From: a virus
Taxonomy: Duplodnaviria > Caudoviricetes
Virus record (IMG/VR): IMGVR_UViG_3300046804_003073
Span: 1 to 63,148 of that record
Length of the DNA: 63,148 nucleotides
Strand: one strand, 5' to 3'
Shown: piece after piece, positions 1 through 63,148 of the stretch
Layout: the number at the start of each line of letters is the position of its first letter
How positions within the stretch are numbered: the stretch's first letter is position 1
Position numbers and translations under genes: made by a program
Notes under the pieces: generated by a model
What the model was told of the DNA's origin: nothing
The model's input: the letters and a program-made list of their open reading frames with translations, nothing else
Database searches by the model: none

Positions 1-1
1 T

Positions 2-3000
2 ACAGCTGCTTCAAGAATGAGTATATTCCTTGCAAGACTTGCAAGTATGAATAATCCCATAGGTCGAGTAGCACAAAAAATTGGCGTACTAACAGGTTCA
101 TTGAAGAAATTTAATACCGCTGATGCAACAGTAACAGCATCTCTTGCTACTACAACTAAATATAGTCAAAGTGTCACTGCTCTAGGTAATCTACCAGCAA
201 CAGGTTTAACTAAGCCATCAATGACACCAAATGCAGCGCAGATGCAAATTGAAGCTATGAGAATTGCTAAAAGACAAGGTGGAACAATTCTTTCTGGCGG
301 TAAGACAGCATCAATTCCTGGTGCTGGAATTGTCAGTCTAAGATCTGCCCTAATGAGAAATCAAGCAAAGCAGAATCTTATGCGTGCCGCCCACTACGGT
401 GGAACAACAAGAGATTTAAATATTGCAGAAGATCTATTCTTTAAAAATCGTGGATTAGTAAGACAAGGAACGCTTGGGGCTAGAAGTTTTACATCGGCTA
501 CAACCGGCATATCTGCAAGTGCTGGACTGACAGAGCGTGAGATAAGAAGACTTGTAGGAACCAGAATGCAAAGCGGTCTGGCTGCTGGAGTGCGTTATGG
601 AACAATAGGTCAAGGTGGTCCTTCTGCTTCATTTTATGGCGGCAAAGTTCTTTCTGCACGGCAAGAAATGTCTATTGCGCGTGGTGGTGTAAGGGGCGCT
701 TTAACAAAAGTCGGAACAAGATTATTTGGATCAGAAGTAGCCGCTGCTCCAAGCATAAAAACTGTAACTGGTATTAATGCTGTAAAGAAGGCAATTAACT
801 CTATGAAGGGAGCTCCTGGTATCTTTGGCAAGATATCCGCTGGTGTTAGATCCCTCGGTTCATCGTTTATTAGTATATTGCCTAGTGTTGGTAGTTTGAG
901 ATCTGGACTCATGAATATGGCATCGTCGGCAAAGGGTGGTTTATTCAAAGTAACTGGTATTAATAATATTAAGAATGCCGTATCAAAGGCTAAGAGTGCA
1001 ATAAGTGAATTGTCAACTAGATCGGCTCAATACGGTCAAGCAGCTCCTGGATTCTTTAGTAAGGCTTCTACTGGAATGATGTCGTTTGGAAAATCAATAT
1101 TAAGCGGATCTAAGATGTTTAAGATTTTAAGAGTAGCCATGATGAGTACCGGAATACTTGCAATAATCATGGCAATTACCGCAGGTGTATTCTTCCTTAT
1201 AAAAACATTCCAGAATATGGGTGCTAAATCAGCCGCTGTAACAAAGAATTTTAAAGCAGCTTGGAATTCAATTAAAGCAGCCATTAGTGCAATTATAAAG
1301 CCGATTAAAGACACAATTGGAACACTTGTAATAATGATGGGCAACGCTACTGGCGGTGCTGGTGGTGCTGGTAAAGCAATTGAAAATATAAGTGAAAAGA
1401 TTAAATCCTTTGCGGAATCAGTTAAGAATTTTGTAACTAAGTATATAGTTCCTGTTATTGAAACTGTTATGAAAGCAGTTATTGATGTTATCAGAGGAAT
1501 TGTTAATTTCATTAAGGGAATTATTGAAATAGTAAAGGGCAACTGGGGCAAGGGGTTCAAACTGATACTTAAAGGCTTAGCAATGTTTGCTAGAGCTTTT
1601 GTTGGCATATGGGCTGCTCTAGAAAGAATAACTATTAAGATTATTGCTTCTATAGCAAAAGCAATTGTCAATTTGTTTGTTGCGGCTCTTAATAAAGTAG
1701 CGGATTTGGTAACAAGTCTTGCTGGAAGTATTGTTGGTTTTGGTTCAGCACTTCTTGGTTGGGTTCCTGGTCTTGGCGATGGATTGGATAAAATTTCTGA
1801 CTGGCTACATTCTATAGAGAAACCATTTGACAGCATTGGAGATATTGCAAATGGTGTAATTGATGGAGTTGCAGATGCAGCAACAGGTGTTGTTGATTCA
1901 ATAGAGTCAACAGTTAAAGGAATTATAGAAAATATTGCTGGTAAACAACAAGAAATTATTGATGGTGCCGGTGATAATCTTGTAGAAAAAGGAAAGGAAA
2001 CTGGTCGAGATCTTGGTGAAGTTATTACTGAACCACTCGGAGATGCACTTGAAGAAGTTATTGGCGGTGCCGGCGACCAACTTAAGGAATTAATTAGAGA
2101 TCTTAAGCAGAAATTTGTTGATCTGGTCTTGGATTCAGTCAAGGGTGCTCTTGATGAAGCAGTTGATTCTATGAAAGAAGCGCTGGAAAAGCAAAAAGAT
2201 GCTGCTCTTGATGTATTCGATCAGCAACTTGAAGCCCTTAATAAATTAGAAAAGGCAGAGGAATCTTTAACTAAAGAAAAAGAATATCAAGCAGATAGAA
2301 GAAGATTAATTGACGAAAGAGAATTGCAACGTGCTAATTATATTAGAAATCGTGCATTGGCTATTTATGAAGGTCGTATTGATGATGCAAGAGTCCTATC
2401 TCTTGAGGAACAGAAAAATTCAAGAGATTTCAATACAGATCTAGCCAAGACCGATGAGCAAAGAAGACAAGATCTTGCTAAAGAAAATCTTGACGCTCTT
2501 AAGGAAGCAATTCAGAAATCAAAAGACGAAACTGACAAACTGCTAGAAGAGCAGATTAAAGCATTTGAAGAAGCGGCTAAGCAAATAACTAAGTTCCCGC
2601 CTAATACAATTCAGGAATATGATCAGCAACTTAAAGAATTAAATGAAGTTGCTACAAGAATTGCTGGTGAGAATGGCGACATTCTTCAAGACATGATGAA
2701 TAAGATGAAAGATAACCTGAAGATGCCGAATGAAAATGTCGGTGTATTCAGGACTGGTCTTGATCAATTAGTTCAAACGGCAATAGATAAATATGGATTG
2801 ATATCCCCGACAAATGGAACAATTGTCGGTTCAACAATTGCAATGCTTGCTGGCATTGAAGGTCAAATTGTTGGCAATACTGGAGATATAACAAATGCAT
2901 TCCAAGGCATTGTAGATAATGTATTTGATTCATCAAGTCTACTTGATAATATAGCAGATGAAATTGTAGCCCCTGCTCTTGATAATATAACATCTATTTT

Positions 3001-4048
3001 TGAGAGTAAGAATCCGTTCGCTGTATGGATTCAGGCAGTTAAGGATGCTAATGAAACGATTTTAAGAGAAATGCAAAAAACTGTCGGTCATGTTGCAAGT
3101 GTTGTTGAAGAACTTGCTGGTCTTATCTCTGACGCTGTTGCTAAACTTGCCATTCTTAACGAAGCACGGAATGGTGGTGGTTCTGGAGGCGGAGGCGGGG
3201 GGAATGGAAGTACTGGCCCTGGTACACCTACTGATGGCACTCCATCACCGGGTAGTGGCGGTCCTGCTGGTGGAGATTTTAGTACAATCCTCAATAGAAA
3301 TGCTTGGGTAACAATAGGTCAAAAAATTCCAGCATCTATTGCAAGTAAAAAAATGGAACTCTACAACATTGTTGTTGATTCATATAAGAAATATTATGCA
3401 AAATCTGTCACATGGCAAAGTTTACTTGACTATTTTGGATCTAGAGCGTCATATGCAACACCAGAAGGTAAGACTGTTTATGATACCTTAGTTAGTCTTA
3501 GAAGAGTCATGCCTACTCAATTTGGCGGTGCTGGTGCTAGTTCTACTAGTAGCAGTAGCGGCAGGGCTACTGGAACTGTTAATGCAGGTGGTGTACAGGT
3601 TGGATATGATATGTCAAGGGATCAGTATGATCAAATTACTAATGCTGTTGCTAATTGGACACCGACTAGATTCTTTGGTGGAAGAATTTCTAAATATGCC
3701 GCTGGTGGTATTGTTCCTGGCTTTATGTCGCAGGGTATAAAGGCATTGTTGCATGGCGGAGAGTATGTTGTCAATGCGAATGCAGTTAGAAATATAGGCT
3801 ATGCAACATTAGAATCTCTTAATAATATGAGATATATGACACCATCCGGCCCGCGCGGTGGTGGACAGACTGTTGTAAGCGACACACAGAATGTTAATAT
3901 ATATGTTGATACATTTATTGGTGAAGAACAGTGGTTTGAGTCAATGATGAAGAGTTACAATCTTAAGATTGTACCTAGAAATCAAAAGAGAGCTGGTGCC
4001 GAAAATAGGACTATTAGCACATACTCTGGCATAAATAGAGGTGTTTGA
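2..4048 (+). CDS. Tape measure protein (probably 5'-truncated by the window edge)
   Basis: Long Ala/Gly/Ile-rich helical protein with hydrophobic and coiled-coil stretches, a C-terminal 'YAAGGIV...ALLHGGEYVVNANAV' TMP motif, and tail genes downstream; the frame is open back to base 2. Confidence 0.88.
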   Translation, partial: TAASRMSIFLARLASMNNPIGRVAQKIGVLTGSLKKFNTADATVTASLATTTKYSQSVTALGNLPATGLTKPSMTPNAAQMQIEAMRIAKRQGGTILSGGKTASIPGAGIVSLRSALMRNQAKQNLMRAAHYGGTTRDLNIAEDLFFKNRGLVRQGTLGARSFTSATTGISASAGLTEREIRRLVGTRMQSGLAAGVRYGTIGQGGPSASFYGGKVLSARQEMSIARGGVRGALTKVGTRLFGSEVAAAPSIKTVTGINAVKKAINSMKGAPGIFGKISAGVRSLGSSFISILPSVGSLRSGLMNMASSAKGGLFKVTGINNIKNAVSKAKSAISELSTRSAQYGQAAPGFFSKASTGMMSFGKSILSGSKMFKILRVAMMSTGILAIIMAITAGVFFLIKTFQNMGAKSAAVTKNFKAAWNSIKAAISAIIKPIKDTIGTLVIMMGNATGGAGGAGKAIENISEKIKSFAESVKNFVTKYIVPVIETVMKAVIDVIRGIVNFIKGIIEIVKGNWGKGFKLILKGLAMFARAFVGIWAALERITIKIIASIAKAIVNLFVAALNKVADLVTSLAGSIVGFGSALLGWVPGLGDGLDKISDWLHSIEKPFDSIGDIANGVIDGVADAATGVVDSIESTVKGIIENIAGKQQEIIDGAGDNLVEKGKETGRDLGEVITEPLGDALEEVIGGAGDQLKELIRDLKQKFVDLVLDSVKGALDEAVDSMKEALEKQKDAALDVFDQQLEALNKLEKAEESLTKEKEYQADRRRLIDERELQRANYIRNRALAIYEGRIDDARVLSLEEQKNSRDFNTDLAKTDEQRRQDLAKENLDALKEAIQKSKDETDKLLEEQIKAFEEAAKQITKFPPNTIQEYDQQLKELNEVATRIAGENGDILQDMMNKMKDNLKMPNENVGVFRTGLDQLVQTAIDKYGLISPTNGTIVGSTIAMLAGIEGQIVGNTGDITNAFQGIVDNVFDSSSLLDNIADEIVAPALDNITSIFESKNPFAVWIQAVKDANETILREMQKTVGHVASVVEELAGLISDAVAKLAILNEARNGGGSGGGGGGNGSTGPGTPTDGTPSPGSGGPAGGDFSTILNRNAWVTIGQKIPASIASKKMELYNIVVDSYKKYYAKSVTWQSLLDYFGSRASYATPEGKTVYDTLVSLRRVMPTQFGGAGASSTSSSSGRATGTVNAGGVQVGYDMSRDQYDQITNAVANWTPTRFFGGRISKYAAGGIVPGFMSQGIKALLHGGEYVVNANAVRNIGYATLESLNNMRYMTPSGPRGGGQTVVSDTQNVNIYVDTFIGEEQWFESMMKSYNLKIVPRNQKRAGAENRTISTYSGINRGV

Positions 4049-4467
4049 TGGTAGCAATACAAAATCAACAAACAGACCTATTAAAGTTTATATCTATTAA
4101 TTCAACAGAGTTAACAGAGGGTTCTAGGAAGGTATCAATCAATGAGACACTATCAGTTTCAGATATTGAAACATCTTCTGGTAGAATCAAAAGATTTTTT
4201 AATAAAAGCAAAAAAGAATTAAGTATAAACTATTCTTACTTGGGGTCTGGTACTGATCATACAGTGGATGGGCGAGTTGGTCGAGATTTTATTCATAATC
4301 TTGCACTTAATAGTCCATCTATTCAAGTTGCTTATGTAGATCAACCAGGTGGTCCGGTTATAAGTTTTAATGGCTTCATATCTAGTTACTCCGAATCAAT
4401 AATAAGAAGGGATTTATCAACACAATGCATCTATTATGAGGTGCAGTTTACAGTGCAGGAAGCATAA
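4045..4467 (+). CDS. Minor tail protein (distal-tail/Dit-like)
   Basis: Immediately after the TMP, 140 aa, beta-rich, ends in 'FTVQEA'. Confidence 0.6.
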   Translation: MMVAIQNQQTDLLKFISINSTELTEGSRKVSINETLSVSDIETSSGRIKRFFNKSKKELSINYSYLGSGTDHTVDGRVGRDFIHNLALNSPSIQVAYVDQPGGPVISFNGFISSYSESIIRRDLSTQCIYYEVQFTVQEA

Positions 4468-6266
4468 TGACAAAGTGGAATGACTCTTATTATTCAGTAG
4501 CATTCAACTCTGCCGGTCATAAATTCTATGGTCTCGGTTATGAGATTATAGAATCTGGTTCAATATTATCTGATTCAGGTTCAGTAGATATAACAGTTAG
4601 TGCTTATGAAATATTATATGCTTCAATAGATATATCTATTAGTTCACAAGCAGAAGCTACTGTTGGTACAGTAAATATATTTGAGAATGCTGCTGTATCA
4701 ATTGATATAACGTCAAATACTACAGCAACTTCTATTGGTATTAGACTCGCCTCTCAATCTTCAAGTGGAGATTTGACTGTAAGTTCACAGGCGATAGAAT
4801 TTTTGTATGCATCATCTTCAATTTCCGCTGATACATCTATTAATGTTCAAGCTATTGAAATACAGTACGCATCAAGCAGTATTGCTATAGATTCTGACAT
4901 AACTGCTGTAGGTACTGAAATACAGTATGCAAGTAGTTCCATATCAATTGACTCTGACTCTTCATCAACGGCTTATGAAATTCTTTATGCCTCTTGTTCA
5001 ATAGAATCAACTGTATATTTTACAACATCTCCCATTGAAATTTTATTACCAAAGACACAAATTGATATTGATTCCTCGCTAGTTGTTTCAACAATGAAAG
5101 ATGCATATGCATCATCTTCAATTTCTATTGATTGCTCTGTTTCTGTTGTATGTCTGGAACAATTAAAAGCATCCATTACAATAGATAGTTCACTCACTGT
5201 AAGCGCAACCGCAATTGAAATTTTGTTTGTATCAATTGAATCATTGATAGATGCCAGTGCCTCAGCAACTGCTTATGAAATTCTTTATTCAAACTCGGCA
5301 CCATCTGGTGATCTATCTGTTACAACTTCAGCATATAAGTTTGCATATGCACAAAGTGCTATTTCAATAACTTCAAATGTAACAATATTTGCATTAGAAG
5401 AATTGAAAGCATTTATTGTTATTGATTCATCACTTAATGCAACAGTAACAAGTATCAAACTTGCCTACTCTTCAATACAGATATCCTCATCTGCTTCTGC
5501 AACAATTGTCGGTAAAGAAATTCAAAAAGCCGTATGTTCAATATCAATAACATCCAGTCTGTCTGCTACTGCTTATGAGATTCAAAAAGCGTCATGTGCT
5601 ATAGATATAACATCCAATGGGGTATTTACAGCAATGGAAATTCTAAAAGCAGCATGTGTAACATCAGGAAGTGTTTCTACAACTGCTACTGCAAAAGAAA
5701 TATTACTGGCAAAGATATCAATTTCCGGTCTGTCTGTAAATGTTGTATTGGCATTAGAAATTCAATTACTGAAGTGTACAATACCAGTAACATCAGCAAT
5801 GCTTATTGCAAGCGCAATTAAGTTTAGTTCTGCCGTAACAGAAGATACTGAATACATAAGAACAATGCTTGTTTTAGATGGTAAGCCATTAACAGAGCAT
5901 AATAGAAAATTAAATAGTTCTATAATTCAACCTGTTATAGAAAATATTAACTGGAAAGCAACTAGAAGTCGATATTATAAGGATAATTCTGGTAGAAAGG
6001 CATTTACTTTATCTTGGACAATGGTACCAAATTCAAGAGAAGACACAGTAGATCTTAAGTTTGGAAGGGATTATATAAATCAAATAGGTAGCGACCCAGA
6101 TGTGCATACATTAAAATTGATTAATTTAGACTCAAATGGAACTACACCATATAGTGAAACAGAGTATAATGTTATAGTAAAAAGTTATTCTGAGACTCTT
6201 ATTAGAAGAGATCTTGTTGGTGAAGCATATTACTGGGACTGTAATTTGAGTTTAGAGGAAGTATAA
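4467..6266 (+). CDS. Minor tail protein with ~20-aa tandem repeats and a C-terminal Dit-like domain
   Basis: Repeats such as EIQYASSSIAIDSDITAVGT; the C-terminus resembles 4045..4467 (TVD..GRD, SYSE.(I/L)IRRDL). Confidence 0.65.
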   Translation: MTKWNDSYYSVAFNSAGHKFYGLGYEIIESGSILSDSGSVDITVSAYEILYASIDISISSQAEATVGTVNIFENAAVSIDITSNTTATSIGIRLASQSSSGDLTVSSQAIEFLYASSSISADTSINVQAIEIQYASSSIAIDSDITAVGTEIQYASSSISIDSDSSSTAYEILYASCSIESTVYFTTSPIEILLPKTQIDIDSSLVVSTMKDAYASSSISIDCSVSVVCLEQLKASITIDSSLTVSATAIEILFVSIESLIDASASATAYEILYSNSAPSGDLSVTTSAYKFAYAQSAISITSNVTIFALEELKAFIVIDSSLNATVTSIKLAYSSIQISSSASATIVGKEIQKAVCSISITSSLSATAYEIQKASCAIDITSNGVFTAMEILKAACVTSGSVSTTATAKEILLAKISISGLSVNVVLALEIQLLKCTIPVTSAMLIASAIKFSSAVTEDTEYIRTMLVLDGKPLTEHNRKLNSSIIQPVIENINWKATRSRYYKDNSGRKAFTLSWTMVPNSREDTVDLKFGRDYINQIGSDPDVHTLKLINLDSNGTTPYSETEYNVIVKSYSETLIRRDLVGEAYYWDCNLSLEEV

Positions 6267-9200
6267 TGTTAACAACTGATATATACGGTAAAACATTAAG
6301 CAATACGTTCAATTCTAAAATATCATCTCCAGCTCAGTCTATAAAACCAAAAATTCTTATAAACTTTTTGGACAGTAGACATAGTACAAATCTTACTGTA
6401 ACAACAAATAGTGCACACGCCTCATCTAATCCCGGAGATCTTGGTTATTATTTCGTTCCAAAGCAATCATGTAATGGAATTGAAAGACAATCGTATACTT
6501 GGGCAGTTGCTGATGCCCTTGATGTAGATGGGAAAACCATTAAGGCAGATGGCAATTGGTATGCAATGCCAAGCGATCTTTCTGAGAACTATGAATATGG
6601 ATGGTGGTCAAGTTCTAATTCAACATCTTCACTGCATGGAACTTATAATGGTTATTCATTCTCATCAAATCCAACTTTAAATATTGAATTTGATGATCGT
6701 GCATGCAATATTATAAGAGTTACTACATCAGAATACTATGGTCAAATTGATACATATACATTAGTTGTAAGAAGCAATGATTCTGGTATGCCAAACCCCT
6801 TGTTTACAGAAACAGCTAGAATTGAAGACGGATCATATTACTATGATCATTATTTGCCAAGCTCTATTGGTCATGACACCATATATAGAATAGAAATAAC
6901 TGTACTAACAACCAAGAATCCACTTGACTATGCAAGAATACAGGAGGTTAGTCCAATATATCAAGTTGATATATCTGATTATTCTATATCTTATGACTAT
7001 AGTAAGGTTAGAGATTTGCATGAATCTAGTTTACCAATTGCGGGTACTGCCTCTGGCGGTCTTAATTTAACAATTGATAATACATCTAAAGAGTTTAATA
7101 TACTTAATAATTCTTCTGAGTACGGCAAGTATATGAAAAAGGATCTAAAGGTATATGTTACATCTGGATGGAATATCAAAAAATATGATGATTTGTATAT
7201 AGAAAAAACTCTACGTTCAAATCTATCGTCAGTTGCAAGTTCAATGAGTTTAATAAATACAGACGACCTTCCTGATGGTGGCGCTGGAAACGAGTTCGTC
7301 ATGGTTATTGACCCAGATGGTGTTAATAGAGAATTTATTCTTTGCAATGCTAAATCATCTACATATGATATATCTATTTCTGAAAGAGGATATGCCGGCT
7401 CGTCAGCAAAAAGTCATACAGCGGGGACAACTGTTAGATTTGAAACATATGAATATCCATCATATACTGAATATTATGTTGATGAATGGAGTGCTTCATC
7501 CGATTCAATGACTGTCTCATTGACAGCAACTGACTGGTCTAAAAATCTATCAGAAAAGATTCTCACAAAAGGATTTTTTTTGGAAAAATCAACTGTGCCT
7601 GATGCTTGTGAGTCATTATTACTAAAATCTAATTTCCCGAAGAAAGATATCAAATCATTAAATAGATTTGATATATCTGCAAAAAAGAAAGGGGCTGTAT
7701 TACATTTTGATTTTAATGAATCAAGTATTGATAGATCTGGAAATACTGTGAATGTTGATAATGGTCTTAGGGCAAGATTTTTTGCTATGCCGGCCGGTCA
7801 AGAAAACAAGGTCTCTGACATAACAGCAGATGCCCTAGATCGTGAACTGTCAGATCTTGAAAAAGCGCTAGGAGAGACAAGTTTTACGTCACCATCCTAT
7901 TCAGCCAATTCAGCAGATATATCTGCTTCATCAATGGCATTAAATATTGGTACATCAGTTGGATATTCCTTTACTGGCACTGATGGCACTATTTATTCTG
8001 AATATTATAACTGTGTATTTGACGGATTTTATATACCAACAGATACTGGGTCTCAATATATAGTAATTGATATCGCAATGGGGGGTGCAAGAGTATATCT
8101 TGATGATACTCTAATTCTTGATGACTGGAGACTGCATCCGGTATCAGATGGTTCTTATTATACAATAGAATCAGATGAGTTGTATCTTACTCAAGGAAAA
8201 CCATATAAGATAAGAATTGAAGCATTTCATAAAACAGGCAAGTTTGCTATCAAACTTAAATCTGCTGTTGGGATATATGCCGCCGCAGATGTTTCACCAG
8301 AAGAAACAAAAACTATTGCAGTTATAGACAAAATTGGCACAAAGAACCCTAGTTTTGAACCCGCTACTTCAGATAGAAATAAGAGAACAAACTATGCTCT
8401 CTATCTTGGCGGTGGCAATATAGGTCTTGCTGGTGGCATGACTTCAATGCCAGAGAATAAATCATGTTTGCTCGGATCTGGTAAATACATTAGATTGCCA
8501 TATGATTTATCATGGAACATGGTTAACTCTACTAATCCCAACTATACAGGTGATTTTACAATAGAGATGTATATTAAGCCAACTGCTTCATACAGTAGTG
8601 ACGGTGAATACATCAGTATGTGGGTGGATTCAGGAACCACATCAAATGGTTTTGAATTTTTCTTCAATAGTACAACTCATGGTTTTAAAATTAAAACATC
8701 AAGTGGAACACTGCAGCTTTCAGCAAATGGATCGCTATCAACTACGAGTTGGTCACATATAATAGTCACTTATAACTCAACTACAGACGCTATTGCTTAT
8801 TATGTAAATGGTAGTTTAATTGATTCAGATATAGTAAGTGGTTCTATTACATCATGGAATGATCTAGATTTAACATTTGGCGGTAGAAATGCTTATTATA
8901 ATACAACAACTGATTTAGAGGTTGCTCCATCAACAATTAGAAGTATTTATATTGATGAATTTTTAATTTACAATAAATATTTAACAAGTGATGAAATATC
9001 AGATAGATATACAGAGACTCAAATGCAAGAAGTTACTCTCTATCCATTCTTGTATGGCGGAGAGGAGCCTATTAGAACTATTTTAGATGAAATCACATTA
9101 GCTGATTTAGGTCGATTCTATATAGATGAATTAAATAATGCTAGATACGATCATTATTATAGATTCTTTGAAACAAGTATAGATCAACATACCAATATTC

Positions 9201-10153
9201 AGACAACCATAGATGATGATACTCATATATTAAACGCTGATTTTGTTACACAAATACAGGCTAATAAAGTTGTTGTAAAAATTGCTGGTATTTCTTCAAA
9301 TTTAGTCGGGACACAATCTCTTTGGAGAGCACCAGATCCTACTACACTAGCAGTAGTAAATCTAGAATCATCAATTACATCATCTGACACATCAATGTAT
9401 GTATCAACAACTGTTGATCCACCATTTGCTAAAGCTGGATATATTATAATAGATGATGAAATTATTAAATATAATAGTAAATTACCCAATGTTTTTGCAT
9501 CGTTAGAAAGAGGCAAGTTTGGAACTACAGCTGCATCTCACTTAGCTAATGCTGCTGTTAGAGAAGCAAGATATTGGGACATAAAATACGATAAGGCTCC
9601 AGCATTCTCTGTGAAGGATCCATTCATTACTGGTATTCTTTTTGAAGAACCAAACCAAATTGATATATTGAAATGGATTCCAAATGCTTATGGTGCTGAA
9701 TTAATAATATCTGCAAGTGAAAATATAGATAAAGATACATTTGTTTTTGCAGAAGGAACAAGTCCTATAACTCAAAAAGTAAGTTATACAGCCGTTGCTG
9801 GTATTCCTGTTGTTATAACAGATTCTAATAGTCAAATTACAGAGCAAGTTGCTACATTAGAAGATAATATAAGGCTCTATGGTATTAAAGAAATTACTAT
9901 AGAAAATAGGTTCATTACAGATTACCTATATGGTCAAAGGATTGCTAATTTTATTATTAGCAAAATGGGGGATCCTGTTCCCATTTTAAATATAAATACT
10001 ATACCTACACCAAAAATTCAATTAGGTGATAAAATTAGAATATCATCTATGGATTCATTTGATATAATTAATGGAGATTATTGGGTCATTTCTAAAAACT
10101 ATCAATACAGCCTGACACCCGGGCAAAGTATGACCTTAAGGAAGGTAGTCTGA
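6266..10153 (+). CDS. Large tail tip/baseplate protein with PA14-like and LamG/ConA-like domains
   Basis: 'FDGFYIPTDTGSQY...GGARVYLDDTLILDDW' is PA14-like; 'DFTIEMYIKP...WSHIIVTYN...YYVNGSL...IDEFLIYNKYLT' is LamG-like; located in the tail module. Confidence 0.72.
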   Translation: MLTTDIYGKTLSNTFNSKISSPAQSIKPKILINFLDSRHSTNLTVTTNSAHASSNPGDLGYYFVPKQSCNGIERQSYTWAVADALDVDGKTIKADGNWYAMPSDLSENYEYGWWSSSNSTSSLHGTYNGYSFSSNPTLNIEFDDRACNIIRVTTSEYYGQIDTYTLVVRSNDSGMPNPLFTETARIEDGSYYYDHYLPSSIGHDTIYRIEITVLTTKNPLDYARIQEVSPIYQVDISDYSISYDYSKVRDLHESSLPIAGTASGGLNLTIDNTSKEFNILNNSSEYGKYMKKDLKVYVTSGWNIKKYDDLYIEKTLRSNLSSVASSMSLINTDDLPDGGAGNEFVMVIDPDGVNREFILCNAKSSTYDISISERGYAGSSAKSHTAGTTVRFETYEYPSYTEYYVDEWSASSDSMTVSLTATDWSKNLSEKILTKGFFLEKSTVPDACESLLLKSNFPKKDIKSLNRFDISAKKKGAVLHFDFNESSIDRSGNTVNVDNGLRARFFAMPAGQENKVSDITADALDRELSDLEKALGETSFTSPSYSANSADISASSMALNIGTSVGYSFTGTDGTIYSEYYNCVFDGFYIPTDTGSQYIVIDIAMGGARVYLDDTLILDDWRLHPVSDGSYYTIESDELYLTQGKPYKIRIEAFHKTGKFAIKLKSAVGIYAAADVSPEETKTIAVIDKIGTKNPSFEPATSDRNKRTNYALYLGGGNIGLAGGMTSMPENKSCLLGSGKYIRLPYDLSWNMVNSTNPNYTGDFTIEMYIKPTASYSSDGEYISMWVDSGTTSNGFEFFFNSTTHGFKIKTSSGTLQLSANGSLSTTSWSHIIVTYNSTTDAIAYYVNGSLIDSDIVSGSITSWNDLDLTFGGRNAYYNTTTDLEVAPSTIRSIYIDEFLIYNKYLTSDEISDRYTETQMQEVTLYPFLYGGEEPIRTILDEITLADLGRFYIDELNNARYDHYYRFFETSIDQHTNIQTTIDDDTHILNADFVTQIQANKVVVKIAGISSNLVGTQSLWRAPDPTTLAVVNLESSITSSDTSMYVSTTVDPPFAKAGYIIIDDEIIKYNSKLPNVFASLERGKFGTTAASHLANAAVREARYWDIKYDKAPAFSVKDPFITGILFEEPNQIDILKWIPNAYGAELIISASENIDKDTFVFAEGTSPITQKVSYTAVAGIPVVITDSNSQITEQVATLEDNIRLYGIKEITIENRFITDYLYGQRIANFIISKMGDPVPILNINTIPTPKIQLGDKIRISSMDSFDIINGDYWVISKNYQYSLTPGQSMTLRKVV

Positions 10154-11778
10154 TGCCTACAATAAGAACTAGTGCAATATCAGAAAGTGGTATTGTATTT
10201 TTTGCATCCGGTGGTCACAGCCATGATGGTGTTGGTTCATCTATTATTGATACCTCTAAATATTCTATTTTTGATTTTGGATTTGGATTAGTAGGAACGA
10301 ATCCAGATAGAATAAATAAACAAACAATAAATCAAACCGCATTTAAGAACTTCATTATTCAGACAGTTAATGAATCAGTTCTTGAACCAGCAGGTGTTGT
10401 TCTGCAAGATAATATTATTAATTCTAGAAATATTATTGCAGGATCAATTACATCGACAGAGATTGCTGCAAATACAATTACAGCAAATAATATAGCAACA
10501 GGTACAATTACAGCAACACAAATAGCTGCTGGCTCAATCACAGCAGATCGTTTAGAGGCAAATGCTCTTTCTGCTAATAGTTTGTCATTTAGCAATGGAG
10601 ATTATTGGGCAAGTAATGGTGCATTTAGACTTGGTGGTACAAGCGGTGTATCGTATTCTGGTGTTTTGGGTTCTTCAATAACTATTGGATCCAATACTGT
10701 TGTAAATGGCTCTATTGATATCGGTGGTCCAGATAATGCTTCATTGCAAGTTAATACTGATGGTGCTTTATGGATTGGTCATAGAGATTTCGCATCAGCT
10801 CCTTTTAGAGTTTATTCTAATGGAAGAACTGAAGTTGGAAATGGTAAAGTAACAATATCAACAACTGGAGTTGTTAATATAACTGGCGCTACTACGGTCG
10901 GTGGTAATTTAACAGTAAATGGATCTTCTATAAGTATTGGATCAGTAAGTAGCACAACTGATGTGAATGGAGATCTTGTTGTTAATGGCAATACTGTCAT
11001 GGAATCAAACGTCAGAATAGATGGTGCTGTAAGAGGAAATAACGGTATTGTTTATTGGAAACTTGACACATCTGGATTCATTGCTGGAACCTCCTTGGAC
11101 GGAACGCAAATATTAAGTATTGGTCAAAATATTAATACAAATGGAACAGTAACAGCAGCTGGCAACGTAACAACCCAAGCAAGTCTTCTTGTAGGATCCG
11201 GTACAGCCGGTGCTCCATCTATTAGATTTACTAGCGATACTGATACTGGTATGTATCGTTCTGGAACAAACCAAGTAGGTATTTCTTGCGGCGGTGGAAA
11301 CTCCGCCTTCTTTACACCATCAGATACGTTATTAACAATAACTTCTACAGGAACTGCTCAGACAGTCTATCATACCTCCTTGGGTTTAATAAAAGCAAGC
11401 TCAACAAGAAATATAAAGAATGACATCTACTACTTTTCAGACGGTATAGAGAAAATTAAAAAACTTAAGCCGGTCACGTTTACATATAAACCACTTGAGT
11501 CTGACTCTGAATACACCGCTGAACTCAAGAAAGGCGCTATACAACATGGTTTTATAGCAGAAGAAGTTGCTGAGGCAGACCATCAACTTGCTACTTGGGA
11601 TTTGCCTAATATGGATGGTCTAACCGACGAAGAAAAAATAGAAATAATTAAAGATCTTACAAAATATGTGCCGACCTATTATAAAGAATCGGCCATTTTA
11701 TCAATAGCAGTAGCCGCTATTCAGGAATTAACTACCAGGGTGGAAGCTTTAGAGGCTCAATTAGGGTATAATAATTAA
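10153..11778 (+). CDS. Tail fibre/spike with C-terminal intramolecular chaperone (peptidase S74-like)
   Basis: ITA..IA pentapeptide repeats and 'SSTRNIKNDI...IKKLKPVTF...HGFIAEEV...AIQEL..RVEALE'. Confidence 0.8.
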   Translation: MPTIRTSAISESGIVFFASGGHSHDGVGSSIIDTSKYSIFDFGFGLVGTNPDRINKQTINQTAFKNFIIQTVNESVLEPAGVVLQDNIINSRNIIAGSITSTEIAANTITANNIATGTITATQIAAGSITADRLEANALSANSLSFSNGDYWASNGAFRLGGTSGVSYSGVLGSSITIGSNTVVNGSIDIGGPDNASLQVNTDGALWIGHRDFASAPFRVYSNGRTEVGNGKVTISTTGVVNITGATTVGGNLTVNGSSISIGSVSSTTDVNGDLVVNGNTVMESNVRIDGAVRGNNGIVYWKLDTSGFIAGTSLDGTQILSIGQNINTNGTVTAAGNVTTQASLLVGSGTAGAPSIRFTSDTDTGMYRSGTNQVGISCGGGNSAFFTPSDTLLTITSTGTAQTVYHTSLGLIKASSTRNIKNDIYYFSDGIEKIKKLKPVTFTYKPLESDSEYTAELKKGAIQHGFIAEEVAEADHQLATWDLPNMDGLTDEEKIEIIKDLTKYVPTYYKESAILSIAVAAIQELTTRVEALEAQLGYNN

Positions 11779-12435
11779 ATGGCTTACGAAAACTATAGAT
11801 TTGTATCTTGGACTTCAGGGACACCAATTACTGGTGAAAGGCTATCTCAGATGTCTACAAATATTGAGCAAGTCAAGGATGCTACAAATGGCAGACCACA
11901 AGGCATAATTCAATTATCGCAAGTTACCTCTGATGTTCCTAACTCAACTGGATACTCTGATTTTGTTGAATATGAATTAATTTCATTAAAAGAAGTGCCG
12001 CCATCAGACAAAAGAGTTAGTGTAGATGGTGATAGGTATTATAAAGTATCCTTATCGTTCCCTGGCTTTCTTGTTAAGGCAAGGGGTGCTGAAGATTCGA
12101 CTTACTTGATTAAATTTTATCAAGGTACATTTGGCAATGCGTCAACACTTCTTAATACATGGAAAATAACTCCACCGATATTTTCATATTACGATGTTTC
12201 ATCCAATGCTTCTACTACTACTGTTTCTGTGAAATCAAACGGTTATCCAACTAGGTTTGGTGCTGGTGATTATTCTATTATATTATCATCAACATCTGCT
12301 GGTCTAACAAATGAATCCTTCTATGTCGCTATTAAGAGAGACCAAGGTGCAAATACAACTAATGCCCCAGCATATTATGTTCCTAGTTCTGGAACAACTA
12401 TGCAATTTTATATTGAGGATGTTGGCGGAATCTAA
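11779..12435 (+). CDS. Hypothetical virion-associated protein
   Basis: N-terminal 'VSWTSGTPITGERLSQM' resembles tail-fibre N-termini; abuts the tail fibre gene. Confidence 0.45.
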   Translation: MAYENYRFVSWTSGTPITGERLSQMSTNIEQVKDATNGRPQGIIQLSQVTSDVPNSTGYSDFVEYELISLKEVPPSDKRVSVDGDRYYKVSLSFPGFLVKARGAEDSTYLIKFYQGTFGNASTLLNTWKITPPIFSYYDVSSNASTTTVSVKSNGYPTRFGAGDYSIILSSTSAGLTNESFYVAIKRDQGANTTNAPAYYVPSSGTTMQFYIEDVGGI

Positions 12436-12875
12436 TGCGTAGGAGAGAATTAGCTTCTCAACGTAAAGATATAAAATGGACACCTAAAAATAATACTGGA
12501 TCTAGCAACCCCAACTTTGCTGGCGGTAAATATGTTGATGATAAAGGGTATGTAAGGTTACTTAGACCAGAACACCCCAGAAATATTCGTGGATATGTTT
12601 ATGAACATCGTTTATTAATGGAACAATATATGGGTAGATTTTTAGAGCCTTGGGAAACAGTCCATCATATAAATGAAATAAAAACAGATAATAGAATTGA
12701 AAATTTCTTTTTATGTACACATAAAGAACACAGTGCAGTTCACATGGAAGGCAGAAAGCCAACAATTGATCAAAAGAATAAACTTAGAGAAAGTATTAAA
12801 AATGTTAAACCACATACAAGAAAACGAGACTTTTCAAGAAAAACAATCGCCAAAAAAAATTATCCTAATGACTGA
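12435..12875 (+). CDS. HNH endonuclease
   Basis: 'YVYEHRLLMEQ.MGR.L...ETVHHINEIKTDNRIEN'. Confidence 0.88.
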   Translation: MRRRELASQRKDIKWTPKNNTGSSNPNFAGGKYVDDKGYVRLLRPEHPRNIRGYVYEHRLLMEQYMGRFLEPWETVHHINEIKTDNRIENFFLCTHKEHSAVHMEGRKPTIDQKNKLRESIKNVKPHTRKRDFSRKTIAKKNYPND

Positions 12876-12924
12876 TTTTCCTCTCTACGCTGTGGTACCA
12901 TTTACCAACCCGTAGGAGGGAAAG

Positions 12925-14097
12925 ATGAAAAAATGTGAAGGGCCGAACTGCGAATTAGAGTTTGAGCCAAATACAGCAAATCAGAAATACGCACACGATT
13001 CATGTCGTAAATCAATTGATTCACTCGGACTTTGCAAGTTCAGGAAAGAAAATGGGATTGTTGAGATTCCTAACTCATCTATTGATCTATCGATCTGTTC
13101 AGATGCTGATCTTAAGGTTGCGTATACAAAGCTTCTATCAGAATATGATAAAGTAAAAAATAAGCAAGATGAAATAGCAAGTGCTGTTTATAGAGCTGTT
13201 AAGGATACTGTTACTTCACAGCCCCCTATCAAAATGAACAGCGATTTTACTCCAGTAAAGAGTAAAAAGTCATTGAAAGATCAAGAGGTTGCAGTTGCAG
13301 TTCTTGCCGATTGGCAACTTGCAAAAGTTACTCCTGACTATAACTCTGCTGTTTGTGAAGAGCGTATTGAAAGATATGCTGATAAGGTTATTCATTTAGC
13401 AAATATTCAAAGAGCAGACCACCCAGTTAATGAAATTCATATCTGGTGTTTGGGAGACATTGTTGAAGGAGAACTTATATTCCCCGGACAAAGTTTCCTT
13501 GTTGATGGTGGTCTATATAGACAGGTAACTGTTGATGGACCTAGAATTATGCGCAAGTTCATCAATAAAATGCTTGAGAACTTTGAAAAGGTCGTATTTG
13601 TTGGCGTGATAGGTAATCATGGCGCAATCGGCGGTCGTAGCAGAAGAGATCATGACCCCGAAACAAATGCTGATAGAATGCTGTATCGTATCATACAGTT
13701 AATGTATGAAAACGAAAAGCGTATTGAGTTCCACATACCAGATGGTCGTGGTGAAAGAAATTGGTATGCAATAGATACTATTGGAAATTATAAGTCTCTA
13801 TTGATTCATGGCGATCAATTTGGTAGCCTATCGACCCTCTATGCCTTCCAGAAGAAGGTGTATGGATGGAAGGTTGGCGCTATACAGGAAGAGTTTAATG
13901 ACGTTTATTGTGGGCATTTCCATACTCCTACAAAAATGACATTTAATACTGTCCAGTTTAGAATCTCTGGAAGTCCAGAATCTACAAACACATATGCTAT
14001 GGAAAGTTTGGCCGCCATTGGTCAACCTTCTCAACCATTGATGTTTGTTCATCCCGAAAAGGGAATTGTGACAGCAGAATACAACTGCTGGCTATAG
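12925..14097 (+). CDS. Calcineurin-like metallophosphoesterase with N-terminal Cys cluster
   Basis: Motifs ADWQ, GDIVEG, GNHG, IHGD, GHFH; AGGAGG RBS. Confidence 0.8.
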   Translation: MKKCEGPNCELEFEPNTANQKYAHDSCRKSIDSLGLCKFRKENGIVEIPNSSIDLSICSDADLKVAYTKLLSEYDKVKNKQDEIASAVYRAVKDTVTSQPPIKMNSDFTPVKSKKSLKDQEVAVAVLADWQLAKVTPDYNSAVCEERIERYADKVIHLANIQRADHPVNEIHIWCLGDIVEGELIFPGQSFLVDGGLYRQVTVDGPRIMRKFINKMLENFEKVVFVGVIGNHGAIGGRSRRDHDPETNADRMLYRIIQLMYENEKRIEFHIPDGRGERNWYAIDTIGNYKSLLIHGDQFGSLSTLYAFQKKVYGWKVGAIQEEFNDVYCGHFHTPTKMTFNTVQFRISGSPESTNTYAMESLAAIGQPSQPLMFVHPEKGIVTAEYNCWL

Positions 14098-14105
14098 GAG
14101 GAAAT

Positions 14106-14312
14106 ATGTTTGATAAGAAATTACTTAAGGACATCGCAGAAAGAGCGATTTGGACAGCGGCTCAGGCTTTTATTGCTGTCTATACCGTTGGTGGTGTTGA
14201 TCAAACAAAGTCTGCGTTGACAGCAGGAGTCGCTGCTGGAATTAGTGTTGTTAAGGGTTTCATGGCAACGCAGGTTGGAGACCCGAAGTCTGCTTCTACT
14301 TTAAAGAGTTGA
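14106..14312 (+). CDS. Holin (r1t-like)
   Basis: 'DIAERAIWTAAQAFIA' motif, 68 aa, two hydrophobic segments. Confidence 0.75.
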   Translation: MFDKKLLKDIAERAIWTAAQAFIAVYTVGGVDQTKSALTAGVAAGISVVKGFMATQVGDPKSASTLKS

Positions 14313-14313
14313 A

Positions 14314-14502
14314 ATGATTAAATTTCCTAGTGTTAAACTCAAGTGTGCAAAGTGCGGTGGTATGAAATACATCGGTGAAGAATTTCATTTTGCTGGTGAG
14401 ATGTGGGTGGACGTTACCTGCATCAATTGTTCGCATACTGCTGATATTGAAGTAAATAAGTTAAATAACTTACTTCAAAAACTGTCAGGGAATAAAAAAT
14501 GA
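14314..14502 (+). CDS. Small zinc-ribbon protein
   Basis: CAKC...CINC. Confidence 0.55.
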   Translation: MIKFPSVKLKCAKCGGMKYIGEEFHFAGEMWVDVTCINCSHTADIEVNKLNNLLQKLSGNKK

Positions 14503-14933
14503 TAACAAATAAAATAATAGAAAATAAGTTTTATTTGTATAAAGGTAAACTTGTAAAAGTTAAAAAAATTCATAGATCATCAAATAATGTTGTAGTTAAA
14601 TATATCCTTGATGATGGTGAAGATATCATTCCGTTTTCTGGCGGAGAACTGTTGCTCAGTAGACTTTATACAATAGGTGAATTGGCTAAAATAACAGGCA
14701 AGAGATCAGATACTCTTAGAAAATACGAGAAGTCTGGTCTCTTGCCGAAGCCATTTTTTATGGTAGAAAAAGACGAATCATGTTATAAAAATTGGCGGTT
14801 CTATTCAGAACAAGAAGTTTATGATGTGATAGCATTCTTTTCTGGAAGAAATCCTGGGCGACCAGCGACCTCCAGTAAAGCAAATATAAAAAGTTCCATC
14901 ATCTCATTGAAAGAGAAGGTTAATAAATTATGA
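14499..14933 (+). CDS. MerR-type HTH DNA-binding protein
   Basis: 'YTIGELAKITGKRSDTLRKYEKSGLLP...WRFYS'. Confidence 0.85.
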   Translation: MITNKIIENKFYLYKGKLVKVKKIHRSSNNVVVKYILDDGEDIIPFSGGELLLSRLYTIGELAKITGKRSDTLRKYEKSGLLPKPFFMVEKDESCYKNWRFYSEQEVYDVIAFFSGRNPGRPATSSKANIKSSIISLKEKVNKL

Positions 14934-15124
14934 TTGATAATGATAAAGCTGAAATTTGGGCTTCTATTGGAATAACAAAAAATCTTGGCAACTATGAGTC
15001 TTTAAGGCTTGATGCTGGTGCTAAGATTATGGCATCTAATCTTGATGATCAAGATTCTTGGGCTAAACTATGGAATGCTCTGGATGAGCAGATTGAAGCT
15101 AAATTAAAAGAGTTAGATAAGTGA
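14930..15124 (+). CDS. Conserved phage hypothetical protein
   Basis: 'GITKNLGNYESLRLD' motif; translationally coupled. Confidence 0.6.
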   Translation: MIDNDKAEIWASIGITKNLGNYESLRLDAGAKIMASNLDDQDSWAKLWNALDEQIEAKLKELDK

Positions 15125-15369
15125 GTTGGCTTCAAAAAGCCGTTTGTCATAACGATAAGAATTCCAACTATTGGCTTTCATATGAACTTAATAAAATTGA
15201 GTATGCAAAAAATGGATGTGCAAAATGTACAGTCAAAAAGCAATGCCTACTCAACTCTGATATCTCAGATAAGGAAACTGCCGGCGTAATTGCTGGTATT
15301 TCAGAATATGAAAGAAAATTAAAATTATGGAAGAAGGTGAATGATATAAATGGCAATAACTGGGAATGA
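15121..15369 (+). CDS. whiB: WhiB-family transcription factor
   Basis: W..KAVC...AK..CAKCTVKKQCL...GVIAG.SE.ER. Confidence 0.75.
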   Translation: MSWLQKAVCHNDKNSNYWLSYELNKIEYAKNGCAKCTVKKQCLLNSDISDKETAGVIAGISEYERKLKLWKKVNDINGNNWE

Positions 15370-15661
15370 TGTAATAGACGTATTTAAAATCTATTGCAAA
15401 GAGAAAAATAAACTATTTATCCCAGACTCGCCTAGACAGGATGAAATAGCACAAAGCATCGCTGAGCATTATGATAGCGATGATCTTCTTGAGGCTATTA
15501 AGTTCTATATCTCTAATGAGGTTGGACCCATTCTTGTTTTTGACTTTGCATTAAAGTCAAGAGATTATGTGGTTAAGATTCAAAAAGAGAGAGCGTCTGT
15601 TGATAGATTTAAGCAAACCGTTGCCGAAACAAGAAAGCTGATTGAATCAGATGAATTATGA
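15350..15661 (+). CDS. Hypothetical protein (upstream of helicase)
   Basis: Overlaps both neighbours in the operon. Confidence 0.55.
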   Translation: MAITGNDVIDVFKIYCKEKNKLFIPDSPRQDEIAQSIAEHYDSDDLLEAIKFYISNEVGPILVFDFALKSRDYVVKIQKERASVDRFKQTVAETRKLIESDEL

Positions 15662-16871
15662 GATGAGACTTATCAACGCTATTGTTGATAGCGGAGATAT
15701 GGTAACAGCCATTAATGAGGGTGTTGATGGAGTATTTTCTGAGTATAGGGACATATGGAACTTTGTTCTCAGTCATTACGACAAACACTCTAAATCACCA
15801 TCAAAGGATACAATAAAATCACACTACTCTGATTTTGAATTTATCAACAGTTCAGAGCCGTTGATGTATTACATTGATCAAGCAAAGAAAGAATCCTTAT
15901 CTGTCCAGACTCGTAGAATTGTAGCGCAGGCTCATTCTTTATTAGGTGAGTTGGGTCCAAAGGAAGCCCTTTCTTTTTTGATGGAGAATACATCTAAGTT
16001 ATATAAGTATTCCAGTAATCTAAAAGATACTGATCTTGTTGGTGAATGGAAAGATAGATTTACTGATTTAAAGGAAAGATCAGAGAACCCAGACAAGGGT
16101 GTTGTAGGAATTCCTAGTGGTATTTCTGTCATTGATAAAGTATTCGGCGGTTGGCAGGCAGGAGACTTCATTGTTCTTCTTGGCTGGACAGGTGTTGGTA
16201 AGTCATTTATTGCAAGATTATTTGCTGTTAATGCTTGGCGTGCTGGATATCGACCAATGATTATTTCTCTTGAAATGAACAAGATGCAGGAGGGGCAGAG
16301 ACTTGATACTCTGCTTAATAATGGTGAGGGTAACTTCACAAACACGGATCTTGTAAAAGCGAATCCTCTTATTGTTGATAAATATGAAAAATGGGGCAGT
16401 AGAACTTTTGATGGCAAGCAACCAATCTATCTTGTCACCTCTGAGGGGCTTGAGACAGCCGATCAGAATATGGTTCAGGCTAAGATAGATCAGTATCAAC
16501 CAGACATGGTGATTCTTGATTATCATGGTCTATTTGATGACTCCAGTGGTGCCAGGAATGAAACAGAGAAAGCAAAGAATCTTTCAAAAGCTTTCAAGAG
16601 AATTGCGGTAAAGAATAATGTACCCATTATTGACGTTGCTGCTGTAACAATGAGTGAGGGTCATAGCGAAAGACCACCGGAATTAGAAGAAGTTGCTTGG
16701 TCTAAGCAGTTAGCCTATGATGCCGATCTCGTTCTTGCTATCCACCGTGAATATAACTCGGATATATTTCAGGTAGTATCAAGAAAAGTTAGAAGAGCAA
16801 CGCACTTTGGATTCTATTTGAAGTGGAATCTTGAAACAGGGAAATGGAATGAAGAATGGGATCTAGGATGA
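15651..16871 (+). CDS. dnaB: DnaB-like replicative helicase
   Basis: Walker A GWTGVGKS, 'ISLEM', 'VILDY', 'YDADLVLAIHR'. Confidence 0.92.
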   Translation: MNYEMRLINAIVDSGDMVTAINEGVDGVFSEYRDIWNFVLSHYDKHSKSPSKDTIKSHYSDFEFINSSEPLMYYIDQAKKESLSVQTRRIVAQAHSLLGELGPKEALSFLMENTSKLYKYSSNLKDTDLVGEWKDRFTDLKERSENPDKGVVGIPSGISVIDKVFGGWQAGDFIVLLGWTGVGKSFIARLFAVNAWRAGYRPMIISLEMNKMQEGQRLDTLLNNGEGNFTNTDLVKANPLIVDKYEKWGSRTFDGKQPIYLVTSEGLETADQNMVQAKIDQYQPDMVILDYHGLFDDSSGARNETEKAKNLSKAFKRIAVKNNVPIIDVAAVTMSEGHSERPPELEEVAWSKQLAYDADLVLAIHREYNSDIFQVVSRKVRRATHFGFYLKWNLETGKWNEEWDLG

Positions 16872-17065
16872 AGATTGAAATTGATGATAACGTACTGTAT
16901 GTCCTAAACGGAACCAGTCGTGATATTGAGACAATTGTTAGGCTAAGACCGTGGATAGAAGATGAGATTAGAACACTTTATGGTGACTTTACTTCAACAA
17001 AACTATTCACAGATTACAAGCCTCAATCAGAGACCTTTGAGTACAAAATTGTATTCCTCAAATAA
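16868..17065 (+). CDS. Hypothetical protein
   Basis: ATGA overlap with the helicase stop. Confidence 0.45.
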   Translation: MKIEIDDNVLYVLNGTSRDIETIVRLRPWIEDEIRTLYGDFTSTKLFTDYKPQSETFEYKIVFLK

Positions 17066-17963
17066 TATTGAAAAAGAAATAAGAGATCTATTCTCTAATT
17101 ACAATATCAATATACAAACAGAAAGCGGTAAAGAGGCAACTCTTTATTGCCCTTTCCATAAGAACACACACAGCCCAGCGTTTTATATAAATTTAAAAAC
17201 TGGTCTATGGCAGTGTTTTAATCCATCTTGTGATAAACGTGGTAATTTTAGACAACTGTATAAGCATTTAACGGGCAAATCTTATTCAAGAGAAAGAAAG
17301 ATTGACCCTGTTGATCTTGAGCAAAAGCTTAGAAATAGTTTAAATCCACAAAAACAAGAAGAAATAGATATTGAATCAATTCGTATTAATTATGACTCTG
17401 ATGAAATTCATCTATTAGAAACTATGCTAGAAAGAGGTTTCAATAAAGAAACTTTGAAGTATCTAGAAATAGGATTCTCAAGAGTCAAAGAGCGAGTTGT
17501 CATACCTGTCAGAGATTCAAAGTACGAAGTTGTTGGGTTAATAGGTCGAGCAATTCATGATTGGCAAGATCCTAGATATCTATATAACAAAGGCTTCAAA
17601 AGAGCAGATGTATTATTCAATATACAGAACGCAAAAAAATACGATGAATGTATCGTAGTAGAGGGAAGTCTTGATTGCGCTAAAGTAATTCAATCAGGAT
17701 ATCAAAATTGTGTAGCAACTCTTGGTGCAAAAGTATCTGACCATCAGATATCTATGTTGAGGAAATGGTTTGATAAAATCGTCATTTTTTCTGACAGGGA
17801 TGAGGCTGGCGCATCCATGCGAGATGCTATAATAAGATCTTGCGAGGGCAAGGAACTGAGTCAAATGCTCATACCTGAGCATGCAAAAGACCCAGGCGAA
17901 ATGTCTGAGCAGGAAATACAACAATCATATATAAATAAAATTTCCATTATTGGAGGAAGGTAG
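16980..17963 (+). CDS. dnaG: DNA primase (CHC2 zinc finger + TOPRIM); start uncertain
   Basis: CPFH...CFNPSC, 'VVEGSLD', 'FSDRDEAG', 'KDPGE'. Confidence 0.92.
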   Translation: MVTLLQQNYSQITSLNQRPLSTKLYSSNNIEKEIRDLFSNYNINIQTESGKEATLYCPFHKNTHSPAFYINLKTGLWQCFNPSCDKRGNFRQLYKHLTGKSYSRERKIDPVDLEQKLRNSLNPQKQEEIDIESIRINYDSDEIHLLETMLERGFNKETLKYLEIGFSRVKERVVIPVRDSKYEVVGLIGRAIHDWQDPRYLYNKGFKRADVLFNIQNAKKYDECIVVEGSLDCAKVIQSGYQNCVATLGAKVSDHQISMLRKWFDKIVIFSDRDEAGASMRDAIIRSCEGKELSQMLIPEHAKDPGEMSEQEIQQSYINKISIIGGR

Positions 17964-17968
17964 GAAAC

Positions 17969-18607
17969 ATGTTTGAATCATTAAAAACACTTAAAGACTT
18001 AGAAAAGAATATCCCGACACAAAGCGGTGGTGGAGGAAAGAAGTTCTTCACCATTTCTTCGGGAGAAACTTTTAAGATTAGATTCCGTCAGGAATTGACG
18101 GAAGATTCCAGAAATTACGATGAAGCAATTGGAACTGCAATTACTGTTCCCGTTGTTACTTCGCCTATTAACTGGAAATGGAGGGCAGCATCAACTGCAT
18201 CATTGGAGAAGTTCAATTACCGTTGTTGGGCAAGTGAGCAGATTTCCAAGGATACTAGGTGGAGACCGAAGCCTCATCTTCTCATCAATGTTGCTGTTGA
18301 AGTTGAACCTGGCACTTGGGAGCCTAGAATTATTGACACAACCTTTAATCAGCGCCATATTGGTCTGATTTTGATTGAATACGCTAAGGAGTTTGGTTCT
18401 ATCACTGACCGCTACTACAAGTATTCAAGAACTGGTTCTGGCGCTCAGGATACGAATTATACGCTTATCCCGCTGGACCAGTCACCGATGCCTGACAGCA
18501 TTAAGTCACTTCCAGTGCATGATCTTAACAATGTTTATATGACATTGCCTTATGCAAAGCAGGAAGCATTTTTTACCACTGGCGAATTGGTAAAAGATTC
18601 TTGGTGA
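17969..18607 (+). CDS. Single-stranded DNA-binding protein (gp32-like)
   Basis: Lies between primase and polymerase; 'YSRTGSGAQDTNYTLIP' motif; acidic/aromatic C-terminus. Confidence 0.7.
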   Translation: MFESLKTLKDLEKNIPTQSGGGGKKFFTISSGETFKIRFRQELTEDSRNYDEAIGTAITVPVVTSPINWKWRAASTASLEKFNYRCWASEQISKDTRWRPKPHLLINVAVEVEPGTWEPRIIDTTFNQRHIGLILIEYAKEFGSITDRYYKYSRTGSGAQDTNYTLIPLDQSPMPDSIKSLPVHDLNNVYMTLPYAKQEAFFTTGELVKDSW

Positions 18608-18613
18608 TGATGC

Positions 18614-18643
18614 ATGCCGGCAGGGAGTAATCCCTGCCGGCAT
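18614..18643 (+). terminator. Hairpin after the SSB gene (terminator or processing site)
   Basis: ATGCCGGCAGGGA-GTAA-TCCCTGCCGGCAT, perfect 13-bp stem but no U-tract. Confidence 0.5.
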
Positions 18644-18651
18644 AGGCAACT

Positions 18652-19188
18652 ATGAATAAAACAATTTGTTTAGACTTAGATGGTATTATCACTGATATAG
18701 GTCAACAAATAAAAGAGTATGCTGAGAAGGATGCTCTGGAATTTGAACCACAACATATTGGTGAAGCACTACTCACACCTGACGGTGTTGACTATCTTGA
18801 ATTTATCTTTCAAGATCCACTATTTTGGCGCAATCTTTTGCCAATAAAAGAATCTTGGCATGTTATTAATAACTGGTTTATAACTGGTAATGATGTTATA
18901 TTTGTGACAGCAAGATCTTCCGATGTTTCCATATCAGAAATGGAACCATGGCTTGATGGTTGGGGAGTCATGTACTCTCACATTGTTACATGCAAAATGG
19001 GTTATAAGTTTGATGAGTTGAAAAAACTCAATCCATGTATTTATATTGACGATAACCCATCGGAAATAAAAACTATTAACGATAAGTTGAATATACCTGC
19101 CTATGTCATCAAGACATGGTACAATGAACACTTGATAACACCGGATATTAACTATATTGAAAGTTTATCCGAAATAGAACTGGGATAA
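18652..19188 (+). CDS. HAD-family 5'(3')-deoxyribonucleotidase
   Basis: DLDG, VTAR and IDDN motifs. Confidence 0.8.
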   Translation: MNKTICLDLDGIITDIGQQIKEYAEKDALEFEPQHIGEALLTPDGVDYLEFIFQDPLFWRNLLPIKESWHVINNWFITGNDVIFVTARSSDVSISEMEPWLDGWGVMYSHIVTCKMGYKFDELKKLNPCIYIDDNPSEIKTINDKLNIPAYVIKTWYNEHLITPDINYIESLSEIELG

Positions 19189-19189
19189 T

Positions 19190-22100
19190 GTGACAGATTT
19201 TGTTCACCTACACTGCCATTCAGAATATTCTCTACTTGATGGAATGTCCACTCCATATGACATTGCCAATGTAGCATCAAATAACGGTCAGTATGCCGTA
19301 TCAATTACAGATCATGGAACTATGGGCGGTGTGCTTAAGTTTCAAGATGCATGCTCAAAGGCCGGTGTAAAGCCAATATTTGGAATTGAATCTTATTTTG
19401 TTGATTCAGTTGCCAACGATGGTGATGGAAAACACGAAAGATTCCATCTAATTCTACTAGCGAAGAACAATCAAGGTTTACAGAAACTGTTCAAAGCAAG
19501 TCAACTTGGCTGGACAAACAATTTCTATTACAAACCCAGGATTGACTTTGAACTATTAGAGGATATTGTTGATGATGACATTATTGCACTGTCTGGTTGC
19601 CTAGGTGGGGCTATCTGTAAAGCTATAGAGGCCGGCAATAGTGGAAGAGCTGAGTATCTATCCGAAAGATTTATCAAGATCTTTGGTGATGACTTCTATT
19701 ATGAAGTTCAGGCTTGGAACCCTGCACATATCAACAAGGGATTATTTGATCTTGCTTCATCATTCGGGAAAAAGCCTGTAGCAACAGCAGACTGTCATTT
19801 CCCGACTTACGATGATCGTGGTCATGAGGAAGTTCTTCTCATGATTTCACAATATCCATCACTCAACGCCGGCGATCTGCGCAAGGCAAAAGAGAACATT
19901 AGGCACGATGGAAACATCATTGAGAAAATGAACTCAATGTATCCCGACCGCTTCCTCAGATTTGATGAAATCAATCCTTATATTGCACCAGCATCAGAGA
20001 TTCAGTCATGGTTTGAAACGGTTGGAATTAACCGAACCGATATCTTAGAAAATACAGCAGAGGTGGCACAAAAATGCACTGCGGAGATCCCGACTAAGAG
20101 GAAACTTCTGCCTAAGTTCATGAAGTCGCTGGACTCAAACGAATACTTGCGTGAAGTATCTATGTTTGAGTTAGAGCGCCGGGGTTATGGAGAAGAGTAT
20201 CGCCAGAGGCTGGAAGAAGAGTTATCAATCATTGGTCGTCTTGGGTTTGCTGACTACTTCTTAATGGTGTGGGACTTGGTAAAGTGGGCTGACAACAATA
20301 ATGTTGGTCGTGGTCCTGGTCGTGGTTCTGTTGGTGGAAGTTTGCTGGCATTCTTGCTTGATATATCAAAGGTTGATCCTATCAAGTATGGTTTGCTGTT
20401 CTCACGATTCTTGAATCCTGAACGAAATGACTATCCCGATATCGATCTTGACTTTGAAGATAAGCGTCGTGATGAAGTCAAAGAATATCTGAGAAGTAGA
20501 TGGGGTAAAGATAATGTTGCGGCTATTTCTATTTATGGAACATTTAAGGCTAAGTCGGTCATTAAAGATATTTCTCGGGTGTATCAAGTTCCGTTTGAGG
20601 AAATCAACAACATCACGCCATTCTTTGAGACTCTTGATGAATTAGAAGAGTCACCTAAGGGGCGTGTGTTCAATTCTAAGTATCCTGACATTATTCCCAT
20701 TGCTCGCAAACTAGAGAATAGAATCAGAACTGCTGGCATTCATGCTGCCGGCATGGTGGTTTCGTCTGTGCCACTGAATGAGGTGTGTCCTGTTGAGACA
20801 CGCAAGAATACAACTGGTGGAGAGAATCGGGCAATGGTGACCGCCTTTGATATGGAGGACGCTGAGGCTGTCGGTTTGATCAAGGTTGATATTCTTGGTT
20901 TGAAGATGGTATCTGTTATCAAGGATTGCATCATGAAGATCAAGGAACTTCATGGTAAGAATGTTATTGATGAGTCACTAGGCCTTGATGACGAGAGCGT
21001 TTTCCAGAACTTTGATGCTGGTAATACGGTCGGTATCTTTCAGGTCGATGCTGCAGCTTATCGTAATCTTATTGAGCGTATGGGCATCTCTAACTTTAAC
21101 GATCTTGTTGTGAGTAACGCCTTGGTTAGACCAGGTGCTCTGCTTTCTCAGGGTCAGAAGTATATTGAGTGTAAGAAAGGCATACAAAGCCCATCGTATC
21201 CTCATCCGTCTGTTAAGAATATATTGGAAGAGACATACGGAACGGTGATCTTTCAGGAACAGTTGATGCAAATGGCGGTGGGCATTTCTGGCTTCACTTG
21301 GGCAGAGGCAGATAAACTTCGTAAGATCATTGGTAAGAAGAGAGATGCTGCTGAGTTTGAGCAGTTCAAAGATAAGTTTGTTAACAATGCAATCATTGAG
21401 AAGTCTGCTGCTAAGAAAATGTGGTCAGAGTTTGAATTAGCGGCTTTGTACATGTTCAACAAATCTCATGCTGTTGCATATTCCATGTTGTCGTATCAGA
21501 CGATGTGGTTAAAGGTACATTATCCAATGGAATTCATCTGGTCACTTCTTTATAATGAAGATGCACAAGATAGAATCACTGCGTATTTGATGGAAGCAAA
21601 TAGGCTTGGAATTAAGATTAATCCGCCCGATGTAAATCTATCAAATGAATCATTCTCCATTGACAGTGATGGAATTAGATTCGGTCTTAGAAATGTAGCC
21701 AACTGCGGTACGAGTGCCATTGAGGAAATCTTGTCTAAGAGACCATTCTCTTCGTTAGAGGAATTTAATGCAAAATGTAGCAAGAGAGCTGTTAACTCAA
21801 AGTTAAGAGACCACTTAGAGAAAGTGGGGGCGTACAAGAGTATTGGTCATGTATCGTCATATGACCATGAGAAGTATTACCTGCCAATATTGGGTTTTGC
21901 TATTAACTTAAATCAAGCGGAAAATGAAATAGACCGCTATGTACAGCCCCTTGCAGACTTCCATGAAATCAACTCTCCTTTGACGTTTGTGAAGGCTGTG
22001 GTGCGTTCTACAAAGAAAACACCACAATACCTCCGTGTGGAAATAGAAGATCAATCTGGGTCAACCACGATCTTCTGCGACCGAAACGCTGAAATCGCTA

Positions 22101-22570
22101 ATAGAGACTTAATTTATGCCTTAATTGGTGATCGTACATTACATAGTTTCTGTGATGCTTATGAATATCACAACTCTGAAATTATGAACTTGACGGAGAT
22201 GATGGATCAAGGGATGGACCATGAATATTCATGGCTATACAATGAAGAACTAGGAACATCAGAATCAGAAAAAAGTCTGATTTACATCTTTAATATAAGA
22301 TCCTTTGTCACATCTAAAGGTAAGAATATGGCAAACATCTATGCCTGGGATGGGGTTAAGATCATAAAGATCGTCATATTCCCAGCGGTATATAACAAAG
22401 TTAAAAGCATTATGAAAGCAAATCACTGGTTTGCAATTAGAATGTCAAAAATTGTTGAGAAAGAATCACTTACTCGACTTGACTCTTATAAACTAGCAAG
22501 TGACAGTTCAATTATTTCTATTGAAGATTATATTGAAAGAAAGGGTCTGACAAAAGATGTTTATGTTTGA
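19190..22570 (+). CDS. dnaE: DNA polymerase III alpha subunit
   Basis: PHP 'HLHCHSEYSLLDG', 'GRGSVGGS', 'PDIDLDF', 'FNKSHAVAY'; no intein-sized insertion. Confidence 0.97.
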   Translation: MTDFVHLHCHSEYSLLDGMSTPYDIANVASNNGQYAVSITDHGTMGGVLKFQDACSKAGVKPIFGIESYFVDSVANDGDGKHERFHLILLAKNNQGLQKLFKASQLGWTNNFYYKPRIDFELLEDIVDDDIIALSGCLGGAICKAIEAGNSGRAEYLSERFIKIFGDDFYYEVQAWNPAHINKGLFDLASSFGKKPVATADCHFPTYDDRGHEEVLLMISQYPSLNAGDLRKAKENIRHDGNIIEKMNSMYPDRFLRFDEINPYIAPASEIQSWFETVGINRTDILENTAEVAQKCTAEIPTKRKLLPKFMKSLDSNEYLREVSMFELERRGYGEEYRQRLEEELSIIGRLGFADYFLMVWDLVKWADNNNVGRGPGRGSVGGSLLAFLLDISKVDPIKYGLLFSRFLNPERNDYPDIDLDFEDKRRDEVKEYLRSRWGKDNVAAISIYGTFKAKSVIKDISRVYQVPFEEINNITPFFETLDELEESPKGRVFNSKYPDIIPIARKLENRIRTAGIHAAGMVVSSVPLNEVCPVETRKNTTGGENRAMVTAFDMEDAEAVGLIKVDILGLKMVSVIKDCIMKIKELHGKNVIDESLGLDDESVFQNFDAGNTVGIFQVDAAAYRNLIERMGISNFNDLVVSNALVRPGALLSQGQKYIECKKGIQSPSYPHPSVKNILEETYGTVIFQEQLMQMAVGISGFTWAEADKLRKIIGKKRDAAEFEQFKDKFVNNAIIEKSAAKKMWSEFELAALYMFNKSHAVAYSMLSYQTMWLKVHYPMEFIWSLLYNEDAQDRITAYLMEANRLGIKINPPDVNLSNESFSIDSDGIRFGLRNVANCGTSAIEEILSKRPFSSLEEFNAKCSKRAVNSKLRDHLEKVGAYKSIGHVSSYDHEKYYLPILGFAINLNQAENEIDRYVQPLADFHEINSPLTFVKAVVRSTKKTPQYLRVEIEDQSGSTTIFCDRNAEIANRDLIYALIGDRTLHSFCDAYEYHNSEIMNLTEMMDQGMDHEYSWLYNEELGTSESEKSLIYIFNIRSFVTSKGKNMANIYAWDGVKIIKIVIFPAVYNKVKSIMKANHWFAIRMSKIVEKESLTRLDSYKLASDSSIISIEDYIERKGLTKDVYV

Positions 22571-23201
22571 TACAGAATCAATAGCAAAATTACCATATGC
22601 CAATTCTCATGGCTCTGACGGTACTCATCTTGGCGCTGGAGTTTTATACTTTAGTATTCCATACATGCTTAAAGCAAAGGTTTGTGTTTGTTTAGGATCT
22701 GGATCTGGTTTTGTTCCTAAATTGATGGCTGAAGCACAAAGGCAACTACAAAAAGAGACCCCTGGCGTTCCTCATAAAGTTTATTTAGTAGACGCAGACA
22801 TTGGGCCATGGGGAAGACCAGAATATAGCGATGAAATTGATGGGTATCCAGAGATCAAGGTCATTAGAAAATTAACAGATGATGCTGTTGAAATGTTTGA
22901 TAAAGAGATAAATTATTTACATGTAGATGCTGATCATAGTTATGATCAAGTTTTTAGAGATTTGACGAATTACATTGTAAAAATGTCGGGCGATTGGGCG
23001 ATAACTGTACATGATACATATAATTATCAAAACCCCGAATATCCAGAAATCGGCTGTTACTTAGCAATGAAGGAATTTGCCAGTATTCATGATTTTAATT
23101 TTGTAAATTTTAATATCGGATGCGGTACTGGATTGATAACGCCAAGGAGGGAGATGAACTGTGACAAAGAAATGGGAATATCTGATATCACCGGATTTTG
23201 A
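22557..23201 (+). CDS. Class I SAM-dependent methyltransferase (Methyltransf_24-like)
   Basis: 'VCLGSGSG', 'LHVDADHSYD', 'VHDT'. Confidence 0.75.
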   Translation: MFMFDTESIAKLPYANSHGSDGTHLGAGVLYFSIPYMLKAKVCVCLGSGSGFVPKLMAEAQRQLQKETPGVPHKVYLVDADIGPWGRPEYSDEIDGYPEIKVIRKLTDDAVEMFDKEINYLHVDADHSYDQVFRDLTNYIVKMSGDWAITVHDTYNYQNPEYPEIGCYLAMKEFASIHDFNFVNFNIGCGTGLITPRREMNCDKEMGISDITGF

Positions 23202-23667
23202 GATAAGAAGAATAATAACATCACATTATCTTAGTGATTGCGATACGATAATTGATGTTGGTGCATATAAAAAGAAATTGCCTATAAATAAGAATGCTAC
23301 AATTCATACGATTGATCCACTATCAACAATAAATAGGGCATTTCATGGAACATTCTCTGAATGGCTGGAATCATCTCCATATTTACATGGGAAAATAGGA
23401 ATAGCCCTGCTTGGATTTGATTTTGAAGGAAATGAAAAAGAAATGAATGATTTATTTCAGTTCCTCAAAACATGTCATGCCATTGTGTTAGAATATGCAA
23501 TATTACATGAACCATCACGAATGCAAATACAAGAAGTTATAAATCAAGTAGTTGATTATTTTGATATATCATCAACAATTCATCTTGATCTACCAAAAAC
23601 TCAATACGATGGATTTCCCACGTTTGCAGAAAGAGTTATTTATGTTCTCAAAAGAAAGAAGGTATAA
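23161..23667 (+). CDS. Putative methyltransferase-like protein
   Basis: 'IIDVGAY...TIDP' resembles a SAM-binding motif. Confidence 0.45.
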   Translation: MTKKWEYLISPDFEIRRIITSHYLSDCDTIIDVGAYKKKLPINKNATIHTIDPLSTINRAFHGTFSEWLESSPYLHGKIGIALLGFDFEGNEKEMNDLFQFLKTCHAIVLEYAILHEPSRMQIQEVINQVVDYFDISSTIHLDLPKTQYDGFPTFAERVIYVLKRKKV

Positions 23668-24584
23668 TGCTTTTTATAGATAAGCGCAAGGGCGATAAGA
23701 TGCCCACACATGAAGTAATTCCTACACCGAGTCTAGGTTTGAATAAAGCTCTAGGCGGTGGATTGAATACAGGTGCAACACATCTATTCTGGGGTACACC
23801 GTCAGTTGGAAAAACAACGATGTGCTTTAGAATTATTGCAAATGCACAAAAAATGGGTTATCGACCCATAATTGTAGATTCAGAATATTCTTATTCTGAT
23901 GAATATGCCAGGAAATGCGGTATAGACACCGATGATATTGTTGTTGTGCAATCAACCGTGGTTGAAGATATATTAAAGCATTTAATTGGTTATCTTAATC
24001 ATCCAGATGAGAAGCATATTTTCTTGTTTGATAGTTTGTCTAATATTATCAAAGAAGAATTCTATGATAAACCTGATGGTGGTAAAGCAATGGGGCTTCA
24101 GGCTAGATCTCAGGGGTATTTCCTTCAGAAGTTAGTAAATCATCTTCATAAAGAAAGAAATATAATGTTATTTATTGCTCATCAAACAATTGATCTTAGC
24201 GGCATGTATGCTGTAACTAAGGCAAAGATGGGCAATACTGTACACCATAATATGCATAACATTGTTAAACTTTTCCTTTCTATGTCACAAAAGGAAATGG
24301 AGAGAGATGAATCAAGCAGAATCACAAGCCAAAGAGCAACTTGGACAATTGAAAAGACAAAACAACTCCCGACAATTGGAACGACAGGATATTACTTTGT
24401 CCTACCAGAAAAGGGATCAATTGATCAAGATAGAGAACTTATTGAAATGGCTATTGAGAGTAATATCATTGAGCGTCGTGGTGCTTGGTATAGTTATAAT
24501 GATTCTAGATGGAACGGTCTTGGGTCAATAGAACTGACTGATGAACAGAAGGAAGAGATCTATACTGCTATAATGGAAAAGTAA
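23667..24584 (+). CDS. recA: RecA/UvsX-like recombinase
   Basis: 'TPSLGLNKALGGG', GTPSVGKTT, 'DSL', 'RGAWYSY'. Confidence 0.92.
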   Translation: MLFIDKRKGDKMPTHEVIPTPSLGLNKALGGGLNTGATHLFWGTPSVGKTTMCFRIIANAQKMGYRPIIVDSEYSYSDEYARKCGIDTDDIVVVQSTVVEDILKHLIGYLNHPDEKHIFLFDSLSNIIKEEFYDKPDGGKAMGLQARSQGYFLQKLVNHLHKERNIMLFIAHQTIDLSGMYAVTKAKMGNTVHHNMHNIVKLFLSMSQKEMERDESSRITSQRATWTIEKTKQLPTIGTTGYYFVLPEKGSIDQDRELIEMAIESNIIERRGAWYSYNDSRWNGLGSIELTDEQKEEIYTAIMEK

Positions 24585-25786
24585 TGTACTTTTCAATGCA
24601 TACAGATCAGCATATTAAAGATGCTGTGAATATTTTTGGTTATGCCTACGGATATAGCAGAATATGTCATCACTTCGGTCAGTTTAAATATAAAAATAAA
24701 AATTTACAAGTTCTACAAAATGACCCTAAGGCTGGCGTTCAAATGTTCTATATGGAACCTGAATGGTACAACCTTAGGAATATGCAAAACCTAAGATCTG
24801 GTCGATTTAAAAAGTTCTACGATCATCAGTTTAAAATTTATGGTACTCATCTAGAGGCAACTAAAGTTTGGAGTCATTGGATAGAACCAATGAATCAAGT
24901 TGATGAAATTTGGGTTGGGAATAATTTTGCAGCAGAGGCTGTTATAAACTCTGGAGTAAAAACTCCTGTCTATGTTTTTGAACATGGAATTGATGATATG
25001 TGGAAACCAAAGAGGAGAGGCGACGGTAGGAAAGTAAAATTTCTCCACGTTGATTCAGGATCTCCACGAAAAAGGGCTGATCTTGTAGAGCAGGCATTCA
25101 TAATGTTATTTGGTAATAATCCAGATGCAGAGTTAACATTGAAATATCACACACATGAAGCCCAAGGCAATGTTGGCATTTCAAAGTTGTTCACAAATAT
25201 AAATAAAATATTTAAAACACTCTCACAAGATGAAATGGTGGATCTCTTTTATGACCACGATGTTCTTGTGTATCCATCAGAAGGTGAGGGCTTTGGGTTT
25301 ATACCGTTACAAGCCCTGGCAACAGGAATGCCAGTTATATCTACTGGTCGGTGGTGTTCTTATGAGAAATACTTTAAAGATCATATCATAGACTCCAAAA
25401 TAGGTCCGACAACCTATACTGGGTATTTTGAAGGCGAAGTTGTTATAGCAGAATTTGATTCTCTTGTGGAAATCATGCTGGATGTTTATAACAGTATTGA
25501 TTCAGTCTGTGAATCGTATTATAAGCAAGCCCCGGCTGTTTATAAAGAATATAACTGGCAAACTAGATGTGATTCAATGTTGAATGACTTTATAGCCAGG
25601 GTCGGGACTGGTCCTTTCAAAGAATGCAAAGATTATAAGCATCATGAATTTGCTATCAAATATACGGGTAATGGGACATTCACAACTAGATGTGGAACAA
25701 AATTCAGTAAAGAAAATAGAGTATTGAATGTCAGTCAAGAGTTATATGACTATCTGATCTCCCAAGATCAGTTTACAATGGCATAA
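24584..25786 (+). CDS. GT-B (GT4-like) glycosyltransferase
   Basis: 'VYPSEGEGFGFIPLQALATGMPVI'. Confidence 0.88.
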   Translation: MYFSMHTDQHIKDAVNIFGYAYGYSRICHHFGQFKYKNKNLQVLQNDPKAGVQMFYMEPEWYNLRNMQNLRSGRFKKFYDHQFKIYGTHLEATKVWSHWIEPMNQVDEIWVGNNFAAEAVINSGVKTPVYVFEHGIDDMWKPKRRGDGRKVKFLHVDSGSPRKRADLVEQAFIMLFGNNPDAELTLKYHTHEAQGNVGISKLFTNINKIFKTLSQDEMVDLFYDHDVLVYPSEGEGFGFIPLQALATGMPVISTGRWCSYEKYFKDHIIDSKIGPTTYTGYFEGEVVIAEFDSLVEIMLDVYNSIDSVCESYYKQAPAVYKEYNWQTRCDSMLNDFIARVGTGPFKECKDYKHHEFAIKYTGNGTFTTRCGTKFSKENRVLNVSQELYDYLISQDQFTMA

Positions 25787-25863
25787 TTTTTTTATAAATA
25801 ATTTCTTAATCCGTCAATGTTCTCCGTGATGGTGGTAGGATCTTGATGACCATAGGAGGGATT

Positions 25864-26271
25864 ATGCAAACATTTTTGCCGTTACCTGATTTTAAAAAAT
25901 CAGTAGAAGTATTAGATTATAGAAGACTTGGTAAGCAAAGAGTTGAAACATACCAGGTTCTCAATATTCTTCTTAATAGAACTGACAGCAAGGGCTGGGT
26001 AAATCACCCAGTTACCAGAATGTGGAGAGGGTTTGAAGAGGCTTTGAAGATTTATCAGAACTTCACCATCACTGAATGGATTCGGAGAGGCTATAATAAT
26101 AATATGTCTTTTGAGATAGTTGACGAATCAAAAGTAGTAATACCGTTTTGGTTTGGCGATGACAGGCTCCATCGCTCGCACAGATCTAACCTTCTCAGAA
26201 AAGATTACGATTATTATTCAAAGTTCTTTAATGAGCCGACAGATCTTGAGTATTATTGGGCGGTTCAATGA
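25864..26271 (+). CDS. MSMEG_6728-family / pyrimidine-dimer DNA glycosylase-like protein
   Basis: 'MQTFLP..DF...LD.RRLGKQRVE...HP..RMWRG...SHRSNLLRKD'; own extended -10 (TGGTAGGAT) and GGAGG RBS. Confidence 0.8.
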   Translation: MQTFLPLPDFKKSVEVLDYRRLGKQRVETYQVLNILLNRTDSKGWVNHPVTRMWRGFEEALKIYQNFTITEWIRRGYNNNMSFEIVDESKVVIPFWFGDDRLHRSHRSNLLRKDYDYYSKFFNEPTDLEYYWAVQ

Positions 26272-26567
26272 AAAGAAATGAAAAAGATGAGATTAAAAGA
26301 GATAAGGCTAAAGCCGTTAAAAACTCCGGCAGGGGATTTAACAAAGGTGACGCTACTTATCATAATTTCCTGGTTGATTATAAACATAATGGATCAACTT
26401 TTACTCTTAGCAGAGAAGCATGGATTAAAATGAGAAAAGATAGTTGGAGATCTAACTATAGATATCCATGTATATCCGTTGTTCTGGGTGAAGATTCAGA
26501 CACAAAGGTAGCAATAATAGACTGGGACGTTTTCAACGACCTAATTGGTGGAAGCGAGTATGAGTGA
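26268..26567 (+). CDS. Putative Holliday-junction resolvase / PD-(D/E)xK nuclease
   Basis: 'NSGRG..KGDA....LVDYK'. Confidence 0.6.
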   Translation: MKRNEKDEIKRDKAKAVKNSGRGFNKGDATYHNFLVDYKHNGSTFTLSREAWIKMRKDSWRSNYRYPCISVVLGEDSDTKVAIIDWDVFNDLIGGSEYE

Positions 26568-26664
26568 GTTTATATTCGGCTTCATTGCTGGTGTTGTTAC
26601 TAGCATAGGATCGTTGATGTATCTCATATACGATGTTTACTACAAATCACAGAAAGATGATTAA
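26560..26664 (+). CDS. Small membrane protein (34 aa)
   Basis: MSEFIFGFIAGVVTSIGSLMYLIY... fills the gap with coupled start and stop. Confidence 0.5.
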   Translation: MSEFIFGFIAGVVTSIGSLMYLIYDVYYKSQKDD

Positions 26665-28155
26665 ATGACATTAAAATTTGGCTCTTTATTCGCTGGAGTT
26701 GGCGGATTTGATTTGGGCTTTGAAAATGCCGGCTGGGAATGCAGTTGGCAAGTTGAGTGGGATAAGAATTGTCAATCTGTTCTATCTCATGTATGGCCCA
26801 ATACACAGAAATATCTTGATGTTCAAGATGTTGATGGTGGAAAGATTGAACCAGTAGATTTAATTACATTTGGCTCACCGTGTCAGGATTTGTCTGTAGC
26901 AGGCAAAAGGGCTGGGCTTGATGGTAAAAGATCTTCAATGTTTTTTGAAGCAACTAGAATAATACAGGAGATGAGAAATGCAACAGGAAATATATACCCA
27001 AGATTCGCTGTTTGGGAAAACGTCCCAGGTGCCCTCACAAGCAATAAAGGACAAGACTTCGCAGCAGTCCTTGACGAAATGGCAAACATCGGGGCATTGG
27101 CAATTGAATGGCATGTCTTGGATGCACAATGGTTTGGAGTCCCACATAGACGGAGAAGAGTGTTCCTCGTTGCTTGTTTCGATTCTGCAATCGTTGGAAG
27201 ATGTGGAACACAAATATTACCTGTCCCCCAAGACAGCAAAGGGGATCTTAAGAAGAGCAGAAAGAAGAGAAAACAAAGTGCCAGAGCCTCTAAGAACAGC
27301 ACTGGAGAAGTTAGCTTCCCAGTGTACGGATTCAACCACAAAAACGGAATAGACGCTCAAATATCAGAAGATGCTTTCCCGCCAATGAGGAGAGAAAGCA
27401 CTGGTAATGCCGTTGCTCAACCATTAGAAGATAAAACTCTTTTTGGTCGGACTGGCTATGCCAGTTATACTGAGGGAGAAAGTATTTTAGCAGCATCAAC
27501 TGCTAAAAGACCAGAAGAGAATCTTGTTGTTCATGGTCAAGAATCATTTGTGAAAGTAATCCGTTCAGGCGCTAGAGATGCAGAAGGTAATTTGCCTCCT
27601 GAAGTATGGGCACAAGATGATACTAGTCCAACTCTTAATTCTTTTGATAATACCGGAGAGTCAAGATCAACAGTTTTAATTCTGGATGGAACAAGAGTTG
27701 ATGATATAAGGGTGTATGAAGATAACATAATGCCTACATTGAAAGCACGAATGGGAACTGGTGGTGGTCAAGTTCCTCTGATAGCAGACAAGGGTGCAAT
27801 CCCCATTCAGGGAACCATTATTGGTCGCTCTGATACAGCAGGACCGGCTGGAAAGGGGTTTGGTGATGTAAATGACCCGTCTTATACATTAGATACCGTA
27901 TCTCAGCATGGTGTTTGTACTCCTGAATTGGTTCTTAGGAGATTGACACCAGTTGAATGTGAAAGACTTATGGGGATGCCAGATAATCATACAAAATATG
28001 GTGAGAATGGCAAGATTATATCTGATACTAATAGATATAAAATGATAGGTAATGCCGTTGCTGTTCCAGTCGCAGAATGGGTCGGGAAAGAAATCAAAAA
28101 AATAGTTGATTATAGTGGTACTATAGATAGGATGGTAGAACAATGGCAGATATAA
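26665..28155 (+). CDS. dcm: DNA (cytosine-5)-methyltransferase with a long variable region
   Basis: FAGVGG, GSPCQD, WENVPG, RRRVF, 'RRLTPVECERLMG', 'IGNAV'. Confidence 0.95.
   Translation: MTLKFGSLFAGVGGFDLGFENAGWECSWQVEWDKNCQSVLSHVWPNTQKYLDVQDVDGGKIEPVDLITFGSPCQDLSVAGKRAGLDGKRSSMFFEATRIIQEMRNATGNIYPRFAVWENVPGALTSNKGQDFAAVLDEMANIGALAIEWHVLDAQWFGVPHRRRRVFLVACFDSAIVGRCGTQILPVPQDSKGDLKKSRKKRKQSARASKNSTGEVSFPVYGFNHKNGIDAQISEDAFPPMRRESTGNAVAQPLEDKTLFGRTGYASYTEGESILAASTAKRPEENLVVHGQESFVKVIRSGARDAEGNLPPEVWAQDDTSPTLNSFDNTGESRSTVLILDGTRVDDIRVYEDNIMPTLKARMGTGGGQVPLIADKGAIPIQGTIIGRSDTAGPAGKGFGDVNDPSYTLDTVSQHGVCTPELVLRRLTPVECERLMGMPDNHTKYGENGKIISDTNRYKMIGNAVAVPVAEWVGKEIKKIVDYSGTIDRMVEQWQI
26978..27352 (+). 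CDS. Nested alternative-frame ORF resembling the M.EcoHK31I beta polypeptide
   Basis: AGGAG upstream; 'DKTS...W..SG...WM.N.LE...EEC...KYYLSPKTAKGILRRAERR...P..L..AL'; similarity recalled, not computed. Confidence 0.6.
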   Translation: MQQEIYTQDSLFGKTSQVPSQAIKDKTSQQSLTKWQTSGHWQLNGMSWMHNGLESHIDGEECSSLLVSILQSLEDVEHKYYLSPKTAKGILRRAERRENKVPEPLRTALEKLASQCTDSTTKTE

Positions 28156-28460
28156 TAGTTGATCCAAACTGGTTAGCTAACCAGATGGGTGATAGAGCTG
28201 ATGAATTTCTTGAATGCATGAGAATAGTTCAGGACATCATTGATAATCCTGATTTTTATGTAGGTGCTCAGGCTTTGAAGTATGCTAATATACTTGCTGG
28301 ATATCGTACAATGATGATAGTTAAATCACAAGCTTTTAAAAGAAAATCAAGCATGATGAACGATCAAGATAAGTTTGTTAATGATGTTTGGAAAACGATG
28401 TATGAGGCATTAGTAGAAAATATTAATGTCTTGAAAATAATTGGAAAAGGTAATAACTAG
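28143..28460 (+). CDS. Hypothetical protein
   Basis: Extended -10 TGGTACTAT upstream; coupled to the next gene. Confidence 0.6.
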   Translation: MADIIVDPNWLANQMGDRADEFLECMRIVQDIIDNPDFYVGAQALKYANILAGYRTMMIVKSQAFKRKSSMMNDQDKFVNDVWKTMYEALVENINVLKIIGKGNN

Positions 28461-29227
28461 TGAAATCATTAAATGCACTTAAAGCACCTAAACAAGATAA
28501 AGTAGTAGAAGAAGAAGTTCCATCTAAAAGCTCTGCACAACTTGAAGCAGAGTTGATTGAAAAAATAGATCTCTCCTTTTCTGATAGAAATTCTAAGCAG
28601 ATTAAAAAAGTTGGTGGTTTCCACCCCAGTTATACAAATCAGTGTGCCCGTTATTGGTATTACCTGTTTGAAGGCATTGAAATGGAAACATCATTCAGTC
28701 CCCAAACACATAGAATCTTTGATAATGGTCATGCTGTACACGAAAGAATTTATGGTTATCTGAGAAATATGGGGATCCTGGTTGCAGAAGAAATTCCTGT
28801 TACATATCAAGATCCGCCGATTGAAGGAACTGCCGATGGAATTATTGACTTCTATGGTCATAAGTTAATTGAACTTAAGTCAATTTCAAATGAAGGTTTT
28901 GAATATAGAAGAATTTATAATAAACCAAAAGATGATCACTTCCGTCAGGCTCAAATTTATATGAGATGCCTTGATTTAGATCAGGCTTTTGTTATTTATG
29001 AAAATAAAAATAACCAACAGATTTTACCTATACTAATAGACAAAGATGATGACTTTATTGATAAATTATTCGCTAAATACAGGAAGTTTTATAAAAACTT
29101 CACAGAGGGTACAATTCCTGACCAACCATACAAGATGACTTCAAAAAATTGTAGTAATTGCGACTTGTACTCTCATTGCTGGTCGGTCTCAAATGGGAGT
29201 AAGAAAACAGAGTACGAACCTTTTTAA
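28460..29227 (+). CDS. Cas4-like/PD-(D/E)xK exonuclease
   Basis: 'PS..NQCAR', 'GHAVHE', 'GTADG...IELKS', 'QAQIY', C-terminal CxxC...C. Confidence 0.85.
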   Translation: MKSLNALKAPKQDKVVEEEVPSKSSAQLEAELIEKIDLSFSDRNSKQIKKVGGFHPSYTNQCARYWYYLFEGIEMETSFSPQTHRIFDNGHAVHERIYGYLRNMGILVAEEIPVTYQDPPIEGTADGIIDFYGHKLIELKSISNEGFEYRRIYNKPKDDHFRQAQIYMRCLDLDQAFVIYENKNNQQILPILIDKDDDFIDKLFAKYRKFYKNFTEGTIPDQPYKMTSKNCSNCDLYSHCWSVSNGSKKTEYEPF

Positions 29228-29525
29228 AGAAAGGATTTGTATAAATGAGGAATGCTCTAAAACTTTCTTGCCAAAGACATATAATGGTGTTTACTGTTCT
29301 GTCGAGTGTAGAAAGTTAGTAACAAATAGAAAGCTTTTAGAGAAATACTATACTGCAAAATCAAATAGAACAAAAAAAAGAATTTGTAGTACAAAAAATT
29401 GCACTACAATATTGTCAATTTATAATAAAGAAAAGATATGTGAGCGTTGTAAAACAGAAAGATTTATTTTACGTCTTGTGTCTTGGGGCTGGGACGAAAA
29501 ACAACTTAGGGATGAAATGCAATGA
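29193..29525 (+). CDS. Cys-rich hypothetical protein
   Basis: Multiple CxxxC/CxxC pairs. Confidence 0.55.
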   Translation: MGVRKQSTNLFKERICINEECSKTFLPKTYNGVYCSVECRKLVTNRKLLEKYYTAKSNRTKKRICSTKNCTTILSIYNKEKICERCKTERFILRLVSWGWDEKQLRDEMQ

Positions 29526-30103
29526 CGATATCATCTCTAGTTTCTCAGATGAGAAGTTCCAGGATTATAGCGGTTGATCCTGCATCGCATTCATTAGCAT
29601 GGGCAATTCTTGATACAAACGAAGATGGTATAAAAATTGTTGACTTTGGCAAGATCGATTTCAGCACAACACCAGAGTTATCAAATAAATTTAATAAGAT
29701 AAAACAAGAGATTCCAAAGATCTGTAAAGAATATAAACCTAGTATTGGTGTTATAGAACAATCTGTTTATATACAAAACTTTCAAGCAAGTCGAATTTTA
29801 TCTTATATTATTGGATTTACTTGGGGAGAACTTGATGATTACTGTGATTCGGTCACTGATGTTAATCCATTAAAATGGAAATCTGGTATCGGATATAAAA
29901 ATCTTACTCAGAAAGAAGTTAAGTTAATAAAAGACAAATACGGCTCTAGGGGGATACAGAAGCGCCTTAATGATGAAAGAAAAATTAGGGTGAGAAATAT
30001 TCTCCTTCAATATTTTTCAGATCTAGAACTTGATGGTGTTGACAGTGATATTTCTGATGCTATGGGTATTGGTTTGTGGTATTGTATAACTCATGGCTCT
30101 TGA
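29522..30103 (+). CDS. ruvC: RuvC-like resolvase
   Basis: 'IIAVDP', 'VIEQ', 'P.KWK', 'DISDAMGIG'. Confidence 0.85.
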   Translation: MTISSLVSQMRSSRIIAVDPASHSLAWAILDTNEDGIKIVDFGKIDFSTTPELSNKFNKIKQEIPKICKEYKPSIGVIEQSVYIQNFQASRILSYIIGFTWGELDDYCDSVTDVNPLKWKSGIGYKNLTQKEVKLIKDKYGSRGIQKRLNDERKIRVRNILLQYFSDLELDGVDSDISDAMGIGLWYCITHGS

Positions 30104-30392
30104 ACCGTATAAGGATAAAGAATTCCTGTATGAGATGTACGTCAAAAGACGTATGAATCTAACTGACATATGTAAACTTCTTGAAAAGAATTATAATATT
30201 AAAGTTACACCTCAGGCTCTCTATAACTGGGTTAAGAAATATGATCTTCTTAAATATAGAGGAAAAGGAAGAAATCTTAAAAATACCGCAATGAGGAGAC
30301 CTAAATCTCCAATGCAAGAGTTAGTTGAAAGAAAGCGTAGAGAAATGAAAAAGATGAATTCTATGAAAAAGAAGGGTCGTAAACCCAGATGA
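30093..30392 (+). CDS. HTH DNA-binding protein
   Basis: 'YKDKEFLYEMYV...TPQALYNWVKKY' with a basic tail. Confidence 0.65.
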   Translation: MALEPYKDKEFLYEMYVKRRMNLTDICKLLEKNYNIKVTPQALYNWVKKYDLLKYRGKGRNLKNTAMRRPKSPMQELVERKRREMKKMNSMKKKGRKPR

Positions 30393-31147
30393 GAAGAAAT
30401 GTAACAATCAATGACATAACTTCTTTTGCACATCTTGATATGATCTATAATCAAATTCGTGTGCTTGAGGCAAAACAAAACACAACAAAATACAAATGTC
30501 TTGGATCTGGCGAATGCTGTCGTATTGGACTCACAATACCAATGCTTGAGTGTGCAAATATAGCATTTAATATTCGACACGAATTTTATTTAAAACTTGA
30601 AAATAGCGGTGAAGAAGAAGCCAATCAATGGTTAAATGATGTAATTCAGTCACTTAAAGATGCAATGAACGATGATGACTGGAATCCTGGCGGTGAAACA
30701 AGTAGACATTGTGCCTTCTATAAAGGCGGATGCACTATATATCGATTTAGACCTCTTGTTTGCCGGTCATTTGGAACTATCACAACTGTTGATGATTTCT
30801 GTCCCCGAATAAGAAATGAAAATGGAGCAATAGACCATTATGGTGGTCCTGCTGTTAGGAGAACAATTGAGGACTATCAGGAACTTCTGAAAAGATATGC
30901 TGATGATAAAGATCAAAATTATAATTTAATATTGTATATGCCATTAGGAGTTTTAAGTTTCCTTCTTCCTGATGAAGAATTAATTGAATTAAGAAATACA
31001 ACTGATGACAAGTTTTGGAATGGTGTCGTTGGTTGGTTTAATTATCGTGTTGAGTTTACAAAAAATCATGGTTATAGCCTTGATATTCTAAAAGAGGAAT
31101 CAGATAAATCTGGTATTCCTATTGCATTTACAGTTGAAAAGAAATGA
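30389..31147 (+). CDS. YkgJ/FliB-like Cys-cluster (Fe-S/Zn) protein
   Basis: 'CLGSGECC...CAFY..GCTIYRFRPLVCRSF'. Confidence 0.8.
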   Translation: MRRNVTINDITSFAHLDMIYNQIRVLEAKQNTTKYKCLGSGECCRIGLTIPMLECANIAFNIRHEFYLKLENSGEEEANQWLNDVIQSLKDAMNDDDWNPGGETSRHCAFYKGGCTIYRFRPLVCRSFGTITTVDDFCPRIRNENGAIDHYGGPAVRRTIEDYQELLKRYADDKDQNYNLILYMPLGVLSFLLPDEELIELRNTTDDKFWNGVVGWFNYRVEFTKNHGYSLDILKEESDKSGIPIAFTVEKK

Positions 31148-32073
31148 CAGATTATAATTTTAGTAACTTACACTTGAAGAATTCAGATGTTCTCGATCTT
31201 TCTAAAGAAGAAAGAATATATAGATTAAATCAATTAATAGATGAGGCTTATAATATATTTGCAGTCGGGAAACAAAAATTTATTTATGATGACAAAAAAG
31301 AATTGTCTAAAGTTTGTATTCTATTTTCTGGCGGGAATGATTCCACAATCTTATTTTATTTATTTAAAGATATAGCTGATTATGCAATTCATATTAACAC
31401 AACAATAGGAATACCAGAAACTCATGATTATGTTGTAAATACATGTAAAAATTTTAATGTTGAATTAAAAGAGTATTCTGGATCACAAGAAGATAGTTAT
31501 GATAATTTAGTTAAAAAATTTGGATTTCCTGGTCCAGGACAGCATTATATAATGTATCAAAGATTAAAAGAAAGAGCCTTGGCGAAAGCTGTTAAAGAGG
31601 CAAATATACCTAGAAAGCAAAGAATTGTTTTTTTAAGTGGTAAAAGAAGAGATGAATCAAATTACAGAATGTACGCACCAGAATTTAGTAGAAGTACTGG
31701 GCATACCAAATCAATTGTTTGGATATCTCCAATAATCAATTGGACAAAAGCAGATATTAACTTATATAGAGAACTAAATCCAGAAATTCCAAGAAATTTT
31801 GTTGCTGACATGATTCATATGTCGGGTGAGTGTATGTGTGGTTCATATGCTCGACCAAATGAAAAAGAAGAAGTTAGAATGTTTTTTCCTGATTTCATTG
31901 AAAGATTAGAAAGACTAGAGGATGATGTTAAAAAAATAGAAACTATTTCTAAAGAAAAAACTAATTGGGGTTGGGGAAATAAATTAAAACAAAAAAATAG
32001 ACCGAATAAATCAATAGGTGATTTATGTTCAACTTGCGAATTCTCTAATATAGAGAATAATAACACTATCTAA
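31144..32073 (+). CDS. PAPS-reductase family protein
   Basis: PP-loop 'FSGGNDS', 'G.RRDES..R', 'SPIINWT', 'SGECMCG'. Confidence 0.85.
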   Translation: MTDYNFSNLHLKNSDVLDLSKEERIYRLNQLIDEAYNIFAVGKQKFIYDDKKELSKVCILFSGGNDSTILFYLFKDIADYAIHINTTIGIPETHDYVVNTCKNFNVELKEYSGSQEDSYDNLVKKFGFPGPGQHYIMYQRLKERALAKAVKEANIPRKQRIVFLSGKRRDESNYRMYAPEFSRSTGHTKSIVWISPIINWTKADINLYRELNPEIPRNFVADMIHMSGECMCGSYARPNEKEEVRMFFPDFIERLERLEDDVKKIETISKEKTNWGWGNKLKQKNRPNKSIGDLCSTCEFSNIENNNTI

Positions 32074-32119
32074 ACTAATTCAAAAAATTTCGTATATCAT
32101 ATCAGTGGAAGGAGGTAGA

Positions 32120-32251
32120 ATGCGCACCACCATTGAAAAGGTAAGCGAGGAAGAAGTCCTTGTTGCTGATCTTGGCAAGATCAAGTTGTACAGAATTGTA
32201 GAGCACGATGAAGAGAGTCCATTGGAGAGCACTAACAACAGCACACGCTGA
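32120..32251 (+). CDS. Small hypothetical protein (43 aa)
   Basis: GGAGG RBS followed by MRTTIEKVSEEEVLVADLGK... Confidence 0.45.
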   Translation: MRTTIEKVSEEEVLVADLGKIKLYRIVEHDEESPLESTNNSTR

Positions 32252-33284
32252 CGGATACTCATACGCTGCTTTGAATCTATCCTCAAGGCTAAGGAGTCAA
32301 AATATCCTTAGCCTTGAGGATAGCCCTTTATCCAGCAAAAAAATATCAAGCATCTGTATATCCGTTGAAGAAGGTATTAAATTTATCAATGAACCGACAG
32401 ATATAGATATATTAATTAACAATTGTCTTCCTGTTGATTATTCATTTGATGCAAAATATATAGTTGGATTTAGTTATTGGGAAACTACAAAATTACCTTG
32501 TAACTGGGTATCTTTGATGAATAAATGTAATGAGTTGTGGACAACCTCATCCTGGGCTAGAGATGTTTTTATAAATAGCGGTGTTACTAAACCAGTCTAT
32601 TCATTTGATCTTGGCGTGAATACAGATGCGTTTAAATTTGCTGACAGATCTAGTCTGCCATATAGACCATTTACTTTTATACACATAGGTAGCCCATCGA
32701 CTAGAAAGAATACACAACTTGTAGTTGATTCGTTCCTCAGGCTATTTGGGAATGACGAAAATTATAGATTAATAATAAAAAGCAATGGTCCACCTGATGC
32801 TAGATATTATATTAATAATATTAATTGTGGTGGACTATACAAGAGAAATAATATAAAAGTTATAGACTATTATTTAACAGATTTAGAACTAGCCGATCTA
32901 TTAGCAAATTGCAATTGCATGATTTATCCAACAAGAGGAGAGGGATGGGGTATGGCTCCGTTTCAGGCAATCGCTACGGGGCTTCCAACGATTTGTACGG
33001 ATCAAACCGCCTGTACGGAGTTCGCCTATCTTTCAGTTCCGCTAGAGGCTGAAATGAGCAATGCTAATCAATTTGGTATATACGAGAATGGTGAGTGGGC
33101 AAATCCAAAAATAGACGATTTATGTGATAAAATATTATATGTAGTAGACAACTATGAAGAGGTAATACAACGAACAAAGGCCGGCTCAGAGTTTATACAT
33201 TCTAAATACTCTTGGGATGCTGTTGTTAATAGTTATAAAAATAGGATCTTGGAAATACAAAATGAGCGAACTGGAGAAAATTGA
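32208..33284 (+). CDS. GT-B (GT4-like) glycosyltransferase
   Basis: 'YWETTKLP', 'YPTRGEGWGMAPFQAIATGLP'. Confidence 0.88.
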   Translation: MKRVHWRALTTAHADGYSYAALNLSSRLRSQNILSLEDSPLSSKKISSICISVEEGIKFINEPTDIDILINNCLPVDYSFDAKYIVGFSYWETTKLPCNWVSLMNKCNELWTTSSWARDVFINSGVTKPVYSFDLGVNTDAFKFADRSSLPYRPFTFIHIGSPSTRKNTQLVVDSFLRLFGNDENYRLIIKSNGPPDARYYINNINCGGLYKRNNIKVIDYYLTDLELADLLANCNCMIYPTRGEGWGMAPFQAIATGLPTICTDQTACTEFAYLSVPLEAEMSNANQFGIYENGEWANPKIDDLCDKILYVVDNYEEVIQRTKAGSEFIHSKYSWDAVVNSYKNRILEIQNERTGEN

Positions 33285-33864
33285 AGACGATGGCATCCTC
33301 TCTAAATTTAGGGATATTGAAGATGCTGGCATCATGCATATCAAAGGGTACACATATAGAGATATTAGTTCACTCCTTAACATATCAGTAAATAAAGCGA
33401 AGGAATATGTAGCAGAATATAAACAGATCATTCAGAAGCAGGCTGATGATGATCCGTATTTCTTAGAAAGAATTCAATTCAATACGATCAAAGCTCTTCA
33501 AGAGTTTGATCAGTTAAGCAAAGAAGCTTGGGAGACTGTCAATATCGCTACAGACCACGGAATGGTTGCTGTTAGAATTCAAGCATTAAAACTTGCTTCG
33601 GATATCGCCGGCAAAAAAGCACAACTACATAAATTAATTGGCGGCACAAGCGGTACTGACGGTGAATATATTGCAAGAATGCAGAAAGCAGAAAATGTTA
33701 ATCAAATCCTCTCAAAGATATTGAGAGATGTGATTTCTAAGCATCCTTTGATTGCTGAAGAAGTCAGAAGAGAGCTTGAAGTCGCTTTTGAAATTATGAA
33801 TGGCGATTCGCAAAATATTAAAACTGAAAGTTACGAGGATGCGGAGGTTGTGGAGGAAGGCTAG
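33262..33864 (+). CDS. Probable terminase small subunit
   Basis: N-terminal HTH, helical, directly upstream of the large subunit. Confidence 0.6.
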   Translation: MSELEKIEDDGILSKFRDIEDAGIMHIKGYTYRDISSLLNISVNKAKEYVAEYKQIIQKQADDDPYFLERIQFNTIKALQEFDQLSKEAWETVNIATDHGMVAVRIQALKLASDIAGKKAQLHKLIGGTSGTDGEYIARMQKAENVNQILSKILRDVISKHPLIAEEVRRELEVAFEIMNGDSQNIKTESYEDAEVVEEG

Positions 33865-33905
33865 GATTTGTAATACCCTAGCGCCCCCATAAAGGTTTAA
33901 AAAGT

Positions 33906-35648
33906 ATGTCAGACTTTATCGGAATGAATTTAGACTTCAAAGACTTTGACAGATTGTTGAGGCAAGAAGAACTATCTACTGAACCAGTACCAGTTGAGGT
34001 ATTTGTTCAGGATAAGAAATTTCTTGGACTCCCACCATTATCGCCTATCCAATTGGAAATTGTTCGCCATTCCACACAAATCTTAAAAAAACATACATTA
34101 CAAAAGTTGATGGGTGAACAGGCCGGTGAAGAATGGTATAACAAATACACTGATAATGAAGTTATATGCATGTTGGGAAAGGGAAGTGGTAAGGACCACT
34201 GTGCAAGAATTTCTATTGCCTATACAGCATATTTGTTGCATTGCCTGAGGGATCCGCTTAGTTATTACGGTAAGGCTACAGGTGTTTATATTGACCTTCT
34301 AAACCTAGCCGTTAACGCTCAACAGGCGCAAAGAGTGTTCTTTGAACCATTAAAGAACTTATTGCTTTCATCGCCATTCTTTAATGAAGTTGGATTTGAG
34401 CCAAGAGTGTCTGAAATCTTTTTCTTCTCAAGACCTGTGAGATGTTTCTCTGGTCACTCTGAAAGTGAAGGTTGGGAAGGTTATGAAGTTATGTCTGTTA
34501 TTCTTGACGAAATTTCTGCTTTCAAAACAGATGCCGAATTAAAAGGTGAAACCAGGGCTAAAGGATCCGCATCAGCAATTTATAACATGAGTAAGTTGTC
34601 TGTAATGTCACGATTCCCAGAGGTCGGTAAAGTTATTTTGCTTTCATTCCCTAGATATAAAGGTGACTTCATTCAGCAAAGATTTTTTGGAGCTCAACAG
34701 AAAAACGAACCAAAAACTTGGTCAATAAAAGCTGCAACCTGGGAAGTTAATCCTACGATTAAACGTGAGGATCTTGAATCAGAATTTATTAGAAATCCTA
34801 TTGAGGCAAGAGCAAGATTTGAATGCGAGCCTCCGAACATGGAAGACGCATACTTCAGAGATGCTGATCTTGTTAGAAAAGCATTTACTTATGGAGAAGA
34901 TCCTGTTGATGAAGAAGATGGTACTTTTAAAAAATGGTTTAATGGTACAGATGGGCATACAAGGTTTATTCATATTGACCTTGGATTAAAGCGAGACAGG
35001 GCTGCACTTTGTATGAGTCATGGTGCTGGTCTTAAAGAAATTAAAACATCTATGGGTGTTGAAACACTACCTGTTGTGAATATAGATCTTGTTCATTCCT
35101 GGGAAGCAAACCATGGTGAGGAAATTAACTTCGCAAGTGTTAGACAAATGATCGTTGATTTATGTCGTAAATTCCAAGTGGGTCTTGTTACGTTTGACCG
35201 CTGGCAATCAGTTGAGATGATTCAATCGCTTAGAGCTCAAGGTATCAATGCTGATTTCCACTCAGTTAAGAAATCAGATTATGATACGCTGATGACAGCA
35301 ATATATGATACTCGACTTCGTGGTTATTGGAATGAACTTTTGGTTGAGGAAGAACTTCTTAAGTTAAGACTCTTTCATAATAATAAGATTGATCACCCAA
35401 GTAGTGGATCTAAAGACCTAGCAGATGCCGTTGCCGGCTCTGTGTTTAATTGTGTTCAAAATATAGCTTTTGATACGGAAATTGATATTGAGATTTTAGT
35501 CCCGGATAAAGAGTGGGAGATAACAGAAGAAATAGATGACTATGGAACTGTTCGTGTATGGGATAAAGAATCTGGTCAATTTAATCCTGGTTATGGATCG
35601 CAAAATATAGATCATTCGTCTAATGAAAAGTGGATAGAGTCTATATAA
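33906..35648 (+). CDS. terL: Terminase large subunit
   Basis: Walker A GKGSGKD, Walker B 'VILDE', nuclease 'HIDLG', 'DRWQ', 'SKDLADA'. Confidence 0.92.
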   Translation: MSDFIGMNLDFKDFDRLLRQEELSTEPVPVEVFVQDKKFLGLPPLSPIQLEIVRHSTQILKKHTLQKLMGEQAGEEWYNKYTDNEVICMLGKGSGKDHCARISIAYTAYLLHCLRDPLSYYGKATGVYIDLLNLAVNAQQAQRVFFEPLKNLLLSSPFFNEVGFEPRVSEIFFFSRPVRCFSGHSESEGWEGYEVMSVILDEISAFKTDAELKGETRAKGSASAIYNMSKLSVMSRFPEVGKVILLSFPRYKGDFIQQRFFGAQQKNEPKTWSIKAATWEVNPTIKREDLESEFIRNPIEARARFECEPPNMEDAYFRDADLVRKAFTYGEDPVDEEDGTFKKWFNGTDGHTRFIHIDLGLKRDRAALCMSHGAGLKEIKTSMGVETLPVVNIDLVHSWEANHGEEINFASVRQMIVDLCRKFQVGLVTFDRWQSVEMIQSLRAQGINADFHSVKKSDYDTLMTAIYDTRLRGYWNELLVEEELLKLRLFHNNKIDHPSSGSKDLADAVAGSVFNCVQNIAFDTEIDIEILVPDKEWEITEEIDDYGTVRVWDKESGQFNPGYGSQNIDHSSNEKWIESI

Positions 35649-35807
35649 ACACAACGACCATCACAAATTATATGTGGGATTACATCGGGACTTATATTTT
35701 TTTTGAAAACAAATAAGATTTTTCCCTCTTTGCGTTGTTCCTTGTTCTGATGGTGGTATCTTTCATTACTGACAAGGGCGACCGCCCGTAGAACACAGGA
35801 GATAGAA

Positions 35808-36161
35808 ATGATTAACCTTTCCAAAGTTGACAATTTCCCTGAACTTTCTCGTTCGGGCAGAGTGAGCAACGAACTTCAGCAAATCATCAATGCTTTGGTT
35901 GATTCTTCAACTAATGGTGATCGCTTTGCATTGACTGGTATTGAGCCTGGTAAGGCTTATAACTCAATGCAGCAGCGTATTCGTGCTCAGGCTAAGAAGT
36001 TGAACCTTAAGGTTGTTATCCGCTTTGATGCCAACGAAAAGAAACTGTATTTCAAGGCTACTAGCGAGAATGCAAATGCTCAGACTACTGCAAAGACTGA
36101 AGTTAAGACTTCTGATATCAAGGCGATCAAGACTCAGACTAGCAAGCCTGTTAGCAAGTAA
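35808..36161 (+). CDS. Small basic protein; possible distant paralog of the 59-60.6 kb triplicated family
   Basis: Own extended -10 (TGGTATCTT), RBS and terminator; 'SRSGR...INAL...GDRFAL...QQRIRAQAKKLNL'. Confidence 0.65.
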   Translation: MINLSKVDNFPELSRSGRVSNELQQIINALVDSSTNGDRFALTGIEPGKAYNSMQQRIRAQAKKLNLKVVIRFDANEKKLYFKATSENANAQTTAKTEVKTSDIKAIKTQTSKPVSK

Positions 36162-36186
36162 TTCATAAATAACAATTAAATAAAGC

Positions 36187-36221
36187 AAAAAGTCCCGTGG
36201 TTTCTGACCACGGGACTTTTT
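36187..36221. terminator. Bidirectional rho-independent terminator
   Basis: AAAAAGTCCCGTGG-TTTCTGA-CCACGGGACTTTTTT. Confidence 0.85.
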
Positions 36222-36241
36222 TATTTTGTTATACTTATTCC

Positions 36242-37066
36242 ATGATTTCAATGGAAGAACAGAAAATAGAAATTACGCAAGAACAGATTAATTCATGGAA
36301 GCCTTTGATTTGCCTTCCTTGTTACGACAGACAAATGACTGAACCATTTGTAATGTCTTTAGTGCAAACATGCATGTTCTTTAAAGAGATAGGCGTGCAG
36401 TTTGGAATTAGTACGATCAGTGATTCATTGATCAGTCGAGCAAGGAATCAATTAATTGCTAAGTTCATGGCTAATCCCGCTTTTACACATGTTCTTTTTA
36501 TTGATGTTGATTTAGCATTTAACCATGAAGATATCCTAAAGATGCTTTGGCATGATAAAGATATTGTTACTGGAGCTTACCCCATAAAGGAAATAAATTG
36601 GAAGAAAGTTATTAGTCTTGCAAATTCTGGTTGCGATTATGAGTCTATTGCAAGAAAGAGTACGAGATTTGTAGTGAATGCTGCCAGGGAAGGAAGTGGT
36701 CTTGTACAAGTGGAAAATGGTGCGATTAAGATTCACGATGCCGGCACGGGATTTATGTTGATCAAGCGTGAGGCTTTTGTAAAACTGTTTGAGGCATATC
36801 CTGAACTAAAATATAAAGATGATACCGGGACCATAAAGGGTGAGGAATGTGATTATACATATGCCTTGTTCAATAGTTATGTAGATGAAGATGGTAGATT
36901 CTTGTCAGAAGATTACGGATTTGGTCGGTATTGGCAGAAGATTGGCGGGGATGTTTGGGTCGATCCTTCTATTGAATTAATGCATCTTGGTCGTTTTGAA
37001 TATCGTGGTAAGATGACAGAATGGTTAATGGAAAATGCATCAGAAGTTCTGCCGGCGCAAGAATAA
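36242..37066 (+). CDS. GT-A-like glycosyltransferase
   Basis: 'SLISRARN', 'LFIDVD', 'GTGFMLIKR', 'LSEDY.F...W...GG.VW.DP..LMHLG'. Confidence 0.75.
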   Translation: MISMEEQKIEITQEQINSWKPLICLPCYDRQMTEPFVMSLVQTCMFFKEIGVQFGISTISDSLISRARNQLIAKFMANPAFTHVLFIDVDLAFNHEDILKMLWHDKDIVTGAYPIKEINWKKVISLANSGCDYESIARKSTRFVVNAAREGSGLVQVENGAIKIHDAGTGFMLIKREAFVKLFEAYPELKYKDDTGTIKGEECDYTYALFNSYVDEDGRFLSEDYGFGRYWQKIGGDVWVDPSIELMHLGRFEYRGKMTEWLMENASEVLPAQE

Positions 37067-37231
37067 TTTGAAATCCATTTGGGATTTGGGTTTTTCTAGA
37101 AACCCATAATATCGCTCCTAGCGTATATTAAAATTTTGTTAGGAATAGTATTAGGATGCTGTGGTGTTCTTTTACCTAATTCATAATGTGAGCTCGCATA
37201 TAAATGCCGGCCTTATTCATTAGGTATTAAT

Positions 37232-37270
37232 CTCTTAACGTTAGAAAGTTTATCGTTCTAACGTTAGAAC
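37232..37270. repeat. Outlying pair of (C/T)TAACGTTAGA palindromes
   Basis: TTAACGTTAGA and TCTAACGTTAGA in the intergenic gap before the accessory region. Confidence 0.7.
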
Positions 37271-37490
37271 CCTTTCTCCTTCATTTTTCACAAAATTTCC
37301 CCGGCAACTCACAAATTACTTGCTCGCATCTTCCTTCGTTTCTCCGTATGATAGTGTTTCATTTGTGGAAGTAATACCGAAGCAAATCAGTCAGGTATTA
37401 TGTGTGCTATTGGCTCACGATTTATTGAGCCATTATCTTATTCATCACAACTGTTATGATACAAATAAGTCGCAGGAAAGGGGTTAGATT

Positions 37491-37871
37491 ATGAGTGACC
37501 TAGATAGAGCGTGTGACGAAATGGTTGGGAAAAGTGTTACCGTTGCCGGTGAGGATTACGGTCGCATTATGCGTTGGGTTAGAGTTGAGAACAACGATAA
37601 GACAATAAATGTGTTTGTCTTTTCATCTGGCCGGAAAGTTGAGGCTATGAGTTTGATTGATTATGTAAAGAACAAAGTGTATTATCCTTCCGGTATGAGT
37701 TCTGTTTATCGCCGGCGTAAGGCTAAGACAAAATCAACAGGTCGTCCTGTGTTTCCTACAAGCATTAGGAATACAGCGGTATTTAGCAGTAATGTTATGC
37801 CTCGACCTTTGCCTCACGAACAAGAACTAAACAATAAGCTCAAGAACAAGAAAGGCAGCAAGAATGTCTGA
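37491..37871 (+). CDS. Hypothetical protein
   Basis: GGAAAGGGG RBS; first gene of the accessory block. Confidence 0.6.
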   Translation: MSDLDRACDEMVGKSVTVAGEDYGRIMRWVRVENNDKTINVFVFSSGRKVEAMSLIDYVKNKVYYPSGMSSVYRRRKAKTKSTGRPVFPTSIRNTAVFSSNVMPRPLPHEQELNNKLKNKKGSKNV

Positions 37872-38412
37872 CGAATTAGGTTATGAAGTAATAGATGCCT
37901 CGCAAGTAGAGTTTGTGCGTGGTCGTCGCAATAAGTTGGGGAATGGTGATAACTTTATTCCTGCCCCTGTGTTTGGAATGAGTAATAGTGATCGTAAGGC
38001 TGAGTATCACTATTACAAAGCTCTTCAAACTTCTTGGAAGCGTAGGCATGGAGTTATGGAAACTCCTTACGATCATCTTATTGATCCCAGGTTTGAGAAA
38101 GAAGAAGAGTATGCTCGACTCTTTCCTGTGACTTTGACTGAGCTTCGCCTTATTGTTCAAGAAGAAGAGATGAAGAAGAATAAGCCCGTCGCTCAGGAAA
38201 CTCCTGTATGTGAGTCTTTGGTTGCTTGTGAATGTTGTGGTTTGGAAGTTGATGAAGATGATGCTGTTCAGTATGACATAGCATTATCTGTCTACTACAT
38301 TTGTTATGATTGCCATTATGATGACTATGTTATGTGTTCTGAATGCGAGTTGCCTTTCATTAATGATGAAGATGATCTTGAAATTTGTGAATCTTGTAGG
38401 GAGGATTTATGA
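37864..38412 (+). CDS. Hypothetical protein with C-terminal CxxC repeats
   Basis: N-terminal YEVIDASQVEFVRGRR matches the triplicated family; four CxxC pairs at the C-terminus. Confidence 0.6.
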   Translation: MSDELGYEVIDASQVEFVRGRRNKLGNGDNFIPAPVFGMSNSDRKAEYHYYKALQTSWKRRHGVMETPYDHLIDPRFEKEEEYARLFPVTLTELRLIVQEEEMKKNKPVAQETPVCESLVACECCGLEVDEDDAVQYDIALSVYYICYDCHYDDYVMCSECELPFINDEDDLEICESCREDL

Positions 38413-38584
38413 ATTGTGAATTGTTGGTTCTTCAAGTGGTGAATAAATTTGGTTGGACAAAACCATTTGCTAGGGAGTATGTGATGGAAAGAACATACAA
38501 TGGTTTATCTCATCAAAGAGCATTTGATGTAGCAATGAAATCAACTTGGATTCCAGAAAAGTTCAAGCCAAAGAAAGGTTGGGA

Positions 38585-38782
38585 ATGAACGATAGCGAAA
38601 AGCTCGAGAGTTTGCTCAAGCATTTGAAAGGAGATTATGAGTTTCATCACAGTATGGCAAACGCTGATGGGCTTCCTAATCTTGTCAAAATAGTTCATAA
38701 ATCTACATCTGTTGTCTTAGCCCAGGCTATTGAAACAGTTGATAGTGAGTTTGTAAGAAAAGATTATCGCTACGAACCGTGA
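38585..38782 (+). CDS. Hypothetical protein
   Basis: GAAAGG RBS. Confidence 0.5.
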   Translation: MNDSEKLESLLKHLKGDYEFHHSMANADGLPNLVKIVHKSTSVVLAQAIETVDSEFVRKDYRYEP

Positions 38783-38791
38783 AAGGTAATA

Positions 38792-39478
38792 ATGGCTACT
38801 TGTTGTTATTGTAATGGGGATTATTCTGATGAACGCTCTGAACTTGGTTACAAGTATTGTTTAGCATACGATTGTTCCAATAAAGGTATGCGTGAGTCAA
38901 AAGAAGAGTTTCTGAAAGAATACACGCCGGCCTTACTTCACAAATCAAACTATGTTTGGGTGAAGAAATCAGAACTTACACAAGTGAATACAAGAGCAGA
39001 TTTGGATTCTTGGTCATCAGATGACCATAAGCCAAAGGAAATTGTTGTGGAAGAAACCAACGAATACACGGAAAAAATTAAAAGTTTAGAGACACAGTTA
39101 TGGGAAGCAAAAACTCTCAGAGATAAATACTGGGTCGAGCGTTACGATTTGATGAGAATTGATGTTTGGTTCATTCAGGAAATTGAACGTGCTATTGATT
39201 GGGCAGAATCAGAAAACGACAATAGCGAATACATCAATTATCTCAAAGGAAGAGTTGAAGATGTTGAACTCAGATACAAGAAATTCAATCTTCAAAGAGT
39301 TGGTAATCTTGGCGAAATCATGAATAACAAGCATGGTTATTTTGATTGGGTTGTCCCAGGTTGGACTGATAAGTTTATTGTTCTAAATTCATGCTGGACA
39401 GTAATTGACGAAAATGGTGAAGAATGTATTCTTCATAGAGGATTGGCAAGGGCTTATGATAGTGAGATTGACAATTAA
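38792..39478 (+). CDS. Hypothetical protein with N-terminal zinc finger
   Basis: CCYC...ER.ELGY.YC...C. Confidence 0.6.
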   Translation: MATCCYCNGDYSDERSELGYKYCLAYDCSNKGMRESKEEFLKEYTPALLHKSNYVWVKKSELTQVNTRADLDSWSSDDHKPKEIVVEETNEYTEKIKSLETQLWEAKTLRDKYWVERYDLMRIDVWFIQEIERAIDWAESENDNSEYINYLKGRVEDVELRYKKFNLQRVGNLGEIMNNKHGYFDWVVPGWTDKFIVLNSCWTVIDENGEECILHRGLARAYDSEIDN

Positions 39479-39665
39479 TGGTCAAACTGCTTCGGGTCGA
39501 ACAAGGAAAAAGATCAAGCAATTTGGTCCTGAATTTGAATTAGTAGAAGTTAATATCGTAAATCCAATACGATCCGATCAAGTATTGCTTAAATCAACTA
39601 AAACCGGATGGTTTGGTTGGTTGCCAAAGAATGAAATAATTATTACAAAAAAGGAAGGGAACTAA
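39456..39665 (+). CDS. Hypothetical protein
   Basis: 'SGRTRKKIKQFG...WFGWLP'. Confidence 0.5.
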   Translation: MIVRLTINGQTASGRTRKKIKQFGPEFELVEVNIVNPIRSDQVLLKSTKTGWFGWLPKNEIIITKKEGN

Positions 39666-39884
39666 ATGGAACCGAGTATGTGTTTTTTGACATCGAAAAT
39701 GGTTGAGTATAAAAAGCGGCAGGATTTGCAAAAGTCCTGCCGTTTTCCTCAATTTCTCTTCAATGAACTCAACAAAGTAAAGCCAGAAATCTGTGAGCAA
39801 ATTGTTGGAACAGAGCATGATTTTTATTATGACACGATTCTTTCTTATGAAAAGTGGGAAGAAGTCAAGAAGCTTTGGGTATAA
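39666..39884 (+). CDS. Hypothetical protein
   Basis: RBS and tight gene packing. Confidence 0.55.
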   Translation: MEPSMCFLTSKMVEYKKRQDLQKSCRFPQFLFNELNKVKPEICEQIVGTEHDFYYDTILSYEKWEEVKKLWV

Positions 39885-39895
39885 GGAGAAGAACA

Positions 39896-40168
39896 ATGGG
39901 AAAGTTTAAACCAGGTGATTATGTAAGGTCTGATCGTTTTAGAGGAATAGCGATGTATGTTCACGATTATGCTATTCGTCATAATTATGATGATGAAACT
40001 GAGGATTGTGAACACACATTTTATGATGATATTTACGAATGTGTAATGATTGGTGATGATCAGGGTCATGTTATTCATGAAGATGATTTACAACATCTTC
40101 CTCCTGATTTGTTTTGTTTGAGTTGTGGTCAAATTGGTTGCGGTTGGCATACCGCAGAAGGAGAATAA
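39896..40168 (+). CDS. Hypothetical protein
   Basis: AAGGAG RBS; 'MIGDD...FCLSCGQIGCG'. Confidence 0.6.
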   Translation: MGKFKPGDYVRSDRFRGIAMYVHDYAIRHNYDDETEDCEHTFYDDIYECVMIGDDQGHVIHEDDLQHLPPDLFCLSCGQIGCGWHTAEGE

Positions 40169-40169
40169 A

Positions 40170-40658
40170 ATGAATAAGAACAGAATGTTGGAATTGGCCG
40201 ACTTCTTGGAAAATATTGAACAAGAGAGGTTCAATATTAGTATGTGGGCTTCAAATCTTACAAAATCATCAAGTGGAAAATTTCTCTATAATCCTGGATC
40301 TGAAGTTGATATCAATGTTTGTAATACTGCTGGCTGTATTGCTGGTTGGGCTATTGCTTATTACAACAATGGTTTCGCATACTTTCCGCCATTGAATGCA
40401 GTAAATGCAACACTAAATGTTGTTCGTGGTGCTGAGATTCTTGATTTGAGTTTAGAAGAAGCAAAGCGCTTATTCTATACAGATGAAGAATCTGTTTGGT
40501 ATCGGAATATTGTAGAAATACCCGGCACTGAGGATTTTCTTGATGATGTTTATGACGGTAAAGCAAGTATTGAAGATTATGACTTTGAATCATATATTAC
40601 AAGTAAAGTAGCAGCACAGTTCCTTAGAAAAATTGCGAATGGAGAATTCACACTATGA
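40170..40658 (+). CDS. Hypothetical protein (CxTAGCIAGWA family), copy 1
   Basis: 'MNKNRMLELADFLE...CNTAGCIAGWA'. Confidence 0.65.
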   Translation: MNKNRMLELADFLENIEQERFNISMWASNLTKSSSGKFLYNPGSEVDINVCNTAGCIAGWAIAYYNNGFAYFPPLNAVNATLNVVRGAEILDLSLEEAKRLFYTDEESVWYRNIVEIPGTEDFLDDVYDGKASIEDYDFESYITSKVAAQFLRKIANGEFTL

Positions 40659-41233
40659 ACAGAGAAAAAATGCACAAACTTGCCCTCTTTTTGGAGGACT
40701 TGGATAGCGATAGATTCAACATTGGTTATTGGGTTTCTCAATCCCAAATGTGGAATAGTGAACTTGATTTTGTTGAAGGATATTCTCTTGATACAAATAT
40801 TTGTAATACCGCTGGTTGTATTGCTGGTTGGGCAGTAGCATTGGAAAATAACGGAAAAATTTCTATTGTTGAATATTTGGATGAGGATGATGATGGTAGT
40901 GATTATTGCAATGCTTGCGATGATTATCATCAAATTAATAATTGTCCAAAAGGCTATACACTAATTGATCTAGGTAACATACAAGAAATAGCTAGCGATA
41001 TTTTAGGATTAGATCGCCGTCAGTCTGAGAGATTGTTTATTCCTGATCGTTTTTCTGTTTGGAATCAATATGCTAGTGACTATGGTTTGGAATGCTCAAA
41101 TCTTTATGTGCATTATACAAATATTCATCCGAAACACGCTGCAGATATGATTTATAGAATCCTTAATGGAGAAGTCAATCTTGATGAGCAATGGAATCCA
41201 GACAGTTATGACTATTGTGGTGATGATTTGTGA
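40655..41233 (+). CDS. Hypothetical protein (CxTAGCIAGWA family), copy 2
   Basis: 'MNREKMHKLALFLE...CNTAGCIAGWA'. Confidence 0.65.
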   Translation: MNREKMHKLALFLEDLDSDRFNIGYWVSQSQMWNSELDFVEGYSLDTNICNTAGCIAGWAVALENNGKISIVEYLDEDDDGSDYCNACDDYHQINNCPKGYTLIDLGNIQEIASDILGLDRRQSERLFIPDRFSVWNQYASDYGLECSNLYVHYTNIHPKHAADMIYRILNGEVNLDEQWNPDSYDYCGDDL

Positions 41234-41360
41234 TTCAATACATCTGTAATAATTGCGGAGAATTTTATCCAGAAGAACAAGAAGATAATCTTTGCATTAT
41301 TTGTTACGAGAATGAAGTGTATCCAGAAAATTGTTCCTATTATGACGAGGGGGATTAAAA

Positions 41361-41708
41361 ATGTTTGATGATTACTTTACACTTGGCCCAACGCCTCCTG
41401 ATGAGGATTGTGTTCAACTTGGAAGTCCTGATTATGTTAGATTAACAAAACTAGAAATATCTGCTTTTATTAATCAACTTGAGCGTGAGTTTTCTCTTTG
41501 GGTTGAGAATGATTGGGTTCTTTTTGATAAGAAGTGGTTCAATCATGATTTTGGTAGGTATTGTGAAGTAGTTGTCTATTACAAAACTGATGATGAAACT
41601 TCAAGAGGTTGTGCTTTATCTATTGATAGGCATCACGGTATTCATTGGGATGAAGAAGCCAAAAAGGAATTACGAGAAGCTGGCTACTTTGAATTCGGAG
41701 GTGAATAG
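41361..41708 (+). CDS. Hypothetical protein
   Basis: 'LGPTP.DEDCVQLG...HDFG.Y.EVV'. Confidence 0.6.
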   Translation: MFDDYFTLGPTPPDEDCVQLGSPDYVRLTKLEISAFINQLEREFSLWVENDWVLFDKKWFNHDFGRYCEVVVYYKTDDETSRGCALSIDRHHGIHWDEEAKKELREAGYFEFGGE

Positions 41709-41709
41709 A

Positions 41710-42453
41710 ATGGATATTGAATATCAAGGTCTTGGCATTGTAGAACTAGCCAAACATTCTTTGAAAAAACCAGAGGATTTTGGTTGGTGGGGTCGTGAAG
41801 AAATGTTTGTGACTTGGGGTTGGACTGGTATTGATAAGAATAACTCTTCTGATGCTGTCGAGATTGTTAATTTTGATACCATTACAGAAGATCTTATCGC
41901 AAAGTTCCCGGATGATTTTGATATTGTTGGTCTAAGACATTGGGCTGTTGGTCACGTTGATAGATTAACTTGTCGTGTTTTGAAAGATGAGAATGTTGAT
42001 GTCACAGAGGAAAATATTACAGATGCTTTCAAGGCCGCAATGACTTGGCAAATGCAATTGGAAGATTATCCAGTTGCTAATGATGATCGTCTTGCAATTT
42101 ATTGCGAGAACGAGATGTTTGATTGGATTAAATCAGAATTACCAATGGAGGTATATATTGCTAAGTCTAAAGATGAAACCGTCGCACAAATCATTGAAGA
42201 AATGGTTGCTAATGACGATTTTGATCCTATGGATTGGATTTTGAGTGATAGATGGCCTAGTGAAGAAATGATTAGATACATTGCCTATGATCTAAGTCTT
42301 TGTGCAGCCGAGCATTATGAATTTTGGAATGAGTGGGTAGATGAGCAAGGTTTACCTCCTATTATTTGGGGAGATAACTTTGGTGCTCCGCCTAACAAAG
42401 CATATTACATTGATAGTCAACTAAGTCTATTTGAAAAGGATGAAAATGGCTGA
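41710..42453 (+). CDS. Hypothetical acidic protein
   Basis: GGAGG RBS; 'HWAVG...LEDYPV'. Confidence 0.6.
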   Translation: MDIEYQGLGIVELAKHSLKKPEDFGWWGREEMFVTWGWTGIDKNNSSDAVEIVNFDTITEDLIAKFPDDFDIVGLRHWAVGHVDRLTCRVLKDENVDVTEENITDAFKAAMTWQMQLEDYPVANDDRLAIYCENEMFDWIKSELPMEVYIAKSKDETVAQIIEEMVANDDFDPMDWILSDRWPSEEMIRYIAYDLSLCAAEHYEFWNEWVDEQGLPPIIWGDNFGAPPNKAYYIDSQLSLFEKDENG

Positions 42454-42658
42454 AAAGGGTGAGTTCAAGATAACCAATCCAAAAGCTCCGTTCATTAAGT
42501 TGACAAATATATTGAACGAAACATCTGTTCCAAAGCATAAGTATGGAGATACTAAATGGCTATTGGATAATATATCTCACTATATTAGTGATGAAAAACA
42601 ATTAAAAGAAGCAACACGTTTGTTAGATATTCTCACTTTTAAAAAGAAAGGCAAGTGA
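42446..42658 (+). CDS. Hypothetical protein
   Basis: Coupled ORF with RBS. Confidence 0.5.
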   Translation: MAEKGEFKITNPKAPFIKLTNILNETSVPKHKYGDTKWLLDNISHYISDEKQLKEATRLLDILTFKKKGK

Positions 42659-42978
42659 TGTTTAGAGAGCAACATAATTTTGATGCTTGGTTGACTAATC
42701 AACCTGTTTCAGATCCGCTTTTCCATTCGTATGAAAATGCGGATAGAGCAGCATATAACAAGTCATATGACGATAATTATATCAGTGCATTCACTTTGGC
42801 GTTTGATAATTTTGATGAACTAAGATGTGTAACCTGTTCAAAACCTGTTGGGTACATTCTTTATGATGACAATATCCCAGCGACAAGTTCATTTACTGAG
42901 TTTTGGCAATGCGACGAAGATGGTGAACATCTTTTGTGTGTTAGCTGTTATGAAGAAATTACAAAGGAGATTGAGTAA
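42655..42978 (+). CDS. Hypothetical protein with CxxC pairs
   Basis: Coupled ORF. Confidence 0.55.
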   Translation: MMFREQHNFDAWLTNQPVSDPLFHSYENADRAAYNKSYDDNYISAFTLAFDNFDELRCVTCSKPVGYILYDDNIPATSSFTEFWQCDEDGEHLLCVSCYEEITKEIE

Positions 42979-43352
42979 TGATGCTTACTGAAAGAACAAT
43001 TTGTATTGGTCATGTAGCAGTTGATAGTGGTCAACTTATGATTTGCGATCCGTGCTACATTAAATCATCTGAATGGGAAGAACAACCATACAATCCAACA
43101 CCAAATAATCCTCATGGTGTTTATCCATTTAATTATAATGGTGCTTGTGGTGCTAGTCTTTCTGATGAAATGGCTGGTAGTCTTATGTCTGAATCAGGTT
43201 TTGATAGCGCAGGAGTTGCTTTTGCCTCTGGTTATGGTGATGGATTATATCCTGTTTATGCTACTTATATTAATGATCCTACTTTTGGTATGAGAATTTC
43301 TAAAATTGAAGTTGTAATGATTCAAGATGAAGAGGAGGAAGATTATGAATAA
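42978..43352 (+). CDS. DUF4241-like protein
   Basis: 'VAVDSGQLMICDPCY...SGYGDGLYPVY'. Confidence 0.65.
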   Translation: MMLTERTICIGHVAVDSGQLMICDPCYIKSSEWEEQPYNPTPNNPHGVYPFNYNGACGASLSDEMAGSLMSESGFDSAGVAFASGYGDGLYPVYATYINDPTFGMRISKIEVVMIQDEEEEDYE

Positions 43353-43650
43353 GTTTGTTTACGATTTAGATAAATATTTTTGGGAAGGTAATAATGAAAG
43401 TAATAGAAATGGTCTTAATCTAGATGGTCACACCCTCTATTTCAGTGGTATTAATGGATATAGTAGTAGTCCATTTACAATAAGCATTGCACGAGGTGAA
43501 AAAGAATCTATTGAGATTTTTATTGCGCCCTGGGCATTGTGGGTTTATCACTTCACTGAAAACAAAAAGGTTTCATTTGGTGGCGACTGGCCTGAGTGGT
43601 TAGATGTCATTAACAGTGATCAATTTAAAATCAATACACACGGGGAGTAG
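43345..43650 (+). CDS. Hypothetical protein
   Basis: GAGGAGG RBS. Confidence 0.5.
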   Translation: MNKFVYDLDKYFWEGNNESNRNGLNLDGHTLYFSGINGYSSSPFTISIARGEKESIEIFIAPWALWVYHFTENKKVSFGGDWPEWLDVINSDQFKINTHGE

Positions 43651-43652
43651 TA

Positions 43653-44159
43653 ATGGGATTAGACAACATTCCGACAAATTATGCCTGCAAGAAAGCAGGT
43701 ACAGCAATATTAGATGAAGATGGTCGAATTGACTGCCAGAAAACACAAGAACAAGATCTTTGCCCTTGGAAAAGCCAATTGGAAATCTCCGGGGTTGAGC
43801 AAAGAGTTGTGCTTGGCATTCTTGGTACTGATTGTTGGTATCGTGGTAAATATGCCCAGCATTTAATTTCAGAATATCAAGATTATCCATATGACTTCTA
43901 TGGTATTGCCATTGAGCATATAAATGAAGATGGAGAGGTCGAAGATCGTGAAGGATTAGATTCAGATCAATGCCTTGAATTAGCAGATTGGATGGATGAA
44001 CTTGCCGATATTAAATATGAAGAATCAACTGGATGGCAAGAAGCACTTGATATTGAAGTAGATATTTCAAATGAAGACACCATTGCAGATATTCGTTATA
44101 TTGCTTGGTGGTTAAGGTTTGTAGCTAATAATTGCGATGGTTTTGTCGCTTGGTACTAA
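43653..44159 (+). CDS. Hypothetical protein (MGLD family)
   Basis: 'MGLD...WYRGKY'. Confidence 0.6.
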   Translation: MGLDNIPTNYACKKAGTAILDEDGRIDCQKTQEQDLCPWKSQLEISGVEQRVVLGILGTDCWYRGKYAQHLISEYQDYPYDFYGIAIEHINEDGEVEDREGLDSDQCLELADWMDELADIKYEESTGWQEALDIEVDISNEDTIADIRYIAWWLRFVANNCDGFVAWY

Positions 44160-44168
44160 GGAGAAAAA

Positions 44169-44750
44169 ATGCCTAATTGGTGTGAAAACAAAATGATTGT
44201 AATCGGATCACTTGATAATCTTAGCAAGCTTTATCAAGACTTAAACAATCTTTCATTGAAAGATAGCGAAGGGTTTTTGGAAAAGTATATTCCAACGCCG
44301 GCTGAACTTATGAACAAAGAAGCATCTTTCTTTGATCAAAATCAAGAAGATGCCCAGAAAATGAAAGAAAAGTATGGTGCTGCCGATTGGTATTGGTGGA
44401 GAGTAAATAACTGGGGAACCAAATGGGATCTTGGTGATGTTTACGGCATCAATCTAAATGGTGGTTTGGAAGATAACAAGTATACATTGTGTTGTCATTT
44501 TGAAAGTGCTTGGGCACCACCGGAAGAAGGTATTAGAAAGCTTTCTGAAATCTTTAAGGACACATACTTCTTCATTGAATTCTCAGAGCCAGGAATGGGT
44601 TTTGAGGGTTACTATTCTTGTATGAATGGTGAAAATGTAGGAAGTGTAACTACTGATAGTTATACTAAGCTTGATCAAGTAGAGAATGATGCTGAGTACT
44701 ACTATAATGTTGCTATTGAAATGGTCGGCTCTAACAAAGAAAGCGAGTGA
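44169..44750 (+). CDS. YubB/DUF1281-like ferredoxin-fold protein
   Basis: 'MPNWCEN...DWY.WR..NWGTKWD...FESAWAPP...EPGMGF.G'. Confidence 0.8.
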   Translation: MPNWCENKMIVIGSLDNLSKLYQDLNNLSLKDSEGFLEKYIPTPAELMNKEASFFDQNQEDAQKMKEKYGAADWYWWRVNNWGTKWDLGDVYGINLNGGLEDNKYTLCCHFESAWAPPEEGIRKLSEIFKDTYFFIEFSEPGMGFEGYYSCMNGENVGSVTTDSYTKLDQVENDAEYYYNVAIEMVGSNKESE

Positions 44751-45211
44751 AATTGTTTAATGATGATGATCCCGAGCGTTTGGCTAATTTTGAAGGAAGC
44801 GTTCCTGACGGATTTATAGATGGTTCGCAGTATGCAAAAATCGTTAGGAATATTACTGGTTATATTAGCGAATTAAAACAAGATAATTATGTTTCTGGAA
44901 TAACATTTGTTATGAAGTGCGTAAATGAATGTTACGAAGATGATACAGGAGATGAGAACAACATCTCTAAAGTTTCTAAAGACAGAGCAATAGATACAGT
45001 TACTGCCCTTAGTTACTTTGTATTGACGCTTTGTGAACAACTAGAAGAGGATCATCTTAAGGAATATGTCCAGCATCATTATGATCAAGTTCTACCTGAA
45101 CTTGATAGTAATTCACAGACTATTCCATATTATGACATATCAAATGATGTAGATAATTTTATAAGTATGCTCAATGAAATTGATGAGTCAGATGAGGATG
45201 ATAATGAGTGA
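44747..45211 (+). CDS. Hypothetical acidic protein
   Basis: GTGA coupling. Confidence 0.55.
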   Translation: MKLFNDDDPERLANFEGSVPDGFIDGSQYAKIVRNITGYISELKQDNYVSGITFVMKCVNECYEDDTGDENNISKVSKDRAIDTVTALSYFVLTLCEQLEEDHLKEYVQHHYDQVLPELDSNSQTIPYYDISNDVDNFISMLNEIDESDEDDNE

Positions 45212-45500
45212 ACTAACACTACAGAAAAATGCTGCATGTAAGAGCAAGGATACAAATATATTCTTTGTTGATGAGGTTCCTATCTCTGATGCAACAATTA
45301 GAATGGGAATTGCAAAGGCTGTAGCAATTTGTAATCGCTGTGATGTACAAGCTCTATGTCTTATGACAGCAGTTAATAATGAAGAAGAGTATGGCATTTG
45401 GGGCGGTTTCACCAGTAAGGAACGAAAGAAAATGTTCAATGATATCAATATGACAATTGAACAAGCAGAGGAAGCAACACAATGGAAAAGAAATTTATAA
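45204..45500 (+). CDS. whiB: WhiB-family transcription factor
   Basis: 'AACK..DTNIFF...A.AICNRCDVQALCL...EEYGIWGG.T..ER'. Confidence 0.88.
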   Translation: MSELTLQKNAACKSKDTNIFFVDEVPISDATIRMGIAKAVAICNRCDVQALCLMTAVNNEEEYGIWGGFTSKERKKMFNDINMTIEQAEEATQWKRNL

Positions 45501-45644
45501 TCACTGTAACTAAGACAGCAGTTGTCCCTTTGTTTGATTACAGCGAAGCAGAAGATATTGCAAAGATGATGTCACTTCGTGATTATCAAGAAACAATGGC
45601 TGGAAATCTAGTGTTTGTAACCACCGATATCAAGGAAATGGAGT

Positions 45645-46550
45645 ATGCCAATGGATGAGTTTGATCTCATTACAAAGTTGGAATCTGAAACCGCTACTAT
45701 TGAGGAGATTGAAACTAATCTTCCAATTAGATTTCACACTAAGTCAAAATTGACATCTATGGTCAAGCCCGACGAATTGAAAGTTGATATGTCCTATCAG
45801 AGAAGTGTTTCTCCAGATAGAGTTTCATCAATTGCTAAGAACTTCAATCAGCAGGCTTTGGGAATAGTTACTCTCTCAATCCGGGAGAATGGTGAACTAT
45901 ATATCATTGATGGTCAGCACAGAATTGAAGCATTGAAGAAAATGGGTAAAGGCAATATTCAGATCAATGCTGTTGTTCTATTTGACCTTTCTATTCAAGA
46001 TGAAGCAAATTTATTCTTGATTATGAATGATAATCGTACAAAGCCTAAGAAGTATGATTTGCATAAAGCAGCTTCTGCTAGTGGTAATGAAATCACAACA
46101 TCTATTGATGCGACTTTAGCCTCGCTAGGGTTAAGGATTTTTGATAGACCAGGAGATGGCAATATTCGTGCTGTTGGAACCGTACATAAAGTTTCTTCTA
46201 AAATTGGATTAGAAAAACTAGAAAAGGTTCTCAAAGTAATGATGGAAGCTAATGGAAGTCATTCATCGTCACTTAAAGCAGAATATATAGAGGCTGTTTC
46301 AGCAATTATTGTACAGTTCAAAGATGTTGATATGAAGCGACTATCTATGGCAATTCGCAACATTGGTGATACGAGTTCATCTGTGTTGAAAGCGAGTGTT
46401 ATTGCTGTTGATTCTCGACCCATTTCAAAGATTCTTGCTTTGGCTGGAATGATTATTGATGCATACAACTATAAGTTGAGAAATAACCGTCTTGATAAAT
46501 TCAAGATTTTGTCTCTTGACGCAAGAAATTACCTTAATGGAGGAAAGTAA
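45645..46550 (+). CDS. ParB/Srx-like DGQHR-domain protein
   Basis: 'VDMSYQR...IIDGQHR...EANLF...N'. Confidence 0.75.
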   Translation: MPMDEFDLITKLESETATIEEIETNLPIRFHTKSKLTSMVKPDELKVDMSYQRSVSPDRVSSIAKNFNQQALGIVTLSIRENGELYIIDGQHRIEALKKMGKGNIQINAVVLFDLSIQDEANLFLIMNDNRTKPKKYDLHKAASASGNEITTSIDATLASLGLRIFDRPGDGNIRAVGTVHKVSSKIGLEKLEKVLKVMMEANGSHSSSLKAEYIEAVSAIIVQFKDVDMKRLSMAIRNIGDTSSSVLKASVIAVDSRPISKILALAGMIIDAYNYKLRNNRLDKFKILSLDARNYLNGGK

Positions 46551-46934
46551 ATGTCAATTGATGAACAGATAAGCAAGTATCCTACTTGTGCTGATCGTAT
46601 TCATGAACACTTTCAAAGTAGAAGTGGATACCTAGAAGAAATGATGGAGGCTTTGTATACAGAGAAGCCTTTTGATGGGTATGAGGATGCATTTGAGGCT
46701 TACGCAAATTATCCTCTTGCCCTTACGAAATATACGACATATAAGATTGAGCTTTCTTGGGGAGGTCCATCTGATTATATTGAACTAACTGTTGATGATG
46801 ATTACAACATCATTACAGCAAGATATCACTTCGCAGATTGGTTTGATCATGCATCAATCAATGTTGACGAAGATTCAGGAATGTATAAATATTTGCAAGA
46901 ATTTATCCGAATTGAAATGGAATGTGGAGCCTAA
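46551..46934 (+). CDS. Hypothetical protein
   Basis: 'ELSWGGPSD...YHFADWFD.A'. Confidence 0.6.
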   Translation: MSIDEQISKYPTCADRIHEHFQSRSGYLEEMMEALYTEKPFDGYEDAFEAYANYPLALTKYTTYKIELSWGGPSDYIELTVDDDYNIITARYHFADWFDHASINVDEDSGMYKYLQEFIRIEMECGA

Positions 46935-46935
46935 A

Positions 46936-47700
46936 ATGGAAGATGCAAAAATCAATATTCAAATCCCGATTGAACAGTTGAAAGAATACATCAAGTCAAT
47001 CTTTGAGGAAGAACTTGCTGATTCAATGGATGATATCGCTGATAATGTCCAAAGTAAGATTGAAGATAGTCTTACAAACTCTATAACTGATTTGGTTACT
47101 GATTCAGTGCAAGAGGATCTGAGGAATAATTTCTCTGACTACTTTGATATTGATGATTATATGAGTGATATTCAAAATGGTCTTGACTACTCAGACATTG
47201 CTTCTGAAGTTCAGGAGAGAATTGATTTCGGAAGTGAAATTGAAAGTCTTGCTGGACAGTTTCGTCCCGGGCATCATTGTGGTGTTGGTAAAGCAGTTGA
47301 AGAAGTCATTTATGATGGTATAGAGTATGGTCTTACTCACGACGAAGACCTCGCTAAAGCTATAGGATCATTTATTGATAACTGGCTGTATCAGCCAAAT
47401 CCTGATCCTGAGGTTCAGAAAACATTAGTTAATGATGCAATAAGCCGTATTCTCGGTAGAGAAGACGCTAGCAATATCCATAACGATTTGATGCCTCAAT
47501 CAACAGAAGAAAACAAAGAAGTTCCTGCTTCTGAGCGATTGCTTACAATCAAAGCCGGCGATCTTCATCACATTATTAATACTTCTATCGCTCATGCATT
47601 TGAATCAGGTAATGAAGTAAGTATTGCGGGTATTAAAATGAAGATCATTGATGATCTTACTACGCAGGGTCTTATTGAACGCATTTCAAATACAAACTAG
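46936..47700 (+). CDS. Hypothetical acidic protein
   Basis: GGAG RBS; Asp/Glu-rich. Confidence 0.55.
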   Translation: MEDAKINIQIPIEQLKEYIKSIFEEELADSMDDIADNVQSKIEDSLTNSITDLVTDSVQEDLRNNFSDYFDIDDYMSDIQNGLDYSDIASEVQERIDFGSEIESLAGQFRPGHHCGVGKAVEEVIYDGIEYGLTHDEDLAKAIGSFIDNWLYQPNPDPEVQKTLVNDAISRILGREDASNIHNDLMPQSTEENKEVPASERLLTIKAGDLHHIINTSIAHAFESGNEVSIAGIKMKIIDDLTTQGLIERISNTN

Positions 47701-47709
47701 GAGGTAAAA

Positions 47710-48159
47710 ATGGCACTTAACTGGAATGTTTCAAATGTAGATTACTACAAGGATGATCTAGATTCCATTTGGATTAAGGTCAATGATGGATGGGGTGATT
47801 ATGATGATGTTATCCCGGAACTTAAGTCAATGATCTTCTCAACAATGGCTATCGGAATTGGTCATCTTTCTGAAAAGACAGCACCTGATTTCTATGCTAG
47901 ATTCAAAGTGCTTGAAAAGATTGACGATTTCTATGTAACTAGCAAATTGTGTGATGATGGATTGCTTGATAAGCAATACATTACTCCATATATTGTTAAG
48001 AAGCATATTGGTCTTTCTACTAATGTAACTACACTTAGCAATATAGAATGGGTTAAGAATTTGCTGAGGAATGACAAGAGAATTAAGTATAGTAATGCGG
48101 AGATTAAATCAATGATCACCGTATATTCCATTGAATATCGTGAAAGCTTTGAGGACTAA
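47710..48159 (+). CDS. Hypothetical protein
   Basis: GGAGG RBS; 'MALNW...HIGLSTNV'. Confidence 0.6.
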   Translation: MALNWNVSNVDYYKDDLDSIWIKVNDGWGDYDDVIPELKSMIFSTMAIGIGHLSEKTAPDFYARFKVLEKIDDFYVTSKLCDDGLLDKQYITPYIVKKHIGLSTNVTTLSNIEWVKNLLRNDKRIKYSNAEIKSMITVYSIEYRESFED

Positions 48160-48285
48160 ATGAAATGGGAAAATGTAAGAACAAAGGTTAGATGCCCTGA
48201 ATGTGAACGGGTGTTTAATCTTCTAGATGAAGAAGATGCTAACGAATGGTCTTTTGGCCATGATTGTGAATCAGAAGAAGAATAG
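48160..48285 (+). CDS. Small zinc-binding protein (41 aa)
   Basis: 'CPECERVFNLLDEEDANEW.FGHDCE'. Confidence 0.55.
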   Translation: MKWENVRTKVRCPECERVFNLLDEEDANEWSFGHDCESEEE

Positions 48286-48296
48286 AGAGGGAGATA

Positions 48297-49949
48297 ATGT
48301 CAACTAAATACTTGAAGATAACCAACAAGGCTGGAGAAGTATCCAGGATTCACTTGGAGAAACTTGGTCTTTCTACTAAAAGAAACGATCCAAATACTAT
48401 CGGTCAGTTTGGCTCAGGTATTAAGTTTGCCCCTATTGCTGCTTTGCGTAACGGTTGGGAATGGTGGTTTACTGGTCGTGATAGTAAGGGTGAATACAAG
48501 ATGCGCTATTCAACTGCGGTTGAAGATGGCATAGATTGTATCGTTTACGATTACGGTGATTATCAAAAGTCATCTTCGTTTACTGTTGATGCCGGCAGTT
48601 TGTCTTGGATTACTCCTTTCCAAATCTATCGTGAAGCGGTAGCAAATGCGTTTGATGAATCGCAAAACGGTGATTGGTCTATTAGTGTTGTAGATGAATC
48701 TAAATTACATCCTGTTGATGGTGAGTTTTCTGTATTTATTACAGCATCTCCAGAGTTGATGGAAGTACATAATAATTTTGATAAGTACTTTTCAAATAGC
48801 AGGAAAGTATTGCTGGCATCAAATCAATGCCAAATCATTGAGAAGATTGACAGCAGTATGAGGATTTATTGTCACAATGTGCTAGTTCACGAAAGCACTA
48901 ATGCAAAATCTGTGTTTGATTATAATATCAATAGTATTCGTCTTAACGAAGAAAGAAATATTGCTTCAATATGGGAAGTTGACTGGGAAATCTGTAGCAA
49001 GATTGTCCGACTTGATGATGTCTCTTTGATCAAGAGAATTATTAAGGCAAGTCAAAACAATTATGATGATACTGACTATAATGAAATTGAACGACTAACT
49101 AGTACACATTTGCAAGAGGGTAATATCAACCTTGCTTGGTTTGATGCTTTTGTTGAAATGTATGGTGATAACTGCGTTATTTATGATGCTCTTGGTCTTG
49201 AACTTGGAGTCGAATCATCAATTAAACTTCGTGGTTTTAATCCAGTGTATATCAAAAGCAAGAATCTGTTTAAACTTCTTAGTCTTGCTGAGGTTCGTAC
49301 ATATCAGGAAATTTTGGGTGAAGAGTGTTCCTTTATTTCTGATTATGATCTTAGTAAGTATCCTAATGTTGCTAGGGCGATTGAAATTGCTAGTTCGTTT
49401 ATCCCGGAAATCAATGACCTTGTAGCATCACAAAAAATTGGTGTATTTGAATCCGAATTGGATCGGAATCTTGGTCTGACTACCGGATGTAATGGAGAAA
49501 AAAGTAAGCGAAAGATCTTTATCAATAAGGATCATTCACACGATATGGTTGAATCAATCTTAGCAACCATTGTTCATGAGTTTGATCACTATGATACTGG
49601 TATTTCCGACAGTGATTATAGATTCTTTAGAGATGCTGCCGATAGGCGTATTGCATCTCTTATGATGAAATTTTACCAGGAAAAGTTCTATGAACTCCGT
49701 GATGGTGTGCTAACATTCCCAATGTCTCAGATATCAAGAATTGGTAGCAATCTTTCCTTTTCAATTACGAAGTCAGAAGATTTTTCCGTTATCAAGGTTG
49801 GCGACAGAGTGTTTATTGCTAACAAAGATATTGCTTTTGATGGTGGATCTGACAATTTGTCAGGAACACTTGTTGTTAATTCATCCGCTGATGGTTTTGT
49901 GATTCCATCACTTGCCAGTGTTGAAATTGTAGGAGTTATGAATGTATAG
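48297..49949 (+). CDS. GHKL-like ATPase region plus HExxH motif (rIIA-like/uncertain)
   Basis: 'LGLSTKR...IGQFGSGIK', 'REAVANAFDE', 'IVHEFDH'. Confidence 0.55.
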   Translation: MSTKYLKITNKAGEVSRIHLEKLGLSTKRNDPNTIGQFGSGIKFAPIAALRNGWEWWFTGRDSKGEYKMRYSTAVEDGIDCIVYDYGDYQKSSSFTVDAGSLSWITPFQIYREAVANAFDESQNGDWSISVVDESKLHPVDGEFSVFITASPELMEVHNNFDKYFSNSRKVLLASNQCQIIEKIDSSMRIYCHNVLVHESTNAKSVFDYNINSIRLNEERNIASIWEVDWEICSKIVRLDDVSLIKRIIKASQNNYDDTDYNEIERLTSTHLQEGNINLAWFDAFVEMYGDNCVIYDALGLELGVESSIKLRGFNPVYIKSKNLFKLLSLAEVRTYQEILGEECSFISDYDLSKYPNVARAIEIASSFIPEINDLVASQKIGVFESELDRNLGLTTGCNGEKSKRKIFINKDHSHDMVESILATIVHEFDHYDTGISDSDYRFFRDAADRRIASLMMKFYQEKFYELRDGVLTFPMSQISRIGSNLSFSITKSEDFSVIKVGDRVFIANKDIAFDGGSDNLSGTLVVNSSADGFVIPSLASVEIVGVMNV

Positions 49950-50068
49950 ATTAACTTATCTATTTTGTGGACTAATTTGTGTCGGTGCTGTATTGCTTTT
50001 CTTCCCGATATTCATTTTGTGTGCTATGATGTGGGGTATTGCAGCTCTAGTGGTTATGTTAGGATAAT

Positions 50069-50452
50069 ATGCCGAAGTTTGATAATTATTTTGTTGTAGA
50101 GTTTAGAATTCCAGTTAGAGTTGATGATTCTTCTTCTGTGCAAGAAGCTTTGAGTAAGGCAAATAGAATCTGTCAGCGACAACATGGATTTAAGCCTGAT
50201 AATTGGTATGCAAGAATATTTGAATACACAACTGGTGAGGATGTAGTTGGTCCTTTCAAAGAGTATTTCTATAATCCATACTCTGCAACATACAGAGAGA
50301 TTACAAAGAATCACGGTTATCACAACGATCTTATTAAGGCTGGTATTAACCCAGAAGATGGTTTTGATTACGAACAGGTTTCTAAGAACCTAGAACTTGA
50401 ACCCGAAATTGACATTAGAATTGAGGATTACGATGGTGATGATGAGGATTGA
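50069..50452 (+). CDS. Hypothetical protein
   Basis: AGGA RBS. Confidence 0.55.
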   Translation: MPKFDNYFVVEFRIPVRVDDSSSVQEALSKANRICQRQHGFKPDNWYARIFEYTTGEDVVGPFKEYFYNPYSATYREITKNHGYHNDLIKAGINPEDGFDYEQVSKNLELEPEIDIRIEDYDGDDED

Positions 50453-50702
50453 TATTGATGATATCAAGTCAAGCAATGTGACTGGTATTACATTTATGGC
50501 TGAAGAAGATAACGATAAATTCGTTAATCATTCAGCGGTTAGGGGAACCTTATTGGTCGAGTATTCTACCGGTGATGTTTATAGATATTTTGATGTGCAT
50601 TTTGCCGCTATTATGAATATCTTTAATGGTGCTTCTGTCGGTTCAAATCTTAATAAGTCAATTAAGACATATAGATATGAAAAGGTTGCGGTGATGAACT
50701 GA
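50442..50702 (+). CDS. KTSC-domain protein
   Basis: 'SSNV...TLLVEY..G.VYRYFDV...ASVG..LNKSIK'. Confidence 0.7.
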   Translation: MRIDIDDIKSSNVTGITFMAEEDNDKFVNHSAVRGTLLVEYSTGDVYRYFDVHFAAIMNIFNGASVGSNLNKSIKTYRYEKVAVMN

Positions 50703-50956
50703 TGTTATCAAGAAGATTAAGCAGAAAATTTAAGCAAATGAGAAGTGCTGCATCTCAGGAACAAGATCCTGGTCTTGAATTCTGTGTTAGATGGACAGAG
50801 CATCTCGTAGCTCTAATGAAGAAACATAAGTCTGATAAAGAATTTACCGATGAAGTATTGAATTCTGCTCTAGATTATTTCAAAAATAGCATGAGTGATC
50901 AAGACAGGCTTGATGTGTTTGCAATCTTGCTGAGAAAATCGGTATTTGGCAAGTAA
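50702..50956 (+). CDS. Hypothetical protein
   Basis: TGATG coupling. Confidence 0.5.
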   Translation: MLSRRLSRKFKQMRSAASQEQDPGLEFCVRWTEHLVALMKKHKSDKEFTDEVLNSALDYFKNSMSDQDRLDVFAILLRKSVFGK

Positions 50957-50961
50957 ATTAG

Positions 50962-51034
50962 GGGCGTATAGCCCAATGGCAGAGGCAGAAGACTTAAAAT
51001 CTTTTCAGTATGGGTTCGAGTCCCATTACGCCCA
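50962..51034 (+). tRNA. tRNA-Leu(TAA), short variable arm
   Basis: Acceptor GGGCGTA/TACGCCC, anticodon loop CTTAAAA, T-arm ATGGG-TTCGAGT-CCCAT. Confidence 0.88.
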
Positions 51035-51066
51035 CTATTTATAAATAAACAAACAAGGAGAAACTG

Positions 51067-51564
51067 ATGGGTACATATATTTATATTCGTGGAACTCTTA
51101 CGATTAAGAAGAGTCAAATCGATGATGCTATGAAAGCTATCAAAGATTTGAATAATCATGATGAACTTAAGCGTGGTGGTTCAAAGACTGAAAAATGGTT
51201 TGCTTGGGTTCCTGAAGATTACGATCAGAAAGTGGAAACTCTTGAAGATGTATTCTCAATGGTCCTAGGTTTTGACATGAGCATTGATAATGAGAATGAT
51301 GATAAGATCACATATAGCTTTAATTATAGTGACAAATGGGGTCAGCATGAAGTATTTTTTGTTACACTTGCGCCATTCTGTGAGTCACTTGTTATTGATC
51401 ATCTTTGTGATGAACTTGAATATGAGCAACAGAAATGGACAATTGCTCTAAATCCAGAGACTAAGAAGGTTCATATTCTTGAACCGGTAATAACAATTAT
51501 TTATCCAGATATGGATGAATCAAATGAGATAACTGTTGATTCGTTTAGACCTATTAGCTATTGA
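51067..51564 (+). CDS. Hypothetical protein
   Basis: AAGGAG RBS. Confidence 0.6.
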   Translation: MGTYIYIRGTLTIKKSQIDDAMKAIKDLNNHDELKRGGSKTEKWFAWVPEDYDQKVETLEDVFSMVLGFDMSIDNENDDKITYSFNYSDKWGQHEVFFVTLAPFCESLVIDHLCDELEYEQQKWTIALNPETKKVHILEPVITIIYPDMDESNEITVDSFRPISY

Positions 51565-51571
51565 GGATAAC

Positions 51572-51757
51572 ATGAAAGATAATATCAGATTAATGCTAGT
51601 GGATGAGATTAAGATTCTTATTGCATCTGGGAAATTTTATGAATACAAAGATTTCTTAAAGCATTTGCATGTTTCAAAGAAATTTAATCTCAAAGGTCAT
51701 ATGATTTCAAATAGATATTTGTATGGAGCTCTCGTTAGGGAAGCAAAATCTATTTGA
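51572..51757 (+). CDS. Hypothetical protein
   Basis: GAGGA RBS. Confidence 0.45.
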   Translation: MKDNIRLMLVDEIKILIASGKFYEYKDFLKHLHVSKKFNLKGHMISNRYLYGALVREAKSI

Positions 51758-51769
51758 TTCATAGATTAA

Positions 51770-51841
51770 GCCCCTGTCGTCTACTGGTTAGGACAACACT
51801 CTTATAAAGTGTTTAAGGTGGTTCAATTCCACCCAGGGGTA
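51770..51841 (+). tRNA. tRNA-Ile(TAT)
   Basis: Acceptor GCCCCTG/CAGGGGT, anticodon arm ACACT-CTTATAA-AGTGT, T-arm GGTGG-TTCAATT-CCACC. Confidence 0.85.
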
Positions 51842-52007
51842 CTCATTATATTAGAGATGATATAATGGTTAAATGTAATTTTGGGAGGTGGTTGTTATAG
51901 ATATACCTTATTAGTAAAGCGATTTGTTTGTAGGCAATTTCGTTTTGCTACTGAAAATGCGATGCCGAAAACGGTTTTCGTTTAGACACACATCTGAAGG
52001 AGCAAAT

Positions 52008-52595
52008 ATGAAAATTTTAACTTTAATTGTTGCGCTAAGTGTTGGAGCGCTAATAGCAGGACCAGTTGTTGTATCTCAAACTACTGATGATATAGCAACT
52101 ATTAGTCCAATCAGTCTTACGGCTGATAGGCATTTAAATGAAGTAATTAATGAAACAACTACACAGCCTCCGCTTCCTGATATTGATTGGGTAGCATTTG
52201 ATCTTTTCTTGAAAGAAGCAAAGATGAAAGAGGATATTGCTAAGTATGGCGATTGTGGTCAATGGCACGATTTAGCAATTTCTGTTGGCTGGCCTGAAAG
52301 TGAATGGGATACTTTGTCCTATGTTATTCATAGAGAAAGTCGGTGTAATGTGGATAGTCACAACAAAACTGATCCTATGAGTGGTAGCCGGGGATTAATG
52401 CAAATTAATGGCTACTGGTGCAGACCCAGCCAATGGTCTAAGAATGGCTGGCTACAAGATAGAGGCATTCTTAATGTATGCGACGATCTATTTAGTCCTG
52501 AAATTAATCTGCGTGCCGGCTTAGAAATATGGCAATACGGAGAAGAAAAGCATGGTTGTGGTTGGCGAGGTCCATGGGCAACTAAATGCAAATAA
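52008..52595 (+). CDS. Secreted lytic transglycosylase (SLT/lysozyme-like)
   Basis: N-terminal signal peptide; 'IHRESRC', 'SRGLMQIN..W', 'P.INL.A', 'GW..PW'; AAGGAG RBS. Confidence 0.8.
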   Translation: MKILTLIVALSVGALIAGPVVVSQTTDDIATISPISLTADRHLNEVINETTTQPPLPDIDWVAFDLFLKEAKMKEDIAKYGDCGQWHDLAISVGWPESEWDTLSYVIHRESRCNVDSHNKTDPMSGSRGLMQINGYWCRPSQWSKNGWLQDRGILNVCDDLFSPEINLRAGLEIWQYGEEKHGCGWRGPWATKCK

Positions 52596-52604
52596 TTTAA
52601 AGGT

Positions 52605-52748
52605 TTGAGATAGACTAGCCCCTTACCTTTCGGGGTGAAGGAAATTCTGCAAGTATATTAATGGGTTACTTCGTGTCAGGTTATTATACTTGTTAAGTCC
52701 AATGGTCATAGCACATTTGTGTTGGTTAAGGATTTCCGTCTATCTCAA
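52605..52748 (+). ncRNA. Candidate structured RNA
   Basis: Closing stem TTGAGATAGAC/GTCTATCTCAA plus nested stems. Confidence 0.45.
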
Positions 52749-52751
52749 TTA

Positions 52752-52823
52752 GACTCAGTAGCTCAATGGTAGAGCAGTAGACTTTTAATCTATTGGTTGT
52801 AGGTTCAAATCCTACCTGAGTCA
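52752..52823 (+). tRNA. tRNA-Lys(TTT)
   Basis: Acceptor GACTCAG/CTGAGTC, loop CTTTTAA, GGTTCAAATCC. Confidence 0.92.
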
Positions 52824-52999
52824 CAGAGATGGAATACATTAGTAGAAAGGAAACCTCCGAGAGCAAACCATAATGGAGTATTCTGTCTCTAGTTTTTGTT
52901 CATGGAGCAAGAATGAACTGTATAATCTTCATTCGGGAATATTGGGCAACTCCTGCCGTAAAACAAACAACCTGAGTATGTTGTAAAACTACTCATTAT

Positions 53000-53072
<73 letters not shown>

Positions 53073-53074
53073 CT

Positions 53075-53204
53075 GAGTCAGGCATAGCATTTGTATTGCA
53101 CAACACGCTACTTAACAACAACAAAAAATGGAATGAAAATCGGCAAGGCAACTTGCTTACCGTCAGTGTTGTGTGGTATGTTCACCAAATGCTATGTCTG
53201 ACTC
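53075..53204 (+). ncRNA. Candidate rod-shaped RNA
   Basis: 19-bp closing stem, second ~13-bp stem, A-rich bubble, followed by a T-run. Confidence 0.5.
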
Positions 53205-53236
53205 TTTCTTTATAAAAGCAGCAGGAGAGGTAAAAA

Positions 53237-53668
53237 ATGTATAAGCCAACATCATTCAACAACGAAACAATGCATGCCATGAAATATCTATATCTTTTTG
53301 ATCGTCGTGGTGAGATTGTAAGAGAAATTATGAAAAATTGCGATGAGGATGTGTCAAATTTTCCTGAGATTGTTGGGAAAGCTTTTATTGAATCAATGAG
53401 AGTTTTGCAATTGGAAACTGGTATGCTTGACGAAAATCTTGATGATGCAGTCGCTATCGGCACTATGATTGCTGAGTATAGATTTATGATGAATATGAGC
53501 GAGGAAGAGCGTAATGAATATATTGACTTCGTTGAAAACTCAACAGAAGATGATATTCCTGAGGATTTCAAAGAAGTTTTAAATACCTTAAAGGAAACAA
53601 GAGAAGACACTAAGCAAATAAACAATTTGTTCAAGAAACTTATAAACGATTTTACTGATGAGGTGTAA
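53237..53668 (+). CDS. Hypothetical protein
   Basis: GGAGAGG RBS. Confidence 0.6.
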   Translation: MYKPTSFNNETMHAMKYLYLFDRRGEIVREIMKNCDEDVSNFPEIVGKAFIESMRVLQLETGMLDENLDDAVAIGTMIAEYRFMMNMSEEERNEYIDFVENSTEDDIPEDFKEVLNTLKETREDTKQINNLFKKLINDFTDEV

Positions 53669-53671
53669 CTG

Positions 53672-53917
53672 ATGGAAGAAGATAACGAATTTGCATTAGA
53701 AAAGATTCATCATCTTACATTGTCAATTTATAATAATATGATTGGCATTGTAAATTTTTGGGGGTTATTATCAGATGAAACAGCAGAAATAATCAGCGGC
53801 TCAGATAATGGATATCCATTTGAAGAAGATCTTGCAGAAATAACTCATAGATTTGGTCAATGGTCTATTAAAATAAGAGAAGAAATGTACAGACTAGGAG
53901 TGGGGTTAAATGGATAG
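53672..53917 (+). CDS. Hypothetical protein
   Basis: GAGG RBS; 'YPFEEDL'. Confidence 0.55.
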   Translation: MEEDNEFALEKIHHLTLSIYNNMIGIVNFWGLLSDETAEIISGSDNGYPFEEDLAEITHRFGQWSIKIREEMYRLGVGLNG

Positions 53918-54365
53918 TCAAGTGAAAAAAATGTGGGTTGATGCTCTTAAATCAGGTGATTATAAACAAGGAGTAGGTTATCTTCATTCAATTCATGAGA
54001 ATGAACACGCTTACTGTTGTTTAGGTGTTTTATGTGAACTTGCTATTGAAAATGGTGTGGAATTAGAAGTTAAACATGACACTGTAGTAGCAAAATGGTC
54101 AGATGGACCTGGGCTGTTTACATATGATGGAGAGACAGGCTTTCTCCCAGAAAGTGTTAGGCAATGGGCTGATCTTGATGAATGCAATCCAATGATCTAT
54201 CTTGAACATTTCTGCAAGACAGAAGAAGAAGTAGATAGAGTATATAATGATCTTGCTCAAGATCCTGAAATTCAAGAAGACGATCTTTGTTTTATAATAA
54301 GTGAATTTAATGATAAGGGTTATTCCTTTCAACAAATTGCAGACATAATCGACAAATCACTATAA
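53910..54365 (+). CDS. Conserved phage hypothetical protein
   Basis: 'WVDALKSG.YKQG.G.L...YCCLGVLCEL...ND...SF.QIAD.I'. Confidence 0.7.
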   Translation: MDSQVKKMWVDALKSGDYKQGVGYLHSIHENEHAYCCLGVLCELAIENGVELEVKHDTVVAKWSDGPGLFTYDGETGFLPESVRQWADLDECNPMIYLEHFCKTEEEVDRVYNDLAQDPEIQEDDLCFIISEFNDKGYSFQQIADIIDKSL

Positions 54366-54376
54366 AGGAGAATAAA

Positions 54377-54958
54377 ATGACAAATTTAGCGGAACTAAAC
54401 AGAGTTTATGTATCATCTGATGATGAGGCAGTTGCTGTAATTGTAAGACACTTACTGTCACAAAAAGAAACTTGCAATGGTCCAAATGGAGACTGTGCAT
54501 ATAGAGGAATGACAGAAAATATTTATGATGAGCAATATGAAAATATTATTGAGTATGGTGTTTATGATGGGAAATCTTGTGCTGTCGGCTGTCTTGTTAA
54601 AGAACAGTTCTATGACAGCAATATTGAGGGTGAAACAGCGGATAACACATTAGTTCAAGAAATTCTTAAAAAATCTCACCCTGACTGGGAATTTTCTGAA
54701 AATACGACATGGATTTTGTCTCTATTGCAGAAAATTCATGACAGAGTTCCTGATGATCAATGGGTATACGTTTTGAGGCAATTTATAATTTATTATAAAA
54801 GTCCTATACTTCAAGGAAAAATTGATATTGATGACGCATTGGACTGGCTAAAAGCCAGGGCTTTTGACAGAATAGCTACATCTAATGTGTATTATGATAA
54901 TGAAGAAAAGTTTGTTTTAAATGAAATCAATGAAATTCTTCAAAAGAAGGAGAGTTAA
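54377..54958 (+). CDS. Conserved phage hypothetical protein
   Basis: 'HLLSQ...CAYRG...CAVGCL...LQKIHD'. Confidence 0.65.
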   Translation: MTNLAELNRVYVSSDDEAVAVIVRHLLSQKETCNGPNGDCAYRGMTENIYDEQYENIIEYGVYDGKSCAVGCLVKEQFYDSNIEGETADNTLVQEILKKSHPDWEFSENTTWILSLLQKIHDRVPDDQWVYVLRQFIIYYKSPILQGKIDIDDALDWLKARAFDRIATSNVYYDNEEKFVLNEINEILQKKES

Positions 54959-55165
54959 ATGGCATCTAAAAAACCGGCAAAGGTATCATCACATGAAAAG
55001 AAAGTTAATACTCTTATTGGCAATTCCGTTCTCTATTTTGGGAATCGTGATAAGCCTTACAATTGTTCTTCTTGTGGGCGGGTATTTATCAAAGGATTCG
55101 TCTATGAGAAGGATAGCAAAAGCGCATGCACAAGGCAATGCCTTGCTGAACTACTCCAAATATAA
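54959..55165 (+). CDS. Small zinc-finger protein
   Basis: AAGGAG RBS; CSSC...CTRQC. Confidence 0.55.
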   Translation: MASKKPAKVSSHEKKVNTLIGNSVLYFGNRDKPYNCSSCGRVFIKGFVYEKDSKSACTRQCLAELLQI

Positions 55166-55370
55166 TTGGGAGTGATCGTGAGATCATATTTGTGCGTTGA
55201 TTGTCTAATAACAATCAATGATGATGACATTGAGGGTGGTGCTATGTATACCGGCCCTAGATGTAAAATATGCAGAGAAGAATACTGGGATGAGTGCTGC
55301 TTTGAATGCGGTGCTAGTCCTGGGGAAGATCATGCAAATGATTGCAAAGAAAGATTCAGATTGGATAATC

Positions 55371-55550
55371 ATGACAAACTCGTTTGAAAATATTGGTCAA
55401 GATGTTGAAATAGAGCCAGTTGACTCCCTTAAGTGTTATTTAGTAATCGCCGGCAAGAGGATTACTGAATTTAATGGAGAGACTTGTTATATGGATGCCC
55501 AAAGGATGGGATTTGATGTATTGATGAAGAGGATTTATGGCAACAACTGA
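55371..55550 (+). CDS. Hypothetical protein
   Basis: 'FNGETCYMDAQR'. Confidence 0.5.
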   Translation: MTNSFENIGQDVEIEPVDSLKCYLVIAGKRITEFNGETCYMDAQRMGFDVLMKRIYGNN

Positions 55551-55785
55551 ACTTTTACCCATTGGTCTACCTGAATACATCGTAGCAACGAGAAAGATTA
55601 CCTACGATATAAAGGAGGTCATACAGTCATACAAAGATGTATGGGATGCCGAACCTAATATACATGATGTTATAGGATTAATTTCTGACTGGGTGGTTGA
55701 AGATTTATCTTGTGGTTGGGGTCATTATGTTGATATAGACGAGGTTAGTTTCACAGACATTAACGGGAATGAGGTTGATCTTTGA
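55537..55785 (+). CDS. Hypothetical protein
   Basis: GAGGA RBS. Confidence 0.55.
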   Translation: MATTELLPIGLPEYIVATRKITYDIKEVIQSYKDVWDAEPNIHDVIGLISDWVVEDLSCGWGHYVDIDEVSFTDINGNEVDL

Positions 55786-56186
55786 GTACAAACAATATGT
55801 TTAAATTCAGGTGGGTTGTATGTTATGATCCACTTCGTAAAAGCGATGTTTTTTACTGTGATGGTTATCATCATACTCCTCTTTTATACATAGAGTTTAA
55901 AGATGAGACAGTGATGATTGCCTGTGATGGTGAAATGCATTTTGAATATAACGATGTTATAGTCAGAAATTCTGAAGACTTATTTGAAGCAGGTATTCGT
56001 ACAGATGCCGACTGGGTTAAGGCTATACATGAACTAGAAGATTGTTTACTTCCTTGGTTTGATGCCTATGAATGGGATGAAGATTACAAAGAATGGAAAC
56101 ATCTAGACATGGTTAACAGTGAATACGAAGACATTATTCTACAAGCACAACGATACTTAATGGAGAAAACAAATGAAACTGTCTGA
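55782..56186 (+). CDS. Hypothetical protein
   Basis: TTGA coupling. Confidence 0.55.
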   Translation: MSTNNMFKFRWVVCYDPLRKSDVFYCDGYHHTPLLYIEFKDETVMIACDGEMHFEYNDVIVRNSEDLFEAGIRTDADWVKAIHELEDCLLPWFDAYEWDEDYKEWKHLDMVNSEYEDIILQAQRYLMEKTNETV

Positions 56187-56421
56187 TCACGAAATCAAGG
56201 AAAAAGATTATCTGACTAAATACTACGCGGTTCTTGAGGGGGCAACTATTGAGTCCATCTCAGTAGTAGCCGAAAGTGATTACGGCTCAGTTAACTTCTG
56301 GCCAACTTTCAAAATTAAGACCAAGAATGGTGAGGATTTTGTTTTGGAAATCTCTCAAGATCCAGAAGGTAATGGACCAGGGTTTGTTTTTGGTCTTCCT
56401 ACGCCCTCTGTAAGCCGATAG
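56173..56421 (+). CDS. Hypothetical protein (QDPEGNGPG family)
   Basis: 'YYAVLEGATI...SQDPEGNGPGF..GLP'. Confidence 0.6.
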   Translation: MKLSDHEIKEKDYLTKYYAVLEGATIESISVVAESDYGSVNFWPTFKIKTKNGEDFVLEISQDPEGNGPGFVFGLPTPSVSR

Positions 56422-56432
56422 GAGACATTTAA

Positions 56433-56723
56433 ATGAATCATAAGCATCATTTCACCGACATGGAATTAGAATACGTTAGAACGAATTATGGATGGATGGC
56501 TCATTATTACAAAAGCCTGCAAGGTGCAGCAGTTAAAAAGATTTATATTGGAGTTTCTGACGACTCCGATATGATTGTTTGCCCGGTTATTGAGTTTGAA
56601 TTGACAAACGGAGAGACATATTTGTGCGATGTTGTTTGTGCAAATGATCTTGAAGCACCTGGCTTTATTTCTGGTTTACCGTTTGATTCATCGTCAATAA
56701 ATACACCCAAGATTGGTGAATAA
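56433..56723 (+). CDS. Hypothetical protein; diverged paralog of 56173..56421
   Basis: 'YYKSLQGA.V...NGE...PGFISGLP'. Confidence 0.55.
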   Translation: MNHKHHFTDMELEYVRTNYGWMAHYYKSLQGAAVKKIYIGVSDDSDMIVCPVIEFELTNGETYLCDVVCANDLEAPGFISGLPFDSSSINTPKIGE

Positions 56724-56830
56724 TATTCATAAGGAATATTGAATAAAAATTCATGAGGATGCAATGAAATACATCTTACATTTTTTCATTATACTGACAA
56801 TATCAACAATAGTTTTAGCGAGGTTTAGAA

Positions 56831-57085
56831 ATGACTAGAGAATATGAATACGGAGCAGGAGTCCAGTTTATTTGTGAATACATGAGTGTATTTACAGAAG
56901 CTTGGTTAATGACTCATGAGTATTTTGACATTGATGATGCTGAGGATTTGGTGATTAATCACGCGGATGAATTTATCAGTGAGCATTATGGTTTTAACAT
57001 CAGAAATTTTGCTACGGTCGATATTGAGGTTCTTTGGAACAAATACCCAGAAGATGAGGATGATTATATTGAATGGCAAGCCTAA
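56831..57085 (+). CDS. Hypothetical acidic protein
   Basis: GAGG RBS. Confidence 0.55.
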   Translation: MTREYEYGAGVQFICEYMSVFTEAWLMTHEYFDIDDAEDLVINHADEFISEHYGFNIRNFATVDIEVLWNKYPEDEDDYIEWQA

Positions 57086-57368
57086 GATAACGCAAATAAT
57101 CTTTGATGAGGGTGTTTTTGATCTGATTTGGTGTGTCATAGCCCAAACAGATTATGAAGACATAGTTGCTACCTTTGAATGTTTTATATGCATAAACAAT
57201 CCATGGGTTAACTTTGCCGATAACGTATCAGAAAAGCTCAGGAAGTTTGATGAGACCAGCATTTATGCCTATGCTGAGGGAATTGAAGAGTTTGAAAGTT
57301 GGTTTGTAAATGGGGGATGGGATTTTAAAATCCTTGACTATGAAAAGGAAGAAAATGCTGACACCTGA
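57060..57368 (+). CDS. Hypothetical protein
   Basis: Tightly packed ORF; start uncertain. Confidence 0.5.
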   Translation: MIILNGKPKITQIIFDEGVFDLIWCVIAQTDYEDIVATFECFICINNPWVNFADNVSEKLRKFDETSIYAYAEGIEEFESWFVNGGWDFKILDYEKEENADT

Positions 57369-57549
57369 GTCAATCAAAAAGTATGTTAACCATCCTTATA
57401 ACTGTCCATATTGCGGAGATCTTATGATTGAGGCTATAGATCGGGACTATGAATTGGAGGTTATTTCCCAGAAGTGTAGGTGTTTAGCCTGCGAAAAGGT
57501 CTGGGTTGAGATCTTCAAACTGGTCGATATAGAGGAAGGCTTTGAATGA
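57355..57549 (+). CDS. Zinc-ribbon protein
   Basis: CPYC...CLAC. Confidence 0.55.
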   Translation: MLTPESIKKYVNHPYNCPYCGDLMIEAIDRDYELEVISQKCRCLACEKVWVEIFKLVDIEEGFE

Positions 57550-57693
57550 TGTTTTGTGAGGACTGTAATAAGTTAAGCGTTGTCCTTTTGGATGATGCCA
57601 GAGATAACGGTATCGATCCCTATTGGGTCGAGATTGAGTGTCTTGATTGTGATAGTAGATGGGTCCAGGATTGGATCCAGGGTGGCGAAAATA

Positions 57694-57969
57694 GTGACTA
57701 AGAAAAGCGGAAAGAGAAGAAAATTGAAGATTGTGAGGGTAGAAGCAAATGTCATCAAAGTGGATTTCAGGGAGAAAAAGATGTCGGAAGAGGAAAAGCG
57801 GGTCAATGAGTATCTGGAAAAGAACGGATATGAATCTGTTGAGGAATGGGCTTTAGACTCAGATTGCTGGTATGACGATGATGGGGGTATTTGGTATGAC
57901 GAGGATAACATTGAGATAGATATACATCAAAAGCTTTGGTATGTCGTTGACTCTCTGGATGATAGATAA
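57694..57969 (+). CDS. Hypothetical protein (start uncertain)
   Basis: 'GYESVEEWALDSD'; last + strand gene before a long gap. Confidence 0.45.
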   Translation: MTKKSGKRRKLKIVRVEANVIKVDFREKKMSEEEKRVNEYLEKNGYESVEEWALDSDCWYDDDGGIWYDEDNIEIDIHQKLWYVVDSLDDR

Positions 57970-58963
57970 CAATCCGGGCGGAAAAGAAATAATATGATAT
58001 ATATATACTCAGAATCTCATAGAATAGATATTCAGGAAGAATCTCTGATTAAGAAGAGAATACGTCTGTAAAAGATGGATACGTCTACAAGAATACCTGA
58101 TAAGAAAGCCCATACGTCTGTAAACAAGGCTTAACGAACGCTCAATAAAGGCTTGTTTTTATTAAAAAGATGGGTGTTCTTAGCAATAATTGCTTGTAAA
58201 GTGCAAATAATTAACGAAAACTAGATAAAAATATACCCTGGGTGTTTCTATCTACCTCTATATATACAATACACTGGATAGAAAGGTAACTCCTTAGCCG
58301 GCCGGTATACATTGGATATACTTTCAAGCCGGCGAGGGGGTTACCCTCAGGATTAGAAACGATAGTAGCTCCACATAAAGGTATGAAGGTATTAGCATTA
58401 ATATTCTTATTTATAGCCGGCAAGATATTGTCTGAATTTTAGTGCGTCTATTTAGACGGTATATTCGGATATTACATGGATGTAATTTCGGTCTATGTAT
58501 GGGTCAATAAAACTCTTTGCCGGCTGAAAATAACTGGATATATCTCAGGTATAGAGAGGGGTATAGCATCGTCTATACCCCCAGGGATTGAGCACGATAA
58601 GGATTAACATTAGGATAAATGTAATCCAAAAGCTCTCCCATAAAGCTTCCTAAGGATTTGGATTAGGATTTGTATTAAAATTTTGATTTGTATGTCTAAC
58701 GTTAGAACGGGTGCTCTAACGTTAGAATATCTAACGTTAGAGCACCCGCCCCCCTCTAACGTTAGAAATTCCTCATGCTATCTCTAACGTTAGCCGGCCG
58801 GCTAATAGCTCAAAGCTCGACTCAAAGTTTCATGTAATTCAAGAATAATTTCACGAAATACAGCAGGAAATTAGCACCATTTTTTGTTTGTGCTATTGTG
58901 GATTTCGTGGACGAGGCTATTCACACAAATCCACAGTCAATTCACAACACAAAAGGAAACACA

Positions 58964-59266
58964 ATGGCACAGAATCAAAAGGGAGAAAATCCCACAGAAT
59001 TTGAGGTCGTCAATGCTGACGACATTCAGTTCGTCAAAAGGGGACGCAAGTCCAACGCCAATCCCGCACTCATTGAGGCACTCAAAGGTCTCAAAAAGGG
59101 TCAGGCTTTGGTTGTCTCAAACATGAAAGCTGATCCAAAGTCTGAGAATTACGGAACTGAAAAGTCCCGCATTTCCTCACAAATTCGGACAGCCTGTCGT
59201 CAGGCAAATCTCACCGGTTTCCGAATCCTTTGGACACCGACAGGCGTTCCGCAAGTCGTCGCCTAA
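58964..59266 (+). CDS. Small basic protein, paralog 1 of 3
   Basis: Extended -10 TGCTATTGT, AAAGGA RBS; EFEVVNADDIQFVKRGRK...FRILWTPTGVPQVV. Confidence 0.85.
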   Translation: MAQNQKGENPTEFEVVNADDIQFVKRGRKSNANPALIEALKGLKKGQALVVSNMKADPKSENYGTEKSRISSQIRTACRQANLTGFRILWTPTGVPQVVA

Positions 59267-59295
59267 TTCCAAATCCAAAGCCTCGTTCTAAGATT

Positions 59296-59326
59296 AACCT
59301 CGACAGAAATGTCGAGGTTTTTCTTT
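59296..59326 (+). terminator. Rho-independent terminator
   Basis: AACCTCGACA-GAAA-TGTCGAGGTT followed by TTTCTTT. Confidence 0.85.
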
Positions 59327-59615
59327 GCCTATTACTCCTAACGTTAGGCCGGCATAAAGGTTCTAACGTTAGGATTAGAAATTAGATTAGCTAACATAAA
59401 GCTCATAAAGTTAGGAATTGAGTATTAAATTTATCAAGTAATCCTCTAACGTTAGTGCGGGTGTAACGTTAGAGCAATTTCTAACGTTACACCCGCCGAA
59501 CCCTCTAACGTTAGACATAAAGGTGAAACTCTAACGTTAGAGATCGACTCCATTTCTAACGTTAGAATGTCTCTAACATTAGTGGTCTCTAACGTTAGCA
59601 GCCCCGGGCAAGAGA

Positions 59616-59645
59616 GAGGGCGGGCGACTTGCGCCGCCCGCCCTC
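59616..59645 (-). terminator. Terminator-like hairpin after paralog 2
   Basis: GAGGGCGGGCG/CGCCCGCCCTC stem. Confidence 0.6.
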
Positions 59646-59659
59646 GACCCCTGCGCCGA

Positions 59660-59959
59660 TCAGACGACGACCTGCGGGACTCCGGTCGGGGTCCACAGGA
59701 TACGGAACCCTGCGAGACCTGCCGCCTTGCACGCGGTACGGATCTGTGACGAGATCCGACTCTTGTCCGTTGCGTAGGTCTCCGCCTTCGGATCCTGCGC
59801 CATGCCTCGCAGGACGAGCGCGTTGCCCTTCGTGAGTTTGGCGAGAGCCTTCACGAGTTCGGGATCGGCGTTCGCCTTGCGTCCGCGACGGACGAACTGC
59901 ACAGACTCGGCGGATACGATCTCAAACTCACCCGCCTTCTTGTCCTTGTCTTCTGCCAT
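59660..59959 (-). CDS. Small basic protein, paralog 2 of 3
   Basis: TGCTAGTGT -10, GGAAGGG RBS; same motifs as paralog 1. Confidence 0.85.
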   Translation of the reverse strand: MAEDKDKKAGEFEIVSAESVQFVRRGRKANADPELVKALAKLTKGNALVLRGMAQDPKAETYATDKSRISSQIRTACKAAGLAGFRILWTPTGVPQVVV

Positions 59960-60311
59960 TCTGAACCCTTCCTGTGTTCTTCGGGATCCTCTCCCGATGA
60001 GAAGAACACTAGCAGTTTCTCTACCTTCTCCCAACTAGAAATCAGGATTTCTTTCAACGTTAGAGGATTTCTTTTCAACGTTAGAACTGGGTCGAAGCCG
60101 GCCTGTAACGTTAGGTAGCTACATAAAGGCCGGCTAACGTTAGAAAATTGATTGACAATACATAAAGGTATCTAACGTTAGAAAATACATTAAAGATTTC
60201 ATCACGAATCTCTAACGTTAGCACGGGCGTAACGTTAGAGGAGTTTCTAACGTTACGCCCGTCCAGCGCTCTAACGTTAGAGTGTTCTAACGTTAGATAG
60301 TCCCACCGAAA

Positions 60312-60343
60312 CAAGCCCGACGCTAACGATAGCGTCGGGCTTG
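60312..60343 (-). terminator. Terminator-like hairpin after paralog 3
   Basis: CAAGCCCGACGCTA-ACGA-TAGCGTCGGGCTTG. Confidence 0.65.
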
Positions 60344-60368
60344 CTCGCCGGTCTTTGCGCTAGGGGGA

Positions 60369-60650
60369 TTAGCGAACGACCTGCGGAACTCCGGTGGGTG
60401 TCCAGAGGATTCGGAAGTCAGCGATTCCTGCTGACTTACACGCTGTCCGAATCTGGGAAGAGATTCGGGACTTGTCGGTGGCGTATGTGTCCGACTTGGG
60501 ATTCTGTGCCAGACTCTTCAATACCAGAGCCTGACCCTTGCCCAACTTGCCAAGCGCACCGACCAGTTCGGGATTCACGCTTGCTTTGCGACCACGACGA
60601 ACGAACTGAATGTCCGACGCGCTCACCACCTCATACTCTTTGTCTGCCAT
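60369..60650 (-). CDS. Small basic protein, paralog 3 of 3
   Basis: TGCTAGTGT -10, GAAAGGG RBS; same motifs as paralog 1. Confidence 0.85.
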   Translation of the reverse strand: MADKEYEVVSASDIQFVRRGRKASVNPELVGALGKLGKGQALVLKSLAQNPKSDTYATDKSRISSQIRTACKSAGIADFRILWTPTGVPQVVR

Positions 60651-61045
60651 TGTGACCCTTTCTAGGTTCTGTCGGCTCCTCACCGACACCTAAGACACTA
60701 GCACCTAGAAACGCTATCCTAACTACAAATAGGGGTTTCTTCCAACGTTAGAGAAAAACTTTGAAACGTTAGAAGCTCCCATAAAGGCATCCCTATCGTT
60801 AGAAAATCCACTAAACTCCTGAACTTTCCTAACGTTAGGCCCGCCGGTGTTCTAACGTTGAGCGTCAACGTTAGAACACCGGCGCTAACGTTAGAGGATC
60901 CAAAAGGACGAACCCCGGAACGCTATGGTGGGGGTGCGCTCCGGGGTTCTAACGATACGGGCTGGAAAGGGTCAGTCCTATCGCTGACCACAATGATACC
61001 ACACGAAAGAAGGTCAGGGGTTAGAAAGCCCCTGACCTGCTAACG

Positions 61046-61303
61046 CTAGGCGAAAAGTTCGTTCCAACACTTCTGGCAGTATCCCGTCATGAAACGCTCA
61101 CGCTGATCTGCCGAAAGAAACGGGAAAGCCTGCTGAATGAGTGCGCCTGCTTCATACGCCTTGATCGCGCTGATCGGCAGGGCGAAGTAAGCAGACTGCT
61201 TACAGGTCGGGCAAGCGCGACTGGCACACGCTGAATGTGTGCTTCCTAGTCTGCCTGCTTCCTGTATTGCTTCTTTCGGGTCGGTGTATTCCTTGTACTT
61301 CAT
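61046..61303 (-). CDS. Small zinc-binding phage protein
   Basis: 'CPTC...LIQQAFPFLSADQRE..MTGYC..CW'; GAAAGGGG RBS; hairpin at 61011-61038 downstream. Confidence 0.75.
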   Translation of the reverse strand: MKYKEYTDPKEAIQEAGRLGSTHSACASRACPTCKQSAYFALPISAIKAYEAGALIQQAFPFLSADQRERFMTGYCQKCWNELFA

Positions 61304-61583
61304 GATTACCCCTTTCAGTAGGTAAGGACATACTAGCACCTAGTAGGTCAAAAAATAGCCGATAAATAGAATTTCCTCTATCGTTATAAAGTTTTTCTTT
61401 ATCGTTAGAAAACCTACTAAATCTGCCGGCCAACCTAACGTTAGAAGCGCAGGCGTTCTAACATTAACAATTTAATGTTAGAACGCCTGCCTAACGTTAG
61501 AGAATCCTGGCGGGTTCTAACGTTACAGTCTCTAACGAAAGAAAAGGCGGGGATCTCTCGACCCCCGCCCTAACTTTAGGACT

Positions 61584-61907
61584 TCAGTCCTGCTCGCCGG
61601 TCTCTCCGAACATCATGTTCATCACGCCTGCGTGGAGCGCGTCACTCATCGTGATCTCGTTGTCGTTGTCCACGATACGCGCGACCTCTTTCGCCAGCGG
61701 TTCGTCAATAACCAACACAACGCGGAGAAACTTCATGATTCCTTCGGTTTCCAACGCTTCGGTCGCCAAGATGACCTTCTCGTCGTCAGCGAACACTTCG
61801 CGCAAGGCGCGCATCGCTGAGATGACCAGATCGGCGCTGTGCGCCCACATCGCGGAGAGATGTGCGCTCCGCTGTGCGTCCTTCTCCTCGTAGTTCTCCA
61901 TGACCAT
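61584..61907 (-). CDS. Hypothetical protein (cassette gene)
   Basis: TGCTAGTCT -10, GAAAGGG RBS, terminator at ~61541-61570. Confidence 0.7.
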   Translation of the reverse strand: MVMENYEEKDAQRSAHLSAMWAHSADLVISAMRALREVFADDEKVILATEALETEGIMKFLRVVLVIDEPLAKEVARIVDNDNEITMSDALHAGVMNMMFGETGEQD

Positions 61908-62202
61908 TCCCTTTCGTTAGAGGGTTCCCCATGAACCCATGACTTCAGACTAGCACTTTCCATTTCATTTCTGACTAGAAATAAAGATTATTTCTATCGT
62001 TATAAAGTTTTTTTGAAACGTTAGAACTCTACATAAAGTTGTCATCTATTGTTAGAAGCTCACTCAAATCGCTGGATGTTCTAACGTTAGGCCGACCGGT
62101 GTTCTAACGTTAGCGAGAAAACGTTAGAACACCGGCGCTTCTAACGTTAGGATTCGGGTTACGAGAGAGGGGAACCCTTGCGGATTCCCCTCTAACGCTA
62201 GG

Positions 62203-62394
62203 TCAGCGATTCTGGAAGTAGTTCGTGACTAACTCGCGGGCGTGACGCGCACCCTCACCCTCACCGTCGCCCAGCACGACGAGGAACAGAATCATTCCCC
62301 TATCGTTAGTCGGGACACTCTCCAACAGGGACTGAATACGAATCGCACCCTGATAGTCGTATCCGAACTCTCGTATTGCCTTTGACGATTCCAT
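62203..62394 (-). CDS. Hypothetical protein (cassette gene)
   Basis: GAAAGG RBS; hairpin at ~62166-62193 downstream. Confidence 0.65.
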   Translation of the reverse strand: MESSKAIREFGYDYQGAIRIQSLLESVPTNDRGMILFLVVLGDGEGEGARHARELVTNYFQNR

Positions 62395-62649
62395 CGTTAG
62401 AACCTTACCTTTCCTCGGTGACCTTCACCGATACCTTCACGGTACTACATAGTCTAAGGGTGAGTCTAGCCTTTTCCTCCAACGTTAGAAAAAAGTTTTG
62501 AACGTTAGAAAGCTCCCATAAAGATTATCTTTATCGTTAGAAGTCTACTAAACATCACACACAGTCTAACGTTAGAAGAACTGGCGCTCTAACGTTAAGC
62601 AGCAAACGTTAGAGCGCCAGCGCTAACGTTAGAAATCTGGGGAGAGAAA

Positions 62650-62675
62650 AGCGAACCCTAACGATAGGGTTCGCT
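62650..62675 (-). terminator. Rho-independent terminator
   Basis: AGCGAACCCTA-ACGA-TAGGGTTCGCT with a T-run on the minus strand. Confidence 0.7.
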
Positions 62676-62681
62676 CAACTC

Positions 62682-62831
62682 TTATTCGGGGAAATACTGG
62701 TCAAAGTCGTAGTACCAGTTCATCACCATCTGGTCTAACCATAGGAACAGGGCTGCACCACCGACGATGACGGTTGTCCAAAAGACGAACCTAACGATAG
62801 TGCGGATTTGGTAATAGCGACGAGTCCTCAT
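62682..62831 (-). CDS. Small membrane protein (49 aa)
   Basis: MRTRRYYQIRTIVRFVFWTTVIVGGAALFLWLDQ...; below the ORF-track cutoff. Confidence 0.6.
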   Translation of the reverse strand: MRTRRYYQIRTIVRFVFWTTVIVGGAALFLWLDQMVMNWYYDFDQYFPE

Positions 62832-62832
62832 C

Positions 62833-62961
62833 TCATCTCGCCTTCACAATTCGGAGTTTGCTCATTCCCCAGAGGTCACGAACATTCTCTACATACTTCT
62901 GGCACGACTTCCAGTCGCCCTGATGAACGACCATGCCATCGGGTCTGATTACCTGAAACAT
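62833..62961 (-). CDS. Small hypothetical protein (42 aa)
   Basis: MFQVIRPDGMVVHQGDWKSCQKY...; GGAAAGGA RBS; TTGACT-16-TAGACT promoter. Confidence 0.6.
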   Translation of the reverse strand: MFQVIRPDGMVVHQGDWKSCQKYVENVRDLWGMSKLRIVKAR

Positions 62962-63148
62962 TAGAGTGTCCTTTCCGTAGTGACCATCACCACTACTGAG
63001 AGTCTAGTAAATCCACCAGCTAAGTCAAGCATTTATTTTTCAACGTTAGAAGCTTTCCATAAAGGCTTTATCTATCGTTAGAACCTCACTAAACTCCGAC
63101 TATCCGCTAACGTTAGACCCGCTGGCGTTCAAACGTTAGGCTGCTAAC

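What the first reader, a model, noticed from the sequence alone, without database searches (positions are those of the whole stretch)
58695..63148. Periodic gene-cassette array delimited by clusters of the palindrome CTAACGTTAG (best candidate for a novel system)
Seen: at least seven units of roughly 480-770 bp. Each has the order palindrome cluster, promoter, 5' hairpin, purine-rich RBS, one or two tiny genes, terminator, next palindrome cluster. I count about 47 AACGTT cores plus about 15 one-base variants (CTATCGTTAG, CTAACGATAG, CTAACATTAG, CTAACGCTAG) in 4.45 kb, almost all intergenic. Elsewhere I noticed the full motif only near 37.2 kb. Inference, three options: (a) a modular early-gene array shuffled by recombination at the repeats, conceptually like integron cassettes or T4-superfamily PeSL modules; (b) a high-density protein-binding lattice (parS/stoperator-like); (c) part of a long terminal repeat injected first. 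No recombinase is visible in this window.
Basis: partly seen in the sequence, partly recalled or inferred. Interest (0 to 1): 0.9.

Follow-up and report, generated by a model that had tools for sequence, protein, structure and literature searches.

The report
Early-gene cassette array with palindrome lattice
One end of this uncultured freshwater phage genome is a row of tiny self-contained genes, each preceded by the same block of repeated palindromes and a long hairpin, which probably lets the phage switch its first-expressed genes together and swap them between relatives.

Summary
CTAACGTTAG occurs 28 times in the window against 0.02 expected. All 47 AACGTT cores of the region are intergenic. 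The window is a whole 63-kb virus record, a lytic-looking phage of an actinobacterium (two WhiB genes, no integrase).

Seven of the eight array genes lie on the minus strand. Each unit has a terminator, a roughly 230-bp module and then small gene(s). The module holds 3-10 AACGTT cores and usually a 17-20-bp inverted repeat whose arms covary. It ends in a probable host-type promoter (not mapped), a 5'-UTR hairpin and a ribosome-binding site.

Array genes have GC3 of 0.50-0.80 against 0.19-0.39 elsewhere. They avoid the four codons read by the phage's own tRNAs, so they are probably immediate-early genes.

Two long relatives and 40 metagenome loci carry such arrays. All were fetched through one conserved small protein family ("P"). 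The repeated motif differs between lineages (CTAACGTTAG, GTAATATTAC, TGTAACTTTA, TGTGACAnnTGTCACA).

Between relatives, whole cassettes come and go, with breakpoints inside the modules. No site-specific recombinase was found, and read depth gives no sign of a terminal repeat.

Best reading: a PeSL-like early ORFan array whose modules carry a dense operator lattice for an unidentified lineage-specific DNA-binding protein. I call it a new variant of known kinds.

The parts
58696..58793 (+). Site cluster upstream of g1: five exact CTAACGTTAG copies. Two of them form the arms of an inverted repeat (about 58707-58748).
58964..59266 (+). g1, the junction copy of the P family (100 aa). It converges on the rest of the array. 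GC3 is 0.50.
59296..59319 (+). Terminator-like hairpin after g1 (-20.2 kcal/mol).
59338..59598 (.). Site cluster in the convergent gap between g1 and g2: 9 AACGTT cores, with an inverted repeat at about 59459-59495.
59600..59655 (-). Terminator-like hairpin after g2 (-41.2 kcal/mol, z -4.8).
59660..59959 (-). g2, P family (99 aa), GC3 0.76.
59960..60368 (-). Inter-cassette module upstream of g2. It holds the g3 terminator (60296-60350), 10 AACGTT cores, a long inverted repeat (60205-60270, -36.2 kcal/mol), CTTTATG boxes, a TAGTGT putative -10 element and a 5'-UTR hairpin.
60369..60650 (-). g3, P family (93 aa).
60651..61045 (-). Module upstream of g3: the g4 terminator (60995-61045), 6 cores and a long inverted repeat at 60841-60885 (-36.5 kcal/mol, z -8.6).
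61046..61303 (-). g4 (85 aa, Cys-rich). Its C-terminus matches phrog_20898, of unknown function. It is cassette family 'B', also present in G001 and L054.
61304..61583 (-). Module upstream of g4: the g5 terminator (61535-61583) and an inverted repeat at 61447-61492. Here the core in both arms is AACATT/AATGTT, a compensated change.
61584..61907 (-). g5 (107 aa), no family, GC3 0.80.
61908..62202 (-). Module upstream of g5: the g6 terminator (62155-62202) and an inverted repeat at 62093-62138.
62203..62394 (-). g6 (63 aa). It is cassette family 'F', also present in L075.
62395..62681 (-). Module upstream of g6: the g7 terminator (62640-62681) and an inverted repeat at 62578-62623.
62682..62961 (-). 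g8 (62833-62961, 42 aa) and g7 (62682-62831, 49 aa, hydrophobic), two genes in one cassette. G001 has a g7-like gene in the same arrangement.
62962..63148 (-). Module upstream of g8, cut by the contig end. It contains the only sigma-70-consensus hit of the region (TTGACT-16-TAGACT, 63028-63001).
37235..37267 (+). The only sites outside the array: TTAACGTTAG and CTAACGTTAG, 23 bp apart. They lie upstream of a conserved operon. The position is conserved in G001 (29039) and in four other viral contigs.
37491..38412 (+). Operon downstream of the remote sites: a 126-aa protein and a 182-aa Cys-rich protein. The first 22 residues of the 182-aa protein resemble the P N-terminus.
50962..53073 (+). Four phage tRNA genes: Leu-UAA, Ile-UAU, Lys-UUU and Arg-UCU. 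Array genes avoid the codons they read.

Best explanation
The region is the immediate-early ORFan region of a lytic siphovirus-like phage of a freshwater actinobacterium. It is built as a head-to-tail row of autonomous transcription units on the minus strand.

Each unit starts with a roughly 230-bp regulatory module. In order, the module carries:
- the terminator of the previous gene;
- a CTAACGTTAG site;
- a 17-20-bp perfect inverted repeat containing two more sites;
- another site;
- a TTTAGT box;
- a CTAACGATAG variant;
- a CTTTATG box;
- two half-degenerate sites.

Then follow a host-type promoter (TTGAC-17-TAGnnT, or an extended -10 TGnTAGnnT), a 5'-UTR hairpin, a Shine-Dalgarno sequence and one or two very small genes.

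Shown here: the anatomy, its conservation, the covariation of the hairpin arms, the lineage-specific motif types, the cassette-level indels with breakpoints in the modules, and the codon-usage split.

Inferred:
(1) The genes are expressed first, by the host polymerase and the host tRNA pool.
(2) The palindromes are operators for a dimeric, lineage-specific DNA-binding protein. By covering 3-10 sites upstream of every promoter, it switches the whole array and one remote operon together.
(3) The always-present P protein is one candidate for that binder. It sits in 2-3 copies at the downstream end of every array. This is unproven.
(4) Because the modules are repeated, homologous recombination between them deletes, duplicates and exchanges cassettes, as PeSLs do in T4-type phages. 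The phage has RecA and a RuvC-like resolvase.
For: Reality and specificity. 28 motif copies against 0.02 expected. 0 of 47 cores lie in genes.

Not a chimera. G001 is collinear with the window at 64-82% identity across the junction and shows the same GC jump. One X1 contig spans 58138-62637.

Host and lifestyle. Two WhiB genes occur in each of the three records, and only the Corynebacterium control matched that family. The window also encodes RecA, RuvC/Pox_A22 and a holin. No integrase or resolvase was found.

Unit anatomy. See the alignments (71 modules). Seven terminator hairpins and five long inverted repeats fold with z-scores of -4.8 to -10.6.

Hairpin symmetry is selected. On 31 inverted repeats, 97.7% of cells pair against 90.6% in shuffles, and 8 of 19 pairs carry double changes. 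One pair shows CG 10, GC 9, AU 6, UA 6 and none unpaired. One search shows the same pattern on 71 distinct hairpins, 58 of which could be oriented.

Early expression. GC3 is 0.50-0.80 in the 8 array genes against 0.19-0.39 in 5 main-body genes. The phage carries tRNAs for TTA, ATA, AAA and AGA. These codons make up 24, 30, 59 and 56% of their families in 26 main-body genes, but 4, 6, 24 and 7% in the array genes.

A protein-DNA code.
- All 40 metagenome loci fetched with P carry repeat arrays.
- 25 loci have CTAACGTTAG as the commonest palindromic 10-mer and 11 have GTAATATTAC.
- Four loci have neither, and three loci (L079, L080, L091) are rich in the asymmetric TGTAACTTTA.
- In L088 and L089 neither palindrome is enriched. 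L089, the one read in detail, carries TGTGACAnnTGTCACA.
- The CTTTATG box and the module plan persist across types.
- The same motif precedes one conserved operon in the window, in G001 and in 4 further contigs.

Shuffling. L055 and G001 differ by three cassette-level indels, with a roughly 150-bp module as the overlap at each breakpoint. Cassette A is followed by a different recognised cassette in each of 5 loci. Contigs of the 95-99%-identical populations X3 and X4 leave the window's sequence inside modules.
Against: No transcription data exist. No RNA run holds the region.

The consensus promoter scan found 1 site in the region against 4.2 in shuffles. The promoter assignment therefore rests on my alignment and on recalled actinobacterial -10 rules.

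All sites lie upstream of the putative -35 element. That position fits activators or DNA wrapping better than a simple repressor.

No binding protein was identified. P has no Pfam family and no solved-structure or fold match.

The P proteins of the GTAATATTAC and TGTGACA types are nearly the same in the putative helix although the motifs differ. This argues against P as the specificity determinant, unless the shared half-site TGTAAT is what P reads.

Motif type and P both follow phage phylogeny, so their correlation is confounded. All loci were fetched through P, so the link between P and arrays is partly by construction.

The inverted repeats were preselected for at least 7 of 9 complementary outer positions. 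This inflates the percentage paired, though not the pair-type swaps.

The GC shift could instead reflect a mutational or gene-conversion bias.
Confidence: 0.55

Rival explanations
1. Integron-like platform. The palindromes and the structure-conserved inverted repeat are attC-like recombination sites at which a site-specific recombinase excises and inserts cassettes.
For: The inverted repeat keeps its structure while its arm sequence varies, as I recall for attC sites. CTAAC|GTTAG reads like an inverse core joined to a core of the integron consensus (RYYYAAC / GTTRRRY, recalled, not tested). Cassettes are gained and lost one at a time.
Against: No tyrosine (PF00589) or serine (PF00239) recombinase was found in G000, G001 or the complete G002, while the controls matched in 14 of 14 and 12 of 14 genomes. 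Every cassette has its own promoter-like region and terminator, unlike the promoterless cassettes of integrons. The breakpoints are about 150 bp of shared module rather than a defined crossover point. There are 3-10 cores per module, not one.
Confidence: 0.07
2. Terminal repeat or first-injected DNA. The array is part of a long direct terminal repeat, as in T5 or SPO1-type phages. The repeats would serve injection arrest, packaging or end protection.
For: In the window and in G001 the array lies at a contig end. I recall that small early genes in terminal repeats are known from T5 and SPO1-like phages. The nearest cultured polymerase relatives are Streptomyces BE-cluster phages, which I recall as having long terminal repeats.
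Against: Contig depth over the array is 160 and 158, against 145.6 for the adjoining body, so it is not doubled. This is contig-level depth and is only a rough measure. In G002 (CheckV 100%, no end repeats) all 32 sites lie at 82.5-90.3 kb of 105.7 kb, with ordinary genes on both sides. Contigs probably end in arrays because repeats break assemblies: 32 of the 40 metagenome loci are held as whole contigs of at most about 10 kb.
Confidence: 0.08
3. Decoy or sponge. The dense sites titrate a host protein (a transcription factor, a nucleoid protein, or a defence or restriction component that recognises TAACGTTA) rather than binding a phage regulator.
For: The site density is very high, up to 62 copies in 19 kb. 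The sites lie outside the core promoter. AACGTT is scarce in the rest of the genome: 2 observed against 6.3 expected by a Markov model and 19 by base composition.
Against: Four different motif types occur in related phages from similar freshwater samples. The fixed order and the conserved degenerate variants of the sites within each module look like graded operators. The same motif sits in front of one ordinary operon. ACGT is depleted in the main body in general (37 observed against 77.6 expected), so the AACGTT depletion is not specific.
Confidence: 0.1
4. Replication origin iterons. The palindromes are binding sites of a replication initiator.
For: In unrelated viral contigs the very same 10-mer is repeated inside replisome-organizer-like genes (L008, L010, L031, L035, L044).
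Against: Here the sites are spread over at least 4.5 kb (8 kb in G001 and G002), in one block before each of many genes. They sit far from the replication genes at 12-25 kb, and they also occur at a remote promoter region.
Confidence: 0.04
5. Assembly chimera or recently acquired foreign DNA, which would explain the jump from 36% to 50% GC.
For: GC rises abruptly at 59 kb. The array genes have no homologues in 50,697 GenBank phage records.
Against: The same junction and GC jump occur in the independently assembled G001 and G002. An X1 contig bridges 58138-62637. The P paralogues g1, g2 and g3 differ in GC3 (0.50, 0.76, 0.62) although they are 64-74% identical in protein. The motif also occurs at 37.2 kb in the low-GC body.
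Confidence: 0.02

Closest known systems
PeSLs (promoter-early stem-loops) of T4-type phages (Arbiol et al. 2010, PMC2839356: abstract and section 13 read; Comeau et al. 2014, PMC4122927: search listing only)
   Same: Both are repeated composite intergenic elements that combine an early promoter with a stem-loop terminator. Both are placed before small ORFans in a variable region. In both, indels between close relatives have their breakpoints in the elements, which gives modular shuffling.
   Different: Here the module is about 230 bp. It adds 3-10 copies of a 10-bp palindrome and a separate 17-20-bp inverted repeat with covarying arms. The repeated motif changes between lineages. The array is one contiguous block of at least 4.5-8 kb, transcribed against the rest of the genome, in an actinophage, with a distinct codon usage and a conserved P-gene end. 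Promoter and terminator activity and mini-circles were shown for PeSLs but are not shown here.
Stoperators of Cluster A mycobacteriophages (PMC9283540: abstract from the search listing; PMC6550527: listing only)
   Same: Many copies of a short site for one phage-encoded DNA-binding protein that controls transcription at many places. I recall that the site sequence varies between related actinophages.
   Different: According to the title and abstract of PMC9283540, stoperators are asymmetric, bound by a monomeric immunity repressor, and distributed across the phage genome, in phages I recall as temperate. Here the sites are perfect palindromes, clustered 3-10 per intergenic module in one region of a phage that has no integrase. 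No repressor gene is identified.
17-bp dyad-symmetry repeats of Cluster O mycobacteriophages (PMC4351075: passages read)
   Same: More than 30 copies of a dyad-symmetric repeat in a non-temperate actinophage. They are densest among the leftward-transcribed small genes at one genome end. The authors predict binding by a dimeric protein. The function is unknown.
   Different: [quoted passage not shown] Here the sites are in ordered clusters before every cassette promoter, none of the 47 cores is coding, and the modules are the indel breakpoints.
Integron cassette arrays
   Same: A row of small one-gene cassettes, each bounded by an inverted repeat that is conserved in structure and variable in sequence. 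Cassettes are gained and lost one at a time.
   Different: No integrase was found. The cassettes have their own promoter-like regions and terminators. Each boundary carries many sites. The breakpoints are extended homology, not a point.
Conserved inverted repeats (CIRs) at the early promoters of Streptomyces phage phiC31 (recalled; search found no paper on them in the library)
   Same: As I recall, an actinophage early region with many similar promoters, each associated with a palindromic operator for one phage repressor.
   Different: As I recall, there are about 18 single 17-bp sites, in a temperate phage with a known repressor gene. There is no cassette architecture and no hairpin module.

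Membership tests
PeSL-type regulatory cassettes (T4-type phages) | Repeated intergenic composite of an early host-type promoter plus a stem-loop terminator | tested here: inconclusive
   Stem-loops with T-rich tails are present after 7 of 7 gene ends examined. The promoter is only inferred: TTGAC-17-TAGnnT in a subset of modules and TGnTAGnnT in others. The sigma-70 scan found 1 site against 4.2 in shuffles. No expression data exist.
PeSL-type regulatory cassettes (T4-type phages) | Sits before ORFans in a hypervariable region, and indels between relatives have breakpoints in the elements | tested here: met
   Of the 27 proteins scanned from the arrays and their immediate flanks in the window, G001 and G002, only a 2OG-Fe(II) oxygenase and a DNA endonuclease V family gave a function. 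Two further PHROG families of unknown function also matched. L055 and G001 differ by three cassette indels with the module as overlap. Cassette A has a different next neighbour in each of 5 loci.
PeSL-type regulatory cassettes (T4-type phages) | Sequence homology to T4-type PeSLs, in a T4-like myovirus | tested here: not met
   The phage has a tape-measure protein, a DnaE-like polymerase and WhiB genes. The module consensus is built around CTAACGTTAG, which is not part of the PeSL description in PMC2839356 section 13. The likeness is in function, not in descent.
Integron | IntI-type tyrosine recombinase encoded with the array | tested here: not met
   PF00589 matched 0 of 3 records, including the 100%-complete G002, while controls matched 14 of 14. 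PF00239 also matched 0 of 3.
Integron | Promoterless cassettes bounded by one attC each | tested here: not met
   Each cassette has its own conserved promoter-like region, 5'-UTR hairpin and terminator. Each boundary carries 3-10 AACGTT cores.
Stoperator / immunity-repressor system | Asymmetric sites, oriented with transcription and spread over the genome, with a repressor gene in a temperate phage | tested here: not met
   The sites are perfect palindromes. 27 of 28 lie in the last 4.5 kb of the window. No integrase was found. No repressor gene was recognised among 69 main-body ORFs, apart from one MerR-like HTH in the replication module.
Long terminal repeat carrying early genes (T5 / SPO1 type) | The same sequence at both genome ends, hence about double read depth | tested here: not met
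   Contig depth is 160 and 158 over the array against 145.6 beside it (contig-level only). All three records are classed as having no end repeats. The array is internal in G002. Raw-read terminus analysis was not possible.
Cluster O-type dyad repeats | Single dyad-symmetric sites scattered genome-wide, mostly not at promoters | tested here: not met
   Here the sites are clustered and ordered in modules upstream of each cassette gene, and all lie in the array apart from one pair.
P protein family (unnamed; 129 cluster representatives) | About 90-150 aa with an N-terminal FE(I/V)(I/V)...(K/R)RGRK motif, a central helix ...S(Q/A)IR(T/S)A..., and a C-terminal W..G(V/I)PQV | tested here: met
   g1, g2 and g3 align with relatives from G001, G002 and 76 cluster representatives from the search. 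R25, G26, R27, G45, R74 and P95 are invariant or nearly so.

The most novel reading that the evidence does not exclude
The arrays are a phage-borne gene-exchange platform with its own compatibility code. Between its flanking sites, the perfect inverted repeat with covarying arms extrudes as a cruciform or folds in single strands. This gives a preferred cut and exchange point for the phage's RuvC-like resolvase and RecA, so that co-infecting relatives trade early ORFan cassettes. The lineage-specific repeated motifs, together with a cognate protein (possibly P), restrict regulation, and perhaps exchange, to phages of the same type. The result would be an integrase-free counterpart of an integron for anti-host genes.
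Probability: 0.12. Interest if true: 0.85.

Novelty: new variant of a known kind. Interest (0 to 1): 0.6.

Why it matters
Early genes are where phages keep their host-takeover and anti-defence functions, and most of them are ORFans.

This architecture is widespread in freshwater metagenomes. 40 loci came from one scan, 14 DNA runs in 11 studies hold at least part of the region, and the P family has 129 clusters at 50% identity. It marks such genes by simple sequence rules, so it could be used to harvest early genes of uncultured actinophages.

It also offers a natural set of orthogonal operator types attached to one module design. It gives a clear case in which codon usage separates genes translated before and after the phage's own tRNAs arrive. 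And it provides a second, independent example, outside T4-type phages, of repeated regulatory modules acting as the breakpoints of gene shuffling.

If a cognate binding protein is found, the system would be a compact many-promoter switch for actinobacterial synthetic biology.

Tried and rejected
Function of the array proteins.
- The eight array proteins gave nothing above noise in Pfam and PHROGs, except the g4 C-terminus against phrog_20898, of unknown function.
- P family: no Pfam family in 85 members, only four single weak hits.
- The AF2 model has pLDDT 76.8.
- Foldseek against PDB gave no match at E <= 0.001.
- BFVD gave only an uncharacterised homologue.
- The PDB sequence profile search gave nothing better than E = 0.81.
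- The ESM Atlas returned only hypothetical viral clusters.
- tblastn against 50,697 phage records found no match.
- P0078, a hit to the RGRK motif, is a repeat protein of IQAVQRGRK units that I recognise (from recall) as IQ-like. I rejected it as spurious.
- The P homodimer job returned 'no answer'. It is neither evidence for nor against binding.

Expression. No RNA holder was listed for the region. Rfam matched only the four tRNAs.

Promoters. The sigma-70 and terminator consensus scan gave 1 promoter and 3 terminators, no more than shuffles. The terminators were then examined by folding.

RNA or DNA hairpin. G:T against A:C mismatches on the sense strand number 26 against 10, but 17 of the G:T cases are at one edge position. 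This is not decisive.

Site spacing. No clear helical periodicity; spacings of 14-29 bp are commonest.

AACGTT depletion outside the array. It is mild and not specific, because ACGT is depleted in general.

Population joints from contigs. X5 shows a joint that skips 59498-60265, which is the g2 cassette. Only 31 letters lie on one side and the likeness is 90-95%, which is too weak to count.

Literature.
- The exact motif appears only in unrelated papers (7 titles and abstracts seen), none on phages.
- A search on actinobacteriophage, intergenic, palindromic repeat and promoter found nothing like this among the 15 papers listed.
- The phiC31 CIR papers are not in the library.
- Supplements were not consulted.

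Full report
1. What the window is.
The window is an entire IMG/VR virus record of 63,148 bp. It is classed as linear and CheckV rates it 61% complete. Its large genes include a tape-measure protein, tail proteins, a DnaB-like helicase, a primase, a DnaE-like polymerase and a DNA methyltransferase. The nearest cultured polymerase relatives are Streptomyces BE-cluster phages at 38% identity. Pfam scans of 69 further ORFs found two WhiB-like factors, a MerR-like HTH, RecA, a RuvC/Pox_A22-like resolvase, an HNH endonuclease, glycosyltransferases and a holin. WhiB genes occur twice in each of the three related records, and among 14 control genomes only Corynebacterium matched that family. I conclude that this is a phage of an actinobacterium. 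No tyrosine or serine recombinase is present in it or in two relatives, one of them rated complete. It is therefore probably lytic. The 14 runs that hold at least part of the region are 13 freshwater and one drinking-water metagenome, from 11 studies.

2. The observation.
CTAACGTTAG occurs 28 times against 0.02 expected. 27 copies lie in 58696-63116. There are 47 AACGTT cores and 21 one-mismatch 10-mers in the region. None of the 47 cores lies in a gene, although genes fill 44% of the region. The only other copies are a pair 23 bp apart at 37235 and 37258. GC content rises from 0.29-0.44 to 0.48-0.52 at 59 kb.

g1 (58964-59266) is on the plus strand. g2-g8 are on the minus strand and converge on g1. 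Start-to-start unit lengths are 487-691 bp.

3. Anatomy of a unit (minus strand).
After each stop codon comes a GC-rich hairpin with a T-rich tail. Seven were folded, at -20 to -41 kcal/mol. Next come a CTAACGTTAG site and then a perfect inverted repeat of 17-20 bp whose arms each contain TTCTAACGTT. Five were folded, at -30 to -36.5 kcal/mol with z-scores of -7 to -10.6. Another site follows.

After that the order is: a TTTAGT box; the variant TCTAACGATAG; a CTTTATG box; TCTAACGTTTCAAAA; and TCTAACG(T/A)T.. . About 35-45 nt further on lies TAGnnT, often preceded by TG. In a subset of 71 aligned modules a TTGAC lies 16-17 bp upstream of that hexamer. The unit ends with a short hairpin in the 5' leader, a GGAAAGG-type ribosome-binding site and the gene.

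The promoter is my inference. The simple sigma-70 scan found only one site in the region.

4. The long inverted repeat is selected for symmetry, not for sequence.
In 26 sources I found 71 distinct hairpins, 58 of which could be oriented. Their outer arms vary while staying complementary. On 31 of them the pair-count tool gives 97.7% paired cells against 90.6% in shuffles (0 of 500 shuffles as high). Versions with the partner slid by 1-3 columns give 26-44%. 8 of 19 pairs carry changes on both sides. One pair shows CG 10, GC 9, AU 6, UA 6 and no unpaired case.

The repeats were preselected for at least 7 of 9 complementary outer positions, so the percentage paired is inflated. The swaps between pair types are not affected. 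Symmetry with a free sequence points to base pairing, either as an RNA or DNA hairpin or as a cruciform, rather than to a protein reading those positions. Whether the strand that matters is RNA could not be settled.

5. Relatives.
G001 (90,921 bp, 87% complete) is collinear with the window at 64-82% identity. It has 32 sites in its first 8.5 kb, one site at the position equivalent to 37.2 kb, and the same GC rise to 0.55. This rules out an assembly chimera, and so does an X1 contig spanning 58138-62637.

The three paralogous genes g1-g3 define a small protein family I call P. A profile search of 1.84 billion cluster representatives found 129 members, all about 47-150 aa except two long proteins of 867 and 2251 aa; the 867-aa one I rejected as spurious and the 2251-aa one I did not examine. 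No function is attached to the family.

Through P I found G002 (105,669 bp, rated 100% complete). Its array lies at 82.5-90.3 kb and is internal. It uses a different palindrome, GTAAYATTAC. All 32 forward-strand copies lie in the array.

A metagenome scan gave 40 further loci. CTAACGTTAG is the commonest palindromic 10-mer in 25 of them, with 4-62 copies. GTAATATTAC is the commonest in 11, with 3-20 copies. Four loci have neither. Three loci (L079, L080, L091) are rich in the asymmetric TGTAACTTTA. L088 and L089 share other enriched words and neither palindrome; L089, read in detail, carries TGTGACAnnTGTCACA together with direct repeats of TGTAATTCATAA. The CTTTATG and TTTAGT boxes, the long hairpins and the overall plan persist across types.

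In all three long records the array ends with two P cassettes and then a convergent junction copy of P.

6. Cassette turnover.
The window, read from the contig end towards the junction, carries g8+g7, g6, g5, g4, P, P and the junction P. Read the same way, from the outer end inwards, the recognised cassettes of G001 are a 66-aa gene, A, B (g4-like), G, C, D, P, a 94-aa gene, P and the junction P. Beyond the 66-aa gene lie copies of a further paralogous family.

L055 and G001 are 79-90% identical. L055 lacks B+G, has one extra cassette, and lacks the 94-aa cassette. At each breakpoint the stretch that aligns to both sides is the roughly 150-bp module. Cassette A is followed by a different recognised cassette in each of the five loci that hold it. 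Cassettes without a canonical box are missed by that script, so 'next' there means next recognised.

Contigs of two 95-99%-identical populations (X3, X4) leave the window's sequence inside modules at 60280, 61998 and 62150. The relative order of shared cassettes is kept, so the changes look like gains and losses, not inversions. Of the 27 proteins scanned from the arrays and their immediate flanks, only a 2OG-Fe(II) oxygenase and a DNA endonuclease V family gave a function.

7. Why the GC jump? Probably early expression.
Array genes have GC3 of 0.50-0.80 against 0.19-0.39 in five main-body genes. The phage carries four tRNA genes, Leu-UAA, Ile-UAU, Lys-UUU and Arg-UCU. G001 has the same four. 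Their codons TTA, ATA, AAA and AGA supply 24, 30, 59 and 56% of their families in 26 main-body genes. In the eight array genes they supply only 4, 6, 24 and 7%.

The P paralogues differ in GC3 although the family is known only from such viral contigs. Import from a GC-rich donor is therefore an unlikely cause. The simplest reading is that array genes must be translated by the host's tRNA pool before the phage tRNAs are made, which makes them immediate-early genes. A regional mutation or gene-conversion bias is not excluded.

8. What the palindromes do.
Five points suggest operators of a dimeric, lineage-specific DNA-binding protein that controls all cassette promoters together:
- The site is a perfect 10-bp palindrome.
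- It is present 3-10 times (AACGTT cores) before every cassette.
- It appears in a fixed order, with conserved degenerate variants nearest the promoter.
- It changes between lineages while the module design stays.
- It is repeated before one conserved operon elsewhere in the genome: window 37.2 kb, G001 29039, the contigs L018, L020, L026 and L028, and a degenerate form in G002.

The sites lie upstream of the putative -35 element, so activation, wrapping or silencing by spreading are all possible.

P is a candidate binder. It is always present, occurs in 2-3 copies, is basic by its sequence, and has an invariant RGR(K) motif. The 182-aa protein of the site-bearing operon shares its N-terminal 22 residues (hhalign probability 67%).

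This is weak. P has no recognisable DNA-binding fold. The P proteins of the GTAATATTAC and TGTGACA types are almost the same in the central helix, which fits only if the shared half-site TGTAAT is what is read. The correlation between motif type and P is also confounded by descent.

The same 10-mer is used quite differently elsewhere. In unrelated contigs it forms iterons inside replisome-organizer-like genes, and it flanks -35/-10 regions next to a small gene that I take (from recall) to encode a ribbon-helix-helix protein.

9. Rivals.
- An integron-like mechanism lacks a recombinase.
- A terminal repeat is not supported by depth (160 and 158 against 145.6) or by the internal position of the array in G002. 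Arrays sit at contig ends because repeats break assemblies.
- A decoy for a host protein and a replication origin are possible but fit the ordered, promoter-linked, type-variable design less well.

10. Comparison and novelty.
In function the array is closest to the PeSL regulatory cassettes of T4-type phages. Those are early promoter plus stem-loop elements, placed before ORFans, that act as recombination breakpoints (PMC2839356, abstract and section 13). In having many copies of a site it recalls stoperators (PMC9283540, abstract from the search listing) and the Cluster O dyad repeats, whose function is unknown (PMC4351075, passages).

It is not a member of any of these by descent or by their defining features (see the membership table). 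Five features appear to be new:
- the combination of a dense, ordered palindrome lattice with a structure-conserved inverted repeat in every module;
- the switch of motif type between lineages;
- the conserved P end;
- the codon-usage partition;
- the occurrence in uncultured freshwater actinophages.

I found no description of it in print with the searches. Supplements and subscription journals were not covered. I rate it a new variant of a known kind, with interest 0.6.

Noticed in passing
window, genome-wide (for example 18616, 18636, 58297, 58328, 58793-58802, 60097, 60129): The GC-rich palindrome GCCGGC occurs 33 times in this 36%-GC genome, against 2.1 expected (0 of 100 shuffles reach it). 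It appears both in genes and between them. I have no explanation. It could be a methylation or recognition site.
   Followed up: partly
window 50962-53073: All four phage tRNAs read A-ending codons (TTA, ATA, AAA, AGA). These are common in the main body and rare in the array. G001 carries the same set.
   Followed up: yes
window 58040-58130: Three direct copies of about 13 bp (ATACGTCT..AAA), followed by several GCCGGC-bearing hairpins in 58290-58600. They lie between the last plus-strand gene and the array. Seen by eye.
   Followed up: no
L008, L010, L031, L035, L044 (unrelated viral contigs): The same 10-mer CTAACGTTAG is repeated 2-4 times (22-bp or 12-bp spacing) inside genes whose N-termini I take (from recall, no family scan) to be replisome-organizer-like. 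These are probably origin iterons.
   Followed up: partly
L033 and L036 (high-GC viral contigs): Pairs of CTAACGTTAG sites flank -35/-10-like sequences (site...site-ATGTATAAT) before successive small genes, next to a small gene that I take (from recall, no family scan) to encode a ribbon-helix-helix protein. This looks like an ordinary operator use of the same palindrome.
   Followed up: no
G002 / L051 4700-12650: The palindrome of this lineage, GTAATATTAC, contains TAATATTAC, the origin nonanucleotide of geminiviruses as I recall it. With dozens of palindromic copies in a double-stranded DNA phage, this is most likely a coincidence.
   Followed up: no
L045 17-244, 706-1161(-), 2059-2448(-); L051 4049-4585, 5635-6045: A second set of paralogous cassette proteins sits at the far (upstream) end of the arrays. 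In G001 some copies are on the opposite strand, each with its own module.
   Followed up: partly
window 37320-37487: The 55-aa ORF between the remote sites and the operon is conserved at the peptide level in distant contigs (PYDSV.FVEVIP). It overlaps a TATGATAGTGT sequence, so it may be a conserved promoter or leader rather than a gene.
   Followed up: no

Follow-up and report, generated by a model that had tools for sequence, protein, structure and literature searches.

The window, the 63,148-nucleotide stretch of tailed-phage DNA analysed here, carries towards its 3' end three adjacent paralogous genes, as reported in a first-pass annotation of the sequence. Paralog A (58964-59266, plus strand; 100 aa, GC 0.49) is the array-edge copy and is co-oriented with the genes of the main genome; it lies on the strand opposite to paralogs B (59660-59959, minus strand; 99 aa, GC 0.62, GC3 0.76) and C (60369-60650, minus strand; 93 aa, GC 0.56), a detail absent from that annotation. 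The ATG of A at 58964 is preceded by a Shine-Dalgarno-like AAAGGA. An alternative GTG start of A at 58898 is probably not the one used, since a related locus (L027) has no start codon there.

All three proteins are basic (pI 9.8-10.0), and A shares 64-65% identity with B and C, which are 74% identical to one another. Their alignment has 54 invariant columns and contains every one of the four shared motifs previously quoted. The DNA identities of 65-69% and the saturated dS values (1.5-1.7) agree with the heavy synonymous divergence described before, and pairwise dN/dS values of 0.21, 0.21 and 0.13 reveal that the proposed purifying selection on the three copies is real.

Organization of the palindrome array

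The trio is embedded in a repeat array, as had also been noted. The palindrome CTAACGTTAG occurs 28 times in the window, compared with 0.02 copies expected, and 27 of these sites lie within 58696-63116, which we term the array. Coding sequence makes up 43% of the array but contains none of the 27 sites; such an abundance of motif copies in non-coding DNA is what an operator regulon would present. A full-text literature search for the palindrome sequence returned no phage paper.

Five exact CTAACGTTAG sites precede A (58696-58793), two of them inside a longer inverted repeat, and seven occupy the intergenic cluster between A and B (59338-59598), together with CATAAAG motifs and a long inverted repeat (about 59455-59500) that holds two near-sites. 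The module between the B and C cassettes (60107-60296) combines five exact sites and CTTTATG motifs with a long inverted repeat (about 60222-60262). From 60829 to the contig end at 63148 the array is made up of variable cassettes on the minus strand, i.e. single genes at 61046-61303, 61584-61907, 62203-62394 and 62682-62961, with the same regulatory module between them. Each module contains 4-7 palindrome copies, the 5' leaders of the cassettes contain hairpins, and the module layout of the window recurs in clade II, one of the two protein clades compared below.

The annotation had assigned each paralog its own promoter and terminator. With respect to promoters, conserved promoter-like elements do precede B and C. 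The putative B promoter (60006-60082, minus strand) comprises an extended -10-like element, TGCTAGTGT (60006-14), with TAGTTGGGA, and half-sites TCTAACGTTG with AACGTT at 60056 and 60077, 21 bp apart; the putative C promoter (60695-60770, minus strand) comprises TGCTAGTGT (60695-703) and TAGTTAGGA, with AACGTT half-sites at 60744 and 60765. Our promoter model is based on conservation between cassettes only, and a sigma-70 scan found fewer consensus promoters in the sequence than in shuffled controls (2 versus 5.4). As for terminators, a simple scan calls a terminator-like hairpin after A alone (59296-59319, plus strand); GC-rich hairpins with weak T tracts lie 3' of B and C, neither of which is called. 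The sole Rfam match, to a microRNA precursor, was discarded as a mistaken hairpin (33 bits against a gathering score of 75).

Conservation of the trio and of the palindrome sites in related phages

We compared 45 loci, i.e. the window and 44 fetched loci, with L001-4, L006, L022 and L045 left out as overlaps or duplicates. The previously suggested co-occurrence of the family with palindrome arrays in other phages is observed throughout: all 45 loci carry at least four sites of one 10-bp palindrome type, CTAANNTTAG in 28 loci and GTAANNTTAC in 17, with at most one site of the other type per locus. No locus has more than three copies of the gene and 22 of the 45 have three, arranged in all 22 cases with two forward copies and one convergent copy at the array edge beside the main genome. 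All long related contigs have exactly three copies each in an identical layout; the short loci L020, L027, L047 and L050 may break the three-copy rule. In the tree of the sister clade, the array-edge copies group apart from the others on a long branch.

The rest of the array is far less constant. Of all the ORFs that the window has beyond 52 kb, clade II loci share only the trio, present in 44 of 44 other loci, and the ORF at 54377-54958, present in 10; cassettes D-H each occur in 1-5 of the 44 loci. That the trio are the only constant genes of a shuffling palindrome array implies that they are probably its palindrome readers. The suggestion that triplication serves high early dosage is, by contrast, unsupported: the copies arose long ago and have diverged from one another (64-74% identity, saturated dS) within a fixed three-copy layout, which fits a division of labour or the formation of hetero-oligomers better than dosage.

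The proposed link between the proteins and the palindromes is strengthened by the observation that site type changes along with protein clade. Thus, motif and candidate binder change together, as in an operator regulon, albeit with one independent switch only. Among clade I sites, 469 of 496 have a CG centre, and all three paralogs have a nearly invariant long helix; clade II has mixed site centres (TA in 100 of 345) and a helix that varies from one paralog to another. The outer bases are C..G with a CG centre in one clade and G..C with a free centre in the other. Residue sets that are disjoint between the clades occur at four of the seven positions 72-78, in the long helix, versus seven of 84 elsewhere (Fisher p=0.0035, with columns taken as independent and the segment picked after seeing the data). 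The covariation of protein and site comes down to essentially one split, so shared ancestry could yield it for any gene.

Sites and related proteins outside the array

An outlying pair of sites, TTAACGTTAG and CTAACGTTAG (37236-37267), lies about 21 kb from the array, upstream of an operon starting at 37491. Synteny at this locus is conserved, and G001 has three sites there. In four of five clade II genomes the syntenic cluster is of the clade II type; this switching of site type at a conserved cluster some 21 kb off implies a trans-acting reader. G003, a complete genome, has 41 sites, 36 of them in the array and three at the outlying locus, whereas the reversed control pattern occurs twice.

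Two proteins encoded in this region are relevant to the identity of the reader. A 117-aa core-genome protein (35808-36161, plus strand) is probably a fourth, distant paralog of the trio family. Its helix is the same in the window and in the clade II genomes G006 and G002, and it therefore cannot explain the switch of site type. SLED was considered as the family of this protein and dropped, the matches being sub-threshold (E 0.03-0.05 in two members of the 117-aa family). The gene for a 182-aa Cys-rich protein (37864-38412, plus strand) adjoins the outlying cluster, and the N-terminal ~23 residues of its product match the arm motif of the trio.

That motif is the R-G-R-K segment described previously as AT-hook-like. 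It is invariant in all 76 distinct copies (R26, G27, R28 and K29), as are R75, I88 and P96; K67 and W90 deviate in one copy each. The core of a canonical AT-hook is Arg-Gly-Arg-Pro with flanking basic residues, and no proline follows the segment here, so the likeness to an AT-hook is weak. The motif is also present on the otherwise unrelated 182-aa protein, so it may mediate protein interaction instead of contacting DNA as an arm.

Family and fold searches

In terms of sequence, the trio is an orphan family of ~95-aa basic proteins from ~100-kb freshwater tailed phages, in keeping with the earlier failure to recognize the family: searches of Pfam, PHROGs and the PDB gave no significant match. 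Pfam returned no family for A, B or C at E<=1, and the best matches of the trio were at E 0.16 in PHROGs and E 0.14 in a PDB sequence profile search; searches of Pfam, PHROGs and PDB profiles with 15 and with 124 relatives were likewise empty. The best Pfam row over the 124 members, DUF2795 (18 members, best E 0.017), is below any threshold and was dropped as the trio family. Three long matches from a representative search (P0163, P0168 and P0191) are repeat or low-complexity proteins rather than fusions. Cultured phages yielded no relative by tblastn with P0002, P0165 and P0130, and neither did prokaryote genomes in a pattern scan, the latter result hinting at a lytic lifestyle.

Two structure models of moderate confidence (pLDDT 69.9 and 76.5) were compared with known folds. 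Foldseek found nothing in the PDB at E<=1e-3 for either, and the top matches in a VIA-wide comparison of both models with the PDB (Z 5.7-5.8) are to an unrelated insert domain. Winged-helix domains (Stn1, RepE) reach a Z of only 4.2-4.9 by VIA, tied with IF3-C, R3H and SepF-like folds. The two-layer beta-alpha-beta-alpha-beta-beta sandwiches of the IF3-C, R3H and Alba-like nucleic-acid-binding type gave Z 3.6-4.4 (R3H, IF3-C, KhpB and Mja10b). The order of elements in the model (H33-40, E47-49, a three-residue helical turn at 51-53, H62-80, E86-89, E95-98) is compatible with that of a winged helix, H1-S1-H2-H3-S2-wing-S3.

BFVD yielded one family member and weak DUF7609 rows (E 4.4e-3 to 0.1) and nothing else, and an Atlas structure search yielded viral hypothetical clusters only, with one DUF7609 row (TM 0.51). 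DUF7609 proteins are, like the trio, small uncharacterized phage proteins, and they recur among the weak structure matches; however, the DUF7609 Pfam model has no sequence match in the 124 members even at E<=10. With DUF7609 itself uncharacterized, the structural likeness adds nothing to the trio as yet.

Discussion

The sites are non-coding and form a fixed module upstream of each cassette, from which we infer that they behave as operators. Our preferred explanation, to which we assign a probability of about one half, is that A, B and C regulate the cassette promoters by site-specific DNA binding, as phage-encoded, sequence-specific readers of the 10-bp palindrome xTAANNTTAx, clusters of which lie upstream of every putative cassette promoter, those of the trio included, and of the one operon ~21 kb off. 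Dimers or mixed oligomers of the paralogs would insert the long helix (residues 63-80 of P0001) into the major groove, with K67, invariant apart from its one deviating copy, and the invariant R75 holding the shared TAA/TTA half-sites, and with residues 72, 73, 76 and 78 reading the central and the outer bases; the N-terminal arm, with its invariant R-G-R-K, would touch the adjacent groove or the backbone. Binding at about -60, -80 and farther upstream would act as a switch on the array's predicted extended -10 promoters, activating or silencing them, and since the trio's own promoters would be among them, the system would be autoregulated. The trio would be expected to prefer CTAACGTTAG over GTAATATTAC or scrambled DNA. 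That the proteins bind DNA at all, how they oligomerize, which residues make the contacts and whether regulation is positive or negative are all predicted elements of the proposal.

If correct, the proposal would define a new family of phage DNA-binding regulators without known relatives and a natural specificity switch between clades, with four candidate specificity residues. It would also account for the control of a rapidly evolving set of orphan early genes in widespread, uncultured ~100-kb freshwater phages.

A host factor or another phage protein could read the sites instead, and the most serious rival, which we regard as perhaps half as probable as the proposal above, is that the trio are abundant early proteins that do something else, e.g. 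coat DNA or the nucleoid non-specifically, or act in host takeover or anti-defence. They would then lie in the array only because early genes are located there, and reading the palindromes would fall to a host regulator, to the 182-aa Cys-rich protein or to an unrecognized phage protein. The lack of fold or family evidence linking the trio to sequence-specific binding is consistent with this, as are the presence of the same sites at every cassette, whatever its gene, the arm motif on the 182-aa protein beside the outlying cluster and the single split underlying the covariation; the absence of trio relatives from prokaryote genomes says nothing about a host reader. Left unexplained, however, are the retention of the trio alone in every array while other cassettes turn over, their fixed copy number and layout, the concentration of clade-specific changes on one helix face, and the way in which helix diversity tracks the diversity of site centres. 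Even if the trio do not bind the sites, there is evidence for a phage-wide operator code, the reader of which would lie elsewhere.

It is improbable, albeit worth noting, that regulation is only part of the trio's role, i.e. that mixed oligomers of the trio both time the hypervariable early-gene array and promote cassette swapping, trio and palindrome making up a self-contained operating system of the array. Paired palindrome clusters and long inverted repeats would then drive exchange between co-infecting phages, and the array would be an integron-like gene-capture platform without an integrase, with its GC-rich cassettes drawn from a shared pool.

Slightly less probable still is that the array is an iteron- or centromere-like element for replication origin, partition or DNA organization, with the trio as its small site-binding adaptors and not as transcription regulators. 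The density of the clusters (30-40 sites in 4-9 kb), the location of the array where the direction of transcription flips, and the presence of RepE, an iteron binder, among the weak structural matches (Z 4.2-4.5) would fit such an element. In one run the array also had 2.3-2.8 times the unitig depth of the main genome, but co-occurring strains with shared cassettes can produce such a difference. The sites, moreover, hold a fixed position relative to a promoter-like element at every cassette and at the distant operon, and this contig, which is 61% complete, shows no ParA-like partner or initiator close to the array.

It is very unlikely that the trio are RNA-binding proteins that, for instance, regulate translation of the cassette mRNAs and have an alpha/beta fold of the IF3-C, R3H or Alba-like type. 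The 5' leaders do have hairpins, and RNA-binding alpha/beta domains (R3H, IF3-C and KhpB; Z 3.6-4.4) are frequent among the weak structural matches, but the tool calls this range common for unrelated chains. A perfect 10-bp palindrome makes a poor RNA hairpin, and the sites, being upstream of the promoter-like elements, are not part of the predicted transcripts.

Relationship to known regulatory systems

Small basic proteins that bind clustered, repeated short sites upstream of several promoters, including their own, are familiar from plasmids, where centromere- or operator-binding proteins (e.g. omega of pSM19035, ParR/ParG and KorB with its OB sites) recognize repeat arrays beside the genes that encode them. 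These have ribbon-helix-helix or ParB-type folds and are single-copy; the trio matched none of them in sequence or fold in our Pfam, PDB profile and structure searches.

The stoperators of the Cluster A mycobacteriophages L5 and Bxb1, which are bound by the immunity repressor, have two features in common with the sites described here (PMC6550527; PMC9283540). Some 30 short cognate sites lie in intergenic DNA and are matched with one phage-encoded binder, here a candidate, and the site consensus and the (candidate) binder diverge together between related phages. Stoperators are, however, asymmetric 13-bp sites, oriented with transcription, distributed genome-wide in temperate phages and read by one monomeric repressor, whereas the palindromes are 10 bp long and occur in one array and one outlying locus, with three paralogs of an unrelated orphan family as candidate readers.

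In T4-type phages, promoter-early stem-loop (PeSL) cassettes build up a hyperplastic region in which most of the small genes are orphans, a module of promoter and hairpin recurs on either side of each gene, and close relatives differ in the genes that they carry (PMC2839356; PMC4122927). The trio array shares the repeated module and variable gene content of a PeSL-type array, its promoter and terminator activities being predicted ones. PeSLs are described as consisting of sigma-70-like promoters and terminators, without a dedicated binding protein (PMC2839356); the trio array differs in having 4-7 palindromes per module and an embedded, conserved set of three genes. If the trio are indeed the palindrome readers, three fixed paralogs in place of one regulator would suggest a kind of regulatory circuit not described for PeSL-type arrays.

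Three paralogs of a new protein family

Open reading frames lie exactly where the first-pass annotation had placed three adjacent paralogs in the palindrome array, i.e. A (58964-59266, + strand, 100 aa, GC 0.49), B (59660-59959, - strand, 99 aa, GC 0.62, GC3 0.76) and C (60369-60650, - strand, 93 aa, GC 0.56), their GC contents being far above that of the phage itself. The proteins are basic (pI 9.8-10.0), with A 64-65% identical to B and C, and B 74% identical to C; their full-length alignment has 54 invariant columns and contains all four of the shared motifs that had been quoted. The genes are 65-69% identical at the DNA level, with saturated dS (1.5-1.7) and dN/dS values of 0.13-0.21, so all three are real genes under purifying selection, as had been proposed. 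An open frame ahead of the ATG of A (58898-58963) is kept in many relatives, and gene callers often lengthen the protein to 118-124 aa. The DNA of this stretch is conserved to the same degree as the flanking non-coding sequence and one related locus (L027) has no start codon there, observations which make a conserved leader or promoter more likely than an N-terminal extension of A.

The family is new and matches none known. Pfam and PHROGs searches gave no match for A, B and C, for 15 distant members or for 124 members scanned singly, and a profile search of PDB sequences gave a best E of 0.14; no match was found in 50,697 phage records and no relative in a prokaryote genome collection. A word-indexed search returned 144 clusters, all unnamed or 'hypothetical', and an exhaustive search of 1.84 billion representatives gave 81 matches, 41 of them at E<=1e-10. 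Three long matches from the latter were rejected as fusions because they are repeat proteins; the family is thus stand-alone, at about 90-125 aa.

Two AlphaFold models (pLDDT 69.9 with 48 sequences and 76.5 with 124) both predict a disordered N-terminal third, which bears the invariant R-G-R-K, followed by a helix, a strand, a short turn, a 19-residue helix and a beta-hairpin, an order of elements that would be compatible with a winged helix. Foldseek against the PDB gave nothing at E<=1e-3. In the full VIA scan the best Z values, 5.7-5.8 for an insert of a pseudouridine synthase, are common for unrelated chains according to the tool, as is the range of 4.2-4.9 in which winged-helix domains (Stn1, RepE) scored level with R3H, IF3-C and SepF-like domains. 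A BFVD search returned one family member, followed by DUF7609 proteins with E values of 4e-3 to 0.1, a likeness that is only a lead.

A variable array and its constant trio

The palindrome CTAACGTTAG occurs 28 times in the window versus 0.02 expected, with 27 of the 28 within 58696-63116 and none of these 27 in coding sequence, though 43% of the array is coding; its core, AACGTT, is present at 47 places within the array and at two in the remaining 58.6 kb. Co-occurrence of the family with palindrome arrays in other phages, the check suggested by the first-pass annotation, was found throughout: an array is present in 45/45 loci, comprising the window and 44 non-redundant related loci, 10 on viral contigs and 34 on metagenome contigs (36 loci minus two duplicates). 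Duplicates of other loci (L006, L022, L045) and pieces of the window (L001-4) were left out. The CTAANNTTAG type is found in 28 of the 45 (4-42 sites each) and the GTAANNTTAC type in 17 (5-38 sites each), with at most one site of the other type in any locus. The proteins of the GTAANNTTAC loci share 40-50% identity with A and occupy a separate part of the tree, giving two protein clades, each with its own palindrome type: clade I, which includes the window and genome G001, and clade II.

Three copies is the maximum in any locus, and 22 of the 45 reach it. In all 22 the layout is identical up to flipping, with two co-oriented copies then one convergent copy, the latter lying at the array edge, where it adjoins the low-GC main genome and runs in the same direction as the main-genome genes; in the window A holds this edge position. 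The remaining 23 are short contigs, and four of these (L020, L027, L047 and L050) might be genuine exceptions to the rule of three. The clade II edge copies form a separate long-branched clade, and in clade I the two edge copies are basal in a group formed by all six copies from the window and G001. The tree shape and constant layout imply that three copies is an old state, somewhat modified by later homogenisation or re-duplication, and the earlier suggestion that triplication serves high early dosage is not supported.

Beyond 52 kb, the only window ORFs common to clade II loci are the trio and a main-genome ORF (54377-54958), while the remaining array cassettes each turn up in just 1-5 of the 44 loci; the array varies, and the trio stays. 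This fixed three-paralog set, and its place as the conserved core, are new here. Among the few cassettes common to other arrays is gene D (61046-61303), which encodes a small Cys-rich protein and is found in five loci, including G001.

Comparison of the inter-cassette regions reveals the same module in every one. Read on the - strand, it comprises the terminator hairpin of the preceding gene, one full site, a long inverted repeat containing two sites, a further full site, a degenerate site, CTTTATG, two half-sites TCTAACGTT 21 bp apart, a TAGTTrGGA element, a TGCTAGTnT extended -10-like element and a leader with a hairpin, Shine-Dalgarno sequence and ATG. Counted from the putative TGCTAGTnT -10, the half-sites fall near -60 and -80; a simple sigma-70 scan gave few promoter sites, and we infer the promoter assignment of these elements. 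Clade II arrays share this module, built there with the clade II palindrome. The architecture resembles that of PeSL (PMC2839356), to which a palindrome code is added here.

CATAAAG/CTTTATG occurs at least once per inter-cassette region (58600-63148; L009, L013 and L051) and is retained in clade II despite the differing palindrome. Each inter-cassette region also has one long inverted repeat, with arms of about 18-20 bp around two palindrome halves (59455-59500, 60222-60262, 60840-60884, 62100-62135 and 62585-62620); they could form cruciforms or serve as sites of recombination. An Rfam match of one of them to a microRNA precursor is false.

Candidate readers of the palindromes

One site cluster lies outside the array (37236-37267), upstream of an operon starting at 37491, and three sites occupy the syntenic position in G001. 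Clade II-type sites occur about 1.1 kb downstream of a syntenic marker gene in four of five clade II genomes, the exception being G006, with no sites at the syntenic locus. The complete, terminally repeated genome G003 has 41 GTAANNTTAC sites, 36 in its 5.9-kb array, three at the syntenic locus and two singles, and two occurrences of the reversed control pattern; in G005, 21 of 24 sites are in the array and two at the syntenic locus. That the site position is kept while its sequence switches alongside some 30 others implies a diffusible, trans-acting reader, the specificity of which has changed.

The trio is the best candidate for this reader, with a probability that we put at about one half. 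It is always present, inside the array and behind the same putative promoters. Comparison of 43 clade I with 33 clade II distinct copies gives disjoint residue sets at 11 positions, four of which (72, 73, 76 and 78) lie in one seven-residue segment of the long helix (Fisher p=0.0035, the segment being picked post hoc). All 76 distinct copies share R26, G27, R28, K29, R75, I88 and P96, and K67 and W90 are each replaced in a single copy. In clade I the site centre is CG in 469/496 sites and the long helix is near-invariant across all three paralogs; in clade II the centres vary (TA 100, AA 73, AG 65, CA 41, AC 39 and GA 24 of 345), as does the helix from paralog to paralog. A parallel is documented in Cluster A mycobacteriophages, the repressor and stoperator motif of which diverge together (PMC6550527). 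The proposed kind of system, a multi-site operator regulon with its cognate binder set within a promoter-hairpin cassette array, has known analogues. The earlier proposal of a cognate binder has gained independent support beyond co-occurrence, but is unproven.

The covariation of protein and site represents one split, and phylogenetic inertia could therefore produce it. Alternatively, the reader may be an unrelated 182-aa protein (37864-38412) with a Cys-rich C-terminal half, encoded just downstream of the outlying sites, which starts with the N-terminal arm motif of the trio (about 22 residues, ending R-G-R-R; hhalign E 2e-5 over 22 columns); in its G001 ortholog the motif is degenerate. The presence of this motif there suggests that the arm may be a shared protein-interaction module. 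A 117-aa core-genome protein (35808-36161) looks like a fourth, distant, single-copy paralog (profile-profile E 9.2e-5, probability 59%, 64 columns); it has 218 relatives and is present in 5/5 clade II genomes, at a distance of about 21 kb from the array. The window and clade II genomes (G006 and G002) have the same helix in this protein, so it cannot account for the switch in site type and was rejected as its cause.

Genome context and assembly

The window, a whole IMG/VR virus record, is linear, 63,148 bp and ~61% complete; its + strand encodes a tape-measure protein, tail proteins, a DnaB-type helicase, a primase, a large DNA polymerase, glycosyltransferases and a methyltransferase. A 301-aa protein (45645-46550) matches DUF6551 (E 5e-16) and, more weakly, ParB-like nuclease, DndB and GmrSD_N.

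The GC content of the window is about 0.29-0.44 as far as 58 kb and 0.48-0.52 between 59 kb and the end. In both clades array GC is 0.40-0.52 versus 0.30-0.39 elsewhere in each phage (window 59000-63148; L007-L014, L051); cassettes drawn from a shared pool, GC-biased repair at a hot spot of recombination and codon adaptation are possible reasons. An assembly artefact at the junction of low-GC genome and array is ruled out, since one 7,135-nt contig bridges 56500-59902. The same genes are carried by an independent contig (L016) and by contigs of other freshwater runs.

In sequencing run X2, array unitigs (59962-63148) have a word depth of 197-242 versus 86 for the contig over 56500-59902, so the array beyond gene B is either present in more than one copy per genome or common to co-occurring strains. 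Two variants, both weak by the criteria of the tool, were seen: in run X5 (59498-60265), one contig leads directly from the A-B inter-cassette repeat into the B-C repeat, omitting gene B (depth 48, shorter side 31 letters, 28 other letters between), and run X4 has a 64-bp replacement at 59523-59588. Both may be cassette-level variants arising from exchange between the repeated modules.
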